A program made the translations under genes and the position numbers. A stretch of DNA of 64,000 bases from an uncultured delta proteobacterium (GTDB lineage Bacteria > Desulfobacterota > Binatia > UBA9968). This document shows positions 1-64,000 of the stretch, piece by piece. Under the pieces are notes generated by a model. It saw nothing but the letters and a program-made list of their open reading frames with translations. It ran no database searches and was not told the DNA's origin. The stretch is taken from contig CAWFJP010000031.1 of the NCBI GenBank assembly GCA_963816145.1, forward strand, positions 480,001 through 544,000, written 5' to 3'. Every line of letters starts with the position of its first letter. Position 1 is the first letter of the stretch.

Positions 1-799
1 GGGTGTCGTCGATGCCCGGGGTGTTTTTGAAATAGGCGGCTTCGGTGCCGCTCTTTTTCAGTTCTTCCAGGCACTGGCGCATGCCGTGCAGCATGGCGAC
101 TTGCAGCACTGTCGGGATGCAGCCGACACGGCCGCCCAGTTCGCCGTAGCGTTGGATGGTCATCACGCCGCGCGGCGGCACGCCGACCAGCGGTTTGCCG
201 AGTTTGGCGTAGGCGAGGATTTCTTCCTCCGTGCGCGCGCTGACCCATGAAGCGTCGGCGCCGGCTTCGATACACGCCTGGGTGCGTTCGAGGCGCTCTT
301 GCAGCGAGTCCTTGGCTTCCGAACGGGCGATAATGACGAGGTCCTGATCGGTACGCGCGTCCACCGCCGCTTTGATTTTCGCGACGAATTCCTGGCGCGA
401 GATCAGACCGACATCGAAGCCTTCATGGCCGGCGCGTTTGGGCGTCATCTGATCTTCGATGTGGATGGCGGCGACGCCGGCGCGGTCGAATTCCTTTACC
501 GCGCGAAAGACGTTGACGGCGTTGCCGTAGCCGGTCTCGGCGTCGCTGACGATGGGAATGTTGACCGCGTCGACGATTTCGCGCGCCTTATTGATCATTT
601 CGGTAAGCGTGAGTAGGCCGGCGTCGGCGAAGCCAAGCGAACGATGTTGTCCGCTGCCGGAAATATGCACCAGCGGAAATTTCAGCCACTCGACGAGCCG
701 GGCCTGGATGCCATCGTTACAGCTCGGCGCCAGATGGCAGGTCGGTTGCTGCATCATCGCCTTCAATGCTTTGCGTTTTTCATTTGCGGTCATTGCCAT
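1..799 (-). CDS. Isocitrate lyase/PEP mutase superfamily protein (3' end outside window)
   Basis: Hand translation from ATG at 799 (RBS AAGGA): MAMTANEKRK...LGFADAGLLTLTEM...IVSDAETGYGNAVN...IHIEDQMTPKRAGHEG...IIARSEA; absent from the ORF track because it runs off the edge. Confidence 0.9.
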   Translation of the reverse strand, partial: MAMTANEKRKALKAMMQQPTCHLAPSCNDGIQARLVEWLKFPLVHISGSGQHRSLGFADAGLLTLTEMINKAREIVDAVNIPIVSDAETGYGNAVNVFRAVKEFDRAGVAAIHIEDQMTPKRAGHEGFDVGLISRQEFVAKIKAAVDARTDQDLVIIARSEAKDSLQERLERTQACIEAGADASWVSARTEEEILAYAKLGKPLVGVPPRGVMTIQRYGELGGRVGCIPTVLQVAMLHGMRQCLEELKKSGTEAAYFKNTPGIDDT

Positions 800-852
800 T
801 ATCTTTTTCTTCCTTTCTCTCTTGCCAATTGTTTTAGTTTGCCGATTCGGAT

Positions 853-878
853 TAGGGCGACCGGCCGGTCGCCCCTAC
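853..878. repeat. GTAG-type REP-like palindrome
   Basis: AGGGCGACCGGCCGGTCGCCCCTAC dyad between two co-oriented genes; a partial copy lies near 2446-2460. Confidence 0.65.
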
Positions 879-879
879 G

Positions 880-1563
880 TCATGCCCGTTGTGTTCCCTT
901 GTGGGCGAATTCATCCCTGCGGCCGACAGTGGCTTTCAACAGTTCCGGCGGAATTATCTTGGCGCCGCCCAGCACTTCGGCGTAGATCGCCATCTGCGCC
1001 GCTTCTTCGACGATCAAATTCGCGCGCGCCGCGGCGGCGGGATTGGCGCCGAAGGCGAGCACGCCGTGATTTTCCAACAGCACGGCTTTGGTATTTTTCG
1101 TGGCGTTCAAGGCGGTGACGATGTTGGCGATGGATTCGCCGGAGCCGCGCGGGCCATATTTCGCCAAGGGCACGCCTTCGGCCATTTCATTGCGCACCAG
1201 CGCTTCGTAGGAGCAGCCCAGCGCCCGGCTCGCAAGGGCGAAGCTGGTGGCGTAGGTCGAGTGGGTGTGGACGACGGCGCCGGTCTCCGGCCGTTCTTTA
1301 TAGACGATGGCGTGCATGTGGACGATCTCGGCGTTGGTCGGATTGATCTCGCCTTCGACCAGTTTGCCATCGAGATCGAGCAGCGCGAGGTTTTCCGGCT
1401 GTAAATTATCGAAGGAGCTCGATGCGGTGAGCAAGATCGTGTCGGTGCCGGGCACGCGCACGCTAAAGTTGCCATGGTGGCTCATCGAGATCGCGCCGAT
1501 GCGCACAAGAAAATTCGCGCTATCGATGACCGCTTGGCGCAATTCGCCATGTTTGAGTGTCAT
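880..1563 (-). CDS. Class II aldolase/adducin family protein
   Basis: GNFSVR, E...H, VVHTHS, LLENHG motifs; start at MTLKHG preceded by RBS GGGAGG. Confidence 0.9.
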   Translation of the reverse strand: MTLKHGELRQAVIDSANFLVRIGAISMSHHGNFSVRVPGTDTILLTASSSFDNLQPENLALLDLDGKLVEGEINPTNAEIVHMHAIVYKERPETGAVVHTHSTYATSFALASRALGCSYEALVRNEMAEGVPLAKYGPRGSGESIANIVTALNATKNTKAVLLENHGVLAFGANPAAAARANLIVEEAAQMAIYAEVLGGAKIIPPELLKATVGRRDEFAHKGTQRA

Positions 1564-1631
1564 TGGTTTTCCCTCCCTTTGTTCGACCGACAATATCTTG
1601 TTTAATTAGCGCGTCTCAAGCCCGTTGGTTG

Positions 1632-2309
1632 TCAGGATTCCAGCCGGCTGCTGAAATACTCCCAAGCGCGATTGGAGACCTCTTCACCGGAGACCTGCGG
1701 GTAAATGACTTGGAGTTCTTCCGGCGTGAAATAGCGCGGCTTGCCCGCAGACATGGCGCGCAGCTGATAATTCGCCGCTTCCTCCATCCACAGCGTCATG
1801 ATGCAAACGCGCCGGACGTCTTTGTTGGCGACGTTGACGCCGTGGCCGCGCAATAGCATCGCGCCATGCGGCCCGAGGGTTTTCGCGACATCGTCGCCCA
1901 ACTCGCGGCTGCGAATCAAAGTGACCGGATCGAAGACTTGCACGTCGTTCTTAAACACCGCGCCGGATGCGTGCAGCGGTCGAATGGTTTCGCCCAGCGA
2001 GCCCAGCACAACGCAGCTCGGTGGATGAACATGGCAGACCGATTGGACATCGGGGCGCGCCTGATAAATTCGCGCGTGAATCCAGAATTCGGTGTTCGGC
2101 CGGCCGTCGCCGGAAAGCTGGTTGCCGTCGACATCCAGGGTTAGCAAATTATCCTTGCGCACCAGTGCCGGGCTCATGCGCGGCGGAAAGATAAATGTGT
2201 TCGTGCCGGGGATTCGCGCGCTCACATGACCAAAAGCGGCGGCGATGCCTTGCTGGTGCAGAATATGGCTGGCGGTGACTACGTTTTGCTTGAGTTCGTC
2301 AATGTCCAT
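1632..2309 (-). CDS. Class II aldolase/adducin family protein
   Basis: FGHVSAR, EFWIHARIY, CHVHP, LLRGHG; RBS GAGG before MDIDE. Confidence 0.9.
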   Translation of the reverse strand: MDIDELKQNVVTASHILHQQGIAAAFGHVSARIPGTNTFIFPPRMSPALVRKDNLLTLDVDGNQLSGDGRPNTEFWIHARIYQARPDVQSVCHVHPPSCVVLGSLGETIRPLHASGAVFKNDVQVFDPVTLIRSRELGDDVAKTLGPHGAMLLRGHGVNVANKDVRRVCIMTLWMEEAANYQLRAMSAGKPRYFTPEELQVIYPQVSGEEVSNRAWEYFSSRLES

Positions 2310-2466
2310 GGGCTTACCTCTCGCGAAGCATCTGTGCTCAATCACTTATGCCAAGGCGAGAACAATGTCCACGGCTCTCCGGCCTTGGAAAGAGACCCCT
2401 GGAAGGCGAGGCAGAAAATCCGGCTCGATGGCTCGAGCCGGATCCCGGCGGTCGCCCCTAAGGTTT

Positions 2467-3555
2467 TTATATGTGAAACAATCTTTGCGGATTGGCCGAG
2501 AGGATTTTATCGATGGTCGCGTCGCTCAGATCGCCGCGGGCTTTGAGTCCATTGGCCAGCTGGTCTTGGCGAAAAGCGTCGCCATGGGGAAAGTCGGTGG
2601 CGGTGACGAGAAAATCATCGCCGTTCTTGCCGATGATGTACGGCAGATCGTCGTCCAAGGCACAGGAGACAAAGACGCGCTCGGCGAGCCAGTGATCGAC
2701 TTTCGCACGATTGTGGCCGCGCAGTCCTTTGAGCAGCCGCACGGTCCATTCCGAGCCGGCTTCCAAGAATGCAACACGCAGTTTGGGAAAATCTTCGAGC
2801 AGCTTTGAGCCGAGAATTTGTTGGAAGGCGTAGAGCACGTAAGGGCCGCTGACAATGCCTTTGCCGAGCGGATGGACATGGGGACTGCCGTCTTCGTAGG
2901 TCGGCCGCGGCACGCCTTGAAACATATCCCGGATCATCGGGCTCGAGCCGTTGCCGACATGGACGGTTATCGGCAAATCTTGATTCGCCGCCTCTTCGTA
3001 GATCGGCCAGTGGTCGGGGTGAGTAAGCGGACGGTCCCATTCGATGCCGCGAGCGTAGATGCCGGCGACGCAGCCGAGCGTTTTTACCCGGCGGATTTCC
3101 TTTACTGCCATGTCCGGACGACGCCAGGGCACGATGGCGACGTACCAAATCCTGCCGCCGGACTGGGAGCACTGAATCGCCATGAATTGGTTGTAGCTGC
3201 GCGCCAGCGCGGCTTCGAGTTCGACGTTCTCCGCCAAACAGCCGAGCCAGATCGACGGAAAGACCACTTGGGTGTCGATACCCAACTCGTCCATGTGGCG
3301 CACGCGAGTTTGGACGTCGCGCATTTCCTGCACCGGAATCGAGACGCCTTTTTCTCCGGCTCTCTTCATGGTCGTTGGATTGGCGGCGAAGAATCGCAGT
3401 TTGTAGTCGATCACCCAGGCAGCGTTGTGCCAGCCGAAGCAGGTGTCCTCGGGAAACGTCACCGGGATCGGCCGTAAAAGATAAAATTCCGGGTCGAGAT
3501 ATTGCCAAGTTTCGACACACTCTTCGACATGAGCGTCACAATCGATTACACGCAT
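2467..3555 (-). CDS. Amidohydrolase-2 family metal-dependent hydrolase/decarboxylase
   Basis: IDCDAHVEE, VHVG, FLEAG, ATDFPHGD motifs. Confidence 0.9.
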   Translation of the reverse strand: MRVIDCDAHVEECVETWQYLDPEFYLLRPIPVTFPEDTCFGWHNAAWVIDYKLRFFAANPTTMKRAGEKGVSIPVQEMRDVQTRVRHMDELGIDTQVVFPSIWLGCLAENVELEAALARSYNQFMAIQCSQSGGRIWYVAIVPWRRPDMAVKEIRRVKTLGCVAGIYARGIEWDRPLTHPDHWPIYEEAANQDLPITVHVGNGSSPMIRDMFQGVPRPTYEDGSPHVHPLGKGIVSGPYVLYAFQQILGSKLLEDFPKLRVAFLEAGSEWTVRLLKGLRGHNRAKVDHWLAERVFVSCALDDDLPYIIGKNGDDFLVTATDFPHGDAFRQDQLANGLKARGDLSDATIDKILSANPQRLFHI

Positions 3556-3686
3556 ACTTCGTTCCTTTTCTCGCCGCGATTTAGCTCGACAAATTATGGC
3601 AGCGCGGCGGCGCTGTCAAATCGGCGCACGCTTGACAAGCCAGCGCCCGAAGATTCATTCGTGGGGAATTTGCAGACCAGATTCCA

Positions 3687-3960
3687 TTCACCGCGAAGTG
3701 TTCATGAGCTTGCGCTCGTCTACCGAGTATGAAATTGCATCTTTCCCCCAGCGCCACATGGCTCCTTGTCTGATTCGTCATGCCGGCGCAGGCCGGCATC
3801 CAAGGGAGGGAGGGGATGGATACCGGCTTTCGCCGGTATGACGTAAGTCTCATGCCAATTCGTCGCCCAAATCTTACCTATACATGTATATTCAAAGGAA
3901 ACACGAAGAGCACGAAGGTCGAAATATTCTTACTCCGAAACCTTCGTGTCCTTCGTGGTG
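3687..3960. mobile_element. Nested composite MITE/REP element (copy 1; homologous to 37251-37510)
   Basis: Same ordered blocks as the copy at 37251: TTCACC.CGAAG / TGT.CATGAGC..CGCTCGTC..GAGTATGAAATTGCA / REP pair GTCATGCCGG..CCGGTATGAC / CAATTCGTCGC..CATGTAT / CGAAGAGCACGAA..CTTCGTG. Confidence 0.75.
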
Positions 3961-3998
3961 AGAAGGGATGTTTTCTCTTTGGCTGGAATTACCAATCG

Positions 3999-5162
3999 CT
4001 ATTTGATGACGTTGGCCGCGCGCAGTTCGCTCAACTGCGCGGCGCTCAAGCCCAACACGTTTCCTAAGACAGAGTCGGTGTGCTGGCCCAGCAGCGGGGC
4101 GTCGTCGCGGATGCTGGTCGGCGTCTTTGACATGTGAATCCATGGCGCCAAGAGTTTCGTCGGGCCGGCGACCGGATGATTTCTCTCGATGAAAGCTTTC
4201 CGTTCCTTGATATGTTCGTCCTCGATGACTTCACCCATGGACAGCACCGGCGCGCCAAAGTAGTCGATATGGCGCAAGCCTTGCCAAAGTTCTTGGCGGG
4301 TTTTGGTCTTGGCCCAGTCTTTGACCAGCGTGTGTAAGGCCGCACGATTTTGCTTCCGCGCCGCGCCGTCCGAGAAACGCGGATCTTGGAGCAGATCGTC
4401 GCGCTCCATTAATTTCGCGAGCTTCGCCCAACCGCCGTCGCTCACATCGGGTATGCGCAGCGTGAAATAGCCGTCCGCCGCCGGCACCGGATAATTGCCG
4501 ACTTCGATGCCGATGAAGTGTTCGTGAAACTCGCTGATCATGAAACCCAACAGCGCTTCCTGCATCGATACGGCGATGCGCTGGCCTTCGCCGGTCTTTT
4601 CTCGCGCGTGCAGTGCCGCCAGGATGCCGCACACCATGCTGATACCGGCGGCTTCGTCGCCGATGCCGATCGCTTTGGTGCCCGGCGCTTTGCTGTACTG
4701 CCAGCCGGTGTGGGTCCAGCCGGTCATGCTGTTGTTGGTGTGCGCCGTGCTGCCGTAATCTTTGTACGGCCCCGACTCGCCGAAGCCGCGCGTGCAGGAG
4801 TAGATGATCCGCGGGTTGATCTTCTTCAGATCCTCATAGCCCAGGCCAAATTTTTCCATCTGCCCAGTGTGGTAGTTTTCCACGACGACATCGGCTTTGG
4901 CGATCAACTGGCGCGCCAAATCGACGCCCAGGGCGGTTTTCAAATTCAATACCACGCTTTTCTTGTTGACGTTGACCCACAAGAATTCGTAAGCATCGAC
5001 CTTGGCGTTGGGCGGCATCCACGAGCGGCGAAAGCCGTCGCCGGCGGGTGGCTCGATTTTAATAATTTCTGCGCCAAGGTGGCCGAGCAGCATGGTGCAG
5101 AACGGGCCGTTCAAAGCATGGGTAAAGTCGATCACGCGAATATCGTCCAGTGCGCCGGGCAT
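3999..5162 (-). CDS. Family III CoA-transferase (CaiB/BaiF)
   Basis: IRVIDFT..GPFCTMLL..LGAEIIKIEPP.GD; DVVVENY; catalytic Asp in GIGDEAAG; APLLGQHT. Confidence 0.93.
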   Translation of the reverse strand: MPGALDDIRVIDFTHALNGPFCTMLLGHLGAEIIKIEPPAGDGFRRSWMPPNAKVDAYEFLWVNVNKKSVVLNLKTALGVDLARQLIAKADVVVENYHTGQMEKFGLGYEDLKKINPRIIYSCTRGFGESGPYKDYGSTAHTNNSMTGWTHTGWQYSKAPGTKAIGIGDEAAGISMVCGILAALHAREKTGEGQRIAVSMQEALLGFMISEFHEHFIGIEVGNYPVPAADGYFTLRIPDVSDGGWAKLAKLMERDDLLQDPRFSDGAARKQNRAALHTLVKDWAKTKTRQELWQGLRHIDYFGAPVLSMGEVIEDEHIKERKAFIERNHPVAGPTKLLAPWIHMSKTPTSIRDDAPLLGQHTDSVLGNVLGLSAAQLSELRAANVIK

Positions 5163-5238
5163 GTTTTCCTACCTCCGTGGAGATTTTCGCTGTTCCATAT
5201 CAATATCGGACGAAAGAAGCGAGCCTAAGTTGCTCTGT

Positions 5239-5415
5239 TTACGCAGGCTTAAACTTCGCCAGCGTCACTTCTGGTGTTACATCATCAAAATGCACCTTGA
5301 CCGCCATACCGACTTTCACATCTTCCCGTGGGCAACCGATGATGTTGCTGACGAGCTGCACGCGTCCGCCGATGCCGGCGATGGCGGTTTTGTCCTTGAT
5401 AGCTTGCTCAGGCAT
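5239..5415 (-). pseudogene. Chimeric remnant: thiolase-like N-terminus fused to DUF35/OB-fold C-terminus
   Basis: MPEQAIKDKTAIAGIG (typical thiolase start) joined directly to VQLVSNIIGCPREDVKVGMAVKVHFDDVTPEVTLAKFKPA (typical DUF35 end); only 58 aa. Confidence 0.7.
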
Positions 5416-5641
5416 GAAATTTCCCCCTAAAAAAAAAGGCGCGGGTGCTCCGCTTAGCTGATTTAGCCGGACCATACCACGAAACAGCGGGCCGGCAAGA
5501 GAATTTCAGCGTGGCAATCCTCGCTCTACCGCGACGACAAATCCTTGACAGGGAGCCGACGGCGGGGCTAGCTTGCCCTATGTCGTTGATGCTTGCCGAC
5601 TCGAAAAGACGATCGCCGTACCCGCGGTCCGAGGAGGAACG

Positions 5642-6727
5642 ATGAAATTCTCCGCTGAGTTCACGCATGCTCTGTTAGCTGTGTTTTTCACCTTCGCTGC
5701 ACCGTCGGTGCTGGTAGTGCGAGCGGCGACGGTGGAAGAGATCGCCTTGATGAAATCGCCCAACCGCGAAAAGATTCTCATCGAAGGGGCGAAGAAAGAG
5801 GGCAAGGTGTCTTTTTACACCGGACTGATCGTCGATCAGGTGGTACGGCCGGTGAAGGATGCCTTCGAGAAGGAGTATCCATTTCTTCAAGTCGAGTTTT
5901 TTCGCGCCAACGCCGACCGTCTGGCGCAGCGGGTGTTGGCGGAGCATCAAGCCAAACGTTACGAGGTCGATGTCGCTAGCGGCAGCGCCGCGGCGACGAT
6001 GTTGCAGCGCGCCGGCTTGATGCAGCGCTTTTATTCGCCGCCCATAGCTGAGTATCCGCGCGAACTGAAAGATCCCAATGGCTTCTGGGGTAGCACCAAC
6101 GTTTACTTCATGACGCTGGGTTACAATACGCGCAACGTGAAAGCGGCTGAGCTGCCGAAGAGCTACGAAGACCTGCTCAACCCGCGTTGGAAAGGCCAGA
6201 TGATGTGGTCGACCAGCCGCGGTTCGGGCGCGCCGCAGTTCATCGGCAATATTTTTGTGAGCATGGGCCAGGAAGCGGGCAAGGCCTATCTGCAAAAGTT
6301 AAAACAGCAGAACATTGCCAAGAGCACCGCCAGCGCGCGGCAGATCCTCGATCTGGTTATCGCCGGCGAATATCCGCTGGCGATTCAGATCTTCAACCAC
6401 CATGCGTACATCAGCAAAGCTGCCGGCGCGCCGGTGGAGTGGCACCCGCTGGAGCCCGTGACTGCAACCAACAACTCCATCGGTCTGGTCAAAACCGCGC
6501 CGCATCCGCATGCCTCGATGCTCTTTCTCGACTTCGTGCTTTCGCGCAAAGGTCAACGGGTATTTCAAGCCGCCAACTACCTACCGGCGCATCCCGACGT
6601 GCCGGCGTTGCAAGCCGATTTAAAACCTGGCGTGCGCTTCAAGAAAGCGAACTATTTAAGTCCTGAATTGCTATACGATAAGAGCAACGAGTGGGCGGAT
6701 TATTTTGAGAAAGAGTTTTTACGCTGA
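5642..6727 (+). CDS. ABC transporter solute-binding protein (AfuA/Fe3+-like cluster)
   Basis: Signal peptide; GAKKEGKV.FYT, LGYNT, PKSYEDLLNPRWKG, APHPHAS.LF.DF.LS; RBS GAGGAGG. Confidence 0.9.
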   Translation: MKFSAEFTHALLAVFFTFAAPSVLVVRAATVEEIALMKSPNREKILIEGAKKEGKVSFYTGLIVDQVVRPVKDAFEKEYPFLQVEFFRANADRLAQRVLAEHQAKRYEVDVASGSAAATMLQRAGLMQRFYSPPIAEYPRELKDPNGFWGSTNVYFMTLGYNTRNVKAAELPKSYEDLLNPRWKGQMMWSTSRGSGAPQFIGNIFVSMGQEAGKAYLQKLKQQNIAKSTASARQILDLVIAGEYPLAIQIFNHHAYISKAAGAPVEWHPLEPVTATNNSIGLVKTAPHPHASMLFLDFVLSRKGQRVFQAANYLPAHPDVPALQADLKPGVRFKKANYLSPELLYDKSNEWADYFEKEFLR

Positions 6728-6773
6728 GGGCGCGCAATAGAGTGGCATTCAACGATCGTTCAAGTGTTACCAC

Positions 6774-7487
6774 ATGAAAATAACTCATTGCCGCCCTGAC
6801 ATCGCGTTTGTACCGGAGACCAGGATTGGCTTTTGGTTTCTAGGCACCCAGACTTGGACTGCACATGTCCTCAAAGTCGCGCTTGACGATTTGGAACGGC
6901 TGATTCCGCAACGCAAGCCATCCTATCCGATCGTGCTTGATGTTGGCTGCGGCCAAGGTAAATCGTTCCGGCTGTTGATCGAGCATTTCGCGCCGCAGCG
7001 CTTGATCGGAGTCGATGCCGAAGAGAAGTGTCTGCAACTTGCCCAAGTCGAGGCGTCGAACGAGAATATTCCAATCGAACTCCGTCACGGCGATATCGCG
7101 GTGCTCGACATGGCCGATGCCAGCGTGGATCTGGTGTTTTGTCATCAGACGTTTCACCATCTCATGCAACAGCAAATGGCTTTGGCGCAAATGTTTCGCG
7201 TGCTCAAGCCCGGCGGGCTATTGTTGTTCGCCGAATCGACACGTGCCTACATCCACTCTTGGATTATTCGCCTATTGTTTCGCCATCCGATGCATGTGCA
7301 GCGCAGTGCCGTCGAGTATATGGCGATGATTCGGGATCAGGGTTTTGTCTTTGGCTCGCAGAATGTCTCGCTGCCCTATCTTTGGTGGAGCCGATCGGAT
7401 CTCGGTGCGTTCCAGTGGTTTGGTTTCGGCGTCCCAGCGCAACGGGAAGAAACGCTAGTCAACCTTGCTGCGGTCAAGCCCGCGTAG
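6774..7487 (+). CDS. Class I SAM-dependent methyltransferase
   Basis: VLDVGCGQG motif I; SVDLVF..FHH; FRVLKPGG. Confidence 0.9.
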   Translation: MKITHCRPDIAFVPETRIGFWFLGTQTWTAHVLKVALDDLERLIPQRKPSYPIVLDVGCGQGKSFRLLIEHFAPQRLIGVDAEEKCLQLAQVEASNENIPIELRHGDIAVLDMADASVDLVFCHQTFHHLMQQQMALAQMFRVLKPGGLLLFAESTRAYIHSWIIRLLFRHPMHVQRSAVEYMAMIRDQGFVFGSQNVSLPYLWWSRSDLGAFQWFGFGVPAQREETLVNLAAVKPA

Positions 7488-7552
7488 TAGAACCGCATCG
7501 ACTAAGTTGTGCTTCGGTGACCAGTTACCTGAGATTCTAAAAGGAGTAAAAA

Positions 7553-8323
7553 ATGAGTTCAGATATCGAAGACGTCAAGCGTGAAGTGGCAGCAGCGAAT
7601 CGCGTACTTGCCAATCTTGGTTTAGCGACCGGCTTTGCCTCGGCGTTTGGCCACGCGAGCATGCGGGTTCCCGCGGAGCCGAATCATTTTTTCGTCAAAG
7701 GACGTGAATACGAGTATGATGGCCTGGCGATCATGGAGGCCGACGACATGGTCATGTGCGACACTGAGGGGTTCTTGGTCGGCGGACGTGCCGGACTGAC
7801 GCAGTGCTCGGAAGTCAAAATTCACGCGTGCATCTACAAAACCCACCCGAATGTTCAGTCGGTCGTGCATGTGCATCCGCGCTATACGGTACTCATGAGC
7901 ATCTTGACCGGCGGGCTAAGGCCGATGTGTCAGGAGGGCGCGCAGTTGGTGCAGCGGGCGCTGCCGATCTATCCCCACGTCAAAACCATTCAGAGCGATA
8001 GCGAAGGCATGGAAGTTGCCACCTTGTTGGGCGAAAGCCAAGCGATGCTGCTTTATGGCCACGGCGCGGTGACGACGGGAAAAAGTCTCTCCGAAGCCGT
8101 GATGGGCATGGCATTCTTGGAAGAACAGGCGCGGATGAACTACCTGGCCTATTGCGCCGAGGGCAAGGACTATAAAAGCTTGCCTGGCAACTTAGTTGAC
8201 GAGATGTCCAATCGCACGCCGCTTTACGAACAGCCCCACTTCAAGGACGTTCTCAAAGGCCGCGCGCCGCAACGCGACGGCACCTGGAACTATCAGAAGC
8301 TGGCGGCGACACGGAAGCCGTGA
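7553..8323 (+). CDS. Class II aldolase/adducin family protein
   Basis: FGHASMR, SEVKIH, VVHVHP, LLYGHG; RBS AAGGAG. Confidence 0.9.
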   Translation: MSSDIEDVKREVAAANRVLANLGLATGFASAFGHASMRVPAEPNHFFVKGREYEYDGLAIMEADDMVMCDTEGFLVGGRAGLTQCSEVKIHACIYKTHPNVQSVVHVHPRYTVLMSILTGGLRPMCQEGAQLVQRALPIYPHVKTIQSDSEGMEVATLLGESQAMLLYGHGAVTTGKSLSEAVMGMAFLEEQARMNYLAYCAEGKDYKSLPGNLVDEMSNRTPLYEQPHFKDVLKGRAPQRDGTWNYQKLAATRKP

Positions 8324-8371
8324 ACGCTTTCTAAAAAAATAAATCCTGTGGGCCGGGTCGCATTGGCTGAA

Positions 8372-9457
8372 CTACAGTCCGTAAAACGTCTTGGCATTAT
8401 CATAAAGGATCTTCCGCACAGCGGTTTGCGAGATCTCTCCTGCGTCGGCGCGTTCTTTGAGCAGGCGCGGGAATTCGTATTCCATGGATGAGTCGCGATG
8501 GGTGTAGTCGGAGCCGACCATCAGGCTGTCTTCGCCGGCGACTTTCAAGATATACGGCAGGTCTTCGTCGACTTGGCAGGTGACGTACATGCGGTTGGCT
8601 TTGAGCAAGTCGGATGACAACGTGTAGCGGGCGAACTGGCTGAAGGTGCCGGCGCCGTCGGCGGCTTTTTCCATGCGCCGTTTAAGTTCCCAGGCGATGA
8701 AGGGAATCCACGAGCAGCCGGCTTCGATGATGCCGAAGCGCAGCTTGGGATATTTCATCGGCAGTTGATGGCGGATGATGGTGTGAAATGCGTGCACCGT
8801 CGGCAACTGCGAGCGCATGAACGAGCCTAAGGAAAATTCCCGCGCTGGCACGAAGTCGGGCGTGCCGGAGCCGATGTGCACGCAAATCGGCAAGTCCAAA
8901 CGATTGGCTTCTTCGTAGAGCGGAAAGTAATACGGGTCAGCGGGCCACTTGCCGGCTTCGAGATCGCCTTTCTTCAAGATGCCGCAGGCGCCATGATCTT
9001 TGGCGAACTGCAACTCCTTGATGGTTTCGTCCATGTTCATCAGCGGCGGCAAACAGACCCAGCGCAGCCGGCCTTTGGACTCGGCGCAGCGGTCGGCGAG
9101 CCAGCGGTTATAACTGCGTCGCAGCGCCGTCGATACTTCCGGCCGCTCGGTGGCTTCCATTAAAAACAAAGTTGGATAAAGCACCTGCACTTCGGTGCCC
9201 ATGGCGTCCATGTCGCGCAATCGTTTTTGCACGTCCAACAGTTCTCGGGTCTCCACCGTCGTGCGCGTGTTGTGGTCGTCGCGCACGAAACGCATCTGGC
9301 GGTGGCCGTCGACCAGCCAATAGCGCACCGGGTTCTTCGACGGGTCGACGCGGCTGGGATTTTGGGTAATCGGTTTGAACTCCTGCTCGAAGTCGCGGAG
9401 ATATTCCCAGGTGTCTTCGGTTTCGTCGATATGCGTGTCGGCATCGATGATCGGCAT
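8372..9457 (-). CDS. Amidohydrolase-2 family protein
   Basis: IDADTHIDE, CVHIG, IEAG, GSDYTH, ILYDNA. Confidence 0.9.
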   Translation of the reverse strand: MPIIDADTHIDETEDTWEYLRDFEQEFKPITQNPSRVDPSKNPVRYWLVDGHRQMRFVRDDHNTRTTVETRELLDVQKRLRDMDAMGTEVQVLYPTLFLMEATERPEVSTALRRSYNRWLADRCAESKGRLRWVCLPPLMNMDETIKELQFAKDHGACGILKKGDLEAGKWPADPYYFPLYEEANRLDLPICVHIGSGTPDFVPAREFSLGSFMRSQLPTVHAFHTIIRHQLPMKYPKLRFGIIEAGCSWIPFIAWELKRRMEKAADGAGTFSQFARYTLSSDLLKANRMYVTCQVDEDLPYILKVAGEDSLMVGSDYTHRDSSMEYEFPRLLKERADAGEISQTAVRKILYDNAKTFYGL

Positions 9458-9548
9458 GGCATGACTCCTTGGCAGATTCGGTCTGGCCGATTTTAATCAC
9501 AAAACGGCAACGGTTGGCAAAGGGACATACGAGTGAGAGAGTCGGCGT

Positions 9549-9628
9549 TCACCACGAAGGCACGAAGGACACGCAGGTTTCGGAAAGGTAATGCTCTGAA
9601 CTTCGTGCACTTCGTGTCTTCGTGGTGA
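9549..9628. repeat. CACCACGAAG-family intergenic palindrome
   Basis: TCACCACGAAGGCACGAAGGACACG...CTTCGTGCACTTCGTGTCTTCGTGGTGA; other copies at about 29670, 32364, 48625, 49338 and 55021. Confidence 0.85.
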
Positions 9629-9640
9629 AAAAGGCGACCG

Positions 9641-10714
9641 TTACTTGGTGAAAATCTTATCTTGCAAGGCGAGCCATTTGTCGCTGTTCTCCAAGACGTT
9701 TTCCGGGTGAAAGAAGTTGGCTTTGACGAACTTGCCGCCGCCGGGTTTCAGCTCCATGGTTTTGGCCGGCACTTTGGGATGGGCGGGCAGGTAATCGGCG
9801 CGCTGAAAAACGTTTTGACCTTCTTCGGAGAGCAGAAAATCGGTGAACAGCATCGCCGCGTGCGGGCGCGGGGCATTCTTCGCGACGCCTGTCGTACCGA
9901 GCGGCGAGGGCACCGGTTCGAGGGGCTGCCAGTCCACCGGGGCGCCGGCATTTTTGCTGATCTCGGCGTGATTGTTGAATATGTTAATGGCGATGTCGTA
10001 TTCGCCGGCGACGACCAGATCGACGATGCCGCGAGCGCTGGCGGTTGCCGAGGTGATGCTCTGCTTCGCCAGATTCTGCAAGTACGTGGAGCCAGCTTTT
10101 GGGCCGAGGGTCGCAAGGATATTGCCGATGAAAAGCGGCGCACCGGTGTTCGAACCCATATGCCAGGCCATGCGGCCCTTCCACTTGGGATTCAACAAAT
10201 CATCGTAGGTCTTGGGAGCTTCAACGGGTTTGATGCGGCGGGTGTTGTATGCGAGCGTCATGAAATAAAGATTGGTCGAAGTCCAAAATCCCTGGGGATC
10301 TTTCAATTCGGACGGATAGTCGCGCAAATACGGCGACGTGAAGCGCAGCAATAACCCAGTCTTCTTACCGAGCATGGTCACCTCACTGCCGCCGACCACA
10401 TCGGCTTCGTGACGCTTGGCTTCGTTTTCCGTGAACCACTTTTGCACTAGACCGCGCGAATTGGCGCGGTGAAAATCGACTTTAATAAATGGATACTTTT
10501 TCTCGAAGGCTTCTTTGAGCGGGCGCACGGCCTGGTTGACGATCAGCGGCGTGTACCAAACCAATTTGCCTTCCTTTTTGGCGCCCTCTTCGAGAATCTT
10601 TTGGCGATCGGCCCTATTGAGCAGCGCGATCTCCTCGGCCGTTAGCGCGTGGGCTAGCGTCGCACAGCGCACGGTGGCACAGAGGGTCGCGACCAAAACT
10701 GTCAAGTGTTTCAT
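9641..10714 (-). CDS. ABC transporter solute-binding protein (AfuA-like), paralog of 5642-6727
   Basis: GAKKEGKLVWYT, TNLYFMTLAYNT, APRPHAAMLF; RBS GGAGGA before MKHLT. Confidence 0.9.
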   Translation of the reverse strand: MKHLTVLVATLCATVRCATLAHALTAEEIALLNRADRQKILEEGAKKEGKLVWYTPLIVNQAVRPLKEAFEKKYPFIKVDFHRANSRGLVQKWFTENEAKRHEADVVGGSEVTMLGKKTGLLLRFTSPYLRDYPSELKDPQGFWTSTNLYFMTLAYNTRRIKPVEAPKTYDDLLNPKWKGRMAWHMGSNTGAPLFIGNILATLGPKAGSTYLQNLAKQSITSATASARGIVDLVVAGEYDIAINIFNNHAEISKNAGAPVDWQPLEPVPSPLGTTGVAKNAPRPHAAMLFTDFLLSEEGQNVFQRADYLPAHPKVPAKTMELKPGGGKFVKANFFHPENVLENSDKWLALQDKIFTK

Positions 10715-10728
10715 CCACTCCTCCATCA

Positions 10729-11757
10729 TCAATTGCCCATAATCTGTTTCATCCGTTCGATGACATCGGCGGGCTGGGCGATGACTTCTTGCGCCAAAGC
10801 GGATAGCTCGTCGCCGAAAATCGGATTGAGTTCCAGCTGGCGCCGTTTCGCCTCGGCGACGAATTCCGGATCGCTGGTTGCTTTGGCAAAGGCGCTCTGC
10901 AGCATTTTTGCCCGTTCAGGCGGCAACCCCGGCGACGACACATAAGGGCGGCCGAATTGCGCGACGGCGAGCATGATCGTTGCCAAGCGCCGCGCCGATT
11001 CCGGAGTCTTGAACTCATCCATGAGCTCGTAGATCGTCGGTGTATCGGGCAGTCGAGGATCGCGCTTCTTGCCGGTCTGGATGAGCACGCGGACGTAGCC
11101 GCTCTTGATCCAACCGATGAGCGGCTCGCGGGCGAAGCCGGTTTCCAACGAAATGCCGCGGCAATGAATCTCCTCCCGCTCCACCGCGAGGTCGACCTCG
11201 GGTCCGTCTTTGTAGCCGGTGATCGAATTAAACTTCGCGCCAATGGCCTGCTCGACGAGGGCGGTCAAATGATGACCGGTGGAAGCGGTGCCTGAGGCGC
11301 CGCACTTGGGCGGCTCGGCGGCCTTGCGCACATCGTAAATGGTTTTATAGGGCGAGTTGGCGCGAATGTAGATCATCTGATGGGGCTGCGACGGACTGCC
11401 GAGCCAAGTGAACTTGCGCCAGTCGAATTGCACTTGCTTGCGCCGCACCAGCTGATCGAAGTAGAGCCCGGCGCGAATGCCGGCTAAGGTGAGTCCATCC
11501 GGCTTGGCGACGCTGTAGACGTAGTTGGCGGCGATCATGGCGCCGGCTCCAGGCATATTCTGCACGAGAAAGTTAGGCGTGCCGACGATATGCTTGCCCA
11601 TGAAACGAGCGAGCATGCGCGACCAAGCGTCGTCGACGCTGCCGGCGCCAAAGCCGGCGATGATCTTAGCGGTCTTGCCTTCGTAGAAATTCGCCTGGGC
11701 GTGTAAGTGCGTAGAACCGAACAGAACGAGGGAAAGAGCTAGAACCTGTGACTTCAT
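10729..11757 (-). CDS. Tripartite tricarboxylate transporter substrate-binding protein (Bug/TctC)
   Basis: Signal peptide; VQNMPGAG, AKPDGLT, GY..G.E..LAVER.E, RDPRLPDTPT. Confidence 0.9.
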   Translation of the reverse strand: MKSQVLALSLVLFGSTHLHAQANFYEGKTAKIIAGFGAGSVDDAWSRMLARFMGKHIVGTPNFLVQNMPGAGAMIAANYVYSVAKPDGLTLAGIRAGLYFDQLVRRKQVQFDWRKFTWLGSPSQPHQMIYIRANSPYKTIYDVRKAAEPPKCGASGTASTGHHLTALVEQAIGAKFNSITGYKDGPEVDLAVEREEIHCRGISLETGFAREPLIGWIKSGYVRVLIQTGKKRDPRLPDTPTIYELMDEFKTPESARRLATIMLAVAQFGRPYVSSPGLPPERAKMLQSAFAKATSDPEFVAEAKRRQLELNPIFGDELSALAQEVIAQPADVIERMKQIMGN

Positions 11758-11882
11758 CGCAACCCCCACAAGATCGGCGTCGACGCGCCGTAAGAGTGAC
11801 GTTCGCTATGAGCAATACTGAACTCGGCGGTTGGCTGTCAAACTCAAAGGGCGTGAAGATTCTGCCGGCGCATTCAGATTCC

Positions 11883-12037
11883 GTCATGCCGGTGAAAACC
11901 GGCATCCATCTTGGACTTCGGCTCGCTGGCAGAGAACCGGGCTTCCGACCGACGCCGGAATGACAAGATGATGTGGAGTCGAAAACCAGCGAATAAAACC
12001 AAGTCCTCTCGGCCTGAAGGCGCCGGGTGTTCAGTTT
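11883..12037. mobile_element. REP pair followed by an IS200/IS605 right-end-like hairpin
   Basis: GTCATGCCGGTGAAAACCGGCATCCATCTT...CCGGAATGAC then CCTCTCGGC...GCCGGGTGTTCAGTTT; same layout at 47770-47925 and 52711-52860. Confidence 0.55.
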
Positions 12038-12041
12038 ATCC

Positions 12042-12074
12042 AAAAAAAAGGCCGCTCGGTGTGAGCGGCCTTTT
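12042..12074 (-). terminator. Intrinsic terminator downstream of the cupin gene (possibly bidirectional)
   Basis: A8-GGCCGCTC-loop-GAGCGGCC-T4. Confidence 0.8.
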
Positions 12075-12110
12075 CGAACTGCGATAAAAAAGTCTATTAA
12101 ACGGTTGCGA

Positions 12111-12602
12111 CTATCCCGCTGCCTCGGCGAAAAAAGTGCCCATTTCGATGGGCGGCTTGTTGCGGTTTTCCACCGTCCCACTGGGAAGCGGCTTGCCGTC
12201 CTTCCCTAAGCGCATCTCTTGGCCGCCTTGTTTTTGGCCTTTCACACCGGCTCCGACTCGGATGACGACGAGATTGCCTTCGCCGGTGTTGAGATAGCGA
12301 TAATAGGCGCCCCTGGGAATCATCACGCCCTGGTATTGGCCGATTTTTAACTCAGCGCCGTTCTCGTCGAACACGCTCATCTGCCCTTCCAGAACGATAA
12401 AAGAGTGGTCTTCGTCGAGATGCTGGTGGATTTCATTCTCGCCGCCTTCGGCGTTGACCTTGGTGTGAATCCACATATTAGGAGTTTCTGCGACTAATTG
12501 GGTCACCCGTCCTTGCTTCATGTAGGGAGTTTTCAAGGAAAACTTCTGTGACTTCGGCTTATCGGTTTCAAGAATTCTTGCGGCATTGGCGCTGGCTTGC
12601 AT
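12111..12602 (-). CDS. Cupin domain protein
   Basis: GGENEIHQHLDEDHSFIVLEG and PRGAYYRY.N.G cupin motifs. Confidence 0.85.
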   Translation of the reverse strand: MQASANAARILETDKPKSQKFSLKTPYMKQGRVTQLVAETPNMWIHTKVNAEGGENEIHQHLDEDHSFIVLEGQMSVFDENGAELKIGQYQGVMIPRGAYYRYLNTGEGNLVVIRVGAGVKGQKQGGQEMRLGKDGKPLPSGTVENRNKPPIEMGTFFAEAAG

Positions 12603-12694
12603 GGTGGTACTCCTTGTGTTTTGTTTCTCGGCTTTCGATCGAGATCCTTCGCTTGCGCTCAGGATGATTCAACATCGGCATGGCCGATGTTGAA

Positions 12695-13750
12695 TCAATT
12701 ATTGATTCCGTCGATTTTCAGATCGTAGAGCTTGATGACATTCTCACGCACGACTTTGCGCAGGACGTCTTTGGGCAAGTGGCCCAACTCTTCGGCGATC
12801 ACCTTGCGCGAGTGCGGCCACGGCGACGCGGCATGAGGATAGTCATTGGACCACATGAACGTGTCATGACCATAACGGGTCATCAACAAACCGCCGGTCG
12901 GATCGCTGAAAAAGGTGACATAAACTTGCTCGTTGCAGTACTCGCTGGGCAGCTTCTTCATGAACGGCAGCGGCACTTTGGTTTTGAAGCGGGTGTAGTA
13001 TTTGTCCCACTCATGCATGTAGAACGGCAGCCAGGCGCATTCGTTTTCGACGTAGACGAGTTTCAGTTTCGGATAACGCGATAGCACCCCGGTAAAGATC
13101 AAATCGAACAAAGTATTGGCCGCGTCGTTGAGCTTATCGTTAACCGCTGTCTTGTAGGTGTCGAGACCTTGGCGCTCGAAGCGGCTGTAGTTAAACCCGG
13201 TGAGGATATGCAGATTGACCGGCATGTCCAGTTCGGCGGCGGCTTCCCAGAAGGGGTCGTAGTAATCTGTCTTGAACGAGAGATGCTCCGGTGGCACCTG
13301 CCAGATCAGACAGCCGATCATGCCCGCTTTTTTGCAACGTTCGAGCTCTTTGATCGCGTTCTTAATGTTGTAGAGCGAGATCATCGGGATGCCGAACAAT
13401 CGCCCGGGATGGACTTTGCAATAATCAGCCATCCAATCGTTGGCGATGCGAAAGCAGGCCTCCTGGCACTCGGCATCTTCCATGGCAAACAAACGCAGGC
13501 CAAGGGTCGGATACAGCACTTCCGCGGAGACCCCGTCGGTCTCCATTTCGCCGATACGGGCGCGCGGGTCCGAGCCGCCCGGCTTTTCTCCCGGCGAGTT
13601 GCGTTTGGGAAATTTTGGATAGCGGTCTTTCAGCGATCCTAAATTGTTGACCCATAGATCTTCGGGTTCATTAATATGGGAGTCGGCGGAAATGATTTTT
13701 TCACCGGCCAAAACCACTTCGGGTGTGTATGCAGACGTGGTCGCGTTCAT
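12695..13750 (-). CDS. Amidohydrolase-2 family protein
   Basis: ISADSHINEP, NLHI, VENE, MWSNDYPH. Confidence 0.9.
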   Translation of the reverse strand: MNATTSAYTPEVVLAGEKIISADSHINEPEDLWVNNLGSLKDRYPKFPKRNSPGEKPGGSDPRARIGEMETDGVSAEVLYPTLGLRLFAMEDAECQEACFRIANDWMADYCKVHPGRLFGIPMISLYNIKNAIKELERCKKAGMIGCLIWQVPPEHLSFKTDYYDPFWEAAAELDMPVNLHILTGFNYSRFERQGLDTYKTAVNDKLNDAANTLFDLIFTGVLSRYPKLKLVYVENECAWLPFYMHEWDKYYTRFKTKVPLPFMKKLPSEYCNEQVYVTFFSDPTGGLLMTRYGHDTFMWSNDYPHAASPWPHSRKVIAEELGHLPKDVLRKVVRENVIKLYDLKIDGINN

Positions 13751-13876
13751 CGGGTTACCCTCGCTTTCTGTCTAAAATTGATTTCGTCAAGTTTCGAGCA
13801 CCGTTGTCATTAGTGCGGCGCGACGATGGTTCGACAACTTCCTTTTACCTACGAAAACCCATCCGCTATGTCAAAC

Positions 13877-14746
13877 TCACTTTTCCGGGGGAAGCTTGGA
13901 TGCGCTCCATGGGATCGGTTTGCCACCGGCGCCGGTGACGGCGGTGCCGCTCATGCGGTCGCCCTGGACCTTGCCGGTGAACCGATAATTTGCCGCGCCG
14001 ATGGTGAGGAAGAAATCGATATCGTCGCCTTTGAGCGTGGCGTTGGCGATCTTCATCTCGCCGTCTTTGCTGGCCGCGGAGGCGTTGATCACTTGATATC
14101 TTTGATTGAATGCCAAGACGATCACTTGTGACTTGTTATCGCCTAGATTCCAATTCAAGCGCCAGTCGCCCTGGACCAACGCAGGGACGGTCCACAGATA
14201 GAGATAGGCCTTCTCGGTGCCGTTGGCGGCTTTTTTCTCCGGCACGTTTAACTCTGCATCTCGGTCGGCGGACCACTCGCTCATGTAATAGTCATGGGCG
14301 ACGATGCGCGCGCCGGGTTTTAACTCGCGCAAGAGTTTGGGCCGGAGCTTTTCCATGAACTCCGGCAGGACGTAGAGTGTTATCACGGTGGCCTTGCTGA
14401 TGTCGGCCTGGAACATGTCTTGCTCGATGAATTTGGCGCGGTCGCCGACCGCTTCGTTGCGCGCATTACGGGTGGCGAGTTCGACCAACTTGGGATCGAT
14501 GTCGACGCCGAGGCCATTGGCGTTAAATTTTTGCGCCGCGGTGATGATCATCCGACCATCGCCGGAGCCGAGATCGATAACAAAATCTTTGGCGTTGACC
14601 CCGGCCATCTTCAACATTTCATCGACGACGATCTGCGGGGTCGGCACATAGGGTAGTTTGACAAGTTCTTGGGCCTGCACCGCGGTCGATAAGGGCAACC
14701 AACATAGGGCTAACAGCAGAAGGCCAGCGCTCTTGATACGAATCAT
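13877..14746 (-). CDS. Signal-peptide-bearing class I SAM methyltransferase with C-terminal beta domain
   Basis: MIRIKSAGLLLLALCW..AVQA signal; PYVPTP, IDLGSGDGR, LKPGARIVAHDY; RBS AAGGAG. Confidence 0.85.
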   Translation of the reverse strand: MIRIKSAGLLLLALCWLPLSTAVQAQELVKLPYVPTPQIVVDEMLKMAGVNAKDFVIDLGSGDGRMIITAAQKFNANGLGVDIDPKLVELATRNARNEAVGDRAKFIEQDMFQADISKATVITLYVLPEFMEKLRPKLLRELKPGARIVAHDYYMSEWSADRDAELNVPEKKAANGTEKAYLYLWTVPALVQGDWRLNWNLGDNKSQVIVLAFNQRYQVINASAASKDGEMKIANATLKGDDIDFFLTIGAANYRFTGKVQGDRMSGTAVTGAGGKPIPWSASKLPPEK

Positions 14747-15076
14747 GCAAGTCTCCTTAGGTAAATGTCTATATAATCCCAATTTGTTGCGCGATTGCAA
14801 ATGCAAATGGGCGCGTCTCACAACGGCGACCATGTTGACGCGAGCGTAGTCAAGTCTATCACTACCTGCCGGGGGCTAGTTGGCTATCGGAACGCACTCG
14901 TTGGCAATCGCAGAGCCCAAGCCCTTTGGCGTTCCGACGATTCGCCGTCTGCACAGCCGTTGCGTTTGGGATAGCGGCTTTGGCGGTTCATTAGTTTCAC
15001 TAATAGCGTCGTTCTTTGCTTGACCCACAGGCGAATTCCCCATATTTTCACTTGCACGTTACAAAGCGAGGTCGAT

Positions 15077-16111
15077 GTGAAATTTGGTTATTACATTCTT
15101 AACACCTACGTTCCGGAGTTCGACGGCGGCAGCCGGGAGATTTATTCCAAGTGGCTCGAGCAGATCGACGCGGCGGAGTCGTTGGGCTTCGATTCTTTGT
15201 GGGTTACGGAGCATCACTTTCGCCACTTCGGCGGTCAGATGCCGAGCCCGTCGGTGATCCTAGCGGCGGCGTCTCAACGCACCAAAAAAATGCTTTTGGG
15301 CGCGGCGGTTTCGATCCTGCCGATGCATAATCCGCTGCGCATCGCCGAAGAATTCGCCATGGTCGATCAGCTATCCAACGGCCGGCTGTGTTTTGGTGCC
15401 GGCCGCGGTATGCATCCGACCGAATACGCTGTGTTCGGCTACGATTGGAGCGACGCGCAGAAGCGTTTGCCCGAAGCCCTCGACATCGTCATGCGCGCAT
15501 GGAGCGGTGAAGAGTTCGAGTGGCAGAGTGAGAATTACCAATTCCGCAAGCTCAGAGTCTATCCAGAGCCGGTGCAGCGGCCGCATCCGCCGATTTACAT
15601 TACGGCCAACCGCGATCCGGAAAGTTTCAACCTGGTCGGCTCCCGCGGCCATCACTTGATGACGCTGCCGTGGATTGCCACCAACGAAGAGCAGGGTCCA
15701 CGGGTAAAAATGTATCAAGACGCGCTGCGCGCAGCGGACCACTCGGTCGCGGATAAAGACGTTTTCACAATGTATCCGGTCTATGTCGGCGAAACCGATG
15801 AGCAGGCCAAAGCCGAGGTGGTCGAGCATTGGCACCGCTGGCGCGGCTTTGCTTTGGAAGCGACAGGTACTTTGCCCGGAACGCCGGCCTTCGCAACGCG
15901 GTCGCCGCACTTGAGCTACGACGCCATGGTGCGCGACAGCCGGGGCGTTTTCGGTTGCCCGGAAAGCTGCGTGCGCATACTCAGACGCATCATCGACACC
16001 GTCGGCACGACGCATATCGGCCTGACGTTTCATTTCGGCGGTTTGAGTCAAGACAAGGTCCTCAAGTCGATGGAACGTTGCGCCAAGTTTGTGTTGCCGG
16101 GGCTGCGTTGA
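15077..16111 (+). CDS. Luciferase-like (LLM) flavin-dependent monooxygenase
   Basis: GFDSLWVTEHHF, HNPLRIAEEFA.VDQLSNGR, YPEPVQRPHPP; GTG start after GAGG. Confidence 0.92.
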   Translation: MKFGYYILNTYVPEFDGGSREIYSKWLEQIDAAESLGFDSLWVTEHHFRHFGGQMPSPSVILAAASQRTKKMLLGAAVSILPMHNPLRIAEEFAMVDQLSNGRLCFGAGRGMHPTEYAVFGYDWSDAQKRLPEALDIVMRAWSGEEFEWQSENYQFRKLRVYPEPVQRPHPPIYITANRDPESFNLVGSRGHHLMTLPWIATNEEQGPRVKMYQDALRAADHSVADKDVFTMYPVYVGETDEQAKAEVVEHWHRWRGFALEATGTLPGTPAFATRSPHLSYDAMVRDSRGVFGCPESCVRILRRIIDTVGTTHIGLTFHFGGLSQDKVLKSMERCAKFVLPGLR

Positions 16112-16143
16112 GAAATAAGTACTATAACCACAGAGATCACAGC

Positions 16144-16190
16144 CCCCACCTTCATCCTCCCCCGCAAGCGGGGGAGGAAAGAGGAGGGGG
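16144..16190. repeat. CCTCCCCCGC-family palindrome
   Basis: CCCCCACCTTCATCCTCCCCCGC-AA-GCGGGGGAGGAAAGAGGAGGGGG; second copy at 53454-53502. Confidence 0.8.
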
Positions 16191-16283
16191 ATTAGCCGCA
16201 AAGAACGCAAAGAGATTCGAGTCCCGTAAGGGGCGTGAAACCCGCCTTCCTGCAATCGTCATTTGAACAACATAAAGGCTGCA

Positions 16284-17756
16284 ATGAAGCATTCCGCCAA
16301 GACACCGCAATTTGAAGAACTTAGATCGCTGGATCTGCAAAAGTGCCATAGCGTCGGCGACATCGTCGAGGCCATGCGCTACTGCGCCTTCGGCGCGCGC
16401 ATGCTCGGCGAGGCGGCCAAGACCATTTGCGAGATGGCGTCGGCAAAGGACAAGCCGGTGTTGATCTACGATGGTCTGGAGAAAACCCCGCTGGGGCGAC
16501 TGCTCCAGAGCTTCGTCAAGAAAGGCTGGTGCCGCCGGATCGTTACGCCGGCTGCTTTTGCCAGGCAGAAGGCGCGCTGCGGCAATGTCATCGTCGTCGG
16601 CGCGTTCAGCGAGCGCGACGCCGAAGCGATCTACAAGAAGCCCAAGCGCGCGATCTTTATCAATCCCTTCGACATGGCGCGGCCGGGACAGGTGCGCGAT
16701 GGATTTTTTCCTGACGCGGTGTTCGCCGATCCGCGCTACATCATGCCGGTGATTTACGTGGCCCTCGACGAGTGGTTGAACGGCAAGCGCTGCTCGGTGA
16801 GTTCTTTTATTTCTCGCCTGGCAGCGAACGGCGGTGTGGCGGCGCAGGTGGCGCGCGGCGCTACAGCATTGGAGGCGATGACCGGCGACAAGGACTGCGT
16901 GCGCTTTCTCACCATCAGCGGCGCCATGACCGTCGGCAAGATGGATCTGATCATCTGTGACATGATCGAGCAGGGTTTGATTCACGCGATCTCGTCCACC
17001 GGCGCGCTGATGGCCCATGGCTTGGTTTCGTCCATCGGGCTCAAACACTACAAATACAATCCCAAGTACGATGACACCGAGCTGGCGCGGCGCAAACTCA
17101 ACCGCGTCACCGATACCTTGGAACCGGAGACCAATCTGGACACCGTCGAGGAGGTGATCGGCAAGGTCATCGATAAGATCGACGGCAAGCAGATGCTCAG
17201 CCCGACGGCGTTCAATAAGCTGATTGGCAAGCATCTGGCCGAGAACTATCCCAACGATCGCGGCGTGTTGAAGTCGGCCTACCTGCACGACGTGCCGGTT
17301 TTCGTGCCAGCGTTCGTCGATTCGGAGCTGGGCAACGATATCTATATTCACAACATCAAACGGCGCCGGCGCGGTAAGAAGCCGATCCTGATGGACCTGG
17401 AACTGGATAGCAAAGAGTTGATTCGTGTCGTGACCGGTCCGAAGCGTTTCGGAATCTTATCCATCGGCGGCGGCGTGCCGCGTAACAACGTGCAAAATGT
17501 CGCGCCGCTGATCGAGATCATCAACGAACGGCTGGGGCCGACTTTCCCCAATCGCAGATTCAGTTATGGCGTGAGGATCTGCCCCGACAAACCTCACTTC
17601 GGCCACCTCTCCGGGTGTACCTATTCCGAAAACGAATCATGGCGCAAAGCCGAAAAGAACGGCATTTATGCCGAGATGTTGGCCGACGCGACTCAGGTCT
17701 GGCCGTTTTTGGTTAAGTATGTGATCGAGAAACGGTCGGGTCGAGTAGACAGATAG
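16284..17756 (+). CDS. Deoxyhypusine synthase-like protein (homospermidine synthase-type) with N-terminal extension
   Basis: FLTISGAM, STGA, LNRVTD, VPVFVPAFVDSELG, IGGGVPRN, GHLSGCTYSENESWRK, ADAT; start uncertain (16263 or 16284). Confidence 0.85.
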   Translation: MKHSAKTPQFEELRSLDLQKCHSVGDIVEAMRYCAFGARMLGEAAKTICEMASAKDKPVLIYDGLEKTPLGRLLQSFVKKGWCRRIVTPAAFARQKARCGNVIVVGAFSERDAEAIYKKPKRAIFINPFDMARPGQVRDGFFPDAVFADPRYIMPVIYVALDEWLNGKRCSVSSFISRLAANGGVAAQVARGATALEAMTGDKDCVRFLTISGAMTVGKMDLIICDMIEQGLIHAISSTGALMAHGLVSSIGLKHYKYNPKYDDTELARRKLNRVTDTLEPETNLDTVEEVIGKVIDKIDGKQMLSPTAFNKLIGKHLAENYPNDRGVLKSAYLHDVPVFVPAFVDSELGNDIYIHNIKRRRRGKKPILMDLELDSKELIRVVTGPKRFGILSIGGGVPRNNVQNVAPLIEIINERLGPTFPNRRFSYGVRICPDKPHFGHLSGCTYSENESWRKAEKNGIYAEMLADATQVWPFLVKYVIEKRSGRVDR

Positions 17757-17900
17757 TGTGCTGGCATAGGCTTGGACAAGGTTTTCGCGCCAATGTCTTG
17801 GCCGACCGCCGGCACTTTTTTGCTTGGGAAATCCTCTCTCAACTCCCGTTTAGACCCAACCATCGATAAATCGATCCGGCGTGCGAAAGGAACCCTCCCC

Positions 17901-19043
17901 ATGACCGCAAAACCAAGCCTTTCAATCCTTGCGACGGTTCTCCTAGCGCTGTTCATAGCGCTGATCGCCTCGTTGAGCCGAGCCGCTGAAGTAAAGCCGG
18001 CGACCTGGCAAACTGAGTGGGACAAGACCATCAGAGCTGCCGAGGAAGAGGGCGCGGTCAACATTTACATGACCTCGGCGTTCGAGTCGGTGTTTCGCGA
18101 CGCGTTTCAGAAGAAATATCCTAAGATCAAAGTCACTTCAGTGGTCGGCCGTGGATTTCAGCTCGGCCAGCGGGTGATGAGCGAGCGGCGCGGCGAAAAA
18201 TATATTCCTGATCTGTGCATCACCGGCAACGTCACACCGTTGACGGTGTTTCACAAAGCCAAGATCCTAGAGCCGATCAAACCGTTGTTGCTGCTGCCCG
18301 AGATTCTCAACGAAGCCAATTGGTACGAGGGCAAGCATCATTACAACGATCCGGAGAACCGTTACATCTTCGTCTTCGAAGGGACGCCGCGGGCGGGCGA
18401 TATCACGTTCAACACCAAGCTAGTCAACGCCGCGGAGATTCGCTCCTACTGGAATCTGCTCGAGCCAAAGTGGAGGGGGAAGATCGTCACTATCGATCCG
18501 CTGGTGGCGGGACCGATCAATACGCCGCAGATCTTTTTCTACAAGCATCCCGAGCTCGGCCCGGAGTTTCTGCGCCGGCTCTACGCTGAGACCAATATGA
18601 CCATCGTGCGCTCGGATGACCAGTTGATGGATTGGCTCAGCACGGGTCGCCACGCGCTGGGCTTCGGCGCTCGCGATGTCGATAAAGCGATCGCTCAGGG
18701 GCTGCCGATCAACCAATTCGTGCCCGATCATATGAAGGAAGGCGCGTCATTGGCGACCTACAATGGAACGCTCAGTTTCTTCAACCGCGCGCCGCATCCC
18801 AATGCCGCGAAAGTCGCGGTCAATTGGCTGCTCTCCAGAGAAGGGCAGAGCACTTGGCTGGAACACAATGCCAAGACCTTTGGCCAGTACGATTCGTTGC
18901 GCGAAGATATTCCCAAAGACAAAGTTCTCGATCTCGCCAAGCGCGTCAAAGGCGGGCGCTATCTATGGATCAAGACCGAGTGGATCGATGAGGTAGATAC
19001 CGTCCGCGAGTTAGTCAAAAAGGCGTTGCCGGCGAAACAGTGA
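17901..19043 (+). CDS. ABC transporter solute-binding protein (AfuA-like)
   Basis: Signal peptide; W..TIRAAEEEG.V, SYWNLLEPKWRGKI, APHPNAAKV.VNWLLSREGQ. Confidence 0.88.
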   Translation: MTAKPSLSILATVLLALFIALIASLSRAAEVKPATWQTEWDKTIRAAEEEGAVNIYMTSAFESVFRDAFQKKYPKIKVTSVVGRGFQLGQRVMSERRGEKYIPDLCITGNVTPLTVFHKAKILEPIKPLLLLPEILNEANWYEGKHHYNDPENRYIFVFEGTPRAGDITFNTKLVNAAEIRSYWNLLEPKWRGKIVTIDPLVAGPINTPQIFFYKHPELGPEFLRRLYAETNMTIVRSDDQLMDWLSTGRHALGFGARDVDKAIAQGLPINQFVPDHMKEGASLATYNGTLSFFNRAPHPNAAKVAVNWLLSREGQSTWLEHNAKTFGQYDSLREDIPKDKVLDLAKRVKGGRYLWIKTEWIDEVDTVRELVKKALPAKQ

Positions 19044-19046
19044 TAG

Positions 19047-19080
19047 TTCCAATCGTTCCAGTCGTTCCAAAGGTTCCAAC
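19047..19080. repeat. 9-bp GTTCCA tandem repeat
   Basis: TTCCAATCG-TTCCAGTCG-TTCCAAAGG-TTCCAA; related inverted set at 53421-53547. Confidence 0.7.
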
Positions 19081-19108
19081 TGTTAGGCAATGAGTGAGGG
19101 AAGAGCAC

Positions 19109-20263
19109 ATGAAACATAGTACCGAGCGGATTTTGGTCTCGCATGTCGGCAGTTTGGCGCGGCCCAAGGATTTGATGGAGATGTTAGTGGCGCGCAATGA
19201 TGGCAAACCATACGACAGCGTGGCGCTGGCGAAACGGCTGAGCGAGTCGGTCGCCGAGGTGGTGCAGAAGCAGATCGAATGCGGCATCGACGTGGTCAAC
19301 GATGGCGAAATGGGCAAATCGAATTTCTCCCGCTATACCAAAGAGCGCCTCGGCGGCGTCGTCGAACGCGCCGCGGCCCCCGACTTCAAGCCGACATCGA
19401 TCTTTGGCCGCGACATGAAGGAGTTCACCGAGTATTTCAACCGCGGCGGCCGAACTTCCATCGGCCATCATGCGCGGGTGTTTTATTGCGTCGAGCCGCT
19501 CAAGTATGTCGGCCAGGACGAGGTCAACGCCGATATCGCCAATTTGACAGCCGCGCTCCAAGGCAAGCAATACGCCGAAGGATTTCTCCCGGCCATCGCT
19601 CCCGGCACCATGGAGCACTGGATGAAGAACGAATTTTACAAAACCGCCGGAGAGTATCTTTTCGCCATCGCCACGGCGATGCGCGAAGAATACCAAGCGA
19701 TCGTCGGCGCCGGCTTTGTCTTGCAGATCGATGATCCCGATCTCGCCGACGCCTGGCAGATGCATCCGGAGATGAATTTGGCGGACTATCGCAAGTATCA
19801 GGAGCTGCGCATTGACGCGCTCAACCACGCGCTTAAGGACTTACCAGAAGATCGCATTCGCTTTCACATGTGCTGGGGCAGCTATCATGGGCCGCATAAG
19901 TACGATGTGCCGCTCAAGGACATCGCCGATCTGATTCTCAAAGTGAAAGCGAGCGCCTACTCTATCGAGGCGTCCAACCCCTGCCACGATCACGAGTGGC
20001 GTGTCTGGCAGGACGTGAAGTTGCCCGACGGCAAGATGCTCATGCCCGGCGTCATCGGCCACTACAGCGACTTCATCGAGCATCCGCGCGCCATCGCTGA
20101 CCGCTTGGTGCGTTACGCCAAGATCGTCGGTAAGGAAAACGTTATTGCCGGCACGGATTGCGGCATCGGCTCGCGGGTCGGTCATCCGCAAGTGGGCTGG
20201 GCGAAGTTTCAGGCGATGGCCGAAGGGGCGCGCATCGCGAGTAAAGAATTGTGGGGAAGATAG
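19109..20263 (+). CDS. Cobalamin-independent methionine synthase II family / epoxyalkane:CoM transferase-like protein
   Basis: SHVGSL.RP, NDGEMGK, LQIDDP, Zn ligands in HMCWG, E, and DCG; lacks the MetE N-terminal half. Confidence 0.88.
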   Translation: MKHSTERILVSHVGSLARPKDLMEMLVARNDGKPYDSVALAKRLSESVAEVVQKQIECGIDVVNDGEMGKSNFSRYTKERLGGVVERAAAPDFKPTSIFGRDMKEFTEYFNRGGRTSIGHHARVFYCVEPLKYVGQDEVNADIANLTAALQGKQYAEGFLPAIAPGTMEHWMKNEFYKTAGEYLFAIATAMREEYQAIVGAGFVLQIDDPDLADAWQMHPEMNLADYRKYQELRIDALNHALKDLPEDRIRFHMCWGSYHGPHKYDVPLKDIADLILKVKASAYSIEASNPCHDHEWRVWQDVKLPDGKMLMPGVIGHYSDFIEHPRAIADRLVRYAKIVGKENVIAGTDCGIGSRVGHPQVGWAKFQAMAEGARIASKELWGR

Positions 20264-20338
20264 ATAAGGATGAGGGATGAAGGCGGAAGGATGAAGCGCG
20301 CAGCGTTGCGGCGCTTCATCCGCCGTCGTTCGCTCAAC

Positions 20339-20908
20339 TTACTTCAAAGCTAGAACCTGGCGGCCATATTCTCGCACTAGAATTTCGCGATCTTCGGACG
20401 GCGGCAAATTGCGCAAACGGTCTTCAATCCGGCTCCGTTCGTCTTGTTTTAGTTCGTTCCAACGGTCGATTTCTTTCTTGAGCCGGTCGCGTTCCTCGAT
20501 GGTGAGAGGAGCGACGGGCGGCGCGGCAGTGGGGGTTTTAACCGCAGGAGGCTGCGCGCCTAGGACCACCGCGCTATGCGGCCGGCCGTCCTGATCGTAA
20601 ACCATTGCAAAGTTCTGATAGCCGATGGTCGAAATCAGCGAGCGAACCGCCGGTTCGAAGGGCTGACGATCAAGGCGCAGATTGACGGTTTTCGCATCTG
20701 TCGATGGCGGCACGACAATGGTGAACCCGGTTTTGGCGTGAAACGCATCGAGAGCGAATCGTACCGGCGTCTGATTGAAGGCAACGGAGACCTCGCCATT
20801 TTTGACATCGACCCAGTCCTGGTAAGGGTCGCCCTCGCCGCTTTGGGCGAAGGCCGAGGTCGTCGCTAACGGCGCCAACAGGATTGCCACTTTCAAAGTG
20901 TTCTTCAT
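20339..20908 (-). CDS. Exported hypothetical protein (secretin/TonB N-terminal-like region plus charged helical tail)
   Basis: Signal peptide MKNTLKVAILLAPLATTSAFA; V.F.QTPVRFAL...TG..IVV pattern; domain call is inference. Confidence 0.6.
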   Translation of the reverse strand: MKNTLKVAILLAPLATTSAFAQSGEGDPYQDWVDVKNGEVSVAFNQTPVRFALDAFHAKTGFTIVVPPSTDAKTVNLRLDRQPFEPAVRSLISTIGYQNFAMVYDQDGRPHSAVVLGAQPPAVKTPTAAPPVAPLTIEERDRLKKEIDRWNELKQDERSRIEDRLRNLPPSEDREILVREYGRQVLALK

Positions 20909-21112
20909 CGCTTTGTCCCCCGGTCGTTCTAGACGGTTATCAGCAACTACCATGCCTCGTCCGGAAGCTTCCTCGATTGCCAAAGAGTTCGTGGTATTGA
21001 CCAGGGTCATCCGTGAACTGGGCAATTTGCCGTGGAATAAAGGAACAAAGTTGTACCGGGCGACGCACTCGCTGTTCGAATCCATTCGCCCACGACCGCG
21101 GCGTGATGAAAG

Positions 21113-22327
21113 TTAATCGATGCTATGCGCTTTGCGCATGCTGGCGATGAGCGAGGTGCGCAGGAGAAACTCTCTGTGGCTTTTCGGATCCTCGGCAGTG
21201 GCGCGCAGCTCGTCGAAGCGCGCTTGGCGCGCCTTGGGTTCGCGCTCTTCGAGACGCTTCTTGTTTGCGATGGTTTGTTCTTGCACCGATTCGATGTTGC
21301 TGATGCGCCGCCGCCGCGAATAACGGTCGAGCAACGCATGGTCGGCTTGATGCTCGATAATCTCACGCAGGGTGTCGACCAGCTCCATGGCGTCGTGAAT
21401 GCCGCTATTCAAGCCGAGCCCGCCGACGGAGTTGTTAACATGGGCCGAATCCCCGGCCAGCATCACGCGTCCTTTGCGAAAAGTCGCGGCGACGCGCTGG
21501 TGCACTTTGTAGAGGTTGCGATGGACGACGTTGTAGCGCCGGTTCAAGGGATAAACGCGCTGCAATCGCGAGTAGGTCGATTCGTCGCCCAGCGCTTGCT
21601 CGTCGCTTTCCTCGACTTTGGTCGGAAACACCGCGCGCCAGCGCCCCTTGCCGTCGTCGCCGGCGACTTTGAATAGATTGGTCCATTCATCCGGATCGGC
21701 GAGATAGTTGCGATAACAGCAGCCATCGAGCAGTTGCTGAAAATCTTCCGTCGTCGTCAGCACGAGAAAATTTTCCGGCCAGGTGAACCCCTCGAACTCG
21801 ATCTCCAGGGCCTTGCGCACCGTGCTGCGCCCGCCGTCTGCGCCGATCACCCAATCGCCGCGAAACGATTCCAGGCCATTCGGCCCTTCGGCAACGACCG
21901 TGGCGCTGTCCGAGTCCTGAATGACGCCGATGACCCGGGTCGAGAAGCGCACCTCGACATCCGGAAAGGCTTTCAACCGCTCGATGCCCATGCGCGCGAG
22001 CTTGTGCTGTTCGGTCTGAACGACAAATGGATAGGCAGTCTCGTCGCGCAATAGCTCGTGGTCGAACTGAACGATTTGAGTCCGCGTCGGCTTGTCCCAA
22101 AACTGAAAATAGCGCGCCACCAGCCCTTCCTTGATGAACTGATCGATCAGTCCGACCCGCGCGATTATCTCCAACGTCGACGGATGGGTGGTCGCCGCCC
22201 GCGGGTTGTCGTCGACGACCGAATCGGCTTCGAGCAAAGTGACGGCGTAGCCGCACTGCGCCAGCGCGAGGGCGGAGACCACGCCGACCGGTCCAGCGCC
22301 GCCGATGATGATGCGGGTTTGAGACAT
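21113..22327 (-). CDS. FAD-dependent monooxygenase (PheA/MhpA-like aromatic hydroxylase family)
   Basis: IGGAGPVG, IGADGGRSTVR, LAGDSAH...GGLGLNSGIHDA. Confidence 0.92.
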   Translation of the reverse strand: MSQTRIIIGGAGPVGVVSALALAQCGYAVTLLEADSVVDDNPRAATTHPSTLEIIARVGLIDQFIKEGLVARYFQFWDKPTRTQIVQFDHELLRDETAYPFVVQTEQHKLARMGIERLKAFPDVEVRFSTRVIGVIQDSDSATVVAEGPNGLESFRGDWVIGADGGRSTVRKALEIEFEGFTWPENFLVLTTTEDFQQLLDGCCYRNYLADPDEWTNLFKVAGDDGKGRWRAVFPTKVEESDEQALGDESTYSRLQRVYPLNRRYNVVHRNLYKVHQRVAATFRKGRVMLAGDSAHVNNSVGGLGLNSGIHDAMELVDTLREIIEHQADHALLDRYSRRRRISNIESVQEQTIANKKRLEEREPKARQARFDELRATAEDPKSHREFLLRTSLIASMRKAHSID

Positions 22328-22429
22328 GGTTACGATACCCAAAGAATTATGTTGCGAATAATCTTTAGCTTGAAGTTGGTTGCTCACTCAAGAGATAACG
22401 ACTGGCAATGTTCGCTGTCCTTGGAAATG

Positions 22430-22463
22430 AAAAGGCCCGGTCGATGTGACCCGGGCCGATTTT
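22430..22463 (-). terminator. Probable intrinsic terminator
   Basis: AAAAAGGCCCGG...CCGGGCC hairpin downstream of the dehydrogenase. Confidence 0.6.
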
Positions 22464-22490
22464 GCGTTGCTAAAAAAGTTGTTGAAAGGG

Positions 22491-23516
22491 TTACACCCCG
22501 CCAAAGCCCTCATCCTGCGCTTCAGCCAATAACCACGGATCTTTGATTTCCGTCGTTGGGCCTCTACCGCTTAATACGCCGACGACTTCCCGCGCTGCGT
22601 GGCTTTGGCAGTCGACGTACGACTCGTCGGAGTTGGCCGACGTGTGGCAGGTAACGATGACGTTCGGTAATGTCAGGATTTTGTGGTCGGCGGGCAGTGG
22701 TTCGGGGTCGGTGACGTCTAGGGCTGCCCCGGAGAGTTCACCGGTAACCAAGGCGTCATATAGTGCGTCAGTGTCGACCAAGCCGCCGCGGGCGCAATTG
22801 ATAAGGTAGGCGCTCTTTTTCATCATCTTGAATTGCGGCATGCCGAACATGTGGCGGGTTTGTTTGGTCAGCGGCGCATGGACACTGATGAAGTCGGAGG
22901 TTTTCACCAACTCATCGAAGGAGACCATCTTCACATTCATCTGCTCGGCGACCTTCGGATCGAGATAGGGATCGAAGGTTTGCACGTTCAAGCGCATGCC
23001 CTGGGCGCGCGGCGCGACCTGCTTGCCGACATGGCCCAAGCCGACGATGCCCATGGTGCAACCTTGGATTCGATAAACTCTACCGCGGTAGGCGTGCAGT
23101 TCCGCTGTATGGCGCTTCCACTTGCCGTCGTGGACATATTGGTTCATGCGCATGAGCTTGCGCGAGATCGCGATCATCAGCCCAATGGCCTGCTCCGAGA
23201 CTTCGATGGAGTTACATCCGGCGGCGTTGCAAATGATCAAACCATATTCTTTGGCGGCGGCGAGATCCATGCGGTCGACGCCGACGCCGGTGCGGGCGAC
23301 GACTTTGACCCGTTTCATTTTACTGATGGTATCCCGCGACAGCGGCACTGAGCCGTGCATGATGATGCCGTCGGCATCTTTAGACATTTCGACCACGTCG
23401 GCCTCGGTGACCGGGCGGCGGATAGTCATGTCGGCGTCGATTTCTTTCAGAATCGGCTTGAGTAGATCGACCGGCACATCGTTGCTGCCAAAATAAACTA
23501 CGTGAAACTTACCCAT
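22491..23516 (-). CDS. D-isomer 2-hydroxyacid dehydrogenase (CtBP/SerA-like)
   Basis: GIVGLGHVG, LINCARGG, AALDVTDPEP, VTCH. Confidence 0.92.
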   Translation of the reverse strand: MGKFHVVYFGSNDVPVDLLKPILKEIDADMTIRRPVTEADVVEMSKDADGIIMHGSVPLSRDTISKMKRVKVVARTGVGVDRMDLAAAKEYGLIICNAAGCNSIEVSEQAIGLMIAISRKLMRMNQYVHDGKWKRHTAELHAYRGRVYRIQGCTMGIVGLGHVGKQVAPRAQGMRLNVQTFDPYLDPKVAEQMNVKMVSFDELVKTSDFISVHAPLTKQTRHMFGMPQFKMMKKSAYLINCARGGLVDTDALYDALVTGELSGAALDVTDPEPLPADHKILTLPNVIVTCHTSANSDESYVDCQSHAAREVVGVLSGRGPTTEIKDPWLLAEAQDEGFGGV

Positions 23517-23521
23517 GTGAA

Positions 23522-24655
23522 TTAAACCTCCAGTCCGTAAAAGCGCTTCGGATTGTCCCATAAAATTTTCCGGCGCGCTTCTTGTGAGAGATGATCATTC
23601 TTCGTGAGATCGCCGACGGTGCGATCGGGAAACTTGCCGATGCAGTCGCTATGCGGATAGTCGGTGGCGACCAGCAGATAATCTTCGCCGACATGCTCGA
23701 CGAAGACCGACGCCAACTCTTCGCCGGCTTCGGCGCTGGCCCAGCATTGGCGCTTGAAATAAAAGCTCGGTTTTTCTTTGGTCGTCTTGGCCTGGCCGTG
23801 GCCTTCGTGTTCCCAGTGCTCGTCCATGCGCTCCAACCAGAACGGCACCCAGCCGCAGCCCGACTCCAAATGGGCGACTTTGAGTTTGGGAAACCGTTCC
23901 AACACGCCGTCGGCGCAGAGGTTCAAACAGGCGAGCATTTGCTCCAACGGATGGCAGGCGATATGGCGGCCGAATTCACTGTAGCGGTCCGAGCCGGCTT
24001 GCGCCAGCACGGTGCGCGCGCCTTCGTGCACGCAGACGGTCATGCCGAGGTCGGCGGCGGTTTCGTAGATCGGATAATAATCCGGACTCGACATGGTCCG
24101 GCCGCAGATCTTGTTGGGTCGCCAGAAGATTCCGACCAGCCCGAGTTTCTTGGCGTGTTTCAATTCTTCCACCGCGCGAGCGGGATCCTGCAACGGCAGC
24201 AAGGCGACGCCGTAGAGCCGCTTGTTGCTGACGCTGCAATAGTCCGACATCCAGGTGTTGTAGGCGCGGCAGATTGCGGCGGAAAGCTCGGGATCCAAAT
24301 TATCGCGCCACATGATGTAGAGGCCGACGGTGGGGAAGAGCACGCCGAGATCGACGCCTTCTTTATCCATATCGCGAACGTTGGACGCGCTATCGAACTT
24401 CGAAGCCAGGGCGTCGGCGAAGGTCTCGCGCCATTTTTTCGAGGCGGCGAAAGTAAAGCCGAAGTCTTCTTGTTTCGTCGCGTCGCGCAACCGGTCGGCG
24501 TCGGAAATCAGCTCGCCATCGACGCGCCGGTAGGATTGATTGGGCCCTTTGATTTCGACCCGGCTGCGGAATTTCTCGGGTAAATATTTGGCAAATAGAT
24601 CCGACGGCTCGAGCACATGGCGGTCGGCGTCGATGACCTTGAATCCATCTCTCAT
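23522..24655 (-). CDS. Amidohydrolase-2 family protein
   Basis: VIDADRHVLEP, CVHEG, LESG.GW.PFW, ATDYPH. Confidence 0.9.
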   Translation of the reverse strand: MRDGFKVIDADRHVLEPSDLFAKYLPEKFRSRVEIKGPNQSYRRVDGELISDADRLRDATKQEDFGFTFAASKKWRETFADALASKFDSASNVRDMDKEGVDLGVLFPTVGLYIMWRDNLDPELSAAICRAYNTWMSDYCSVSNKRLYGVALLPLQDPARAVEELKHAKKLGLVGIFWRPNKICGRTMSSPDYYPIYETAADLGMTVCVHEGARTVLAQAGSDRYSEFGRHIACHPLEQMLACLNLCADGVLERFPKLKVAHLESGCGWVPFWLERMDEHWEHEGHGQAKTTKEKPSFYFKRQCWASAEAGEELASVFVEHVGEDYLLVATDYPHSDCIGKFPDRTVGDLTKNDHLSQEARRKILWDNPKRFYGLEV

Positions 24656-24888
24656 GATTTGGCTCCTTTCGAATAACCTACGCGAGTCGCGGGACTGATG
24701 AAAAACTTGAACGTCCATAAATAGGCTGAGTTGGCAGAGGGAGTCAACAGCAGGAAGGCGTGAGGCTTGAGGCGCGAGTAAGAGAACGGGGAGTCAGGAG
24801 TCAGGAGTTCGGACAGCTGCTTTCTTCGCCATCCAGTTTTACTGCATAGACGGAGCACGCGCAGTCGTAGTAGATTGGCGCGCAAGTT

Positions 24889-26577
24889 ATGAATGTTCGG
24901 CGCGCGCGGCTGGTTACCGGGCTCATCTTACTTACCTATCTGTCGACCCACTTGCTCAACCATGCGCTCGGGTTGATTTCGCTGGCGGCGATGGAGTGGG
25001 GGCGCTGGTGGTTTTTGCTTTTGTGGCGCAATCCGGTCGGTACCGTGGTGCTGTACAGCGCGTTGCTGACCCATCTGTGTCTGGCGATCTGGGCGCTGTA
25101 CCAGCGGCGCCACTGGCGCATGCCGGTGAGCGAGATGCTGCAATTGGTTTTCGGTCTGACGATTCCGCTGTTGTTGACGATCCACATCGTCGGCACCCGG
25201 CTGACGCATGAGTACTTTGGTGTCGACGACTCCTACACGCTGATGGTTTTGACGCTTTGGCATGCCTCGCCGATGGACGGCTTGCGCCAGGCGACCCTCA
25301 TTCTCATCGCCTGGACCCATGGCTGCATCGGCTGTCATTTTTGGCTGCGACTGAAGAAATGGTATCCGCGGGTCGCACCGTACTTTCTTGCCTTGGCGCT
25401 GCTCCTACCGGTGTGCGGTCTATTGGGTTTCGTTAATGGCGGTCGCGAAGTTTCTAACCTGATCGCGCGCGAACCGAATTGGCTGGAAAGTTTTCTCACC
25501 GCTGCCAGAGTCCCACCGCGCAGTCAAAGGGAGGTTTTGTACCAGATTTATGACGGAGTCTTGATCACCTTCGGCGCGGCGATTGTCTTGGCGCTGCTGG
25601 CCCGGGTTGCGCGCAGCTTGGTCGAGCGGCGCAGCCGCATCCGCATAACCTATCCGAGCGGCCGCGTGGTCCAGGTGCCGCGCAATTTTACCATCCTCGA
25701 AGCGAGCCGATTGGCGGACATCCCCCATGCTTCGGTATGCGGCGGGCGCGGCCGTTGCTCGACCTGCCGCGTGCGCGTGTCCCATGGGGCAGCCAGTTTA
25801 CCGCCGCCAAATGCCGGCGAGTTAAGAGTATTGCAGCGTGTCGGCGCCGCACCCAACGTCAGACTCGCCTGCCAGCTCCGGCCGACGGCTAATCTTGCCG
25901 TGACGCCGCTGCTCCCGGCCAACGCGCAGGCATGCGATGGCTACGGCCAACCAGCCTACCTTACCGGCCAGGAGCGGATGATCGTCGTGATGTTCGCCGA
26001 TATCCGCTCGTTCACCGGCATCGCCGAAACCAAGCTGCCGTACGATTTGGTATTTTTTCTCAATAGCTATTTCGAATCGGTCGGTGCCGCGATCGTTTCG
26101 AGCGGCGGCATGATCGATAAATTCGTCGGTGATGGTGTGATGGCGCTATTCGGCGTCGACAACGGCCCCGAAGAAGGTTGTCGCCAAGCGCTTGCCGCCG
26201 CCCAGGCGATGATCGAGCGCGTCGACGGCTTGAGCCGCGCCCTGTCCGAGGAGTTGAGCGCGCCGCTGCGAATCGGTATCGGCGTGCACTGCGGACCGGC
26301 GGTGGTCGGACGAATGGGCTACGGCGAGTCGATTCATGTCACCGCCATCGGCGACACGGTCAACGTCGCCAGCCGGTTACAAGACGCAACCAAGGAATTT
26401 CACTGTCAGTTGGTGTTCTCGGCAGAAGTCGCTAAGCAGTCTGGACTCAACACTGCCGGTCTGCCGCGTCACGATTTGACCGTGCGCAATCGGCGCGAGA
26501 CACTGACAATCTTCGCCATCGAAGATGTCGCTGAGTTAGCGACCCAGGCCAAATCGACGATCATTGGCAATGCCTGA
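24889..26577 (+). CDS. Membrane adenylate/guanylate cyclase with His-containing TM region and 2Fe-2S ferredoxin domain (CyaC-like)
   Basis: TM helices with His (THLLNH, THL, IHI, WTHG..GCH); CGGRGRCSTC...RLACQ; FADIRSFT, IDKFVGDG, GDTVNVASRL. Confidence 0.9.
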   Translation: MNVRRARLVTGLILLTYLSTHLLNHALGLISLAAMEWGRWWFLLLWRNPVGTVVLYSALLTHLCLAIWALYQRRHWRMPVSEMLQLVFGLTIPLLLTIHIVGTRLTHEYFGVDDSYTLMVLTLWHASPMDGLRQATLILIAWTHGCIGCHFWLRLKKWYPRVAPYFLALALLLPVCGLLGFVNGGREVSNLIAREPNWLESFLTAARVPPRSQREVLYQIYDGVLITFGAAIVLALLARVARSLVERRSRIRITYPSGRVVQVPRNFTILEASRLADIPHASVCGGRGRCSTCRVRVSHGAASLPPPNAGELRVLQRVGAAPNVRLACQLRPTANLAVTPLLPANAQACDGYGQPAYLTGQERMIVVMFADIRSFTGIAETKLPYDLVFFLNSYFESVGAAIVSSGGMIDKFVGDGVMALFGVDNGPEEGCRQALAAAQAMIERVDGLSRALSEELSAPLRIGIGVHCGPAVVGRMGYGESIHVTAIGDTVNVASRLQDATKEFHCQLVFSAEVAKQSGLNTAGLPRHDLTVRNRRETLTIFAIEDVAELATQAKSTIIGNA

Positions 26578-26622
26578 GTCGTGGTTCGCTCGGCGATGCA
26601 CAGATTTACGCATCCCCGTACA

Positions 26623-27201
26623 TCAGAGTTTGGTTCCCGGCGGCGCGAGACCCGCAGTTGTTTCGCCAAGCACCGCGCCATGCTCGATGCCGAGGGTTTT
26701 GATCCAGCGCTGTTGGCCCAGGGTGAGGCCAATGAAAAAACCGAGCTCGACCAATTCGGGAATCGAAAAGTACTGATGCAATTTCGCCCACAGCGCGTCG
26801 TCGGCGATGTCTGAGTTCCAGGCGATCGCGCTGGTGTAAACCAGGGCGGCTTTTTCCCGCTCGGTGAATTTGTCCGAATCGGCGAAGTTGAGCAGCTCGT
26901 CATATTTCGCTTCGGTGAGTCCTTGCCGTCCAGCCTGGACGGAACGTTGCACACCTCAATATTCGCAATCGATCGACCTGGAAACGTAGACCCGGCACAG
27001 CTCTTTCAACGCGTGGTCGACCACGCCGTTACGGAACGTCAGCTCCCACGCCTGCGAGAACGCGCGGATGACCTCGGGAACATGGGCTCGCACGGCCTGA
27101 CTTTCAGGGCGCGGCGTGCCTTCGAGGCGAGCGCGTTCCAGATAGCCTTTGATCTCGGGGTCGGTGACTGTATCGGGGTCGATGTAGGGAATGTGCGGCA
27201 T
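26623..27201 (-). CDS. AhpD/carboxymuconolactone decarboxylase-like selenoprotein (CxxU), UGA at 26956-26958 read as Sec
   Basis: Track ORFs 26956-27207 and 26623-26952 are in frame: ...LKELCRVYVSRSIDCEY-TGA-GVQRS...FTEREKAAL..; hairpin follows the UGA. Confidence 0.88.
26926..26942 (-). promoter_or_regulatory. Candidate bacterial SECIS element
   Basis: mRNA CCGUCCA-GGC-UGGACGG, 13 nt after the in-frame UGA. Confidence 0.75.
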
Positions 27202-27258
27202 AGACACCTCCGAAGATTGCTGATTTTCCCGGTGGTCAGTGGTTTTTGAAAGTGGCCT

Positions 27259-27747
27259 CTACGATGATTGGCTTGCCCAGTCAGTTAGGATCTGATTGAG
27301 CTGCGCGCGGATCTCTACTTCGCTTTTGGTCAAGTCCATCGGCTTGCCGAACGGTTGCGGCACGTCGACGCCGCTGGGCCAGTAGACTTCCACCGAATTG
27401 CCGTCGGGATCGTTGGCGTAGATGCTGACCGTGTTGCCATGGCTGACGACGCGGTTGATCGGCACATTCTTGTCGACGAACAGCTGGTAGAAATCCTTGA
27501 CGTCTTTGAGCGTCGGACAGCGGAAGGAAATCTGCTGTAAAACGTTGACTTGGCCATCGTCGTTGCGTCCCGGCGCGAGATAAAGCTCGTGGTGCTCGAC
27601 GCTGCGATCTTGGCTGGTCATGAACACGGCGCCGCGCGGACTGCGGTCGCTGACGGTCAAGCCAAGAACGTCGCGGTAGAACGCCACCGAGCGTTCGATG
27701 TCGCGCACGTAGAACCCCATATGTCCGAGTGATGTGACTTTAGGCAT
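27259..27747 (-). CDS. VOC/glyoxalase family protein
   Basis: LGHMGFYVRDIERSVAFYRDVLG; HHEL; SIYANDPDGNSVEVY. Confidence 0.9.
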   Translation of the reverse strand: MPKVTSLGHMGFYVRDIERSVAFYRDVLGLTVSDRSPRGAVFMTSQDRSVEHHELYLAPGRNDDGQVNVLQQISFRCPTLKDVKDFYQLFVDKNVPINRVVSHGNTVSIYANDPDGNSVEVYWPSGVDVPQPFGKPMDLTKSEVEIRAQLNQILTDWASQSS

Positions 27748-27886
27748 AAAGTTCTCCTTCGCTGGCGCGGATTGTTAAATGGCGGTGCCGATGATGTCAA
27801 TGGTTGGCTTTAAAGACGTGATCGTGTTCGTGCGCGGTTTCATCGGCAACGCTGCGGTGATCGCGGCTACTCAAAGCAGTAAGAAG

Positions 27887-29524
27887 CTACTTGCGTCGCA
27901 GTTGGCGCATGAGTTTGCCGCCGATGGCGTCAATGGCTTCTGGTAATTCGTCCACTTGCAGCAAGCGGCAGACGAGATAGAAGGTCGCGCCGGCGAGGAT
28001 GATCGCAATGACAACTCGGCTGAATTTCAATGCAAGTCCATGGGCGGGCAATGCGCCGGCGCTTTCATTGACGAGCCATGCGACGACAGCGAGAGCCGCA
28101 GAGGCCAGCGCGATTTTCAATGCGGTGATGGCGAGCTGGCGGCCGCCCAATAATCCAAGCCGGCGGCGCATGAACAGCGCGAGCAAGAGGAAATTGACCA
28201 GCGCCACGGCTGAGGTGGAGAACGCTAAACCGACATGGCCGAAGGGGCCGACCAACAGCGAATTCATCAGGTAATTCACGGCAATCGATCCCAAGCTGAT
28301 CACCATCGGCGTGCGCGCATCGTTGAGCGCATAGAACGCCGGCGACAACACCTTGATGGCGCCGTAACCGGCCAAACCGATGGCGTAGGCCGCCAGGGCG
28401 TTGGCTGTCTGGACGGTGTCGAAAGCGGTGAACTTGCCATGCTCGAAGACCAGGGCGACGATGGGTTTGCCCAACACTGCCAAACCGACCGCTGATGGAA
28501 TGCACAGAAGAAACACCAGCGCCAGCGAGTGAGCCAGGGTCTGGCGAAATTCGCTGTAATCGGGATTGGCCGTGCTGCGCGACAGCGTCGGCAAGGTGGC
28601 GGTGGCGATGGCGACGCCGAATACGCCGATGGGAAACTGCATGAAGCGGAACGCGTAGTTGAGCCAGGATACCGGGCCGTTGGCGATGGCTCCCGTCGCA
28701 GGGTCAATGATCGCCGAGGCAAAATTGGTATTCACGAAGACGTTGATTTGCACTGCGGCGGCGCCGATGATCGCCGGACCCATGAGGCGAATAATCTGCC
28801 GCACGCCGGGGTCGGTGAAACTGAGCATCGGCCGATAGCGGAAGCCGGCGCGGCGTAAACTGGGCCATTGCACGGCAAATTGCAAAAAACCGCCGACCAA
28901 AGTGCCAACCGCCATGCCTTCGATGGGACTGAGGCCGAGATAGGCCCCGGCTAAGAAACCCAAAAACAGACCGGCCAGGATGGACCCTAGATTAAAGAAA
29001 ACCGGGGCGATGGCGGGAATGGCAAAGTTATTGCGCGCGTTTAAGATTCCCATCGCCTTGGCGGCGAGCGCTATCAGCAGGAGAAATGGAATCATGATCC
29101 GGGTCAGCTGAATCGTTAATTCGGCCTTGCCGGAGACATCGAAAAAGCCGGGCGCCAGCAAATAGACGATGGACGGCGTAAAGATCCAGCCGACGATGCA
29201 AATTAGACTCAGCACGATGATTAAAAGCGTGGCGACGCGGTTCGACAGGCGGAACGCTTCCTGTTCCCCTTTGATCTGCTGCACCTGGGTGAAGGTAGTG
29301 ACAAATGCTGCGGACAGTGCGCCCTCGGCGAACAGGTCGCGCAAAAGGTTGGGAATGCGAAAGGCGGTGAGAAAGGCGTCGTACTGCAGCCCGGCGCCGA
29401 ACAGGACGGCGAAAACTTGATCGCGCACCAGGCCGAGCACCCGGCTCGCCATCACGGCGAGGCTGACGATGCCGGCGTTGCGCGCGACGTTGGCGCGGGA
29501 TTGTTGGGCGGACTCTTTTTCCAT
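27887..29524 (-). CDS. murJ: Lipid II flippase MurJ (MviN)
   Basis: SRVLGLVRD, AFRIPNLLRDLFAEGALSAAF, YAFRFMQFPIG, FYALNDARTP. Confidence 0.95.
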   Translation of the reverse strand: MEKESAQQSRANVARNAGIVSLAVMASRVLGLVRDQVFAVLFGAGLQYDAFLTAFRIPNLLRDLFAEGALSAAFVTTFTQVQQIKGEQEAFRLSNRVATLLIIVLSLICIVGWIFTPSIVYLLAPGFFDVSGKAELTIQLTRIMIPFLLLIALAAKAMGILNARNNFAIPAIAPVFFNLGSILAGLFLGFLAGAYLGLSPIEGMAVGTLVGGFLQFAVQWPSLRRAGFRYRPMLSFTDPGVRQIIRLMGPAIIGAAAVQINVFVNTNFASAIIDPATGAIANGPVSWLNYAFRFMQFPIGVFGVAIATATLPTLSRSTANPDYSEFRQTLAHSLALVFLLCIPSAVGLAVLGKPIVALVFEHGKFTAFDTVQTANALAAYAIGLAGYGAIKVLSPAFYALNDARTPMVISLGSIAVNYLMNSLLVGPFGHVGLAFSTSAVALVNFLLLALFMRRRLGLLGGRQLAITALKIALASAALAVVAWLVNESAGALPAHGLALKFSRVVIAIILAGATFYLVCRLLQVDELPEAIDAIGGKLMRQLRRK

Positions 29525-29752
29525 GAGCGATCAACGACTGCTCATCGGTAGCATGAAAAGCTTTGCGCGTCGACGCATTGTAAGTTGACAGAGCGATTCG
29601 ATATCGACTAGGCTCGCGGCCTGGAGCAAGGATGAAGGCGGAGGCTTGAGGGCTGAATAATCTTCATCTCACCACGAAGATCACGAAGGACACGAAGGTT
29701 TCGGAATGAAGGTATGGCACGCCATACCCCAACAATCGGAGTGAATGTCGCC

Positions 29753-30808
29753 ATGGACAAGGCAAAACTTATTTGTATGCCGATTTGTTCATTGCTAGTC
29801 GCGGTGATTTTTTTGCCGCTGGCGATTGCCGACGCGCAGAGCGATGCATTTTACAAAGGCAAAACGCTGCGCTTCGTGGTGGGCTCTGCGCCGGCCAATT
29901 TTTACGATTCTTGGGCGCGATTGATCGCGCGCTATTGGGGCAAATATATTCCGGGAAATCCCAACGTGATCGTTCAGAACATGCCCGGCGCCGGGTCGAT
30001 CAGCGCGGTCAACTATGTTTACGGTGTGGCCAAGCCCGACGGCCTCAGCGTCGTGCTGCCGAACAACAGCATCTACATCGAGCAACTCGTTGGCCGCAAG
30101 GAAGCGCACTTCGATTTGCGGAAATTTCACTGGCTCGGTTCGGCGTCGCAGGATTCGATTATCATGTACATGCGCGCCGATACCGGGCTGAAGACCGTCG
30201 GCGATATCGTCAAGGCCAAACAGCCGCCCAGCTGCGGCGGCTCCGGCACCACCAGCTCGGATTACATCATCGCGCGAATTTTGGAGCTGACCGTGGGCGC
30301 AAAGATCAATTCGGTATCAGGCTATCAAGGCGGCAGCGACGCCGATCTCGCCGTGGAAAAAGGCGAGATCGCTTGCCGGGCGCATACACTGGCGTCGCAT
30401 TACGGTCGGGAGCCTTTCAACTCCTGGCACAAAAAAGGCTTCGATTTTCATGTGCTCCAGTCCGGCCGCAAACGCGACCCGCGCGCGGCGGAAGCGCAGA
30501 CAGTTTACGAAATCTTGGATGAGTTCAGAGTCGCCGACACCAAGCGGCGTGTCGCCCAGGCGCTGTTATCCGGCGGCGAATTCGGCCGGCCGGTGCTGGT
30601 TACCCCGGGGACGCCGCCGGATCGGGTCAAAATGCTGCGCGAAAGCTTTCGTAACGTCTTGAAGGATGCCGAACTTTTGGCCGAAGCGAAACGCGCCCGG
30701 ATGGATGTGGAGTACACCGCGGGCGAAGAGCTGGAGGCGCTGGTCAAAGAGGTGTTGAATCAGCCCGCGGAAGTGGTCGAGCAGGCGAAGAAGATTCTTG
30801 GCAGCTAA
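29753..30808 (+). CDS. Bug/TctC family substrate-binding protein
   Basis: PGNPNVIVQNMPGAG, AKPDGL, GYQGG..ADLAVEKGE; start uncertain. Confidence 0.88.
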   Translation: MDKAKLICMPICSLLVAVIFLPLAIADAQSDAFYKGKTLRFVVGSAPANFYDSWARLIARYWGKYIPGNPNVIVQNMPGAGSISAVNYVYGVAKPDGLSVVLPNNSIYIEQLVGRKEAHFDLRKFHWLGSASQDSIIMYMRADTGLKTVGDIVKAKQPPSCGGSGTTSSDYIIARILELTVGAKINSVSGYQGGSDADLAVEKGEIACRAHTLASHYGREPFNSWHKKGFDFHVLQSGRKRDPRAAEAQTVYEILDEFRVADTKRRVAQALLSGGEFGRPVLVTPGTPPDRVKMLRESFRNVLKDAELLAEAKRARMDVEYTAGEELEALVKEVLNQPAEVVEQAKKILGS

Positions 30809-30974
30809 GACTTGGAAAATCGCAAAGGGTACAGAGATTACAGATTAGAAGATTCGGATTCGGAAGTTTAACCGCAAAGAGCGCATAGGACACAAAGAGG
30901 AACCGGAAGGGCAAGCCCTGTGGTTGCCCTTCCGATTCGGTTGTTATCACTACAAGCAAAGCGAGGAGAAATCT

Positions 30975-32327
30975 ATGGACGTAACCGCAAGGATCGCTCA
31001 GTTCGTCGTCAATGCGAAATATGAAAATCTACCGGCGGCGGCCATCGCCACGGCGAAGATCGCTGTGCGCGATTGTCTCGGTGTGGCGCTTGCTGGCAGC
31101 AAGGAGGAGGACGCGAAAATTTGCGCCGAGGTCGCGCGCCAGGAACAGGCCAAAGAAGAGACCACGGTCATCGGTCAAGGATTCAAATCTTCGGCGCTCA
31201 ACGCGGCGCTGGCGAACGGCACGGCGGCGCACGCCATGGATTTCGATCATAGCTTCACCTTGATGGGCCAGCCGACGGCGCCGATCATCCCCGCGACATT
31301 CGCACTGGGCGAGGCATTGGGCGCGAGCGGCCGGCAAATCATCGAAGCTTACGCGGTCGGCTATGAGGTGACGGCAAAGCTCGTGCATTCGCTGCGCGAC
31401 AGCGAGCATGACGGATGGCACGCGCCGAGCAGCTTAGGATTGTTTGGCGCCGCAGCGGCCTGCAGCAAGCTGCTCGGGCTCAACGCCGGCCAGGTCGAGA
31501 TGGCGCTCGGCATGTCGGCTTCGATGGCCGGCGGCCTGGTGGCCAACTTCGGCACCATGACCAAGCCTTTGCATGTCGGTCTCGGCGCGCGCAACGGCGT
31601 GCTTGCCGCCAAACTGGCGCAATCCGGCTTCACCGCGAACGGCAAAGCAATCGAGTCGGGTTTTGGCTTCTACAAAGTGCTTCATCCTGGCACGCCGATC
31701 GACGAGAAGCCGATAGAGGAGTTGGGCCGGTCCTACGCGCTGCTCAGTGACGGTATCCGCATCAAGCCCTATCCTTGCGGCGGGCTTACCCATCAGGTGA
31801 TCGACTCGATATTGGAATTCAGAACCAAACACGGCTTGACTCCGGAAATGGTCGAAGGCGTCGACGTCGACGTCGCCAAACACACCTTCGAGCGAATTGT
31901 TTTCAAAGTGCCGCAAACCGGCATCCAGGGAAAATTTTGCATGCCCTATCTGGTGGCGCGGGCGCTGATCGACGGCAAGGTGTCGTTGCATGCCTTCAGC
32001 GACGCCGCCGTGCGCGATCCGAGTGTTTTGAAACTAGCCGAACGAGTGCAGATGAATCTCGGCGATGATTTAAAAAAGACCGACCCCGGCGGCCGTCCCT
32101 GCCGGGTGACGTTGCGCACGAAAAGCGGCCAGACCTATATTCGCGAGGCGCAGCATTCCAAAGGGAGCCCGGAATTTCCGATGACCGAAGCGGAGCTGAG
32201 AGGCAAGTTTACCGAGTGCGCGCGCGAAACCTTGAGCGCCGACGCGGCAGACCGTGCCCTGGCGCAGATCGAGGGCTTGGAAAAAGTCGATAATGTTAGA
32301 ACGCTGACGGAAATCCTGCGCGGTTAA
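30975..32327 (+). CDS. MmgE/PrpD family protein
   Basis: AALANGTAAHAMDFD, NFGTMTKPLH, IKPYPCG, KGSP; RBS GAGGAG. Confidence 0.92.
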   Translation: MDVTARIAQFVVNAKYENLPAAAIATAKIAVRDCLGVALAGSKEEDAKICAEVARQEQAKEETTVIGQGFKSSALNAALANGTAAHAMDFDHSFTLMGQPTAPIIPATFALGEALGASGRQIIEAYAVGYEVTAKLVHSLRDSEHDGWHAPSSLGLFGAAAACSKLLGLNAGQVEMALGMSASMAGGLVANFGTMTKPLHVGLGARNGVLAAKLAQSGFTANGKAIESGFGFYKVLHPGTPIDEKPIEELGRSYALLSDGIRIKPYPCGGLTHQVIDSILEFRTKHGLTPEMVEGVDVDVAKHTFERIVFKVPQTGIQGKFCMPYLVARALIDGKVSLHAFSDAAVRDPSVLKLAERVQMNLGDDLKKTDPGGRPCRVTLRTKSGQTYIREAQHSKGSPEFPMTEAELRGKFTECARETLSADAADRALAQIEGLEKVDNVRTLTEILRG

Positions 32328-32363
32328 CGCGGGTTAGAGCGATAAATACGTAACGATTGTTTT

Positions 32364-32443
32364 CACCACGAAGGACACGAAGAGCACGAAGATCGGAGAC
32401 CAAGTTAACTAAAACCTTCGTGACCTTCGTGTCTTCGTGGTGA
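32364..32443. repeat. CACCACGAAG-family palindrome
   Basis: TCACCACGAAGGACACGAAGAGCACGAAG...CTTCGTGACCTTCGTGTCTTCGTGGTGA. Confidence 0.85.
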
Positions 32444-32492
32444 AAGAGAATTTTTCGATTTACTGTAAAGATTCACTTCTAAGGAGACAGAC

Positions 32493-33014
32493 ATGCCGAG
32501 AATTGCTTTGGACCTGAACAATGAAGAGGACCGTCGCAAGGTTAAAGGCCAATGGCGCGTTGGGCCTGGGTTGGTGCCGGGGCAGCCGAACGAAGGACTC
32601 ACGGCGCAGCTCTTGGAAACGCCGGCGCGGATGGCAGATTACGACGACTCAGCTTGGGAGATTTGTCCCAACATTCGTAAAAGCATTTCCAAGGGTTTCA
32701 CTTTCGCCTGGTATCGCATCACCGTCGAGTTACCGGAACAAGTAAATGGCCTTGCGCTACGGGATTACCGGGTGTGGTTCGAAACCAACGTCGATAACTA
32801 CGGCGAGATCTGGATTGACGGTAAAATTGAGCGTCCGGCCGGAACCATTGTCGGCATCAACGCTTCGCAGCGCGTCGAGGTGAGCGCCAAAGCGCAGCCG
32901 GGCGCGAAACATGTGATCGCATGCCTGGTCGCCAACGGTCCGCTGGCGGAGCCGCGCGGCGGGGTTTTCATGCGCTATGCGACGCTTGCGTTTGAGTTGT
33001 CGGATCGGGGTTGA
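32493..33014 (+). CDS. Hypothetical protein with a galactose-binding/jelly-roll-like fold (GH2 N-domain-like)
   Basis: DYDDSAWE, AWYRITVELP, VDNYGEIWIDG patterns; RBS AAGGAG. Confidence 0.7.
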   Translation: MPRIALDLNNEEDRRKVKGQWRVGPGLVPGQPNEGLTAQLLETPARMADYDDSAWEICPNIRKSISKGFTFAWYRITVELPEQVNGLALRDYRVWFETNVDNYGEIWIDGKIERPAGTIVGINASQRVEVSAKAQPGAKHVIACLVANGPLAEPRGGVFMRYATLAFELSDRG

Positions 33015-33050
33015 ACGAATAAGTTCTGAAGACTTGGATAGGGAGCGGGC

Positions 33051-33485
33051 ATGAAGTCAATAGTAACTGTCCTTAGTTTCCTTACGGTTGTCTTGTGGAC
33101 GACATCTTCCTTCGCGGCCCAGGCGCAGCGGCGGTACCCGGTTGATCCACAGACCAACTGGGCGGCCGGCGTCAAGCCAAAGCCGGCCGAGGAGCTAAAG
33201 AAAGAACTCGATGCCGGTAAAATCTTGATCATCGACGTGCGGGCGCCGGAGCAATTCCGGAAAGAAACCATTCCCGGCGCGATCAATATCCCGCTTGAAG
33301 AACTCCAAGGCCATTTAAAGAAAATGGCCAAGGACACTTATATCGTATTCACCTGAGGCACCGGACGCTCAAGCTCGCAGGCTGCGAAGCTAGCAGAAGA
33401 GATGGGTTTCCAAAGCACGACGTTTTGCCCGGTCAATAAATGGAAGGAACAGGGATATCAGGCGGAGCCGGGGAAGAAGAATTAG
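33051..33485 (+). CDS. Exported rhodanese-domain selenoprotein, UGA at 33354-33356 read as Sec
   Basis: Signal peptide; IIDVR..E.F....IPGAINIP; YIVFT-TGA-GTGRSSSQAAKLAEEMGF...WKEQGY..TAG 33483-33485 completes the fold. Confidence 0.85.
33372..33391 (+). promoter_or_regulatory. Candidate bacterial SECIS element
   Basis: AGCU-CGCA-GGC-UGCG-(A)-AGCU hairpin; loop 24 nt after the UGA. Confidence 0.7.
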
Positions 33486-33696
33486 ATATAACTATAAATG
33501 GTGTCGCGCGGCCAAGCGTCGACCGAAACTCCGAATATCTCCCGCAAAGATGCTCAGGCCGCAAAGTTCGGAGAGTCATCAGTAAAGAATTTCTCCAAGA
33601 CAATTCTTATTGCCCATCCGAACTTGGCGCGCTTCGCGCCTTGGCGGGAGATAATTCTCCGATTCGCTCAATCGAGCAGTTAGCGCCTTAATATCG

Positions 33697-33915
33697 GGCT
33701 CTTCGCGTAATTGAGTGGGTGAAATTTGGTAAGAAATGATGTCCTTGTAGGTTCCACCCCCCTTTAAAAAAGGGGGGTTGGGGGGATTTTGTGCTGGTAG
33801 ACAATCTTTCAAGCCATGAAAAATCCCTCCTAACCTCCCTTTGCGAAAGGGAGGAACCGTCCATGGGAGAGTAATCTGCCAGACAGTCAGCACCCACTCG
33901 ATTCCGCGATGACCC
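33697..33915. mobile_element. ISL3-like MITE with 25-bp terminal inverted repeats and an 8-bp target duplication
   Basis: Left GGCTCTTCGCGTAATTGAGTGGGTG vs right (reverse complement) GGGTCATCGCGGAATCGAGTGGGTG, 21/25 identical; TAATATCG at 33689-33696 and 33916-33923. Confidence 0.85.
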
Positions 33916-33923
33916 TAATATCG

Positions 33924-34913
33924 TTACCGGTACACCGAGTCGATAAAGCCATTCCTTTCGAGCTGGTCGATGATCGAGGTGTCGACGAACATTTCCGGTT
34001 TGATCAGTGGGTTTTTGTCTTTGAACTGGCCATCGATGATGAACTGGATCGCTTTCGCTGACGGGCGCGGCACTTTTAGGAGATTGGGGGCGACATCTTT
34101 CCAGCTCGCTTCGAGCACTTCGTTGTCAGTGGTGCGCAAGTACTTGCTCAAAACTTTCTTGCTGAATTCTTTATCGCTGCCGTAGCGCTGCATGCCGCGG
34201 ATGAGGGCGCGGACGAAGCGGGTGGATGGTTCGCGATTTTGCGCCATATAGGAACGGGTGCTAACCAGCGCGGCATTCACCGCTTCGAAGCCGATCTCGG
34301 AGAAGTTGACCAACTCCTTCATGTCCATTTTCAATGCGTGGATGTAGGCGGGATAGGACAGCGCCGCCACCTGGACGCTGCCGGCTTGCAAGGCGGCGAA
34401 GACTTCCGAATCGCCTCCGGCAGGTAAGAGTGCCACGTCCTTGCCTGGTTCGAGGCCAAACCGGCGCAATCCCAACCGCACGAGAAAATCAGAAGTGGCG
34501 CCGAAGGCGCTGATGGCGGCGCGCTTGCCTTTGAGATCACCGGGCTGCTTGATTTCCGGGCGCGCGATCAGATGAAACGGCGATTTGGTGCTCATGCAGC
34601 CAATGATCACCGAATCGCTGCCGGCGATGGTGGCGGCCATACTGGCGGAGGCACCGGCATGGATAATCGGCGCGCTGCCGCCGAGCATCGAGGCGACGAT
34701 GCGCGTGCTGCCGCCGACGCGAATGAGTTCGACGTCAAGACTTTCCGCGGCCAAGTATCCCGCCTCCTTGGCGATCCACACCGCGGCGAAGGTGCCGCTC
34801 AGGCTTGGGTAGAGAAAGCGCATGGACGTCATCGAGCTTGGCGCTTGCCCGGCGTATCCGATAGCTGAAGCGAACAAAAACATGCTTAGAGCAAGAAGGA
34901 CATCTCTTATCAT
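33924..34913 (-). CDS. NMT1/THI5 (TauA/SsuA-like) ABC solute-binding protein
   Basis: Signal peptide; WIAKEAGY, DLKGKR.AIS.FG, GLEPGKDV. Confidence 0.88.
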   Translation of the reverse strand: MIRDVLLALSMFLFASAIGYAGQAPSSMTSMRFLYPSLSGTFAAVWIAKEAGYLAAESLDVELIRVGGSTRIVASMLGGSAPIIHAGASASMAATIAGSDSVIIGCMSTKSPFHLIARPEIKQPGDLKGKRAAISAFGATSDFLVRLGLRRFGLEPGKDVALLPAGGDSEVFAALQAGSVQVAALSYPAYIHALKMDMKELVNFSEIGFEAVNAALVSTRSYMAQNREPSTRFVRALIRGMQRYGSDKEFSKKVLSKYLRTTDNEVLEASWKDVAPNLLKVPRPSAKAIQFIIDGQFKDKNPLIKPEMFVDTSIIDQLERNGFIDSVYR

Positions 34914-34986
34914 AGCATTTCCCTTCGTGTGGCGGATCAATGGATGGCTTGCGCGGTCTTAACTTGTTGGCGCGCTGACTGTCAAC

Positions 34987-35033
34987 CTGGGTGCAGTTAC
35001 CTGGGTCAGTTAGCTGGGTGCAGTTAGCTGGGT
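34987..35033. repeat. 14-bp direct tandem repeat (about 3.4 copies)
   Basis: CTGGGTGCAGTTAC / CTGGGT-CAGTTAG / CTGGGTGCAGTTAG / CTGGGT. Confidence 0.85.
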
Positions 35034-35072
35034 TCGAATTCATGAACCAGCCGGGTAGTGGTTCAGTTAGCT

Positions 35073-35147
35073 AGAGATCTCTCACTTCGTTCGAGATGAC
35101 AAGGCAACTATTCTGCTGTCATTTCGAGCGAAGCGAGAAATCTTTCT
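35073..35147. repeat. REP-like dyad (GTCATTTCGAGCGAAGCGAGAAATCT family)
   Basis: GAGATCTCTCACTTCGTTCGAGATGACA...TGTCATTTCGAGCGAAGCGAGAAATCT; half copy near 12640-12667. Confidence 0.7.
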
Positions 35148-35281
35148 CAGGCTGAAAACGTCCGCCCGACTCATACTGAACCACTACCGCCAGCCGTTGA
35201 CGGTTGCTTGCGGTGTCGGATTAACGCTATAAAGTTTGATACTTTCGTCAGCAGCAATATCGACTTTGGAGGTTGGCTTTC

Positions 35282-36712
35282 ATGGCCGTTAGAAGAGGGG
35301 CGGATTATATCAAGGCGTTGCGCGACGGGCGCCAGGTGTGGCACGCGGGTAGGCGCATCGCCGATGTGACGACGCATTCCGGCTTCACCGGCTCGATCAA
35401 GACGCTGGCCGATATGTACGACAAGCAGCACACCGCCGAGCATCGCGATCTGATGACCGTTGAATATGAGGGCGAGCGGATTTCCTACAGCTATCTGCCG
35501 CCGAAGAATCACGAGGAACTCCTTCTCAAACGGCGCAATATCGAGTTCTGGGCGCAGCAGACTTTCGGGCAAATGGGGCGGTATCCGGAGTTTGTCGCCG
35601 AGCTGATCGTCGGCCTGCTCGACTGGTCGCATCATATAGAGAAGACCAATAAACAATGGGCCGACAATGCCCGCGCTTATCATCGGTATGTCAGCCGCAA
35701 CGATCTCTGCCTGACCCACGCGCTGACCGATCAGTACTATGACCGCACCAAGCCGGTCGGAAAACAGGAAGATCCCGATCTGATTCTCCACATCGTCGGC
35801 GAGACCAAGGATGGCCCGGTAGTGCGCGGTTTGCGCACGCTGGCGACGTTGGCGCCGATCTCCGATGAGGTAATCGTCTATCCGAACCGGCCGCGGGAGC
35901 CGGACGAGCGTGATTATGCCATCGCCTTTGCGATCCCGATGAACACCAAGGGGTTAAAAATTCTGTGCCGCGATCTTTACGCCGAGCATGCCGATCCCGA
36001 GCGCCAGCCGCTGACCACGCGCTTTGACGAGGTCGACGCCGCTTTGATCTTCGACGATGTCGTCGTGCCCTGGGAACGGGTGTTCGTTTATAAAGATCCG
36101 CAGTTGCTTTCAGGAATTATGTACATTCACACCTGGGGGCAGTACTCGACCATGCTGCGCTTGGTGACCAAGCTCGAAGCGTTTCTCGGCGTCGCCCAAC
36201 TGCTCACTAAGTACGCTAAACGCAACATGCTGCCGCCGTCGCAGATTCTGTTATCGAGCATGATTCAAGACATCGAAATTCTCCGCTCGTGCATCCAAGT
36301 CGGCGAGTCGCGCGGATACCGCGCCGAAGGCGGAACCTGGGCGCCGCTCTTGAGCACGGCCTACCGGGTGCATAGCATCGAAGCGTCCGACCGTGCCGAG
36401 CGGACCATGGAGGGATTGCTCACGAGCACGCTGATGTTGAGCGGCGGCGCGTCGGACTTGAGCAATGCCGATATCGGGCCGTTCGTCGAGCGTTACTTCC
36501 GCGGCGGCGCGCCGGATACCAAAGAACATCTGCGCTTGATGGCGGTGGCGGCGGATATGGTGATGACGCCGTTCGGCAAGCGCAGCCAGCTCTACGAGCG
36601 CTTGCAGAGCGGCGAGGTCGACCGCATGCGCCAGCGGCTCTACGGTCAGTATCAAGATCCGGCGCCGGCCGAGCGCATGATGCAATTCGTCAAATCAATG
36701 GATAAGGATTGA
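35282..36712 (+). CDS. 4-hydroxyphenylacetate 3-hydroxylase family oxygenase component (HpaB-like)
   Basis: YIKALRDGRQVW..G.RI.DVT.H, GQMGRYPE, RFDEVDA.LIFDDV.VPWERVF, RSQLYE. Confidence 0.9.
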   Translation: MAVRRGADYIKALRDGRQVWHAGRRIADVTTHSGFTGSIKTLADMYDKQHTAEHRDLMTVEYEGERISYSYLPPKNHEELLLKRRNIEFWAQQTFGQMGRYPEFVAELIVGLLDWSHHIEKTNKQWADNARAYHRYVSRNDLCLTHALTDQYYDRTKPVGKQEDPDLILHIVGETKDGPVVRGLRTLATLAPISDEVIVYPNRPREPDERDYAIAFAIPMNTKGLKILCRDLYAEHADPERQPLTTRFDEVDAALIFDDVVVPWERVFVYKDPQLLSGIMYIHTWGQYSTMLRLVTKLEAFLGVAQLLTKYAKRNMLPPSQILLSSMIQDIEILRSCIQVGESRGYRAEGGTWAPLLSTAYRVHSIEASDRAERTMEGLLTSTLMLSGGASDLSNADIGPFVERYFRGGAPDTKEHLRLMAVAADMVMTPFGKRSQLYERLQSGEVDRMRQRLYGQYQDPAPAERMMQFVKSMDKD

Positions 36713-36742
36713 GCGCTCGGGTGCCCGCAGAATTCGAGAAAT

Positions 36743-37213
36743 ATGAAACAGACTAAAACCAAGAAAGTTCTCCGGCGAATCGTCGTGCGCAACTCTCCGA
36801 TCCATGGCCGCGGCGTGTTTGCCCTGCGGCCGATTCCTAAGGGCACGCGGATCCTCGAGTACAAAGGTAAGTTGATCACCGATGCGGATGCGGACCGGCG
36901 TTTTGGCCGGCTTCATGAGAACTCGTCGCACACGATGTTGTTTTCCGTCGACGACGGCTTGGTGATCGATGCGACGCGCCAGGGCAACTCGGCGCGCTGG
37001 ATCAATCACTCGTGCGCGCCCAACTGCGAGATCGAGGAAGAAAATCATCGGGTATTTATCGAAGCGCGCCGCGATATCCGAGCCGGCGAAGAGCTCGCCT
37101 ACGATTACAATCTGCAAATCGGCGAGAAGCACACCAAGAAAGCCAAACGCGACCATGCTTGCCTGTGCGGCGCGAAACGCTGCCGCGGCACGATGTTGGG
37201 CGAAGACGAGTGA
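36743..37213 (+). CDS. SET domain protein-lysine methyltransferase
   Basis: SPIHGRGVFA, ARWINHSCAPNC, GEELAYDY, post-SET CLCGAKRCRG. Confidence 0.93.
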   Translation: MKQTKTKKVLRRIVVRNSPIHGRGVFALRPIPKGTRILEYKGKLITDADADRRFGRLHENSSHTMLFSVDDGLVIDATRQGNSARWINHSCAPNCEIEEENHRVFIEARRDIRAGEELAYDYNLQIGEKHTKKAKRDHACLCGAKRCRGTMLGEDE

Positions 37214-37250
37214 TGTCAGAGTTCCAACCCCGTAGTTCGAAAAGAACTTT

Positions 37251-37510
37251 TTCACCACGAAGTGTCCATGAGCGTACGCTCGTCGACAGAGTATGAAATT
37301 GCAGGCCCCCCGATTCGTCATGCCGGCGAAAGCCGGCATCCAGGCGACGGAGGGGGGATGGATACCGGCTTTCGCCGGTATGACGGAAGCCTTATGGCAA
37401 TTCGTCGCGCAGATCGTGCTTGCGCATGTATTTTCTAAGGAGGCGCGAAGAGCACGAAAGGTGGATCAATATTTGTTCCGAAACCTTCGTGACCTTCGCG
37501 TCTTCGTGTT
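37251..37510. mobile_element. Nested composite MITE/REP element (copy 2; homologous to 3687-3960)
   Basis: Same block order as 3687-3960, including the shared GGATGGATACCGGCTTTCGCCGGTATGACG. Confidence 0.75.
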
Positions 37511-37549
37511 GAGTGATCTAGTTCTCTGGAGATGTCTTTTCATCGCAGC

Positions 37550-38524
37550 ATGAAGATCACCGTTATCGACGACTATCAGGATGCCTTCCGGCGGATGTCC
37601 AGTTTCCCGAAGCTTGCCGGGCATAAGATCGAAATTTTTAACGACACGCTGAAAGAGCCGGCGCGGTTTGCTGAGCGGCTACATGATGCGGAGTGTGTCG
37701 TGTTGACGCAGCAGCGTTCGTGGTTTCGCCGCCCGCTGATTGAGGCCTTGCCCAACTTGCGCCTACTTAGCCAGACGGGGAGGGTAACAGCGCATATCGA
37801 TCTCAAAGCGTGCACGGAGCACGGCGTGATGGTCTGCGCCGGCGGCAAAGGGCGGCCGCATTCGACAGCAGAGCTGACCTGGGCGTTGATACTTGCGGCG
37901 CTGCGCCATATTCCCGCAGAAGTTCACGGACTGCGCCAAGGACGCTGGCAGTCGACCCTGGGCTTCGATATTTTCGGCAAGACATTGGGAATCTATGCGC
38001 TTGGCGGCATCGGCTCGATTGTCGCCAATATTGGCCGGGCTTTTGGCGCACGGGTGCTTTGTTGGGGCCGCGGCGCCTCATTGGAGCGGGCGCGGCTCGC
38101 GGGTTACGATGTCGCTGCCAGCCGCGACGAGTTTTTCGCTGAGTCGGATATTCTGAGTCTGCATCTGCCGATGGTGCGCGAGACCCGCGGCATTATCACG
38201 CGGGCGGATCTCGCGCGCATGAAGCCGATGGCGCTGTTGGTAAACACAAGCCGGTCGAAGTTGATCGAAGACAACGCATTGGTTGAAGCGTTGCGCTTGG
38301 GGAGGCCGGGATTCGCCGCCGTGGACGTCTATGACGACGAGCCGATCTTCAATGCTGATAATCCGCTGCTCACGCTCGACAACGCGATTTGCACGCCGCA
38401 CCTGGGCTTCGTTACGGCTGAGACCTATGAGATTCACTACGGCTTAGCCGTAGAGCAAATCTTGGCTTACGTCGCCGGCAAGCCAATTCATGTCGCCAAC
38501 CCGGAAGTGCTGCAGCGCGGTTAG
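37550..38524 (+). CDS. D-2-hydroxyacid dehydrogenase family protein
   Basis: KITVIDDYQ, GIYALGGIG, LVNTSR, AAVDVYDDEP, TPHLG. Confidence 0.92.
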   Translation: MKITVIDDYQDAFRRMSSFPKLAGHKIEIFNDTLKEPARFAERLHDAECVVLTQQRSWFRRPLIEALPNLRLLSQTGRVTAHIDLKACTEHGVMVCAGGKGRPHSTAELTWALILAALRHIPAEVHGLRQGRWQSTLGFDIFGKTLGIYALGGIGSIVANIGRAFGARVLCWGRGASLERARLAGYDVAASRDEFFAESDILSLHLPMVRETRGIITRADLARMKPMALLVNTSRSKLIEDNALVEALRLGRPGFAAVDVYDDEPIFNADNPLLTLDNAICTPHLGFVTAETYEIHYGLAVEQILAYVAGKPIHVANPEVLQRG

Positions 38525-38631
38525 TCATGAACTACGCCGCCAACCTTAAAGCGGTTCAGCTGGTGAAAAAAATCGGCTGCAAAATAATATCGCCGGCTTG
38601 CTCTTGAGTTCGATGCAATCTGCGAAGGTCG

Positions 38632-40491
38632 TCAGCGATACAACCGGTTTTCAACCAAGCCGTTATTGAACCACTGGATACGCGCCTTAAGTTTGCTTTC
38701 CAGTTGCGCTTGTACATCGGCTTTATCGGTGACCGGCGTGTCGAGTTTTTGCGTGGCGAATAGTTTGCCCGGCCCGTTTTGCCGGTATTCCAGATAGTAT
38801 TTCGCATCGGCGATCCAAAAATTCTCGCCGCTTTGACCCAGGGCCAGGCCGGGATAAGTGGAATCGAAAATTGAGTGTCCGAACGGCAAAATTTTGTCGG
38901 TGGCGATTCCGGTGAAATCGAGGAGACTCGGACTGATGTCGACATGCTGGACGATTCGATCGCGATTAACGTCCGGCAATTCTCCGCCGGGATAGTAGAA
39001 AACAATCGGCACACGATAGGTATCGATCATCCGCGGTGGGATCTTCTGCGGCGGAGCGATGTGATCGCCGACAATCACAAACAGCGTGTTCTTGTACCAT
39101 GGCATGGTCTGCGCGGTAGTAAAGAAGTGCTTCAACGCCTGATCGAAGTAAGCGACCGTTCGGTGAATCGGCAGCTCGCCTTTGGGCAGCGTGTTCTCAT
39201 ATTGCGGCGGAATTTGATACGGATTGTGGATGCTCAAGGTGAACAGCACCGAAGCGAACGGTTGCGGGCGACGCGAGAGCTGCTGGGCAAAATGTTGCAG
39301 ATAGGGTTCGTCGTAAATACCCCAGATGCCGTCGGAGTCCTGCGGATTGGGGTACTCATTCAAGCCATAATAGTCGTCGAACCCCATGCGACGGGAAAAC
39401 ACGTCAAAAAACATGGTGCCGTTTTTCCCGCCGTGAAAGAAGCTCGTGTTATAGCCACGAGATTTCAAGATGGTACCGATTCCATGGAGAGTTTTGAATT
39501 CCGCGCAGAAAAAAGTCTCGTCACGCAGGTGGGGCAGACCGGCGAGAATCGACGGCGGCGCGTCGATGGACCTGCGGCCGTTGGCGAAACCATTCTTGAA
39601 ATAGAGACCTTTCTTGGCGAGGGAGTCCAAAAACGGCGTGTAACCATGGCCTGGATTGCCGATGCCGGTGAACTCCGCAGAGAGGCTCTCGACAATAATG
39701 ATGACGATATTTTTCCCCGCCCCGGTTAATTTGTGAACCGGAGGATTTCTCGGCGGAAATTGTTTCGCCAACTCAGCGTCACTCGAGAAATAACGGACTG
39801 GTCTCATACCGTCGCACTTCTGTTGGCTGTTGATCATGGTGTAGGTCGAGTTAAGTGCCAGCTGGGTGAGGCTTTCTTTATCGGTGACCGCCGCCAGGGC
39901 AGGGGTCAGCCGGCGGCTTTGCACCCCCCCTCGCCCGCCGATGACGGCCAGCGAGACGATTAGGAAGAAGATGAGGACATCTCCGGCCCAATGCGATGAC
40001 CTCTTGGTTAGCGGTGCTGAGTGCCATCTATGAGAGAAATAATAAAGCGCAAACACCAACGCGCCGCCGATGGCGGCGAGATACCAGTAATGGAATGCAA
40101 GCTGGCCGATTTGATCCGAGATGTCCTGGCCCATGTCGAGCAGGCTGAGCGATGAGCGCTGGCCGGTGAATTTGAAGTATTCGTAATCGACGACGTTAAG
40201 AAGTACGAAGGGGATGTTGGCGATGAGAAACACAGCCTTGAGAAGGCCACGGTACCAAGGCTTGTCGACGAAACCGAAGGGCAGCAGCGACAAAACGATA
40301 AAGGGCGCGTTGATCCGGCAAATTGCGGCGATGTCGAAGCGTCCGCCGACGAGAAAGGCTAGACCCAGTTCGCGCAGCGGTAGTTGAATATAGGATTGAA
40401 AATTGAGCGCGAGGAAGAGCAGCCGCGAGATCGTATAGAGCAGCAGGAGCAGGCCGAGGTTGGCAAGCAGTACTTTGAGCCGGGAATTCAT
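38632..40491 (-). CDS. LTA synthase / phosphoglycerol transferase family (sulfatase-like) membrane protein
   Basis: N-terminal TM helices; NIVIIIVESL, TPFLDSL, TLSIHNPY, TLFVIVGDH, QHVDI. Confidence 0.88.
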   Translation of the reverse strand: MNSRLKVLLANLGLLLLLYTISRLLFLALNFQSYIQLPLRELGLAFLVGGRFDIAAICRINAPFIVLSLLPFGFVDKPWYRGLLKAVFLIANIPFVLLNVVDYEYFKFTGQRSSLSLLDMGQDISDQIGQLAFHYWYLAAIGGALVFALYYFSHRWHSAPLTKRSSHWAGDVLIFFLIVSLAVIGGRGGVQSRRLTPALAAVTDKESLTQLALNSTYTMINSQQKCDGMRPVRYFSSDAELAKQFPPRNPPVHKLTGAGKNIVIIIVESLSAEFTGIGNPGHGYTPFLDSLAKKGLYFKNGFANGRRSIDAPPSILAGLPHLRDETFFCAEFKTLHGIGTILKSRGYNTSFFHGGKNGTMFFDVFSRRMGFDDYYGLNEYPNPQDSDGIWGIYDEPYLQHFAQQLSRRPQPFASVLFTLSIHNPYQIPPQYENTLPKGELPIHRTVAYFDQALKHFFTTAQTMPWYKNTLFVIVGDHIAPPQKIPPRMIDTYRVPIVFYYPGGELPDVNRDRIVQHVDISPSLLDFTGIATDKILPFGHSIFDSTYPGLALGQSGENFWIADAKYYLEYRQNGPGKLFATQKLDTPVTDKADVQAQLESKLKARIQWFNNGLVENRLYR

Positions 40492-40706
40492 TCAGCTTTA
40501 GACAACGTTTTGGGTAAATGATTTTATCGACGTTCAGATTAGCTAAAAAAACATGGAAAATCTATCGAGGCGCGAATCGACTCCGCTCCCGGCTTACGAG
40601 CCATTGGCTGGAGTTATGGTAGATTAATCATACTCGTAGTAGGAGTATCGATTGTCTTGTCTCGTGCGCATTGGGCGACGGCGACAAAAGGTCAGGAATA
40701 ATTTAG

Positions 40707-41921
40707 ATGGAAGCACCGGCGGATATTCAGTGGACGGGTTATTCTCTAGCGGAGCGCGACTGGCGCTGGCAGCGCGTGCGCGATAACGCGGCCAAGGCGC
40801 GGTTCGATGGCATTTTCGTGCCGCTCTGTGTCGACGGGCGCAATCTGCATTTGTCCTTGGAGCAGCATCGCGGCACGCGTTCGGACTGCCGTTTTTTGAC
40901 GACTCTCGATAATGCCGCGGTGATTCTGCCCACCGACGGCCGCCCGCCGATCGTGATCTCGGACTTGGAAGACGGCAACGCGTGGATTCCTGAGTTTCGT
41001 CCGGTCGAAGGTTCTTGGGGCCGGACAATGGCGCAAGCGTTGATCGATGCCGGCCTGGAGCGGGGGCGAATCGGCGTCTCCGGCGCGCGCCGCGGTTTTT
41101 ACACTCACGGCCGGGCTTTCCACGGCGTGGTCAATCACAGCTCCTACGCCGAGACGGTAAAGCTCTTGCCCCATGCGACTTTCGACAACGCGACGGAAGT
41201 CATCGGCTATGCGCGTTACGTCAAAAGCGCCGAGCAGGTCGCTTGTTTGCGGCGCGGCGCGGCGATTGCGGCGGCCGGGATCGACAAGATGATCGAACTG
41301 GCGCGACCGGGCGTTGACGAAGGTTATTTATACACTCAAGTGATGCACCGGATGATTTCCCTCGGCAGCGAGTATTATCCGATGGCATTTTACAGCGGCG
41401 CCAATGGCGGCGGGCGCTTGCCGCGCTTTGAAGATCCGATGGAGGGACGCACGCTAAAGCCGATGTACAAGATCGCCAACGAAGTCGATGCGGTGTTTGG
41501 CGGCTTGATCGCCCAGGAGCAGCAACCGATTCTGCTCGGCGCTATTCCTGAGAGCTGGAAGCCGGCCATCGAGCTGCAGAAAGAAATGTACTTCACGGGT
41601 TTGGAATATCTCACGCCGGGCCGGCCCTTCGCCGAATTCATGGACATCATCAATACCTTCGGCGAAAAACGCGGCATGAAGAGCCAGTTGCTCATGCATG
41701 GACGCGGCTACGGCGACGACGGGCCGTTGTTCACGCCGCAGAACCGCGGCATGCGCAACCGCGAAGTCGGTCTCGAAGCGGGCAACGTCTTTATTCTAAA
41801 ACCGATCGCCCATAGCGCCGACGGTACTTTCGATACCAGCTGGGGCGGCTGCGTATTGGTGACCGACAAGGGTGGCGAGCCGTTGGTCAAACGCATGCCG
41901 GGGATGGTGGAAATTAAGTAA
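40707..41921 (+). CDS. M24 (creatinase/Xaa-Pro peptidase fold) protein with divergent metal site
   Basis: FS/YSLAERD.RW..VR N-terminus; RYVKSAEQV..LRRGA.IA; RPGV; MHGRGYG; VLVTDKG. Confidence 0.8.
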   Translation: MEAPADIQWTGYSLAERDWRWQRVRDNAAKARFDGIFVPLCVDGRNLHLSLEQHRGTRSDCRFLTTLDNAAVILPTDGRPPIVISDLEDGNAWIPEFRPVEGSWGRTMAQALIDAGLERGRIGVSGARRGFYTHGRAFHGVVNHSSYAETVKLLPHATFDNATEVIGYARYVKSAEQVACLRRGAAIAAAGIDKMIELARPGVDEGYLYTQVMHRMISLGSEYYPMAFYSGANGGGRLPRFEDPMEGRTLKPMYKIANEVDAVFGGLIAQEQQPILLGAIPESWKPAIELQKEMYFTGLEYLTPGRPFAEFMDIINTFGEKRGMKSQLLMHGRGYGDDGPLFTPQNRGMRNREVGLEAGNVFILKPIAHSADGTFDTSWGGCVLVTDKGGEPLVKRMPGMVEIK

Positions 41922-42023
41922 CAAGTATGAAGGCTGAAGGCGGAAGGATGAATTGCGAAAGATTGAATTCGACTTACGTTCATCCTTCATCCCTCTGCCT
42001 TCATCCTTAACTAAGGAGCCATC

Positions 42024-43215
42024 ATGCCTTGGACAACGCCGCCGGGATCCGGCGCGACGGTTTACATTTGGAATGGTTACTCGTTGGCGGAGCGCGACCG
42101 GCGCTGGAGCGCGGTGCGTGACAATGCTTCGAAGGCGGGCTTTGACTGCATACTCGTGCCGCTCGGCGATGGCATCGATGCGCGCTACATGACGCAGTTG
42201 CGCTGCTCGGCGATGGTTTTGCCGACCGATCGCCGGGCACCCATCGTCATTGCCGACCGCAGGTCGAACAATGAATGGGTGCCTGACCCATGGCAGACCG
42301 GCCGCGAGTGGGCCGAGCCCATGGGTGAAGCGCTGCGCGATTTAGGATTTGACCGGGCGCGCATCGGCGTTGCCGGCTTGAAAGGCGGCAGATTTACTCA
42401 CTGCAATTCCATCGACGGCGTGGTCAATCACAGCGCGCTTGAAACCGCCATGAGCAAAGTGCCCAATGCGCGTTTCGAAGACGCCACCGACGTGATCGGT
42501 GCGGTGCGCTACGTGAAGAGTACGGAGGAAATTCAATTCGTCCGCCGCTCCACCGAGGTGGCGGCGGCGGGTCTGGATGCACTGATCAAGCTCGCCCGCC
42601 CGGGCGTCGACGCCGGAATTTTTTATGCCGACGTCTTGGCGAGAATACTCGGGCTGCGCAGCGAATATTTTCCGATGGCGCTGACGATCGATGCGATCGA
42701 TACGGTCAAGCCGAAGCGCTACCTGAACCCGCCGATCGGCCGCAGGCTCGAAGCCGGCGCGCTGATTACCAGCGAAATCAATGCAATTATGGGCGCGCAA
42801 TTGACCCAAGTTTGCCAACCGGTGCTGCTGGGCAAGATTCCCGAACGCCTGGAAGCCGGTAATCGCCATGCAAAAAGAAGTCTACGAAGCGGGATTGCAA
42901 ATGATCAAGCCCGGCTTGACCTTCGGCGCGCTGGAAGATTTCGTCAAGGGATTGGGCGCCAAGAGCGGCACGCAGACGATGCTACAAATGCACGGCTGCG
43001 GCTACGGCGACGACGGACCGCTGTTTACGCCTCGAGTGAAGAGCGAGCGAGTCCGCGATCTCGCCATCGAGAAGAACAATGCGTTTGTTTGGAAACCGAT
43101 GGTGCGATCCGCCGACGGCCAGATTCAGTTCGCCTTTGGCGGGCCGGTGATCGTTACCGACAACGGCTGCGAGTCGTTGTTCAAGCGCGAGCCTGGATTG
43201 GTGGCGACCGGTTGA
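42024..43215 (+). pseudogene. Second M24-fold paralog, frameshifted at about 42846 (pseudogene or assembly indel)
   Basis: Removing 1 nt gives IPEAWKPVIAMQKEVY, matching the paralog's IPESWKPAIELQKEMY; joins track ORFs 42024 and 42868. Confidence 0.8.
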
Positions 43216-43253
43216 GAGTGGTTCATGGCATGCTTTTGACGACGCAAAAGTCC

Positions 43254-43364
43254 GTCATGCCGGTGAAAACCGGCATCCAGGACTGGCGGGAGGGATGACG
43301 AACAAACTGAAACCTGGATACCGGCCCCGGATCGAGTCCGGGGCAGGCTCTGCGCCGGTATGAC
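43254..43364. repeat. GTCAT-family REP pair
   Basis: GTCATGCCGGTGAAAACCGGCATCCA...TGGATACCGG...GCCGGTATGAC. Confidence 0.8.
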
Positions 43365-43421
43365 GGGAATGGGGAACATCTCAACTTCGAACTAGCAATC
43401 GTCAATTTCTCGGGAGGCTTA

Positions 43422-44418
43422 ATGCTTAAAATTCACGCGATCTGCGATCTACTTGTTTTTCTTATTGTTCGTATCGGGAGCAAATGCTCAAGAGCTAAAG
43501 CGCATCACCATGGGCTATCCTTCGCTGGCCTTTACTCAGAGCCATATCTGGGTCGGCAAAGAGCAGGGGTTGTTTCGCAAGTACGGCGTCGAGGTCGATC
43601 CGGTGTTTTTGCGCGGCGGGCAGGTGGCGACTCAGGCGTTGGCGGCGGGGGAGCCGCCGATGGTCAACGTCGGCACGGTGATCCAGGCCAACTTGAGCGG
43701 CTACAATGTCGTGTTGGTCGCCAGCATGGAGAATAAGTTTTATCAGCTGGTCTTCGTCCGCCCCGGCATCGCCAGCCTGGAGCAATTGAAAGGGAAGAAG
43801 CTGGCGATCAGCGGCTTCGGCTCGATCACTCATTATGCGGCGCAGATTCTCGCCAAACATCTTAATTTCGAGATCAATAAGGATCTGATTCTCGTGCCCG
43901 GCGGTCCCGATGCCGAGCGCTTAGGAGCGATGAGCGCGGGAACGGTGGACGCGTCGTTTTTCAATCTGTCGACGGCGCCGATCGCGCGCAAGATGGGTTT
44001 CGTCGATTTATTGCAGATCGCCGATCTCGGCGTCGAGGTGCAGGGCAACGGCTTGGCGACTTCGCGGGCGTATTTGAAGAGCAATCGCGACACCGTCAAG
44101 AATGTGATGAAGGGTTATTTGGAATCGATACATTTCATCTACGCGCGCAAACCGGAGTCGCAGAAAGTATTCGCCAAATACATGCGCACCAACGATCCCG
44201 AGGTGCTGGAGAGTTCGTATCAAAATTACGTGAAGACGATTCCAAGAAGGCCGACGTTCACCCCGAAGGGAATCCAATTCATCCTCGACATGCTGGCGCC
44301 GCAGATGCCGCAGGCAAAGACCGCCAAGCCGGAGCAGTTTTTCGATGCGGGGGTGATGAATGAGTTGGACAAGGAAGGGTTCTTCGTCGAGCTGGCGAAG
44401 CGGTATCCGGCGAAATAA
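43422..44418 (+). CDS. NMT1/THI5 ABC solute-binding protein; probable +1 indel in AAAA at 43428-43431
   Basis: RBS GGGAGG-ATG at 43422; deleting one A gives the signal peptide MLKFTRSAIYLFFLLFVSGANA in frame with ORF 43453-44418. Confidence 0.8.
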
Positions 44419-44723
44419 AAACCGTAAGGGGTTAGGGGTGAAGGGTGAGGGGTAAATCTGTCACCCCCGCGCACGTAGGCAAAAACGTTCTCAAATGCCA
44501 CATCACCTATCTTGTCATACCGGCGAAGGCCGGTATCCATCTTCGTTGCCGCCGCGCCGGTCCGCTATTGCGGGAAAACTCGATGTTGACAAGCTCAGGC
44601 TGACCTGATGGATATTGCAGCCGATTTTGACATTTTATTGTTTGAGCCGTTGCCGGGATAAGCCGACCCGTAATTTTCGGCGGCTACGGCGGCTCACTTA
44701 ATAGTTAGCTTCCAACACGCACC

Positions 44724-46550
44724 ATGAAGCTGCTCTCATTCCGGATCGAAAACTACCGCAATCTGCGCTTGGCAGAGTGCTCGGCAGTGCCCGAGTTTAT
44801 GATCATATGCGGTGGAAATGGATGCGGGAAAAGTTCGCTGCTCGAAGCATTAATGACGGCGAAGGAGCATGCGGGATCCTACGGCAATTTTTCATTTGAC
44901 CCCAAGGCTGTCTCTGCAAATGCCGGGAAGGCAACGATCTCAATAAGCCTTTCTTTCTCAGCGCAAGAACGTGAATTCGTCAAGCGCCTCCACAACGTCG
45001 ATTGTCCTGAGACTGACGACATTGAAATTGAGATCCTCAAAGGCGGGAGTGCGCGCGTCCTGAAACGGTCCAAGCCTGCTAGCAGGCTGCTGAGTCACTA
45101 CAGCACCACCGAAGGCTCGCCAGGCTTCTTTGACTACATCACTGCACACAGACAGACCAGCAAACAGGATCTGAGTAGCTGGGACGCCACATTTCTCTCG
45201 GACGAAAAAGCCAAGCAGACCTTGGCGGGTGTGCAGAATAAATTTCAACAGACGAAGCAATATCTTGCCGGGCTCAAGATGTCCGATCTGCAAGCACTTC
45301 AGTCATCCCTCGCAGCGGGAGCCGCGAAGCACGTCGATTCAATGACGGACATTCGCGATACGTTCAACAGGTTCTTTGCTCCGCTAAAGTTCAAGGACGT
45401 CTACCTCGACAGATCGCCGTTCGGGTTCGTCGTGACCACTCCAGCGGGCGAGATCGACATCGATGATCTTAGCTCGGGGGAAAAGGAGATCTTCAACATT
45501 TTCGTGCGGTTTCATCAGCTTCATCCAAACGGAGCGGTTATTCTTTTTGATGAAGCGGATGCGCATCTGCACCCGGACCTAGAACGGCGCTATCTGCAGG
45601 AGTTGAGGCGCATCGCTAAGGGCAATCAGGTCATCCTGACTACGCACTCGCCCGAGATGATGATTGCCGCAGGATCAGAGTCCCTATACACGATTCACAA
45701 AGAGCCGCCAACCGATGGAGGCAGCCAGCTACGCCGCGTGACGCCAGACGACAATCTGCACAGCACGCTCGCGGAGTTGATGGGGTCCAGGGGTCTAATA
45801 AGCTTCAATCAACGCATTGTGTTTATCGAAGGAGATACCGCGTCGGCTGACCGCGAAGTGTACGAAGCCTTTTACCCACCGGCCGAGCACAACATCAGCT
45901 TTGTGCCAGCGGGAAACTCCTCGACCGTTCGGAAAACCGCTGAACGAGTCAATTCACTTCTGACGTCAGCGATAAGTTTTCAGCAGTATTTCTGCATCAT
46001 CGACCATGATATTGAGCGTGGCGAGACGGACCCCAGCGGCGGCCGTCGCCTGTTTCGACTGCCCGTTTATCACGTTGAGAATTTTCTCCTCAATGCGGAT
46101 GTGATGTTCAAGGTCTCGTCGCAAATGCTAGCAAGCCAATGCCCGTTCAAGACATCGGGCGAAGTTGAAGCGGAGTTAAAGCGCCTAGTACTTGACGATG
46201 GTCACCTCCTTCCTTACACGAAGGCAGCCCTCGACGCTGAAATCGGGAGAATTGCTAAGAAGGCACACGATGCCGTCTTCTCCGGAAGGACAGATGGCCT
46301 CGACCTGAAGGTACCGCAGTTCGACGTAACCAAGACTACAGCAAAGCAGGAATTGGAAGCTGCCTTAAGGGACGGCACGTGGACAGCCAGGGTGAAGGGG
46401 CGCGACCTACTTAGGTTCTTCTGCGCTCGTCACGGCCTCAGATACGAGCACTTTCGGAACAGCGTTATCGCGAATTTCGGAGAAGCGCCGGAAGGGCTTC
46501 AACAGATCATGGAGAAGATCAAAGCTGAAGCCCTTGCAGCTGGAACATGA
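44724..46550 (+). CDS. ABC-type (AAA_15/21) ATPase fused to a TOPRIM/DUF4435-like nuclease domain; PARIS-merge/OLD-like
   Basis: Walker A GGNGCGKS, signature LSSGEKE, Walker B LFDEAD, H-loop TTHS; TOPRIM FIEG..IIDHD..YHVENFL. Confidence 0.8.
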   Translation: MKLLSFRIENYRNLRLAECSAVPEFMIICGGNGCGKSSLLEALMTAKEHAGSYGNFSFDPKAVSANAGKATISISLSFSAQEREFVKRLHNVDCPETDDIEIEILKGGSARVLKRSKPASRLLSHYSTTEGSPGFFDYITAHRQTSKQDLSSWDATFLSDEKAKQTLAGVQNKFQQTKQYLAGLKMSDLQALQSSLAAGAAKHVDSMTDIRDTFNRFFAPLKFKDVYLDRSPFGFVVTTPAGEIDIDDLSSGEKEIFNIFVRFHQLHPNGAVILFDEADAHLHPDLERRYLQELRRIAKGNQVILTTHSPEMMIAAGSESLYTIHKEPPTDGGSQLRRVTPDDNLHSTLAELMGSRGLISFNQRIVFIEGDTASADREVYEAFYPPAEHNISFVPAGNSSTVRKTAERVNSLLTSAISFQQYFCIIDHDIERGETDPSGGRRLFRLPVYHVENFLLNADVMFKVSSQMLASQCPFKTSGEVEAELKRLVLDDGHLLPYTKAALDAEIGRIAKKAHDAVFSGRTDGLDLKVPQFDVTKTTAKQELEAALRDGTWTARVKGRDLLRFFCARHGLRYEHFRNSVIANFGEAPEGLQQIMEKIKAEALAAGT

Positions 46551-46564
46551 AACGGTGAGTTGGA

Positions 46565-46634
46565 AGCTAACAAGCGCTTGCATCCGACGTACTCGCGCGG
46601 CGCGCTCGTGCGCGGCTAAAGCGCGGCGTTCGAC
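46565..46634 (+). other. attC recombination site
   Basis: R'' AGCTAAC-AAGCGC-TTGCATCCGAC...CGCGGCTAAA-GCGCG-GC-R' GTTCGAC; imperfect palindrome of about 70 bp. Confidence 0.8.
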
Positions 46635-46861
46635 GTCCTTTATTGCGAAGTATCTCCGATAAGAAAGCGAAAGGTCAGAAGTTCATCCTGAGCTTTGGTA
46701 GAACGCTCATTTGAAACTGCCACGAATTATAGCAACAAGGAAAACAGGTAATGAACTGCTCCAAGCCTTTTCGGGGGCGATTGGAATCTCCGTGCTTGAT
46801 TTCTGGCAATGGAGCGCTTCAGACCTTTTGAGTAATGCGACACGTGACCGCCGTATCTGAT

Positions 46862-47434
46862 CTATTGAAACGTGATCAGATCCGAGCGGCTCAAGGTCGA
46901 GGCTTTCGGCTTCAACGGCTCGTTGTCGGCGTTGGCGCTGTTCTGATTCAATATTTGGAATTGGCCGATGGCCACTTCGTAGTCGGTCGCGGCCAAGCTG
47001 GCATCCGTGGGCACCACGACGGTGTAACCCCGCAGTGTCGCTCCTACCGATGTATAGACCACCGAGCCGCTGACCTTCCAGCCGGTAAGAATCACGGTCG
47101 TAATCCCCTTGGCCTTGAGCATCTTGTCGAGGTCGGTGCTGTAGAATCGGTCCTGACCAACAGACTCGACAATCGGATCGCCGGCAGCGGGAGCAACCGC
47201 AGGCAGCCACTTGGAAACGTTGGGAGCCCGAGTCGAGTACAAGACGAGCACACCGGCCTTTCTCGCCTGCGCCAGCAGCGAGACAATGGCCGGCACCATT
47301 ATTTCAGTGCAAATCGGTTGTCTTGCGCAGATTGGCTCGACCACATCGAAGATCAACAACGCGGTGGTCGCGGGTTTGAGAACAACTCGGACCGGGTCCG
47401 GAAGGGCCGGCATTTGCAAAGTTATTAGCGCCAT
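46862..47434 (-). CDS. Isochorismatase/cysteine hydrolase family protein
   Basis: TALLIFD, LL..AR.AG..V, TDLD..L...GITTVILTG, GY.VVVP.DA. Confidence 0.85.
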   Translation of the reverse strand: MALITLQMPALPDPVRVVLKPATTALLIFDVVEPICARQPICTEIMVPAIVSLLAQARKAGVLVLYSTRAPNVSKWLPAVAPAAGDPIVESVGQDRFYSTDLDKMLKAKGITTVILTGWKVSGSVVYTSVGATLRGYTVVVPTDASLAATDYEVAIGQFQILNQNSANADNEPLKPKASTLSRSDLITFQ

Positions 47435-47734
47435 ATTGTACCACCATAGTATTCCGCGAGTGTTAGGCCGCCGTTTTCGACGATGGTATTGATCGGCGTC
47501 CTGTTCGAGTCCCCAGCTGCCGATATCATGGACTTGCGATTACAACCGCGCCGAAGCATGCGGGCCTAGCATCACGGAAATCGAATAATAAATTTTACGC
47601 ACACTGTTTTCTTTCAATCGAGCAATATCGCCGACGTGGGGGAGCTGTCAATCACATTTTGAGTTTCGTGGCAGCCGCGAGTTAGGTGCTGATGCGGGAT
47701 CTGGCTCTCATATTAGTGTCGCTCTCGGGGATGG

Positions 47735-47925
47735 TTGAAATCCCTCCCCTTGAGGCGAAGTGAGGGTTTGTCATGCCGGCGAAGGCCGGCATCCATCTTC
47801 GCGCCCGCTGCAAGGCCAAACAAAACCTGGATTCCGGCCTACGCCGGAATGACGACCCCGAAGAGTCGACTTCCAGTCGACGAATTTAGAACCCCTCGGC
47901 TTACAGCCGAGGGTTGTTCAGTTTT
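47735..47925. mobile_element. IS200/IS605-end-like miniature element with an internal REP pair
   Basis: Left TTGAAATCCCTC...GAGGG hairpin; REP pair at 47770-47853; right AACCCCTCGGCTTACAGCCGAGGGTTGTTCA hairpin. Confidence 0.6.
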
Positions 47926-48028
47926 TTGTAATGGAAGCAGCGGTGAGTGTCAGGTTTCCGTCGCCCTACTATTCTTCGGTGCGCATAGGGGAGGCGGTGA
48001 ACCTTCGCTTCTTGGTCTTGTCCCAAGA

Positions 48029-48570
48029 TCAAAATGTTTTTGTTCCTTCGGGCGGTTGGACATCGAACATGCGGATCACCGTGCCGATGGTGATGTAGTG
48101 GCCGAGCAGGCCGACGCACTCGATGAATTTGGCGTGGCCGAATTCTTTTTCCATGCGCGCGAACAAATCGTCCGGCAATAGAACTGCTGGTTCATCAGCG
48201 TGCGGGTGAATTCCACCAGTAGTTTGTCCTGGCCGGTGAACTTGTCGACGCCCGCATGGGCGCGGATCGCTTCGACGATTTCGGACTTGACGCCGACTTT
48301 GTGGGCGCGGATTTCGTGGCGCGACCAGGCGTAGCGGGCTTCTACTTCGCGCGCCGCGGTGAGAATGATCACCTCGCGGACCGGGTCGGGGAGCCGCGAG
48401 TCGTTGCGAAAATAATCTTCGGTGGCGGCGAAGTACTGCGCCATCTCCGGCGAATGCATCAGCATCGAGTACGGTCCGCCGCCGCCGGTGCGGCCTTCGT
48501 GGATCTTGTCCCAGATTTTCTGTTGCTCCGTTGTCATGGATTCACGTGTCGCGTTCGGTAGTTTGCTCAT
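48029..48570 (-). pseudogene. Carboxymuconolactone decarboxylase (CMD)-family protein, frameshifted at about 48180
   Basis: N-part MSKLP..GGGPYSML.H..; the C-part in another frame, LPDDLFARMEKEFG...LLGHY...PEGTKTF*, aligns to the neighbouring paralog's end. Confidence 0.8.
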
Positions 48571-48731
48571 ATTTACCTTTCTAGGTTTTTGTCGGTGGTC
48601 CGGCGTCGTTGCGGTGGGTTTGTTCACCACGAAGGCACGAAGGGCACGAAGTTCGGAGATTTGGTTGTCTCAACCGTTCGGGTCTTTCGTGGCAAATTCT
48701 CTTTCGCACCAATCTCAGATGAAGACCTACT

Positions 48732-49271
48732 CTAAAACGTCTGGCTGCCTTCGGGCTTGGGTATTTGAAACGTATTGGCGACGAAACTGATAGTGCTGTA
48801 GTGGCCGACGAGAGCGATGACTTCGACGAGCTGGCGCCGACTCAGCTCCTGTTCGGCGCGGGTAAAAAGCTCGTCCGATAGTCCATGCTCGCGCACCAGG
48901 CTTAGCGGGATGTCGACCAGGAGTTTCTCTCGCGGGGTAAAGCCGATGGGCGAACCTTTGGCGCGCAATGTTTCGATCACTTCCAGGCGCACGCCGACTT
49001 GGCGGGCGCGCGCCTCGTGGCGCGCCCACGGATAGTGCGCGCCGAGCTCACGGGCTGCGGCGAGGATGACGATCTCGCGGTCGGCGTCGCTGAGCGCCGA
49101 ATCCAAGCGAAAATAATCTTCAGTGGCGGCGATGTTGGCGGCGAGCGCCGGCACATGCAGCAACATTGAGTAAGGACCGCCGCCGCCGGTCCGGACGGCG
49201 TGAATGTGATCCCAAATCTTTTGATGTTCGGGCGACAATTCATCGCGCTTGGCATGGGGAATGCGGCTCAT
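48732..49271 (-). CDS. CMD-family protein (tandem paralog)
   Basis: GGGPYSMLLH.P, REIVILAAARE, YPWARHE, LVGHY; RBS GGAGG. Confidence 0.85.
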   Translation of the reverse strand: MSRIPHAKRDELSPEHQKIWDHIHAVRTGGGGPYSMLLHVPALAANIAATEDYFRLDSALSDADREIVILAAARELGAHYPWARHEARARQVGVRLEVIETLRAKGSPIGFTPREKLLVDIPLSLVREHGLSDELFTRAEQELSRRQLVEVIALVGHYSTISFVANTFQIPKPEGSQTF

Positions 49272-49337
49272 ATTACCTCCTAGTCTAATATTCCGTGGTG
49301 TTTCGTGCGGCTTCGGCGCCGCGGTCAATAAGATTTT

Positions 49338-49419
49338 TCACCACGAAGATCACGAAGGACGCGAAGGTTTCGGATACATTTAATTTCCGAACTTCGTGCT
49401 CTTCGTGCCCTTCGTGGTG
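49338..49419. repeat. CACCACGAAG-family palindrome
   Basis: TCACCACGAAGATCACGAAGGACGCGAAG...CTTCGTGCTCTTCGTGCCCTTCGTGGTGA. Confidence 0.85.
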
Positions 49420-49451
49420 AGGTATCCTCATCATAAATCTGAAAGAAACGG

Positions 49452-50369
49452 TTACGCGGACAAGTTCAGCATCTTCAGCGCAGCCCGGCCGCCGATAGCG
49501 TACGGATTACCCAGGGTTTCCTGCATCTCGAAGTGGTTCAAGCTTTCGCCGACCAACAGCTCTACCGGTTTGCCGGCGGCTTTCACCGCGGCGGCGAAAT
49601 CGCGGCTTTGGCGTTGGAACTCGGGCGTCTCTTCAGTGCCGTAGCAGACGGTGATCGGCGCATGAAGCTTGTCGAGGTGGCGGATCGAACTGAGCTGCTC
49701 TTCGACCTCGTCCGTGAATTTCACATACTCGCTGCGCTTTGACAGCCGAACCGGCTTTAGATCGTACATGCCGCAGAGCAGTAGGCCGCCCTTTATAATA
49801 TCGGGCGGCAGGCCGAAATCTTTTTGCCAGTCGGTGACCAGCGTGCAACCGCTCAAGTGCGCGCCGGAGGAGTGGCCGGTGATATAGACCCGTTGCGGAT
49901 CGGCGCCGAAGCTGGCGGCATTTTTGTATACCCAAGCGACGGCGCGCCGGACTTGCTGCGCCATCGGCAGCAAGTTGCCGCCGGTCTCTTGGATCTGCAC
50001 GAAGTCGAGGACGACGAAGTTGGCGCCGGCGTTGACAAACATCTCGGCCGGACCGGCGAAGTCTTTGGCTTGGCCGTTGCGCCAGGCGCCGCCGTGGACA
50101 TAGACATTCACCGGGGCATTGGGCTTGTGAGTTTTATAAATGTCGAGCTTTTCATGCTCACTCGCGCCGTAGGCGAAGCGCTCAGGGCGAAATCGTTGCA
50201 AGACTGCTGCGCTGGCGGCGGTGCGGCGTTTGGCGAGTAAAGGTTGATTGGGCGCGTAGACGGTTTGATCGTAGGCGTCATCGAGTTCTTTCTGATCCAT
50301 GTCGAGCCAAACCAGCGGACCTTTACTGCGAGGCGGCTCTGCGTTCGTAGAATTGGTTGCCATGATCAT
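49452..50369 (-). CDS. Alpha/beta hydrolase, arylformamidase-like
   Basis: HGGAW oxyanion motif, GHSSGAH nucleophile, ETPEFQRQS, NHF. Confidence 0.88.
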   Translation of the reverse strand: MIMATNSTNAEPPRSKGPLVWLDMDQKELDDAYDQTVYAPNQPLLAKRRTAASAAVLQRFRPERFAYGASEHEKLDIYKTHKPNAPVNVYVHGGAWRNGQAKDFAGPAEMFVNAGANFVVLDFVQIQETGGNLLPMAQQVRRAVAWVYKNAASFGADPQRVYITGHSSGAHLSGCTLVTDWQKDFGLPPDIIKGGLLLCGMYDLKPVRLSKRSEYVKFTDEVEEQLSSIRHLDKLHAPITVCYGTEETPEFQRQSRDFAAAVKAAGKPVELLVGESLNHFEMQETLGNPYAIGGRAALKMLNLSA

Positions 50370-50374
50370 ACTCT

Positions 50375-51439
50375 CTAATTGACGCCGTAAAATATCTTGG
50401 CGTTTTTTCCCAGGATCGCTTCTTTGTCGGCCAGACTGAGATCTTCGCGGCTGAGAATATGCTGGAGCTCGATGCGGCAGGACTTGGCGTCGAAGCTCTC
50501 GTGCGGAAAGTCGGTGGCGAAGACGAAAGATTCGTTACCTGCTTCCTTGACCGCGTAGCCGAGGCCGTGATCGTCGCCGTCGAAACCGACAAAAATTTTG
50601 CCGGCTTTGGCTTGGCGGCGGAAATATTCGCTGGCCATCACGTCAGGTTGCGAGCTCGGCAAAAAGTCCCCATGAATGTCGACCTGCAGATGATGCGGGT
50701 AGGAGCGATCGAGACGATCCATGAAGAAAGGCACCCAAGTCGCGCCGCCTTCGAGGAAACCGACGCGCAGTTTGGGGTAGCGATCGAACACGCCGTAGGA
50801 CAGCATCGCGGCTGCTTGGGCCATGATGCCAAACGGATGGCCGAGGGCGTGCACCGGATAGTAAACGCCGATGCTGTCCATGCCTAAATGGTGCAGCGCG
50901 CCGACGTGAACCGCCAGGGGCGCGTTCAGTTTTTCGGCTTCCTCGTAAATCGGCCAATAGATTTTTGAGCCGTAGTGGCCTTTGATGCCCTCGCCGTTGG
51001 ATGGCAGCATGGCGCCGGCCATGCCGAGTTCTTTTATCGCGCGGCGCAATTCTTCACAGGCGGCCTGGCTGTCTTGGATCGGTATCAGCGCCATGCCTTT
51101 GATGCGCGGTGTGACCTTGGTGAATTTTTCATAAAGCCAATTGTTATAAGCCCGGCAAGCGGCGATAGCCCAGTCCTCTGCGATGATCCGCCCGACCGCC
51201 AGGCCGGCTGTGGGATAGACGACGGTCCAATCGATCTCGGTCTCGTCCAAGAAATCGAGCCACTCTTTGGGCCCGACGTCGCCGGTGCGCGAGCGCTTTT
51301 CACCGCCTTCCAAATAATGAAAGTGAATGTGATCGAAGGCGGGGAATACCTGAGTGCGATTGCCCGCCGGCATGAATTTGGAAATTTCATCCATGCAGGG
51401 GCGGTCGTTGACATGGCCGTCAGCGTCGATGATTTGCAT
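50375..51439 (-). CDS. Amidohydrolase-2 family protein
   Basis: IIDADGHV, AVHVG, FLEGG..WVPF, ATDFPHE. Confidence 0.9.
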   Translation of the reverse strand: MQIIDADGHVNDRPCMDEISKFMPAGNRTQVFPAFDHIHFHYLEGGEKRSRTGDVGPKEWLDFLDETEIDWTVVYPTAGLAVGRIIAEDWAIAACRAYNNWLYEKFTKVTPRIKGMALIPIQDSQAACEELRRAIKELGMAGAMLPSNGEGIKGHYGSKIYWPIYEEAEKLNAPLAVHVGALHHLGMDSIGVYYPVHALGHPFGIMAQAAAMLSYGVFDRYPKLRVGFLEGGATWVPFFMDRLDRSYPHHLQVDIHGDFLPSSQPDVMASEYFRRQAKAGKIFVGFDGDDHGLGYAVKEAGNESFVFATDFPHESFDAKSCRIELQHILSREDLSLADKEAILGKNAKIFYGVN

Positions 51440-51661
51440 TGTTCTGATATACCTTTCGTTGAAACTTGTATGGGCTATAACAAGTTGTCTTCGCTGGTGT
51501 CAACGCGGACGGGGAAAGTGATTTAGATGCTAGTGAATTAGTGAATGGTTCGCCCGTGTTTTTCTAATCACTAACCCCTAGTCACTAACTCACTGCACTC
51601 GTGTTGACCGGAGAATTCGTGCCGTGATAGTTGGAGGTTTCTATCATCGATGGAGGATTTG

Positions 51662-52666
51662 ATGAAATTCGTCATAACGGTTCTAACTCTTGCGGCCTTG
51701 TTGTCGGTGTCGTCATCTTTCGCCCAGGATGCGAAAACGATTGAAGCAGCCAAGAAAGAAGGCGGCAAAGTTGTCATCTATGGTTCGCTTGAGACGCCGG
51801 TGCTGGAGGGTGTGATGCAAGCGTTCCGCAAGAAAACCGGCCTCAACGCCGAGTATTGGCGCGCCTCGGCGATGAGCGTGATGAATCGGGCGATTACGGA
51901 ATATCGCGCCGGTAATCCGCTATTCGATGTCGTGCTCAATAACTCCGATCCTCTGGTCATTATGGCCCAGGACGGCATGCTCGCCAAATATGATTCGCCG
52001 ACGGCAAAAAAATATCCCAGCGATCAAATCGAGCCACGCTTCGGACCGATCACGCGCTACGGTATCGTCGGCGTGGTTTACAATAAGAGTCTCATTAAAC
52101 CGGAAGACGCGCCAAAGAGCGTTGAGGATATCGTCAATCCGAAATACAAAGGCAAGTTGGTGATGGCCGATCCGACCCTGCATGTCACGACGATTCAATG
52201 GCTGAGCAGCCTGCACAGGATTATGGCTAAGGATAAGACGGAAAAATTCATCCGCGACTTGGCAGCCATGAAGCCGGTACTGGTGGAATCCATGTTGCCG
52301 GCGTCTGAACGCGTCGCCACCGGTGAAATTCCCATCGGCCTGACCTTCGTCAAATTTGCCTATAGCGCGGCGCAAAGCGGCGCACCGCTGGACTATGTGC
52401 GGGTCGACAGGATGCTCGGTGATTCTCATTTCGTCGTGCTCGGCAACAAAGCGCCCCACGTGAATGCCGGTAAGGCGTTCGTCGACTTCTACCTCGACGA
52501 TGAAACGATGAAAATTCTCGCCCAGAGCGGCGAGTTCGTGAATCGCAAAGGAATCTATCCACCTCTGCCGGGCGCGGAGAAGATTCAATATGTCCAGATG
52601 GACGTGCTCGAGTCGAAAGCGTTCGAGGAGAAGAAAAAGGAGTTCGGCAAGATTTTTTTGAAGTGA
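51662..52666 (+). CDS. ABC solute-binding protein (AfuA-like)
   Basis: Signal peptide; AAKKEGG.VVIYGS, VVYN, NPKYKGKL, APHVNAGKAF.DF. Confidence 0.88.
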   Translation: MKFVITVLTLAALLSVSSSFAQDAKTIEAAKKEGGKVVIYGSLETPVLEGVMQAFRKKTGLNAEYWRASAMSVMNRAITEYRAGNPLFDVVLNNSDPLVIMAQDGMLAKYDSPTAKKYPSDQIEPRFGPITRYGIVGVVYNKSLIKPEDAPKSVEDIVNPKYKGKLVMADPTLHVTTIQWLSSLHRIMAKDKTEKFIRDLAAMKPVLVESMLPASERVATGEIPIGLTFVKFAYSAAQSGAPLDYVRVDRMLGDSHFVVLGNKAPHVNAGKAFVDFYLDDETMKILAQSGEFVNRKGIYPPLPGAEKIQYVQMDVLESKAFEEKKKEFGKIFLK

Positions 52667-52710
52667 TGGTGCGTGGTTAATTTTATTTAGATGATCGAAA
52701 GATCGAGTTC

Positions 52711-52860
52711 GTCATGCCGGTGAAAACCGGCATCCATCTTCTGATGTGATTCGCGGGCCATAAACCTGTATCCTGCCGTGCGCCGCAATGACGGAAATCG
52801 GTCTCGACTTCCGAACGGTAAGTTTAGAACCACTTAGTTTCAAGCTGCAGGTTCTTCAAC
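52711..52860. mobile_element. Degenerate REP plus IS605-end-like composite
   Basis: GTCATGCCGGTGAAAACCGGCATCCATCTT...AATGAC...CGACTTCC...TTTAGAACC...GGTTCTTCAA, colinear with 47770-47925. Confidence 0.5.
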
Positions 52861-53401
52861 GACTTTGTGAATCCGACTTAGCCGATTTTTTTAATTTCAA
52901 CTTGTAGATTTCTTTTCGCTTCACATATCCCGCCGCCGCCCGGTGCATTTTCTCGATATCCTCATCGGTGAGTTCGCGGATGACTTTGGCTGGCGAGCCG
53001 AGTATGAGTTTGCGTTCACCATAGGTTTTCCCTTCCGGCACTAAGGCGCCGGCTCCCACTAGACAGTCTCTGCCAATTACAGCGCCGTTCATGACCACGG
53101 CTTGGATGCCGATAAGCGAGCCGTCGCCGATGGTGCAGCCATGCAGCATGGCCTGGTGGCCGATGGTGACGTTGTCACCGACGGTGAGCGGAAATCCCGG
53201 ATCGGCGTGCAGCACGGCATTGTCTTGGACGTTGCTGCCATTGCCGATGGTAATCGAATCGTTGTCGCCGCGGATGACGACTCCGAACCAAATGCTGGCG
53301 TTCTCGCCTAGAATAACTTTTCCGATGAGCGTGGCTTCGGGCGCTGTGTAGGCTGAAGCGGGGATGATTGGTTTGTCGTTGCCGAGTTGGTAGATGGGCA
53401 T
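52856..53401 (-). CDS. Gamma carbonic anhydrase family protein (YrdA/PaaY-like)
   Basis: IRGD, SNVQD..VLH, VTIGH.AMLHGC hexapeptide repeats. Confidence 0.92.
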   Translation of the reverse strand: MPIYQLGNDKPIIPASAYTAPEATLIGKVILGENASIWFGVVIRGDNDSITIGNGSNVQDNAVLHADPGFPLTVGDNVTIGHQAMLHGCTIGDGSLIGIQAVVMNGAVIGRDCLVGAGALVPEGKTYGERKLILGSPAKVIRELTDEDIEKMHRAAAGYVKRKEIYKLKLKKSAKSDSQSR

Positions 53402-53420
53402 GGTTCGCTCCGCTGATTAG

Positions 53421-53547
53421 GTTCCAATAGTTCCAGCCGTTCCAAACGTTGCACCCCCACCTCTTTCCTCCCCCGCGTCGCGGGGGAGGATGAAGGAGGG
53501 GGATGGAACGGAGCGCGGCGGTGGAACGGCTGGAACCATTGGAACAT
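53421..53547. repeat. Nested palindromes: CCTCCCCCGC dyad inside GTTCCA/TGGAAC repeats
   Basis: GTTCCAATAGTTCCAGCCGTTCCA...[53454-53502]...TGGAACGGCTGGAACCATTGGAAC. Confidence 0.75.
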
Positions 53548-53553
53548 TTTTAC

Positions 53554-54993
53554 TTATCGCAATCCAAAAAACTTCCGCCCCAATTTAGCCAGTACTTTCT
53601 TTCGCAGCTCTGCGCTAGTTTCTGCCACCTCAGGAAATTTATTCATCCATTCATAGGGGCGGCAGGCGTCGATGACCGCGCGCGAATTCAAAAATACTTT
53701 GGAGTCGGGATGGATCATCGGGTCCAGTGCGCTGGACCAGCTGCGCCGCTGGATGTCAATGTCGTCCGCCGGATCGCAGCGCGTCGACAGCGCCCAGACG
53801 ACGTCATCGATGCGCGTCGGATCAATGTCGTCGTCGACGACGATGGTAAAACGATTCTGGTAGCCGCCGGAGAAACATTGCGAGGCGATCATGCCGGCTT
53901 GTTTCACATGGCCGGGGTAGCGCTGCTTGATGGCGACGACGGTGAACTGGCGCGGCCCGGGCTCGTGAGACCAGACGCCTTTGACGTCGGGAATGCCGGC
54001 CTTTTCCATTTCCTCCCACACATGGGCGGAGCGCGTGATCGCGCGCAATAGCGTCAGCGTGTGCGGCGGGCGCGCCGGGTTGGCGCAGGAGACGATGGGA
54101 TCGTTGCGATACAGAATTCTCTTGACGCGGATGAAAGGTTCAGGACTGCGCGGGCTAGCGTAGTAGCCGGGCCATTCGCCGAATGGACCTTCGTCTTTGA
54201 ATTCGCCGGGCCGGATCTCGCCTTCGACGACGATCTCGGCGTCGGCCGGATAGGGCAGGCCGGTAATGTCGCTGCGGATGACTTTTGTCGGCGTGCCGCG
54301 CAGACCGCCGGCGTAGTCGAATTCGCTGACGCCCGCCGGCACCGGACAGGCCGCGGCGAACCAGTCGAGAGGATCGCTGCCGAGGACGACGTTCACCGGC
54401 ATCGCTTGGTTCTTGTCAAAATATTTCTGTTTGTGAATGAAGGCGTGCTTCCCTGGGCCGATGTAAATGCTCAGCGTGTTCTTGTCCTGGGACATGATCC
54501 TGTAGGTGCCGACGTTGATCCAATCCGAATCAGGGTCTTTGGTGATGACCAAATGACCGGTGCCGATGTACCGGCCGCCATCTTTTTCATGCATGAGTGG
54601 CGAAGGGAAAATCGACAGGTCGATATCGTTGCCTTCTTGGACGTTTTCATGAACCGCGCCGGATTTGACGTCTTCCATGGGCAGCGGCGCGGTGCGCTTC
54701 ATGCGCTCATGATACATGCGGGTGAATTCCAACACGTGATCGAATTCCTCGGTGACGCCAAGGGTCAGCGCGATGCGCTTTGGCGAGGCGAAGTGGCCGA
54801 ACAATGCGCGATAACCGGGCTGGTGATCTTTGATCTTGTCGAAGATCAGCGTCGGCGCATAGGGCGGATGCTCGCGGTAGAGCACGTCGACGATGGCGCC
54901 CATCTCGAGGTTCCAGTCGATGTTCTCGAGAGTGGCGAGTTCGCCGAGGGCGTCGACTTTAGTCAGCCAGTCGCGCAGGCCGTTGTAGTTCAT
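53554..54993 (-). CDS. UbiD family prFMN-dependent (de)carboxylase
   Basis: DGGRYIGT, NVGTYR, EGPFGEWPGYY, VVDDDIDP..VVWALSTR. Confidence 0.93.
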   Translation of the reverse strand: MNYNGLRDWLTKVDALGELATLENIDWNLEMGAIVDVLYREHPPYAPTLIFDKIKDHQPGYRALFGHFASPKRIALTLGVTEEFDHVLEFTRMYHERMKRTAPLPMEDVKSGAVHENVQEGNDIDLSIFPSPLMHEKDGGRYIGTGHLVITKDPDSDWINVGTYRIMSQDKNTLSIYIGPGKHAFIHKQKYFDKNQAMPVNVVLGSDPLDWFAAACPVPAGVSEFDYAGGLRGTPTKVIRSDITGLPYPADAEIVVEGEIRPGEFKDEGPFGEWPGYYASPRSPEPFIRVKRILYRNDPIVSCANPARPPHTLTLLRAITRSAHVWEEMEKAGIPDVKGVWSHEPGPRQFTVVAIKQRYPGHVKQAGMIASQCFSGGYQNRFTIVVDDDIDPTRIDDVVWALSTRCDPADDIDIQRRSWSSALDPMIHPDSKVFLNSRAVIDACRPYEWMNKFPEVAETSAELRKKVLAKLGRKFFGLR

Positions 54994-55020
54994 GGTTGCT
55001 CCGTTGATGTTCAAGACTTT

Positions 55021-55091
55021 TCACCACGAAGACACGAAGGACACGAAGTTCGGATGATTAATCGTCCGAACCCTGCGTGTCCTTCGTGGTG
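55021..55091. repeat. CACCACGAAG-family palindrome
   Basis: TCACCACGAAGACACGAAGGACACGAAG...GTGTCCTTCGTGGTGA. Confidence 0.85.
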
Positions 55092-55095
55092 AGAC

Positions 55096-56592
55096 CTATC
55101 TCCGCGTATTACGCCGGGCTGTCGGTCTTCGAGCTGACTTCCCCAGCGTGAGCGAGATGTCGTTGCGGCGGATGTGGATATGGCTGGTGTCTTTTTTCTT
55201 GGTCAGTTCTTCGATCAGTTGCAAAAGCGGCAATTTGCCGTCGAGTTTTGGCTTGGGCGCGCCGGCGCTCATGAGGGCGTCGACGTTGTCGCTGCCGGCA
55301 TAGACGCGCAGTAACAATTCTTCATCGGAAAGCGACGGGCCGCCGAATTTATTGCGGATCTCTTTGAGCGACGGTTGCGGCGGGGTCCATGCGGTCCACT
55401 CCTTGGCGCGACCGCGGTTCAGAATGCGATCCTTGACGTTAGGCTCCATGATTTCCGTCGCTTCGGCGCCCCAGACGCCGAGGGCGTACTGGATCACCTG
55501 GTCGGTGACTTCTTTGTAGCGCTCGCCGACGATGACGTTGATCGCCGCCTGGGTGCCGACGAATTGCGACAACGGTGTGACCATGATCGGGTAGCCGAAC
55601 TCGGCGCGCACGCGCGCGGCTTCTGCCAAAGTCGCCGGCAGTTTGTCTTCCATGCCGACCAAGCGCAGCTGATGACGCAGGTTAGAAATCATGCCACCGG
55701 GCACTTGATGGAGATATTGCGTATGATCATAGGCGAGCGGTTGGCCGACGGCGAGCCCGTCTCGCTCGGCGATGGCGGTGAAATGCTTGGTCACCGGCTT
55801 CAACGGCTCCTCGTTGATCTGCGGGGTGAAACCGACGGCGCGCAGATTTTTCGCCATGTTGAAAATCGACGGCTGCGACGAGCCATTGGCCAGAGGTGGA
55901 ATCGACGTGTGGATGGTTTTGATGCCGAGCTTGGCCGCTTCGAGATAGCAGAGCGGCCCCAGGCCGTTGTTGCAATGGGCGTGAAACTCCACCGGGGTTG
56001 CGCCGGCATTCCTGATGATCACGGGGATCAGCGTGCGCGCGCGCTCGGGTGTCAACAAGCCGCCGACGTCCTTGAAGCAAACGCGGTAAGGAGCGATCTC
56101 ACCGGCCTCCTTGGCCTTTTGCGCGTAGTATTCGTCCGTGTGGCGCGGCGATACCGAGTAGATCAGGTTGACGATGGTTTCCATGCCCAACTGGCGCAGC
56201 TCGAACAGCTCTTCTTTGAAGCCGCGAAAATCGTTCCAGCAAGTCGACGTGCGGGTCAGCGTAATGCCATAGGAAACAATTCGTTCCACCAGCAGCTTCA
56301 TGATCGCGCTAGGTAGCTTCTCGAAGGCGCCGGAACCATGGATGCCGCCGTGCAGGCGCAGCTTGGTATGGCGAAATTTCTTCGCGCCCTGGCGAATCCA
56401 GTCCCAGGGATTTTCTTTGTGCTCGCGGACGTACTTTTTGATCATGTTGGAGCTGAAGAACTCCAACGACTCGAAGCCGGCCCGGTCCATCTGCTCGGCG
56501 GCGCCGAGCATGGCGTCGGTCTTCATGTTCAACGCCCACAGGCTTTGCTGGCCGTCGCGCAGGGTGGTGTCGACGAAAGAAATGTCTTTCAT
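55096..56592 (-). CDS. Pyruvate carboxylase B / oxaloacetate decarboxylase alpha-like carboxyltransferase (no biotinyl domain)
   Basis: DTTLRDGQQSL, FKDVGGLL, FHAHC, HQVPGGMISNL, GYPIMVTPLSQFVG; no AMKM motif. Confidence 0.9.
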   Translation of the reverse strand: MKDISFVDTTLRDGQQSLWALNMKTDAMLGAAEQMDRAGFESLEFFSSNMIKKYVREHKENPWDWIRQGAKKFRHTKLRLHGGIHGSGAFEKLPSAIMKLLVERIVSYGITLTRTSTCWNDFRGFKEELFELRQLGMETIVNLIYSVSPRHTDEYYAQKAKEAGEIAPYRVCFKDVGGLLTPERARTLIPVIIRNAGATPVEFHAHCNNGLGPLCYLEAAKLGIKTIHTSIPPLANGSSQPSIFNMAKNLRAVGFTPQINEEPLKPVTKHFTAIAERDGLAVGQPLAYDHTQYLHQVPGGMISNLRHQLRLVGMEDKLPATLAEAARVRAEFGYPIMVTPLSQFVGTQAAINVIVGERYKEVTDQVIQYALGVWGAEATEIMEPNVKDRILNRGRAKEWTAWTPPQPSLKEIRNKFGGPSLSDEELLLRVYAGSDNVDALMSAGAPKPKLDGKLPLLQLIEELTKKKDTSHIHIRRNDISLTLGKSARRPTARRNTRR

Positions 56593-56625
56593 AGCGGTCT
56601 TTTCTTCGCGGACGGCTTGCGCGGC

Positions 56626-57591
56626 CTAGCGTTTGGCCGGTAGCTGCCCGCTCTGCGCCAGTTCTTTGAGTATCGAGTAGTCGGTGAGCTTGGAGCGGTC
56701 GACGGTGGTCGCCCGTTTGTCGACGTAGGACACCATCTTGATTAGGTTCTCGATCGCCGCTTCTGGCGCTACCAGGTCGACGGTAGCGCGCTGGCGCATC
56801 TGCTCGTAGGCGTAGTCGATGGTTTCTTTTTCATTGGTGCCGATGATTTTTCGCAGCACATCGATGGAGCCTTCGCGGTTGGTAATCATGTATTGAGTCG
56901 CTTCCAAATTGGCTTTGACGAAGCGGGTCCATTTGCCGCGGTTGGCCTTTAACGATGCCGCGGTGACCGTAAGCGGGCCGTTCATAAATGGAGTTTTCTT
57001 GCTGGGGACGAGATGGAAGCCTAGTTGTTTCATTTTCGGTTCGAAAGCGAAATCCACCGGCGCGGCATCGATGCCGCCACGCAGGAGTGCCGCCAAGCGT
57101 TCCTGCGATCCGCCCAGTTGTAAGAGCGTCACATCTTTAGAGGTGTTGAGACCGGCGTCTTCGAGCATGACCCGCAAGATCAACGACGATTTGCCGCCGA
57201 GCCGGTTGATGCCGACCTTCTTGCCGCGGAGCTGTGACAGGTCGTCTATTTTCTCTTTCGTCATCACGGTGTAGGAAACCAGATTGTCCCAGCTCCCTAG
57301 AGATACCACCGAGACGCCTTGGAGATTGGACTGGACAAGCCCCGTCGGCGCGCCCGATGTGGCGTCGATATCGCCGGAGATCAACGCTTGGTAGGTCGTC
57401 GGCTCGCTATTGATACGGATGATCTCCGCTTTTAAACCATTTCTCTCGAACATTCCTTTTTCATGGGCGATCAAGACCGGATAGGATACAGTTGGGAAGA
57501 GCGGCACGCCAATACGCACGCGATCCTGCGCCGCTGCTGTCGCGGCGGCCACGATCGACAGCAATAAGCAAAATAGTGCTGAATGTTTCAT
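56626..57591 (-). CDS. NMT1/THI5 ABC solute-binding protein
   Basis: Signal peptide; IAHEKGMFERNGL, LRGKKVGI.RLG, GL...KDV. Confidence 0.88.
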   Translation of the reverse strand: MKHSALFCLLLSIVAAATAAAQDRVRIGVPLFPTVSYPVLIAHEKGMFERNGLKAEIIRINSEPTTYQALISGDIDATSGAPTGLVQSNLQGVSVVSLGSWDNLVSYTVMTKEKIDDLSQLRGKKVGINRLGGKSSLILRVMLEDAGLNTSKDVTLLQLGGSQERLAALLRGGIDAAPVDFAFEPKMKQLGFHLVPSKKTPFMNGPLTVTAASLKANRGKWTRFVKANLEATQYMITNREGSIDVLRKIIGTNEKETIDYAYEQMRQRATVDLVAPEAAIENLIKMVSYVDKRATTVDRSKLTDYSILKELAQSGQLPAKR

Positions 57592-57721
57592 AGATCTCCT
57601 TGAATTTTGACGCTCTCAAACGACTGCGCGCATTATGGTTTAAGTGCTGCAACGGTTTCAAGGGTATTTCGGTTGAAACTACAGGCGTCAATATCATGAG
57701 GAAGCTGATTTTAGCTTGCCA

Positions 57722-57750
57722 TTGACATTGTTGTGGAGAAAACGTACTCT
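57722..57750 (+). promoter_or_regulatory. Sigma70-type promoter for the RRM gene
   Basis: TTGACA-N17-TACTCT. Confidence 0.65.
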
Positions 57751-57951
57751 CCTTGTATCTTCTTCAGTAAACGGCCTTCTGGTAGAGGACATAACAAAGG
57801 TTGAAGGCCCCTGTCAGTCTCTCCTTGCGAACAAAAGTCTAAAGGACATTCCGATCAGAGCTTTGCAGTTAGCTCCCATGCTCGGTTCCCATTAGCAGAT
57901 CATTTCTCAGGGTAAAAGACATTAACATTCTCTTTTAGGAGGGGAACAAAC

Positions 57952-58302
57952 ATGGGTAGTAAATTATATGTGGGCGGTTTGCCCTATTCGGTGACCGGCG
58001 ATCGGTTGCAAGAAATCTTCTCGGCACATGGCGAGGTCACCTCGGCCAATGTGATTTCCGATAAGTTCACCGGTCAATCGCGCGGTTTCGGCTTCGTCGA
58101 AATGAGCTCGGGAAGCGAAGCGCAAAAGGCGATCGAAAGCCTCAACGGCACTCAGCTCGATGGCCGCACCTTGACCGTCAATGAAGCCAAACCGATGGCC
58201 AAGCGTGAAGGCTTTGGCGGCGGGGGAGGCGGTGGCAATCGTGGCGGTGGCGGCGGTGGTCGCGGTGGCCGCGATGGCGGTGGCCGGGGTAACCGCTGGT
58301 AG
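57952..58302 (+). CDS. RRM RNA-binding protein with Gly-rich tail
   Basis: RNP2 LYVGGL, RNP1 RGFGFVEM; RBS AGGAGG. Confidence 0.95.
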   Translation: MGSKLYVGGLPYSVTGDRLQEIFSAHGEVTSANVISDKFTGQSRGFGFVEMSSGSEAQKAIESLNGTQLDGRTLTVNEAKPMAKREGFGGGGGGGNRGGGGGGRGGRDGGGRGNRW

Positions 58303-58325
58303 AGTTTCGCAAGGGAAATAACTGC

Positions 58326-58358
58326 AAAAAGGGCAACCGTTTCGGTTGCCCTTTTTTT
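58326..58358 (+). terminator. Intrinsic terminator
   Basis: AAAAAGGGCAACCG-TTT-CGGTTGCCC-T7. Confidence 0.9.
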
Positions 58359-58388
58359 ATGGTGAAAGAACCGGGTTAGTGAATATCG

Positions 58389-59567
58389 ATGGAACAGTTT
58401 TTTGCCACCTGCCCACGCGGTCTGGAGATGATCCTGGTCGACGAATTGCGCCAACTGGGCGCCGACAAAGTCCACGCGGTTGGCGGCGGCGTGCAGTTCG
58501 GCGGCGATCTTCTGGTCTGCTACCGGGTCAATCTCGAAAGCCGGATCGCCAGCCGGGTGCTCTGGCAGGTGGCGAAGGCAGGCTATCGCGGGGAGAACGA
58601 TATTTATCGGATCGCTTATGCCGTGCCCTGGACCGAATGGTTCGATGCGGCGCGAACCATTCGTGTCGATGTCTCGGCAACCAAGAGCCCGCTTACGAGT
58701 CTCAACTTTGTCACGCTCAAGATCAAAGACGCGGTGTGCGACAAAATCCGCCGGTTGTCGCAGCGCCGGCCGAGCGTCGACACGCGCGATCCGGATATTC
58801 CGATTCAAGGGCACTTAACCGAACGCGACTTTTCGCTCTATCTCGATACTTCGGGCGAGGCGTTGTTCAAGCGCGGCCAGCGCATCGTCACCGGCGAGGC
58901 GCCGCTCCGAGAAAATCTCGCCGCGGGGATTTTGCGCTTGGCCGGCTGGTCTCCGGGTATCCCGTTGCTCGATCCGATGTGCGGCAGCGGGACGATTCTT
59001 GTCGAAGCGGCTTGCATCGCGCTTGATGTTCTGCCGGGGTTGGGGCGCCATTTCGCTTTCGAGAAATTTTACAACTTCAATGCGCTGGGTTGGCGCGAGT
59101 TGATCCAGCGCCGCACGGCGCGGAGAAAGTCGCGGATAGCGCAGCCAATCTATGGGAGCGATATCGATGGCGCCGTATTGAAAGCGGCGCAGGCCAATCT
59201 GGCCGGGGCTGGTCTAGAAAATGTCGTTAGTTTGAAGCGCGCTAGCGTCTTGGAAATCACCGCGCCGGCCAAAGCAGGCATCATCGTCAGCAATCCGCCC
59301 TATGGCGTACGGTTGGGCGAACAGCAGGCGCTGGCGGAACTTTATCCCAAGCTCGGCGATGTGCTGAAGCAGCAGTTCACCGGCTGGAGCGCTTACTTTC
59401 TCAGCGCCGACATGCAATTGCCGAAGCTGATCCGGCTCGCGACCTCGAAACGCACGCCGCTTTTTAACGGCGCCCTCGACTGCCGGCTGTTCGAATACAA
59501 GATGGTCGAAGGCGGGATGCGAAAGAAAGACCCAGCGCAAACTCGAGGCGAACCACCGGTTATTTGA
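58389..59567 (+). CDS. rlmL: THUMP-domain rRNA m2G methyltransferase (RlmL-like)
   Basis: FFATCPRGLE, LDTSGE.LFKRG, APLRENLAA, DPMCGSGT, SNPPYG. Confidence 0.85.
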   Translation: MEQFFATCPRGLEMILVDELRQLGADKVHAVGGGVQFGGDLLVCYRVNLESRIASRVLWQVAKAGYRGENDIYRIAYAVPWTEWFDAARTIRVDVSATKSPLTSLNFVTLKIKDAVCDKIRRLSQRRPSVDTRDPDIPIQGHLTERDFSLYLDTSGEALFKRGQRIVTGEAPLRENLAAGILRLAGWSPGIPLLDPMCGSGTILVEAACIALDVLPGLGRHFAFEKFYNFNALGWRELIQRRTARRKSRIAQPIYGSDIDGAVLKAAQANLAGAGLENVVSLKRASVLEITAPAKAGIIVSNPPYGVRLGEQQALAELYPKLGDVLKQQFTGWSAYFLSADMQLPKLIRLATSKRTPLFNGALDCRLFEYKMVEGGMRKKDPAQTRGEPPVI

Positions 59568-59579
59568 ACGTCCTTACCG

Positions 59580-60875
59580 CTAAATTACCGTCCCGTCTGC
59601 AATGGTCGCGTTCTTGATGACGACAACGATGCCGTTGCGGATCACAAACCCGAGCTCTTCGCGGGTCGATTCCTGAATATTATCTTGGTTGACGATGCGC
59701 ACGTTGCGACCGATGCGGGCGTTTTTGTCGACAATCGCTCGTTGGATCGTCGTGTTAGCGCCGACGCCTAACGGGACCCTGCCGCAGTCGAGAGCTTGCT
59801 GCCGTTCGGCGGGCGACTCGTAAAAGTCCGATCCCATCAGCAAAGCGTTGTCGATGACGCAGCCGGTCTCAATCCGCGAGCGAATGCCGATAACCGAGCG
59901 CTTCACCGTGCATTCTTTCAGAATGCACCCTTCGCCGACCATCGACTCAATTACCCGCGAGTCGAGCAATTTGGTTGGCGGCAAATAGCGCGAGCGCGTA
60001 TAGATCGGTGCTTTTTCATCGTAAAAACTGAAGGAAGGAACCGGCTGTTCGGTCAGCGCCAGATTGGCCTGGTAGAACGATTCGATAGTGCCGATATCTT
60101 CCCAGTAATCCTTGAAGAGATACGCGAGAACTTTGTGATTGGCGGCCGCCGCTGGAATGATTTCTTTGCCGAAATCGGTGTGGCTCGGGTTCTGATCCAA
60201 TAGATCCAGTAGAACTTGCTTCTCAAAAACATAAATGCCCATGGAAGCGATAAAGGGCAGTCCCTTGGCCTTCTCCTTCGGCAGACCAAGCACTGTCGTG
60301 TCGACGGCCATCGCTTTCAAAGCGGCCCCTTTTGGTTTTTCGCTAAAAGCGCACACACGCCCATCGCCGTCGATCTTCATCAAGCCGAAGTCGGACGCAC
60401 GGCTTTCTTCGACTGGTACCACCGAAAGTGTGATGTCGGCCTTAGTGTCGCGGTGGCGCTGAATAAAATCTTCGTAATTCATCCGGTACAAGTGATCGCC
60501 GGACAAGATCAGGAATTGGTCGACATCCCATTCGGCGAATACCCAACGGTACTTGCGCACGGCGTCCGCTGTGCCTTCAAACCAGCTAGGGCTCTCGGGA
60601 GTTTGCTGGGCGGCCAAGACTTCGACGAAGCCTTGTGAGAAGCCGGTGCCGGCCATGGCATAGGTCCGCGCAATATGGCGGTTGAGCGAAGCTGAATTAA
60701 ACTGGGTGAGGACGTAAATCCGCTGGATTTCCGAGTTGATGCAGTTACTGATCGGTATATCGATCAAGCGATACTTAGCCCCGAGTGGAACCGCCGGCTT
60801 GGCGCGAAGTTTGGTTAGCGGGTAAAGCCGAGTGCCGGCACCGCCGCCCAAAATAATCGCTAAGACTCTTTTCAT
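59580..60875 (-). CDS. glgC: Glucose-1-phosphate adenylyltransferase (ADP-glucose pyrophosphorylase), cyanobacterial/plant type
   Basis: [55 protein letters not shown]. Confidence 0.96.
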
Positions 60876-61194
60876 AATCGGTCTGTCAGCGTTTGCGGTC
60901 CATCGGCGCTCTGGAGTTGTTGTGCGACACTCATCATTTCGTGCCGACATTACGCAGCCAGTCGTGGTGATGTCAAGCCGACCGGGAGATTACGCAAGCT
61001 TGGCTGTTTCCGCTGAACGATTCTTATCTTAACCGGGCTTCACTGTGCCATGCCCGCCCGAATTGCGGAACTGCAACGATCAGGTAACCGGACATCGCTA
61101 GAATTCTTCACGCCAGCGGGGATACCAAGGCGGCGTGTTGAATTAACTAACCCGTGGGCCGTGTTTGTCAGGCGTGAGGGCAGATCAAGCCATC

Positions 61195-61488
61195 CTACTT
61201 CTTAAGCTCGCGGCCGAGCAGCCGGAGGATTTCATTGAATTGACGCTGCATGGCGATCATTTGCTCGCGCATATTGAGCGCGACTTCGGCGCCTTCGAGA
61301 TTCACCCCCATCTCTTCAATGAGCAGGCGGGCGACGCGCACACGGTCGACTTGATCGAGGGGGTAAAATTTTTCGCTGCGCCGGACTATCGGGGAGATGA
61401 CCTGCTCCTGCTCCAAGCGCTTGACGAACTTCACGTCAACGCCGCAGATTTTTGTCACCTCGGTAATGCGCAGATATTTTCGCGGCAT
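61195..61488 (-). CDS. cbpM: Chaperone modulator CbpM / MerR-like HTH protein
   Basis: C-terminal part of track ORF 61195-62094: MPRKYLRITEV...LIEEMGVNLEGAEVALNMR; directly downstream of the J-protein gene. Confidence 0.75.
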   Translation of the reverse strand: MPRKYLRITEVTKICGVDVKFVKRLEQEQVISPIVRRSEKFYPLDQVDRVRVARLLIEEMGVNLEGAEVALNMREQMIAMQRQFNEILRLLGRELKK

Positions 61489-61502
61489 CTTCGCTTTCTC
61501 CG

Positions 61503-62624
61503 TCACAGCCTCAGATCTTTGCGTACGGCCTCGCCATAGGCTTGGTCGATCTGGTTGATGACTTCTTGGGCGACCTCTGTTTTCGGCACCCGCACCATCA
61601 GGTGTAGATATAAATCGCCGGGCGCGGTTTGCCCGTGGGCGGCGACACCCTTGCCTTTGATGCGCAGTTGTTGGCCGCTCTGGGCACCGGCCGGGATTTT
61701 CACGTTGATCGCGCCATTGATCGTCGGCACCTCGATGCTGGCGCCGCGCACCGCTTCGCCGACGGTAATCGGCAAGTCCATGGACAAATCTCGACCGGAG
61801 CGAGTGAGGATTGGATGAGACCGGATACGCGGAGTTATAAAGAGATCGCCGGCCGGCCCGCCGCGGATGCCCGCTTCGCCTTTTCCGCGCAAGCGAATGT
61901 GCTTTCCGGGATCGGCGCCAGGCGGAATATTGACGCGAATCGTTTCCGACCGCGTGACGCGGCCGCTGCCGCGGCAAACCGTGCATGGGTCGCCAGGTAG
62001 TTTTCCGCTTCCCAAGCAGCGCGGACAAGTTTGGCGAAACTGTAATGGCCCTTGGGCGACGGCGACGCTGCCGCTGCCGCCGCATTGGGGACAAGTGGTC
62101 GGCGCGGTTCCAGCTTTCGTCCCGGAGCCGTGACAGGTGTCGCAGGACACTGGCCGTTCGAGTGTGATGGCGGTTTGAAAGCCGCGCACGGCATCGAGGA
62201 AGTCAATCTCCATGCTCGACTCGATGTCACTGCCGCGCTGCGGCCCGGTTGACGCAGTCGGGCCGCGCCGGAACATGCCGCCGAGGCCGCCGAAAAGATC
62301 GCCCAAGTCGTCCGTGTCGAACGTTTGCGGGCCACCGGCGCGCGCCGACTGCTGGCGCCATTGCTCGTAACTGCGCGCTTTTTCGGCATCGAAACCGGCG
62401 GCGAGGCCGGCCTCGCCGAATTCGTCATAAAGCTTGCGCTTTTTTTCGTCGCTCAGGACGTCGTAGGCAACCGAAAGATCCTTGAATTTGCTTTCGGCCT
62501 CTTTGTTGCCGGGATTGATATCGGGGTGATATTTGCGCGCGAGTTTGCGATAAGCCTTGCGAACCTCGTCCTTCGATGCGCCCCGTTCGACACCGAGGAT
62601 TTTGTAGTAATCACGTTCCGCCAT
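61503..62624 (-). CDS. dnaJ: DnaJ-class chaperone with four CxxCxGxG repeats
   Basis: [44 protein letters not shown]-terminal domain. Confidence 0.9.
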
Positions 62625-62930
62625 CGTAGCCTACAAGATAACCATCGAGCGGCGACTTGCAAGGGAATTGCCCGGAGTGAGCGGGAGACGACAGGGCTGC
62701 GCCGAGGTTCAATAGCTATAATCATGGAGTCAGAGGCCGGACCGATGAGTCAGCGAGCTTTTGCACAGCTCTTGCCGTGAACGATCGGTACGCTTCACAG
62801 CATTAACGGAACGTTTCGGACAAGAGCAGTTTGGCGCGGGCAAACTGCAGCAACTCACGCCATTTGGGTTTTTGCCTTTATCACTGCCGGTCCAGGCTCC
62901 CGAAGCTTGCGGTGTAAACCTGTATTCCTT

Positions 62931-64000
62931 TTACGAGCCCATCGCTTTGCGCAGCTGGACAAAGGACTGAAGCTGCGCCTGATTGACCGCGATTGCGTTG
63001 TCCTGGACTAGGAACAGGCTGCGCTGGGTGTCGAGTAAGTTGAGATAGTCGATGGCGCCGGCATCGAATTGCGCTTTAGCGATGTCATAGGCGTTTTGCG
63101 ATTCGATCACCGATGAGCGGGCGATTCCGGCACGGTCGTTGGCGCTCTTGAGCGCGGCCAGCGCATCTTCGACTTCTTGGAACGCGGTCAGCACGGTTTT
63201 CTGATAAGTCACGGCGAGTTCCTTCTGGCGCGCCGTAACGTTCTCGAGATTTCCGGTGAGCTGTCCACCGGTGAAGATCGGCGCGAGCAGGCTAGAGGCG
63301 ATCGACGATGCCGCGGCGGCCGGGTTGCCGAATCCCGCGGCGATCACAGTGCTGGCGCTCAAAGTTAATGATGGGAAGAAGGCCGCGCGGGCGGCGCCGA
63401 TATCGGCGTTGGCGGCGCGCAGGGCGGATTCGGCACTTTCGATGTCCGGCCGCGCGGTCAACAGCATTGCCGGCGGGGTCAGGTTGACCGCAGGCATCTT
63501 GAGCGAAGTCAACTGTGCGGTCGGGACGGAGTACTCTTGCGGCGCCAGGCCGAGCAGGATGGCCAACGCGTTGCCGGTTGTGCTGCGCTGTTCGATCAAC
63601 AACGCCAGCGCGGTGCGAAAAGTGTTGACCGCGACGCGCTGCTGCGCGACTTCGAGGCCCGAGACGCTGCCGGCGTTGTAGCGCGCTTCGACGATGCGGA
63701 GAATCTCCTCAGCGCTTTTCAAGTTATAATCAGCGATGCTTACGCGATCATTAAGGCTGAGAATCTGCGAGTAGAAATTGGTCGCATCCGACGTGACCAC
63801 TAGGCGCAGCGCTTCACGGTCGAACTGGCTGACGTCAATGTGGTAATCGGCGGATTTGGCTTGATTGCGGTTCTTGCCCCATAGATCGACTTCGTAACTG
63901 AGGTTGGCGCCGCCGGCAACGGCCGTCTTGTCCTGCGGGCTCTGAAGCGTGCGCGCCGCCGAGCCGCTGGCGCTAACCGTCGGATAAAGCGGTGATGCGG
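62931..64000 (-). CDS. Outer membrane efflux lipoprotein (OprM/NodT/TolC family), 5' end outside window
   Basis: SYEVDLWGK (upstream of the track start), RPDI..AE..L.AANA.IG.ARA.FFP, PIF.GG, YQKTVL.AFQEVEDAL. Confidence 0.92.
   Translation of the reverse strand, partial: ASPLYPTVSASGSAARTLQSPQDKTAVAGGANLSYEVDLWGKNRNQAKSADYHIDVSQFDREALRLVVTSDATNFYSQILSLNDRVSIADYNLKSAEEILRIVEARYNAGSVSGLEVAQQRVAVNTFRTALALLIEQRSTTGNALAILLGLAPQEYSVPTAQLTSLKMPAVNLTPPAMLLTARPDIESAESALRAANADIGAARAAFFPSLTLSASTVIAAGFGNPAAAASSIASSLLAPIFTGGQLTGNLENVTARQKELAVTYQKTVLTAFQEVEDALAALKSANDRAGIARSSVIESQNAYDIAKAQFDAGAIDYLNLLDTQRSLFLVQDNAIAVNQAQLQSFVQLRKAMGS

What the first reader, a model, noticed from the sequence alone, without database searches (positions are those of the whole stretch)
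26623..27201. Hidden selenoprotein: AhpD-like protein with C-E-Y-U
Seen: two ORF-track fragments are one reading frame interrupted by TGA exactly at the second Cys of the AhpD CxxC motif (TGC GAA TAT TGA GGT). A hairpin CCGUCCA-GGC-UGGACGG follows, extendable through a bulged C and a GGUG/CACC lower stem, with the loop 21 nt after the UGA. Known: bacterial Sec insertion uses a hairpin just 3' of UGA with a G at the start of the apical loop, and AhpD-like selenoproteins are known. The usual His after the motif appears replaced (U-G-V-Q-R), and the gene follows a VOC gene. Inference: a distinct subfamily acting in a two-gene detoxification or catabolic unit.
Basis: partly seen in the sequence, partly recalled or inferred. 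Interest (0 to 1): 0.8.

Follow-up and report, generated by a model that had tools for sequence, protein, structure and literature searches.

The report
Hidden selenocysteine AhpD-like redox gene
A gene that looks cut in two by a stop codon really encodes one small redox enzyme with selenocysteine in its active site; this kind of selenoprotein is already known in bacteria, but this branch is widespread in soil and groundwater bacteria and is usually mis-annotated.

Summary
On the minus strand, 27201..26623 is one 192-codon frame with a single in-frame TGA (26958..26956) at the second Cys of a C-E-Y-C motif, in a CMD/AhpD-fold protein.

It is a genuine selenoprotein:
- The genome has selA, selB, selD and tRNA-Sec.
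- The TGA is kept in 25 related genomes and in 80 of 80 named loci. Cys homologs align exactly at that column.
- Both halves are under purifying selection, and TGA is a normal stop elsewhere in the window.
- A 7-bp hairpin with a GGC loop sits 13 nt after the UGA. It pairs in 97.9% of cells, and 4 of 7 pairs show compensatory changes. Synonymous variation in its codons is almost abolished. Cys forms lack it.

AhpD-like/CMD-like CxxU selenoproteins have been in print since 2005, so this is a new member of a known kind.

It is distinct in one respect. The family's "invariant" relay His is Arg (Q-R-S signature), and it fails every specific NCBIfam model.

The GGUG/CACC lower stem is not conserved. 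The VOC gene is a neighbour only within the genus, so the "two-gene unit" is unsupported. The substrate is unknown.

The parts
26623..27201 (-). Complete CDS of the AhpD/CMD-fold selenoprotein: 192 codons plus the terminal TGA stop at 26623-26625
   Evidence: Translation with TGA=U. Pfam CMD PF02627 scores 33.7 bits against a cut-off of 23. dN/dS is 0.093 for codons 1-81 and 0.126 for codons 83-185.
26956..26958 (-). UGA codon 82, read as selenocysteine (U82). It is the second position of the C79-E-Y-U82 redox motif.
   Evidence: TGA at this column in 25 related genomes and in 80 of 80 named loci. TGC/TGT at the same column in 5 Cys homologs. No alternative base in two independent DNA runs.
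26943..26955 (-). 13-nt spacer between UGA and the hairpin (codons G83-V84-Q85-R86 and the first base of S87)
   Evidence: The alignment A1 of 83 sequences is gap-free, so spacing is fixed. Synonymous sites here vary freely.
26926..26942 (-). bSECIS-like core hairpin: 5' arm 26942..26936 (CCGUCCA), loop 26935..26933 (GGC), 3' arm 26932..26926 (UGGACGG)
   Evidence: 97.9% of 581 cells paired. 4 of 7 pairs have changes on both sides. Slid controls pair in 16-42% of cells. Normalised synonymous entropy is 0.10 against 0.70 elsewhere. dG is -9.2 to -12.3 kcal/mol in all Sec variants against -0.3 to -5.6 in Cys forms. The first loop G is invariant.
26965..26967 (-). Codon C79, the first (resolving) Cys of the CxxU motif
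   Evidence: Invariant in 82 Sec forms and at least 90% conserved in A2. Aligns with Cys48 of PA0269.
26944..26946 (-). Codon R86, which replaces the relay His (His55 of PA0269, His137 of M. tuberculosis AhpD)
   Evidence: Alignment to 2ijc/2o4d. Q85, R86 and S87 are each at least 90% conserved in the subfamily. Relay residues are taken from PMC3141380.
27001..27003 (-). Codon E67, equivalent to relay Glu36 (PA0269) and Glu118 (Mtb AhpD), 12 residues before C79
   Evidence: Ungapped alignment of query 60-159 to 2ijc 29-129. E67 is at least 90% conserved.
27207..27211 (-). Shine-Dalgarno-like GGAGG, 5 nt before the ATG
   Evidence: Read directly from the sequence.
27259..27747 (-). Upstream VOC/glyoxalase-fold gene. 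Probably co-transcribed in this genome, but not a conserved partner.
   Evidence: Pfam PF00903. No minus-strand terminator-like site in the 57-nt gap, and a promoter-like site at 27800..27771 (consensus match only). Synteny is restricted to the genus.

Best explanation
The gene encodes one 192-residue selenoprotein of the carboxymuconolactone-decarboxylase/AhpD fold.

Recoding. When the ribosome reaches UGA-82, the 7-bp hairpin with its G-first three-base loop sits 13 nt downstream. It is bound by SelB carrying Sec-tRNA(Sec), and selenocysteine is inserted instead of terminating. The conserved element and the machinery are shown; the binding itself is inferred from the established bacterial Sec mechanism.

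Enzyme. The product has a C79-x-x-U82 redox centre at the start of a helix of the AhpD helix-turn-helix. Glu67 and Tyr81 of the AhpD proton relay are kept, and Arg86 stands in place of the relay His.

Most likely chemistry (inferred). It is a thiol/selenol oxidoreductase. The U82 selenolate attacks an oxidised substrate, such as a hydroperoxide or a sulfenic acid/disulfide on a partner protein. C79 then resolves the adduct into a selenenyl-sulfide. A cellular thiol reductant regenerates the enzyme. The physiological substrate is not known.

The gene with its embedded SECIS is widespread and patchily distributed, with repeated Sec/Cys exchange.

The confidence given is for 'genuine SECIS-dependent selenoprotein with a CxxU redox centre'. 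The specific substrate class is much less certain.
For: Machinery in the same genome:
- selA 616 bits, selB 417 bits, and selD 380 bits with its own in-frame TGA. All three are contiguous on contig C30.
- tRNA-Sec at 74 bits.

TGA/Cys alternation:
- 30 of 61 related genomes have a homolog at E<=1e-10. 26 of them (with G000) carry the in-frame TGA. Cys forms occur in 5 genomes.
- Motifs are C-[EQ]-Y-U-G-V-Q-R-S against C-E-Y-C-G-N-Q-R-S.
- 80 of 80 named loci carry TGA.

Not an error or a recoded genome:
- Two DNA runs of different studies show no other letter at the TGA or hairpin.
- TGA ends 15 of 37 long ORFs in the window, including this gene.

Both halves are coding: dN/dS is 0.093 and 0.126 over 220 of 300 sampled pairs.

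RNA element:
- 97.9% of cells paired, and 4 of 7 pairs have double changes in 15 cells (0 of 500 shuffles reach this). Slid controls reach at most 42% paired.
- Two 46-48% identical Sec homologs have different stems (CUGCACA/UGUGCAG and CUGCACG/CGUGCAG). Both start at the same offset as in the window, with G as the first loop base (GGC in one, GUC in the other).
- Normalised synonymous-codon entropy of stem codons 87-92 is 0.10. It is 0.70 for 108 other conserved degenerate codons (p 2.7e-5).
- 5 of 5 Cys forms lack the hairpin.
[quoted passage not shown] The first loop G is invariant.

Protein:
- Pfam CMD passes its cut-off.
- The model has pLDDT 83.5 and pTM 0.81.
- Best folds are AhpD-core proteins and Bmp8, at TM 0.74-0.75.
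- Relay mapping is E67/C79/Y81/U82/R86 against Glu36/Cys48/Tyr50/Cys51/His55.

AhpD-like and CMD-like CxxU selenoproteins are published (PMC1088965, PMC2398784, PMC13188914; passages).
Against: - There is no direct evidence of selenium incorporation or of translation past the UGA.
- The RNA contigs laid do not bridge the TGA.
- The stability of the local fold is not exceptional against shuffles (z -0.56).
- The hairpin codons also encode conserved residues (S-V-Q-A-G-R), so part of the nucleotide invariance could be protein-driven. However, these positions are not among the columns at least 90% conserved in the Cys-rich alignment.
- The relay His, called invariant and essential in AhpD-like proteins (PMC3141380), is missing. 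The chemistry may therefore differ from AhpD.
- No ahpC/peroxiredoxin neighbour was seen among the neighbours examined.
- Model confidence is lowest just after the motif (pLDDT 59-73 for residues 71-100).
- 3 of 23 same-genus copies are split over two frames: G005, G009 and G025. These may be assembly errors or decaying copies.
- 3 of 25 related TGA carriers showed no selA. Their completeness is 65, 88 and 93%.
Confidence: 0.88

Rival explanations
1. Real selenoprotein, but not an AhpD-type peroxidase adaptor. The His-less Q-R-S clade would do direct small-molecule reductive chemistry, for example a Bmp8-like or deiodinase-like reductive dehalogenation, or reduction of an electrophile made by neighbouring catabolic enzymes.
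For: - The relay His, 'invariant' in AhpD-like proteins, is Arg.
- The profile search hits the Bmp8 debrominase as strongly as PA0269 (E 6.1e-11 against 5.7e-11).
- Bmp8 is the top fold match (TM 0.74). Its C-M-Y-C aligns with C-E-Y-U, and it also lacks His at +4.
- Recurrent neighbours are metabolic enzymes: Amidohydro_2 directly upstream in 11 of 80 loci, plus MmgE/PrpD, a 2-hydroxyacid dehydrogenase and an alpha/beta-hydrolase.
- No ahpC was seen nearby.
Against: - Identity to Bmp8 is only 17-19%.
- No neighbour is conserved across the clade.
- Nothing points to a halogenated or other specific substrate.
- The Bmp8 mechanism is recalled, not read. One search found no paper in the library.
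Confidence: 0.2
2. One reading: the selenoprotein and the upstream VOC gene form a dedicated two-gene detoxification or catabolic unit.
For: - In this window the VOC gene ends 57 nt upstream on the same strand, with no terminator-like site between. A promoter-like site lies upstream of VOC.
- The VOC gene is directly upstream in 11 of 80 named loci.
Against: - All 17 loci with a VOC homolog belong to the near-identical (at least 86%) group of the same genus. In 6 of them an Amidohydro_2-like gene lies between.
- 0 of 62 loci at 84% identity or less have an adjacent VOC gene.
- Synteny within a genus is expected from shared descent. MurJ and the cyclase are conserved neighbours there too.
Confidence: 0.08
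3. A pseudogene, or two separate small genes: the TGA is a true stop, and the downstream ORF is dead or independently translated.
For: - Table-11 ORF calling gives two ORFs of 83 and 109 aa.
- 3 of 23 same-genus copies also carry frame breaks.
Against: - The TGA is kept at one column in 25 related genomes and in 80 of 80 named loci. No other stop appears in the 82 intact copies analysed.
- dN/dS is 0.13 downstream of the TGA.
- Cys homologs are continuous across the site.
- There is a conserved, covarying hairpin at the site.
Confidence: 0.02
4. TGA is read as Trp or Gly by a changed genetic code or by general read-through, not as Sec.
For: 10 of the 114 classified database relatives (of the 120 listed) are deposited with W at this column. 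This shows that some gene callers chose such a code.
Against: - TGA is the most common stop of long ORFs in the window (15 of 37) and ends this very gene.
- The column aligns with a catalytic Cys, not with Trp or Gly.
- A complete Sec system is present.
Confidence: 0.01

Closest known systems
AhpD-like (COG2128/TIGR01926) and CMD-like (PF02627) CxxU selenoproteins (Sargasso Sea 2005, GOS 2008; listed in the 2026 review PMC13188914)
   Same: - CMD/AhpD fold.
- Sec at the second position of CxxU, with Cys homologs.
- Hairpin with a G in a small loop right after the UGA.
- Passes the PF02627 cut-off.
   Different: - Scores 24.9 bits against the 81.8 cut-off of TIGR01926.
- No hit at E<=0.01 to the other named models.
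- Relay His replaced by Arg, with a Q-R-S signature.
- I could not compare it with the published representative accessions. There is no access to those sequences and supplements are closed. The clade may already be counted there.
NF053654 'YciW-related (seleno)protein' (NCBIfam)
   Same: Best NCBIfam match. It has the same overall length and aligns over residues 7-158.
   Different: 49.2 bits against a cut-off of 310, so it is not a member.
PA0269 of P. aeruginosa and AhpD of M. tuberculosis (2ijc/2o4d/7xw1; PMC3141380)
   Same: - Helix-turn-helix active site with Glu-x11-Cys-x-Tyr-Cys.
- Closest solved sequence relative (E 1e-5 for the single sequence, 6e-11 for the profile).
   Different: - Sec for the second Cys.
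- Arg for the 'invariant' His.
- About 190-aa architecture rather than 145 aa.
- No ahpC neighbour was seen.
Peroxidase-related AhpD-core proteins of about 185 aa (2prr, 2oyo, 2pfx, D. radiodurans 6k40)
   Same: Whole-chain fold, with TM 0.70-0.75 over 172-178 columns.
   Different: 17-23% identity. These are Cys proteins.
Bmp8 tetrabromopyrrole debrominase (6ohi/6ohj)
   Same: - Top fold hit (TM 0.74).
- Profile E 6e-11.
- Its CxYC aligns with CEYU, and it has no His at +4.
   Different: - 17-19% identity.
- Cys enzyme.
- Its substrate context (a bromopyrrole pathway) is not seen here.
- Its mechanism is recalled, not read.
Bacterial SECIS elements (the fdhF type of E. coli is recalled; the general description is from PMC1088965)
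   Same: Stem-loop immediately 3' of the UGA inside the coding region, with a small apical loop holding a conserved G.
   Different: - Its own sequence.
- A 3-nt GGC loop, or a 5-nt AGGCC loop where the closing A-U is lost (12 of 83 sequences).
- No Rfam family matched.

Membership tests
Bacterial selenoprotein gene (SelB/SECIS-dependent UGA recoding) | In-frame UGA that aligns with Cys in homologs | tested here: met
   U82 aligns with Cys in 5 genomic homologs and in 104 of the 114 database proteins classified (of 120 listed).
Bacterial selenoprotein gene (SelB/SECIS-dependent UGA recoding) | Stem-loop just downstream of the UGA with a small apical loop containing G | tested here: met
   7-bp stem and GGC loop, 13 nt after the UGA. 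97.9% of cells paired, and 4 of 7 pairs covary. The first loop G is invariant. The criterion is taken from PMC1088965.
Bacterial selenoprotein gene (SelB/SECIS-dependent UGA recoding) | selA, selB, selD and tRNA-Sec in the same genome | tested here: met
   All four score above their curated cut-offs.
Bacterial selenoprotein gene (SelB/SECIS-dependent UGA recoding) | Selenium actually incorporated at the UGA | not testable with these tools
   This needs 75Se labelling or mass spectrometry. The RNA contigs laid do not even bridge the site.
Pfam CMD (PF02627) | Score above the gathering threshold | tested here: met
   33.7 bits against 23, over residues 42-120.
AhpD-like family as defined in PMC3141380 (proton relay) | Glu 12 residues before the first Cys | tested here: met
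   E67 aligns with Glu36 and is at least 90% conserved.
AhpD-like family as defined in PMC3141380 (proton relay) | Cys-x-x-Cys, both Cys invariant | tested here: inconclusive
   The first Cys is kept (C79). The second is Sec in this clade and Cys in its relatives. This is a conservative catalytic substitution known in this superfamily.
AhpD-like family as defined in PMC3141380 (proton relay) | His four residues after the second Cys ('invariant') | tested here: not met
   R86 aligns with His55. Arg is at least 90% conserved in the subfamily, Cys forms included.
TIGR01926 peroxidase-related enzyme (the model the 2026 review gives for 'AhpD-like protein' selenoproteins) | Score above the curated cut-off | tested here: not met
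   24.9 bits against 81.8.
NF053654 YciW-related (seleno)protein | Score above the curated cut-off | tested here: not met
   49.2 bits against 310.
NF041047 distant AhpD homolog / NF041238 AhpD-related protein (selenoprotein models named in PMC13188914) | Any significant match | tested here: not met
   Neither is among the NCBIfam hits at E<=0.01. HMMER filters may hide very weak matches.

The most novel reading that the evidence does not exclude
The His-less Q-R-S clade is a functionally separate selenoenzyme rather than an AhpC adaptor. A selenolate assisted by Arg86 would act directly on a small molecule: reductive dehalogenation of the Bmp8/deiodinase type, or hydroperoxide or electrophile reduction.

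The gene would also travel horizontally as a self-contained cassette. Its nearly invariant SECIS lies inside the coding sequence and works with the SelB of many unrelated soil and groundwater bacteria.

This would explain two observations:
- Carriers whose MurJ is only 36-42% identical share a 73-79% identical gene with an identical hairpin.
- Sister genera of the window's own family hold only Cys forms.
Probability: 0.2. Interest if true: 0.6.

Novelty: new member of a known kind. Interest (0 to 1): 0.35.

Why it matters
- It corrects the annotation of a gene that standard pipelines split in two, or translate with Trp at the catalytic residue.
- It adds a well-defined, widespread clade to the AhpD/CMD group of selenoproteins. 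All 80 of the best-matching loci in a collection of 185,579 species genomes carry the TGA.
- It provides an unusually clean natural example of a bSECIS, with compensatory changes and near-abolished synonymous variation in the stem codons. This could serve to calibrate selenoprotein and SECIS predictors.
- The missing relay His makes the clade a candidate for chemistry different from canonical AhpD.
- It does not open a new category of biology.

Tried and rejected
Thermodynamic test. The 68-nt fold is no more stable than shuffles (z -0.56). I dropped this as evidence and used comparative tests instead.

Rfam. Nothing relevant at E<=10 in 26500-27300 (one RT-11 match at 12.9 bits, chance).

Counted and rejected. 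Only the U16-A35 pair across the bulge is kept (80 of 83), and A35 is a second codon position.

VOC unit. Rejected on synteny.

selA co-occurrence among relatives. Not discriminating, because 56 of 61 genomes have selA whether or not they carry the gene. G027 holds only Cys forms and showed no selA at 92% completeness. That is one case and was not followed up.

Phylum-wide search. 0 of 400 other genomes matched at E<=1e-20. This shows only that the gene was not found in those searched.

Transcription. The RNA-library contigs cover only 26501-26739 and 27573-27733, do not bridge the TGA, and may be DNA carry-over. They are no evidence either way.

Submitter taxonomy. Labels of MAGs are unreliable. 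Members of one genus carry labels such as Binatia, Thermodesulfobacteriota, Verrucomicrobiia, Chloroflexota and 'delta proteobacterium'. I therefore used MurJ identity as a label-free distance.

Tree. FastTree only. The distant Sec pair L050/L134 sits on a long branch and its place is unsure. I draw no direction (gain or loss) from it.

Literature.
- 9 papers for 'AhpD-like' plus selenoprotein.
- 0 papers for selenoprotein plus Binatia.
- 70 papers with at least 2 of CMD/selenocysteine/CxxU, 15 listed.
- 3 papers.
- 0 papers for Bmp8 plus debrominase.
- I read passages only (find mode) of PMC2398784, PMC1088965, PMC13326102, PMC13188914, PMC1794560 and PMC3141380.
- I do not claim that this clade is unpublished. 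The family tables of BSepDB and of the 2026 review may include it, and supplements were closed.
- Recalled, not read: the numeric bSECISearch criteria, the E. coli fdhF SECIS, which Cys of M. tuberculosis AhpD is the nucleophile, and the Bmp8 mechanism paper.

Not used: complex prediction, the search of protein representatives, the protein-atlas search, build_rna_model.
Full report
WHAT IS THERE

The finding lies on the minus strand. From ATG 27201..27199, preceded by GGAGG at 27211..27207, one reading frame runs to a terminal TGA at 26625..26623. It is interrupted once, by TGA at 26958..26956.

Standard ORF calling gives two pieces of 83 and 109 aa. Read through, the product has 192 residues with the motif C79-E-Y-U82-G-V-Q-R86-S.

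Thirteen bases after the UGA lies the hairpin CCGUCCA-GGC-UGGACGG (26942..26926).

The protein matches Pfam CMD (PF02627) at 33.7 bits against a cut-off of 23. A VOC/glyoxalase gene (27747..27259) ends 57 nt upstream. A convergent membrane/2Fe-2S/adenylate-cyclase gene lies downstream.

IS THE TGA A SEC CODON?

1. The window's own genome (7.8 Mb, 31 contigs) has the machinery. selA, selB and selD lie in one block on contig C30. selD carries its own in-frame TGA. A tRNA-Sec lies about 10 kb further on. All score above their curated cut-offs.

2. A read-through search of 61 related genomes found a homolog at E<=1e-10 in 30.
- 26 of these (the window's genome, 23 others of the genus, and two of another family) have a TGA in frame.
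- Five genomes hold stop-free homologs at 54-59% identity.
- Extraction shows the TGA always at the same column. The stop-free forms have TGC or TGT exactly there: C-E-Y-C-G-N-Q-R-S.
- G005 is an unpublished genome and is one of the 23.

3. A scan of one genome for each of 185,579 species returned 214 relatives. All 80 of the best loci carry TGA at the column: 79 by pattern and L120 by inspection. Twenty of these loci are the same genes as those.

4. Two DNA runs from different studies cover the gene, with no alternative base at the TGA or in the hairpin. An assembly error is therefore excluded.

5. TGA is an ordinary stop here. It ends 15 of 37 long ORFs in the window, and this gene itself. 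A changed genetic code is excluded.

6. Both halves are under purifying selection. Median dN/dS is 0.093 for codons 1-81 and 0.126 for codons 83-185, over the 220 of 300 sampled pairs that passed the dS filters.

THE RNA ELEMENT

Stability alone is unremarkable: z = -0.56, and 50 of 200 shuffles fold as well. The comparative evidence is strong.

Pairing and covariation. The alignment of 83 distinct 54-nt segments is gap-free (A1).
- The 7-bp stem pairs in 97.9% of 581 cells.
- Four of seven pairs change on both sides, in 15 cells: C-G to U-A, U-A to C-G, C-G to A-U, and A-U to G-C.
- None of 500 shuffles reaches the observed pairing or covariation score.
- Partners slid by 1-3 columns pair in only 16-42% of cells.

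Distant Sec forms. The two most distant Sec forms (46-48% protein identity) have different stems. L050 has CUGCACA-GGC-UGUGCAG and L134 has CUGCACG-GUC-CGUGCAG. Both start at the same offset.

Synonymous sites. Within the gene, normalised synonymous-codon entropy of the six stem codons (87-92) is 0.10. It is 0.70 for 108 other conserved degenerate codons (Mann-Whitney p 2.7e-5; 82 Sec forms). Codons flanking the stem vary freely.

Peptide. S-V-Q-A-G-R, encoded by the stem, is 93-100% conserved in Sec forms. It is not among the conserved columns of the Cys-rich alignment. This suggests that the RNA constrains the peptide.

Cys forms. Five of five Cys forms have no hairpin at this place (-0.3 to -5.6 kcal/mol). 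All seven Sec variants give -9.2 to -12.3 kcal/mol.

Loop. The first loop base, G, is invariant. [quoted passage not shown] In 12 of 83 sequences the closing A-U pair is lost, giving a 5-nt loop AGGCC.

The lower GGUG/CACC stem is not conserved: 53.6% of cells pair, and pair 6-43 forms in 2 of 83 sequences.

Other Sec sites in the genome. By eye, the in-frame TGAs of this genome's selD and of a second CMD paralog are also followed by small G-containing loops. These start 18-21 nt after the UGA (not tested statistically).

No Rfam family matched.

THE PROTEIN

Structure. The AlphaFold model (57-row alignment) has pLDDT 83.5 and pTM 0.81. Confidence is lower for residues 71-100.

Fold relatives. 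The best solved folds are the ~185-aa AhpD-core 'peroxidase-related' proteins (2prr, 2oyo, D. radiodurans 6k40) and the Bmp8 debrominase, at TM 0.72-0.75.

Sequence relatives. The nearest solved relatives are PA0269 of P. aeruginosa and Bmp8 (profile E about 6e-11 each).

Active site. PMC3141380 (passages) defines the AhpD-like active site as a proton relay.
- It is Glu36-Cys48-Tyr50-Cys51-His55 in PA0269, and Glu118-Cys130-His132-Cys133-His137 in M. tuberculosis AhpD.
- It calls the two Cys and the His invariant.
- The ungapped alignment maps these residues to E67, C79, Y81, U82 and R86.
- So four of five are kept, Sec takes the second Cys, and the His is Arg.
- Q85-R86-S87 are each at least 90% conserved in the subfamily, Cys forms included.
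- Other signature blocks are G-T-P-R-P-E-S (28-34) and T-L-G-Q-Q (160-164).

Mechanism (inferred). It is a selenol/thiol oxidoreductase. The U82 selenolate is the attacking group and C79 resolves the adduct into a selenenyl-sulfide. Arg86 may stabilise the anion, as no general base is needed for a selenol. The substrate is unknown.

CONTEXT

The VOC gene is not a conserved partner.
- A VOC homolog lies near the gene in 17 of 80 named loci. All 17 are among the 18 loci at least 86% identical to the window protein.
- It is directly upstream in 11 of them. In 6 an Amidohydro_2-like gene lies between.
- None of the 62 loci at 84% identity or less has an adjacent VOC gene.

Other neighbours vary.
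- An Amidohydro_2-like gene is directly upstream in 11 of 80 loci, four of them among the more distant loci (79-80% identical).
- Other recurrent neighbours are an NMT1-like binding protein, an alpha/beta-hydrolase, a 2-hydroxyacid dehydrogenase, MmgE/PrpD and an Ada-like regulator.
- No neighbour is general.

In this window the two genes may well be co-transcribed. There is no terminator-like site in the gap, and a promoter-like site lies at 27800..27771 (consensus matches only).

DISTRIBUTION AND EVOLUTION

- The gene was not found in 400 other genomes sampled across the window's phylum at E<=1e-20. It was not found in 19 of 19 genomes of a sister family.
- Sister genera of the window's own family hold only Cys forms at 54-57% identity.
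- Yet Sec forms 72-84% identical occur in MAGs labelled Rokuibacteriota, Burkholderiales, Actinomycetota, Chloroflexota, Armatimonadota and others.
- Labels are unreliable, because one genus carries several phylum labels. As a label-free check I took five such carriers.
  - Four have selA.
  - In four of them MurJ is only 36-42% identical to the window's, and it was not found in the fifth.
  - Their AhpD-like gene is 73-79% identical to the window's.
- On a FastTree of 203 proteins, the Sec/Cys state needs at least 8 changes, 4 of them forced by well-supported branches.
- Patchy distribution, high identity and repeated Sec/Cys exchange fit horizontal spread. The direction of the changes was not established.

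DATABASE STATE

- Of the 120 best full-length database relatives, 114 were classified. 104 have Cys at the column and 10 have W.
- The W entries are named 'alkylhydroperoxidase family enzyme'. Their contexts otherwise match the Sec forms (for example CEYWGVQRSVQA), so I infer that the W is a TGA read as Trp by the gene caller. Their DNA was not examined.
- True Sec forms are otherwise invisible in the database as full-length proteins.

COMPARISON WITH WHAT IS KNOWN

AhpD-like (COG2128) and CMD-domain selenoproteins with CxxU were reported from the Sargasso Sea in 2005. They appear as AhpD-like 1 and 2 in the GOS data in 2008. The 2026 review lists several such families with their models, and BSepDB holds an 'AhpD-like protein family'. 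The kind is therefore known.

This protein passes only the generic PF02627 threshold. It fails TIGR01926 (24.9 against 81.8 bits) and NF053654 (49.2 against 310), and shows no match to the other named models. It also lacks the relay His.

I could not check whether the published representatives belong to this clade.

VERDICT

This is a real, conserved selenoprotein gene with a textbook-quality SECIS. It is a new, or at least unannotated, member of a known kind, with a non-canonical active-site neighbour (Arg for His).

The two-gene VOC unit and the extended lower stem are not supported. Interest is moderate to low for a specialist. The main value is correct annotation, a clean SECIS example, and a candidate for non-AhpD chemistry.

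Noticed in passing
G000 contig C13, about 117077-117700 (+), locus L053: A second, distantly related (23% identity) CMD/AhpD-fold gene in the same genome has an in-frame TGA in H-I-N-G-C-P-Y-U-I-D-S. It is followed by a GCAUC-CGGGGC-GAUGC hairpin about 12 nt after the UGA. It is probably another CxxU selenoprotein.
   Followed up: partly
G000 contig C30, 562492-566803 and 576761-576851 (loci L001, L002, L010, L013): selA, selB and selD lie back to back. selD itself has an in-frame TGA (…K-A-A-G-U-A-A-K-L-G…), so it is a Sec-containing SelD. tRNA-Sec lies about 10 kb downstream.
   Followed up: partly
L097:2102-2662 and L097:about 4883-5450: One MAG (labelled 'uncultured Syntrophobacteraceae') carries two paralogous copies of the Sec gene 2.8 kb apart. 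Both have TGA and the same hairpin. An MmgE/PrpD gene lies between them.
   Followed up: partly
Database proteins P0002, P0003, P0005, P0007-P0009, P0020, P0024, P0027, P0029: Ten deposited full-length relatives have Trp at the Sec column (for example CEYWGVQRS). The TGA was apparently translated as W by the gene caller. These are probably mis-annotated selenoproteins.
   Followed up: partly
G027 (same genus; loci L043 and G027:C41:10286-10837): This genome (92% complete) has two Cys-form copies, no TGA form, and no selA match. It may be a lineage that lost the Sec trait.
   Followed up: no
G005:C152, G009:C54, G025:C56 (loci L049, L048, L042): Three of 23 same-genus copies of the gene are split over two frames downstream of the TGA. 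These are frameshifts or assembly errors. G005 is an unpublished genome.
   Followed up: no
window 24889-26577 (+): The convergent downstream gene combines an N-terminal membrane region, a 2Fe-2S ferredoxin domain (PF00111) and an adenylate/guanylate cyclase domain (PF00211). This is an unusual architecture that suggests a redox-sensing cyclase. It is a conserved neighbour within the genus.
   Followed up: no
window 23522-24718 (-), and loci L057-L060, L065, L071, L085, L087, L088, L090, L110: Amidohydro_2 (PF04909) genes recur around the selenoprotein gene. A paralog 24-27% identical to the window's lies directly upstream in 11 of 80 loci.
   Followed up: partly
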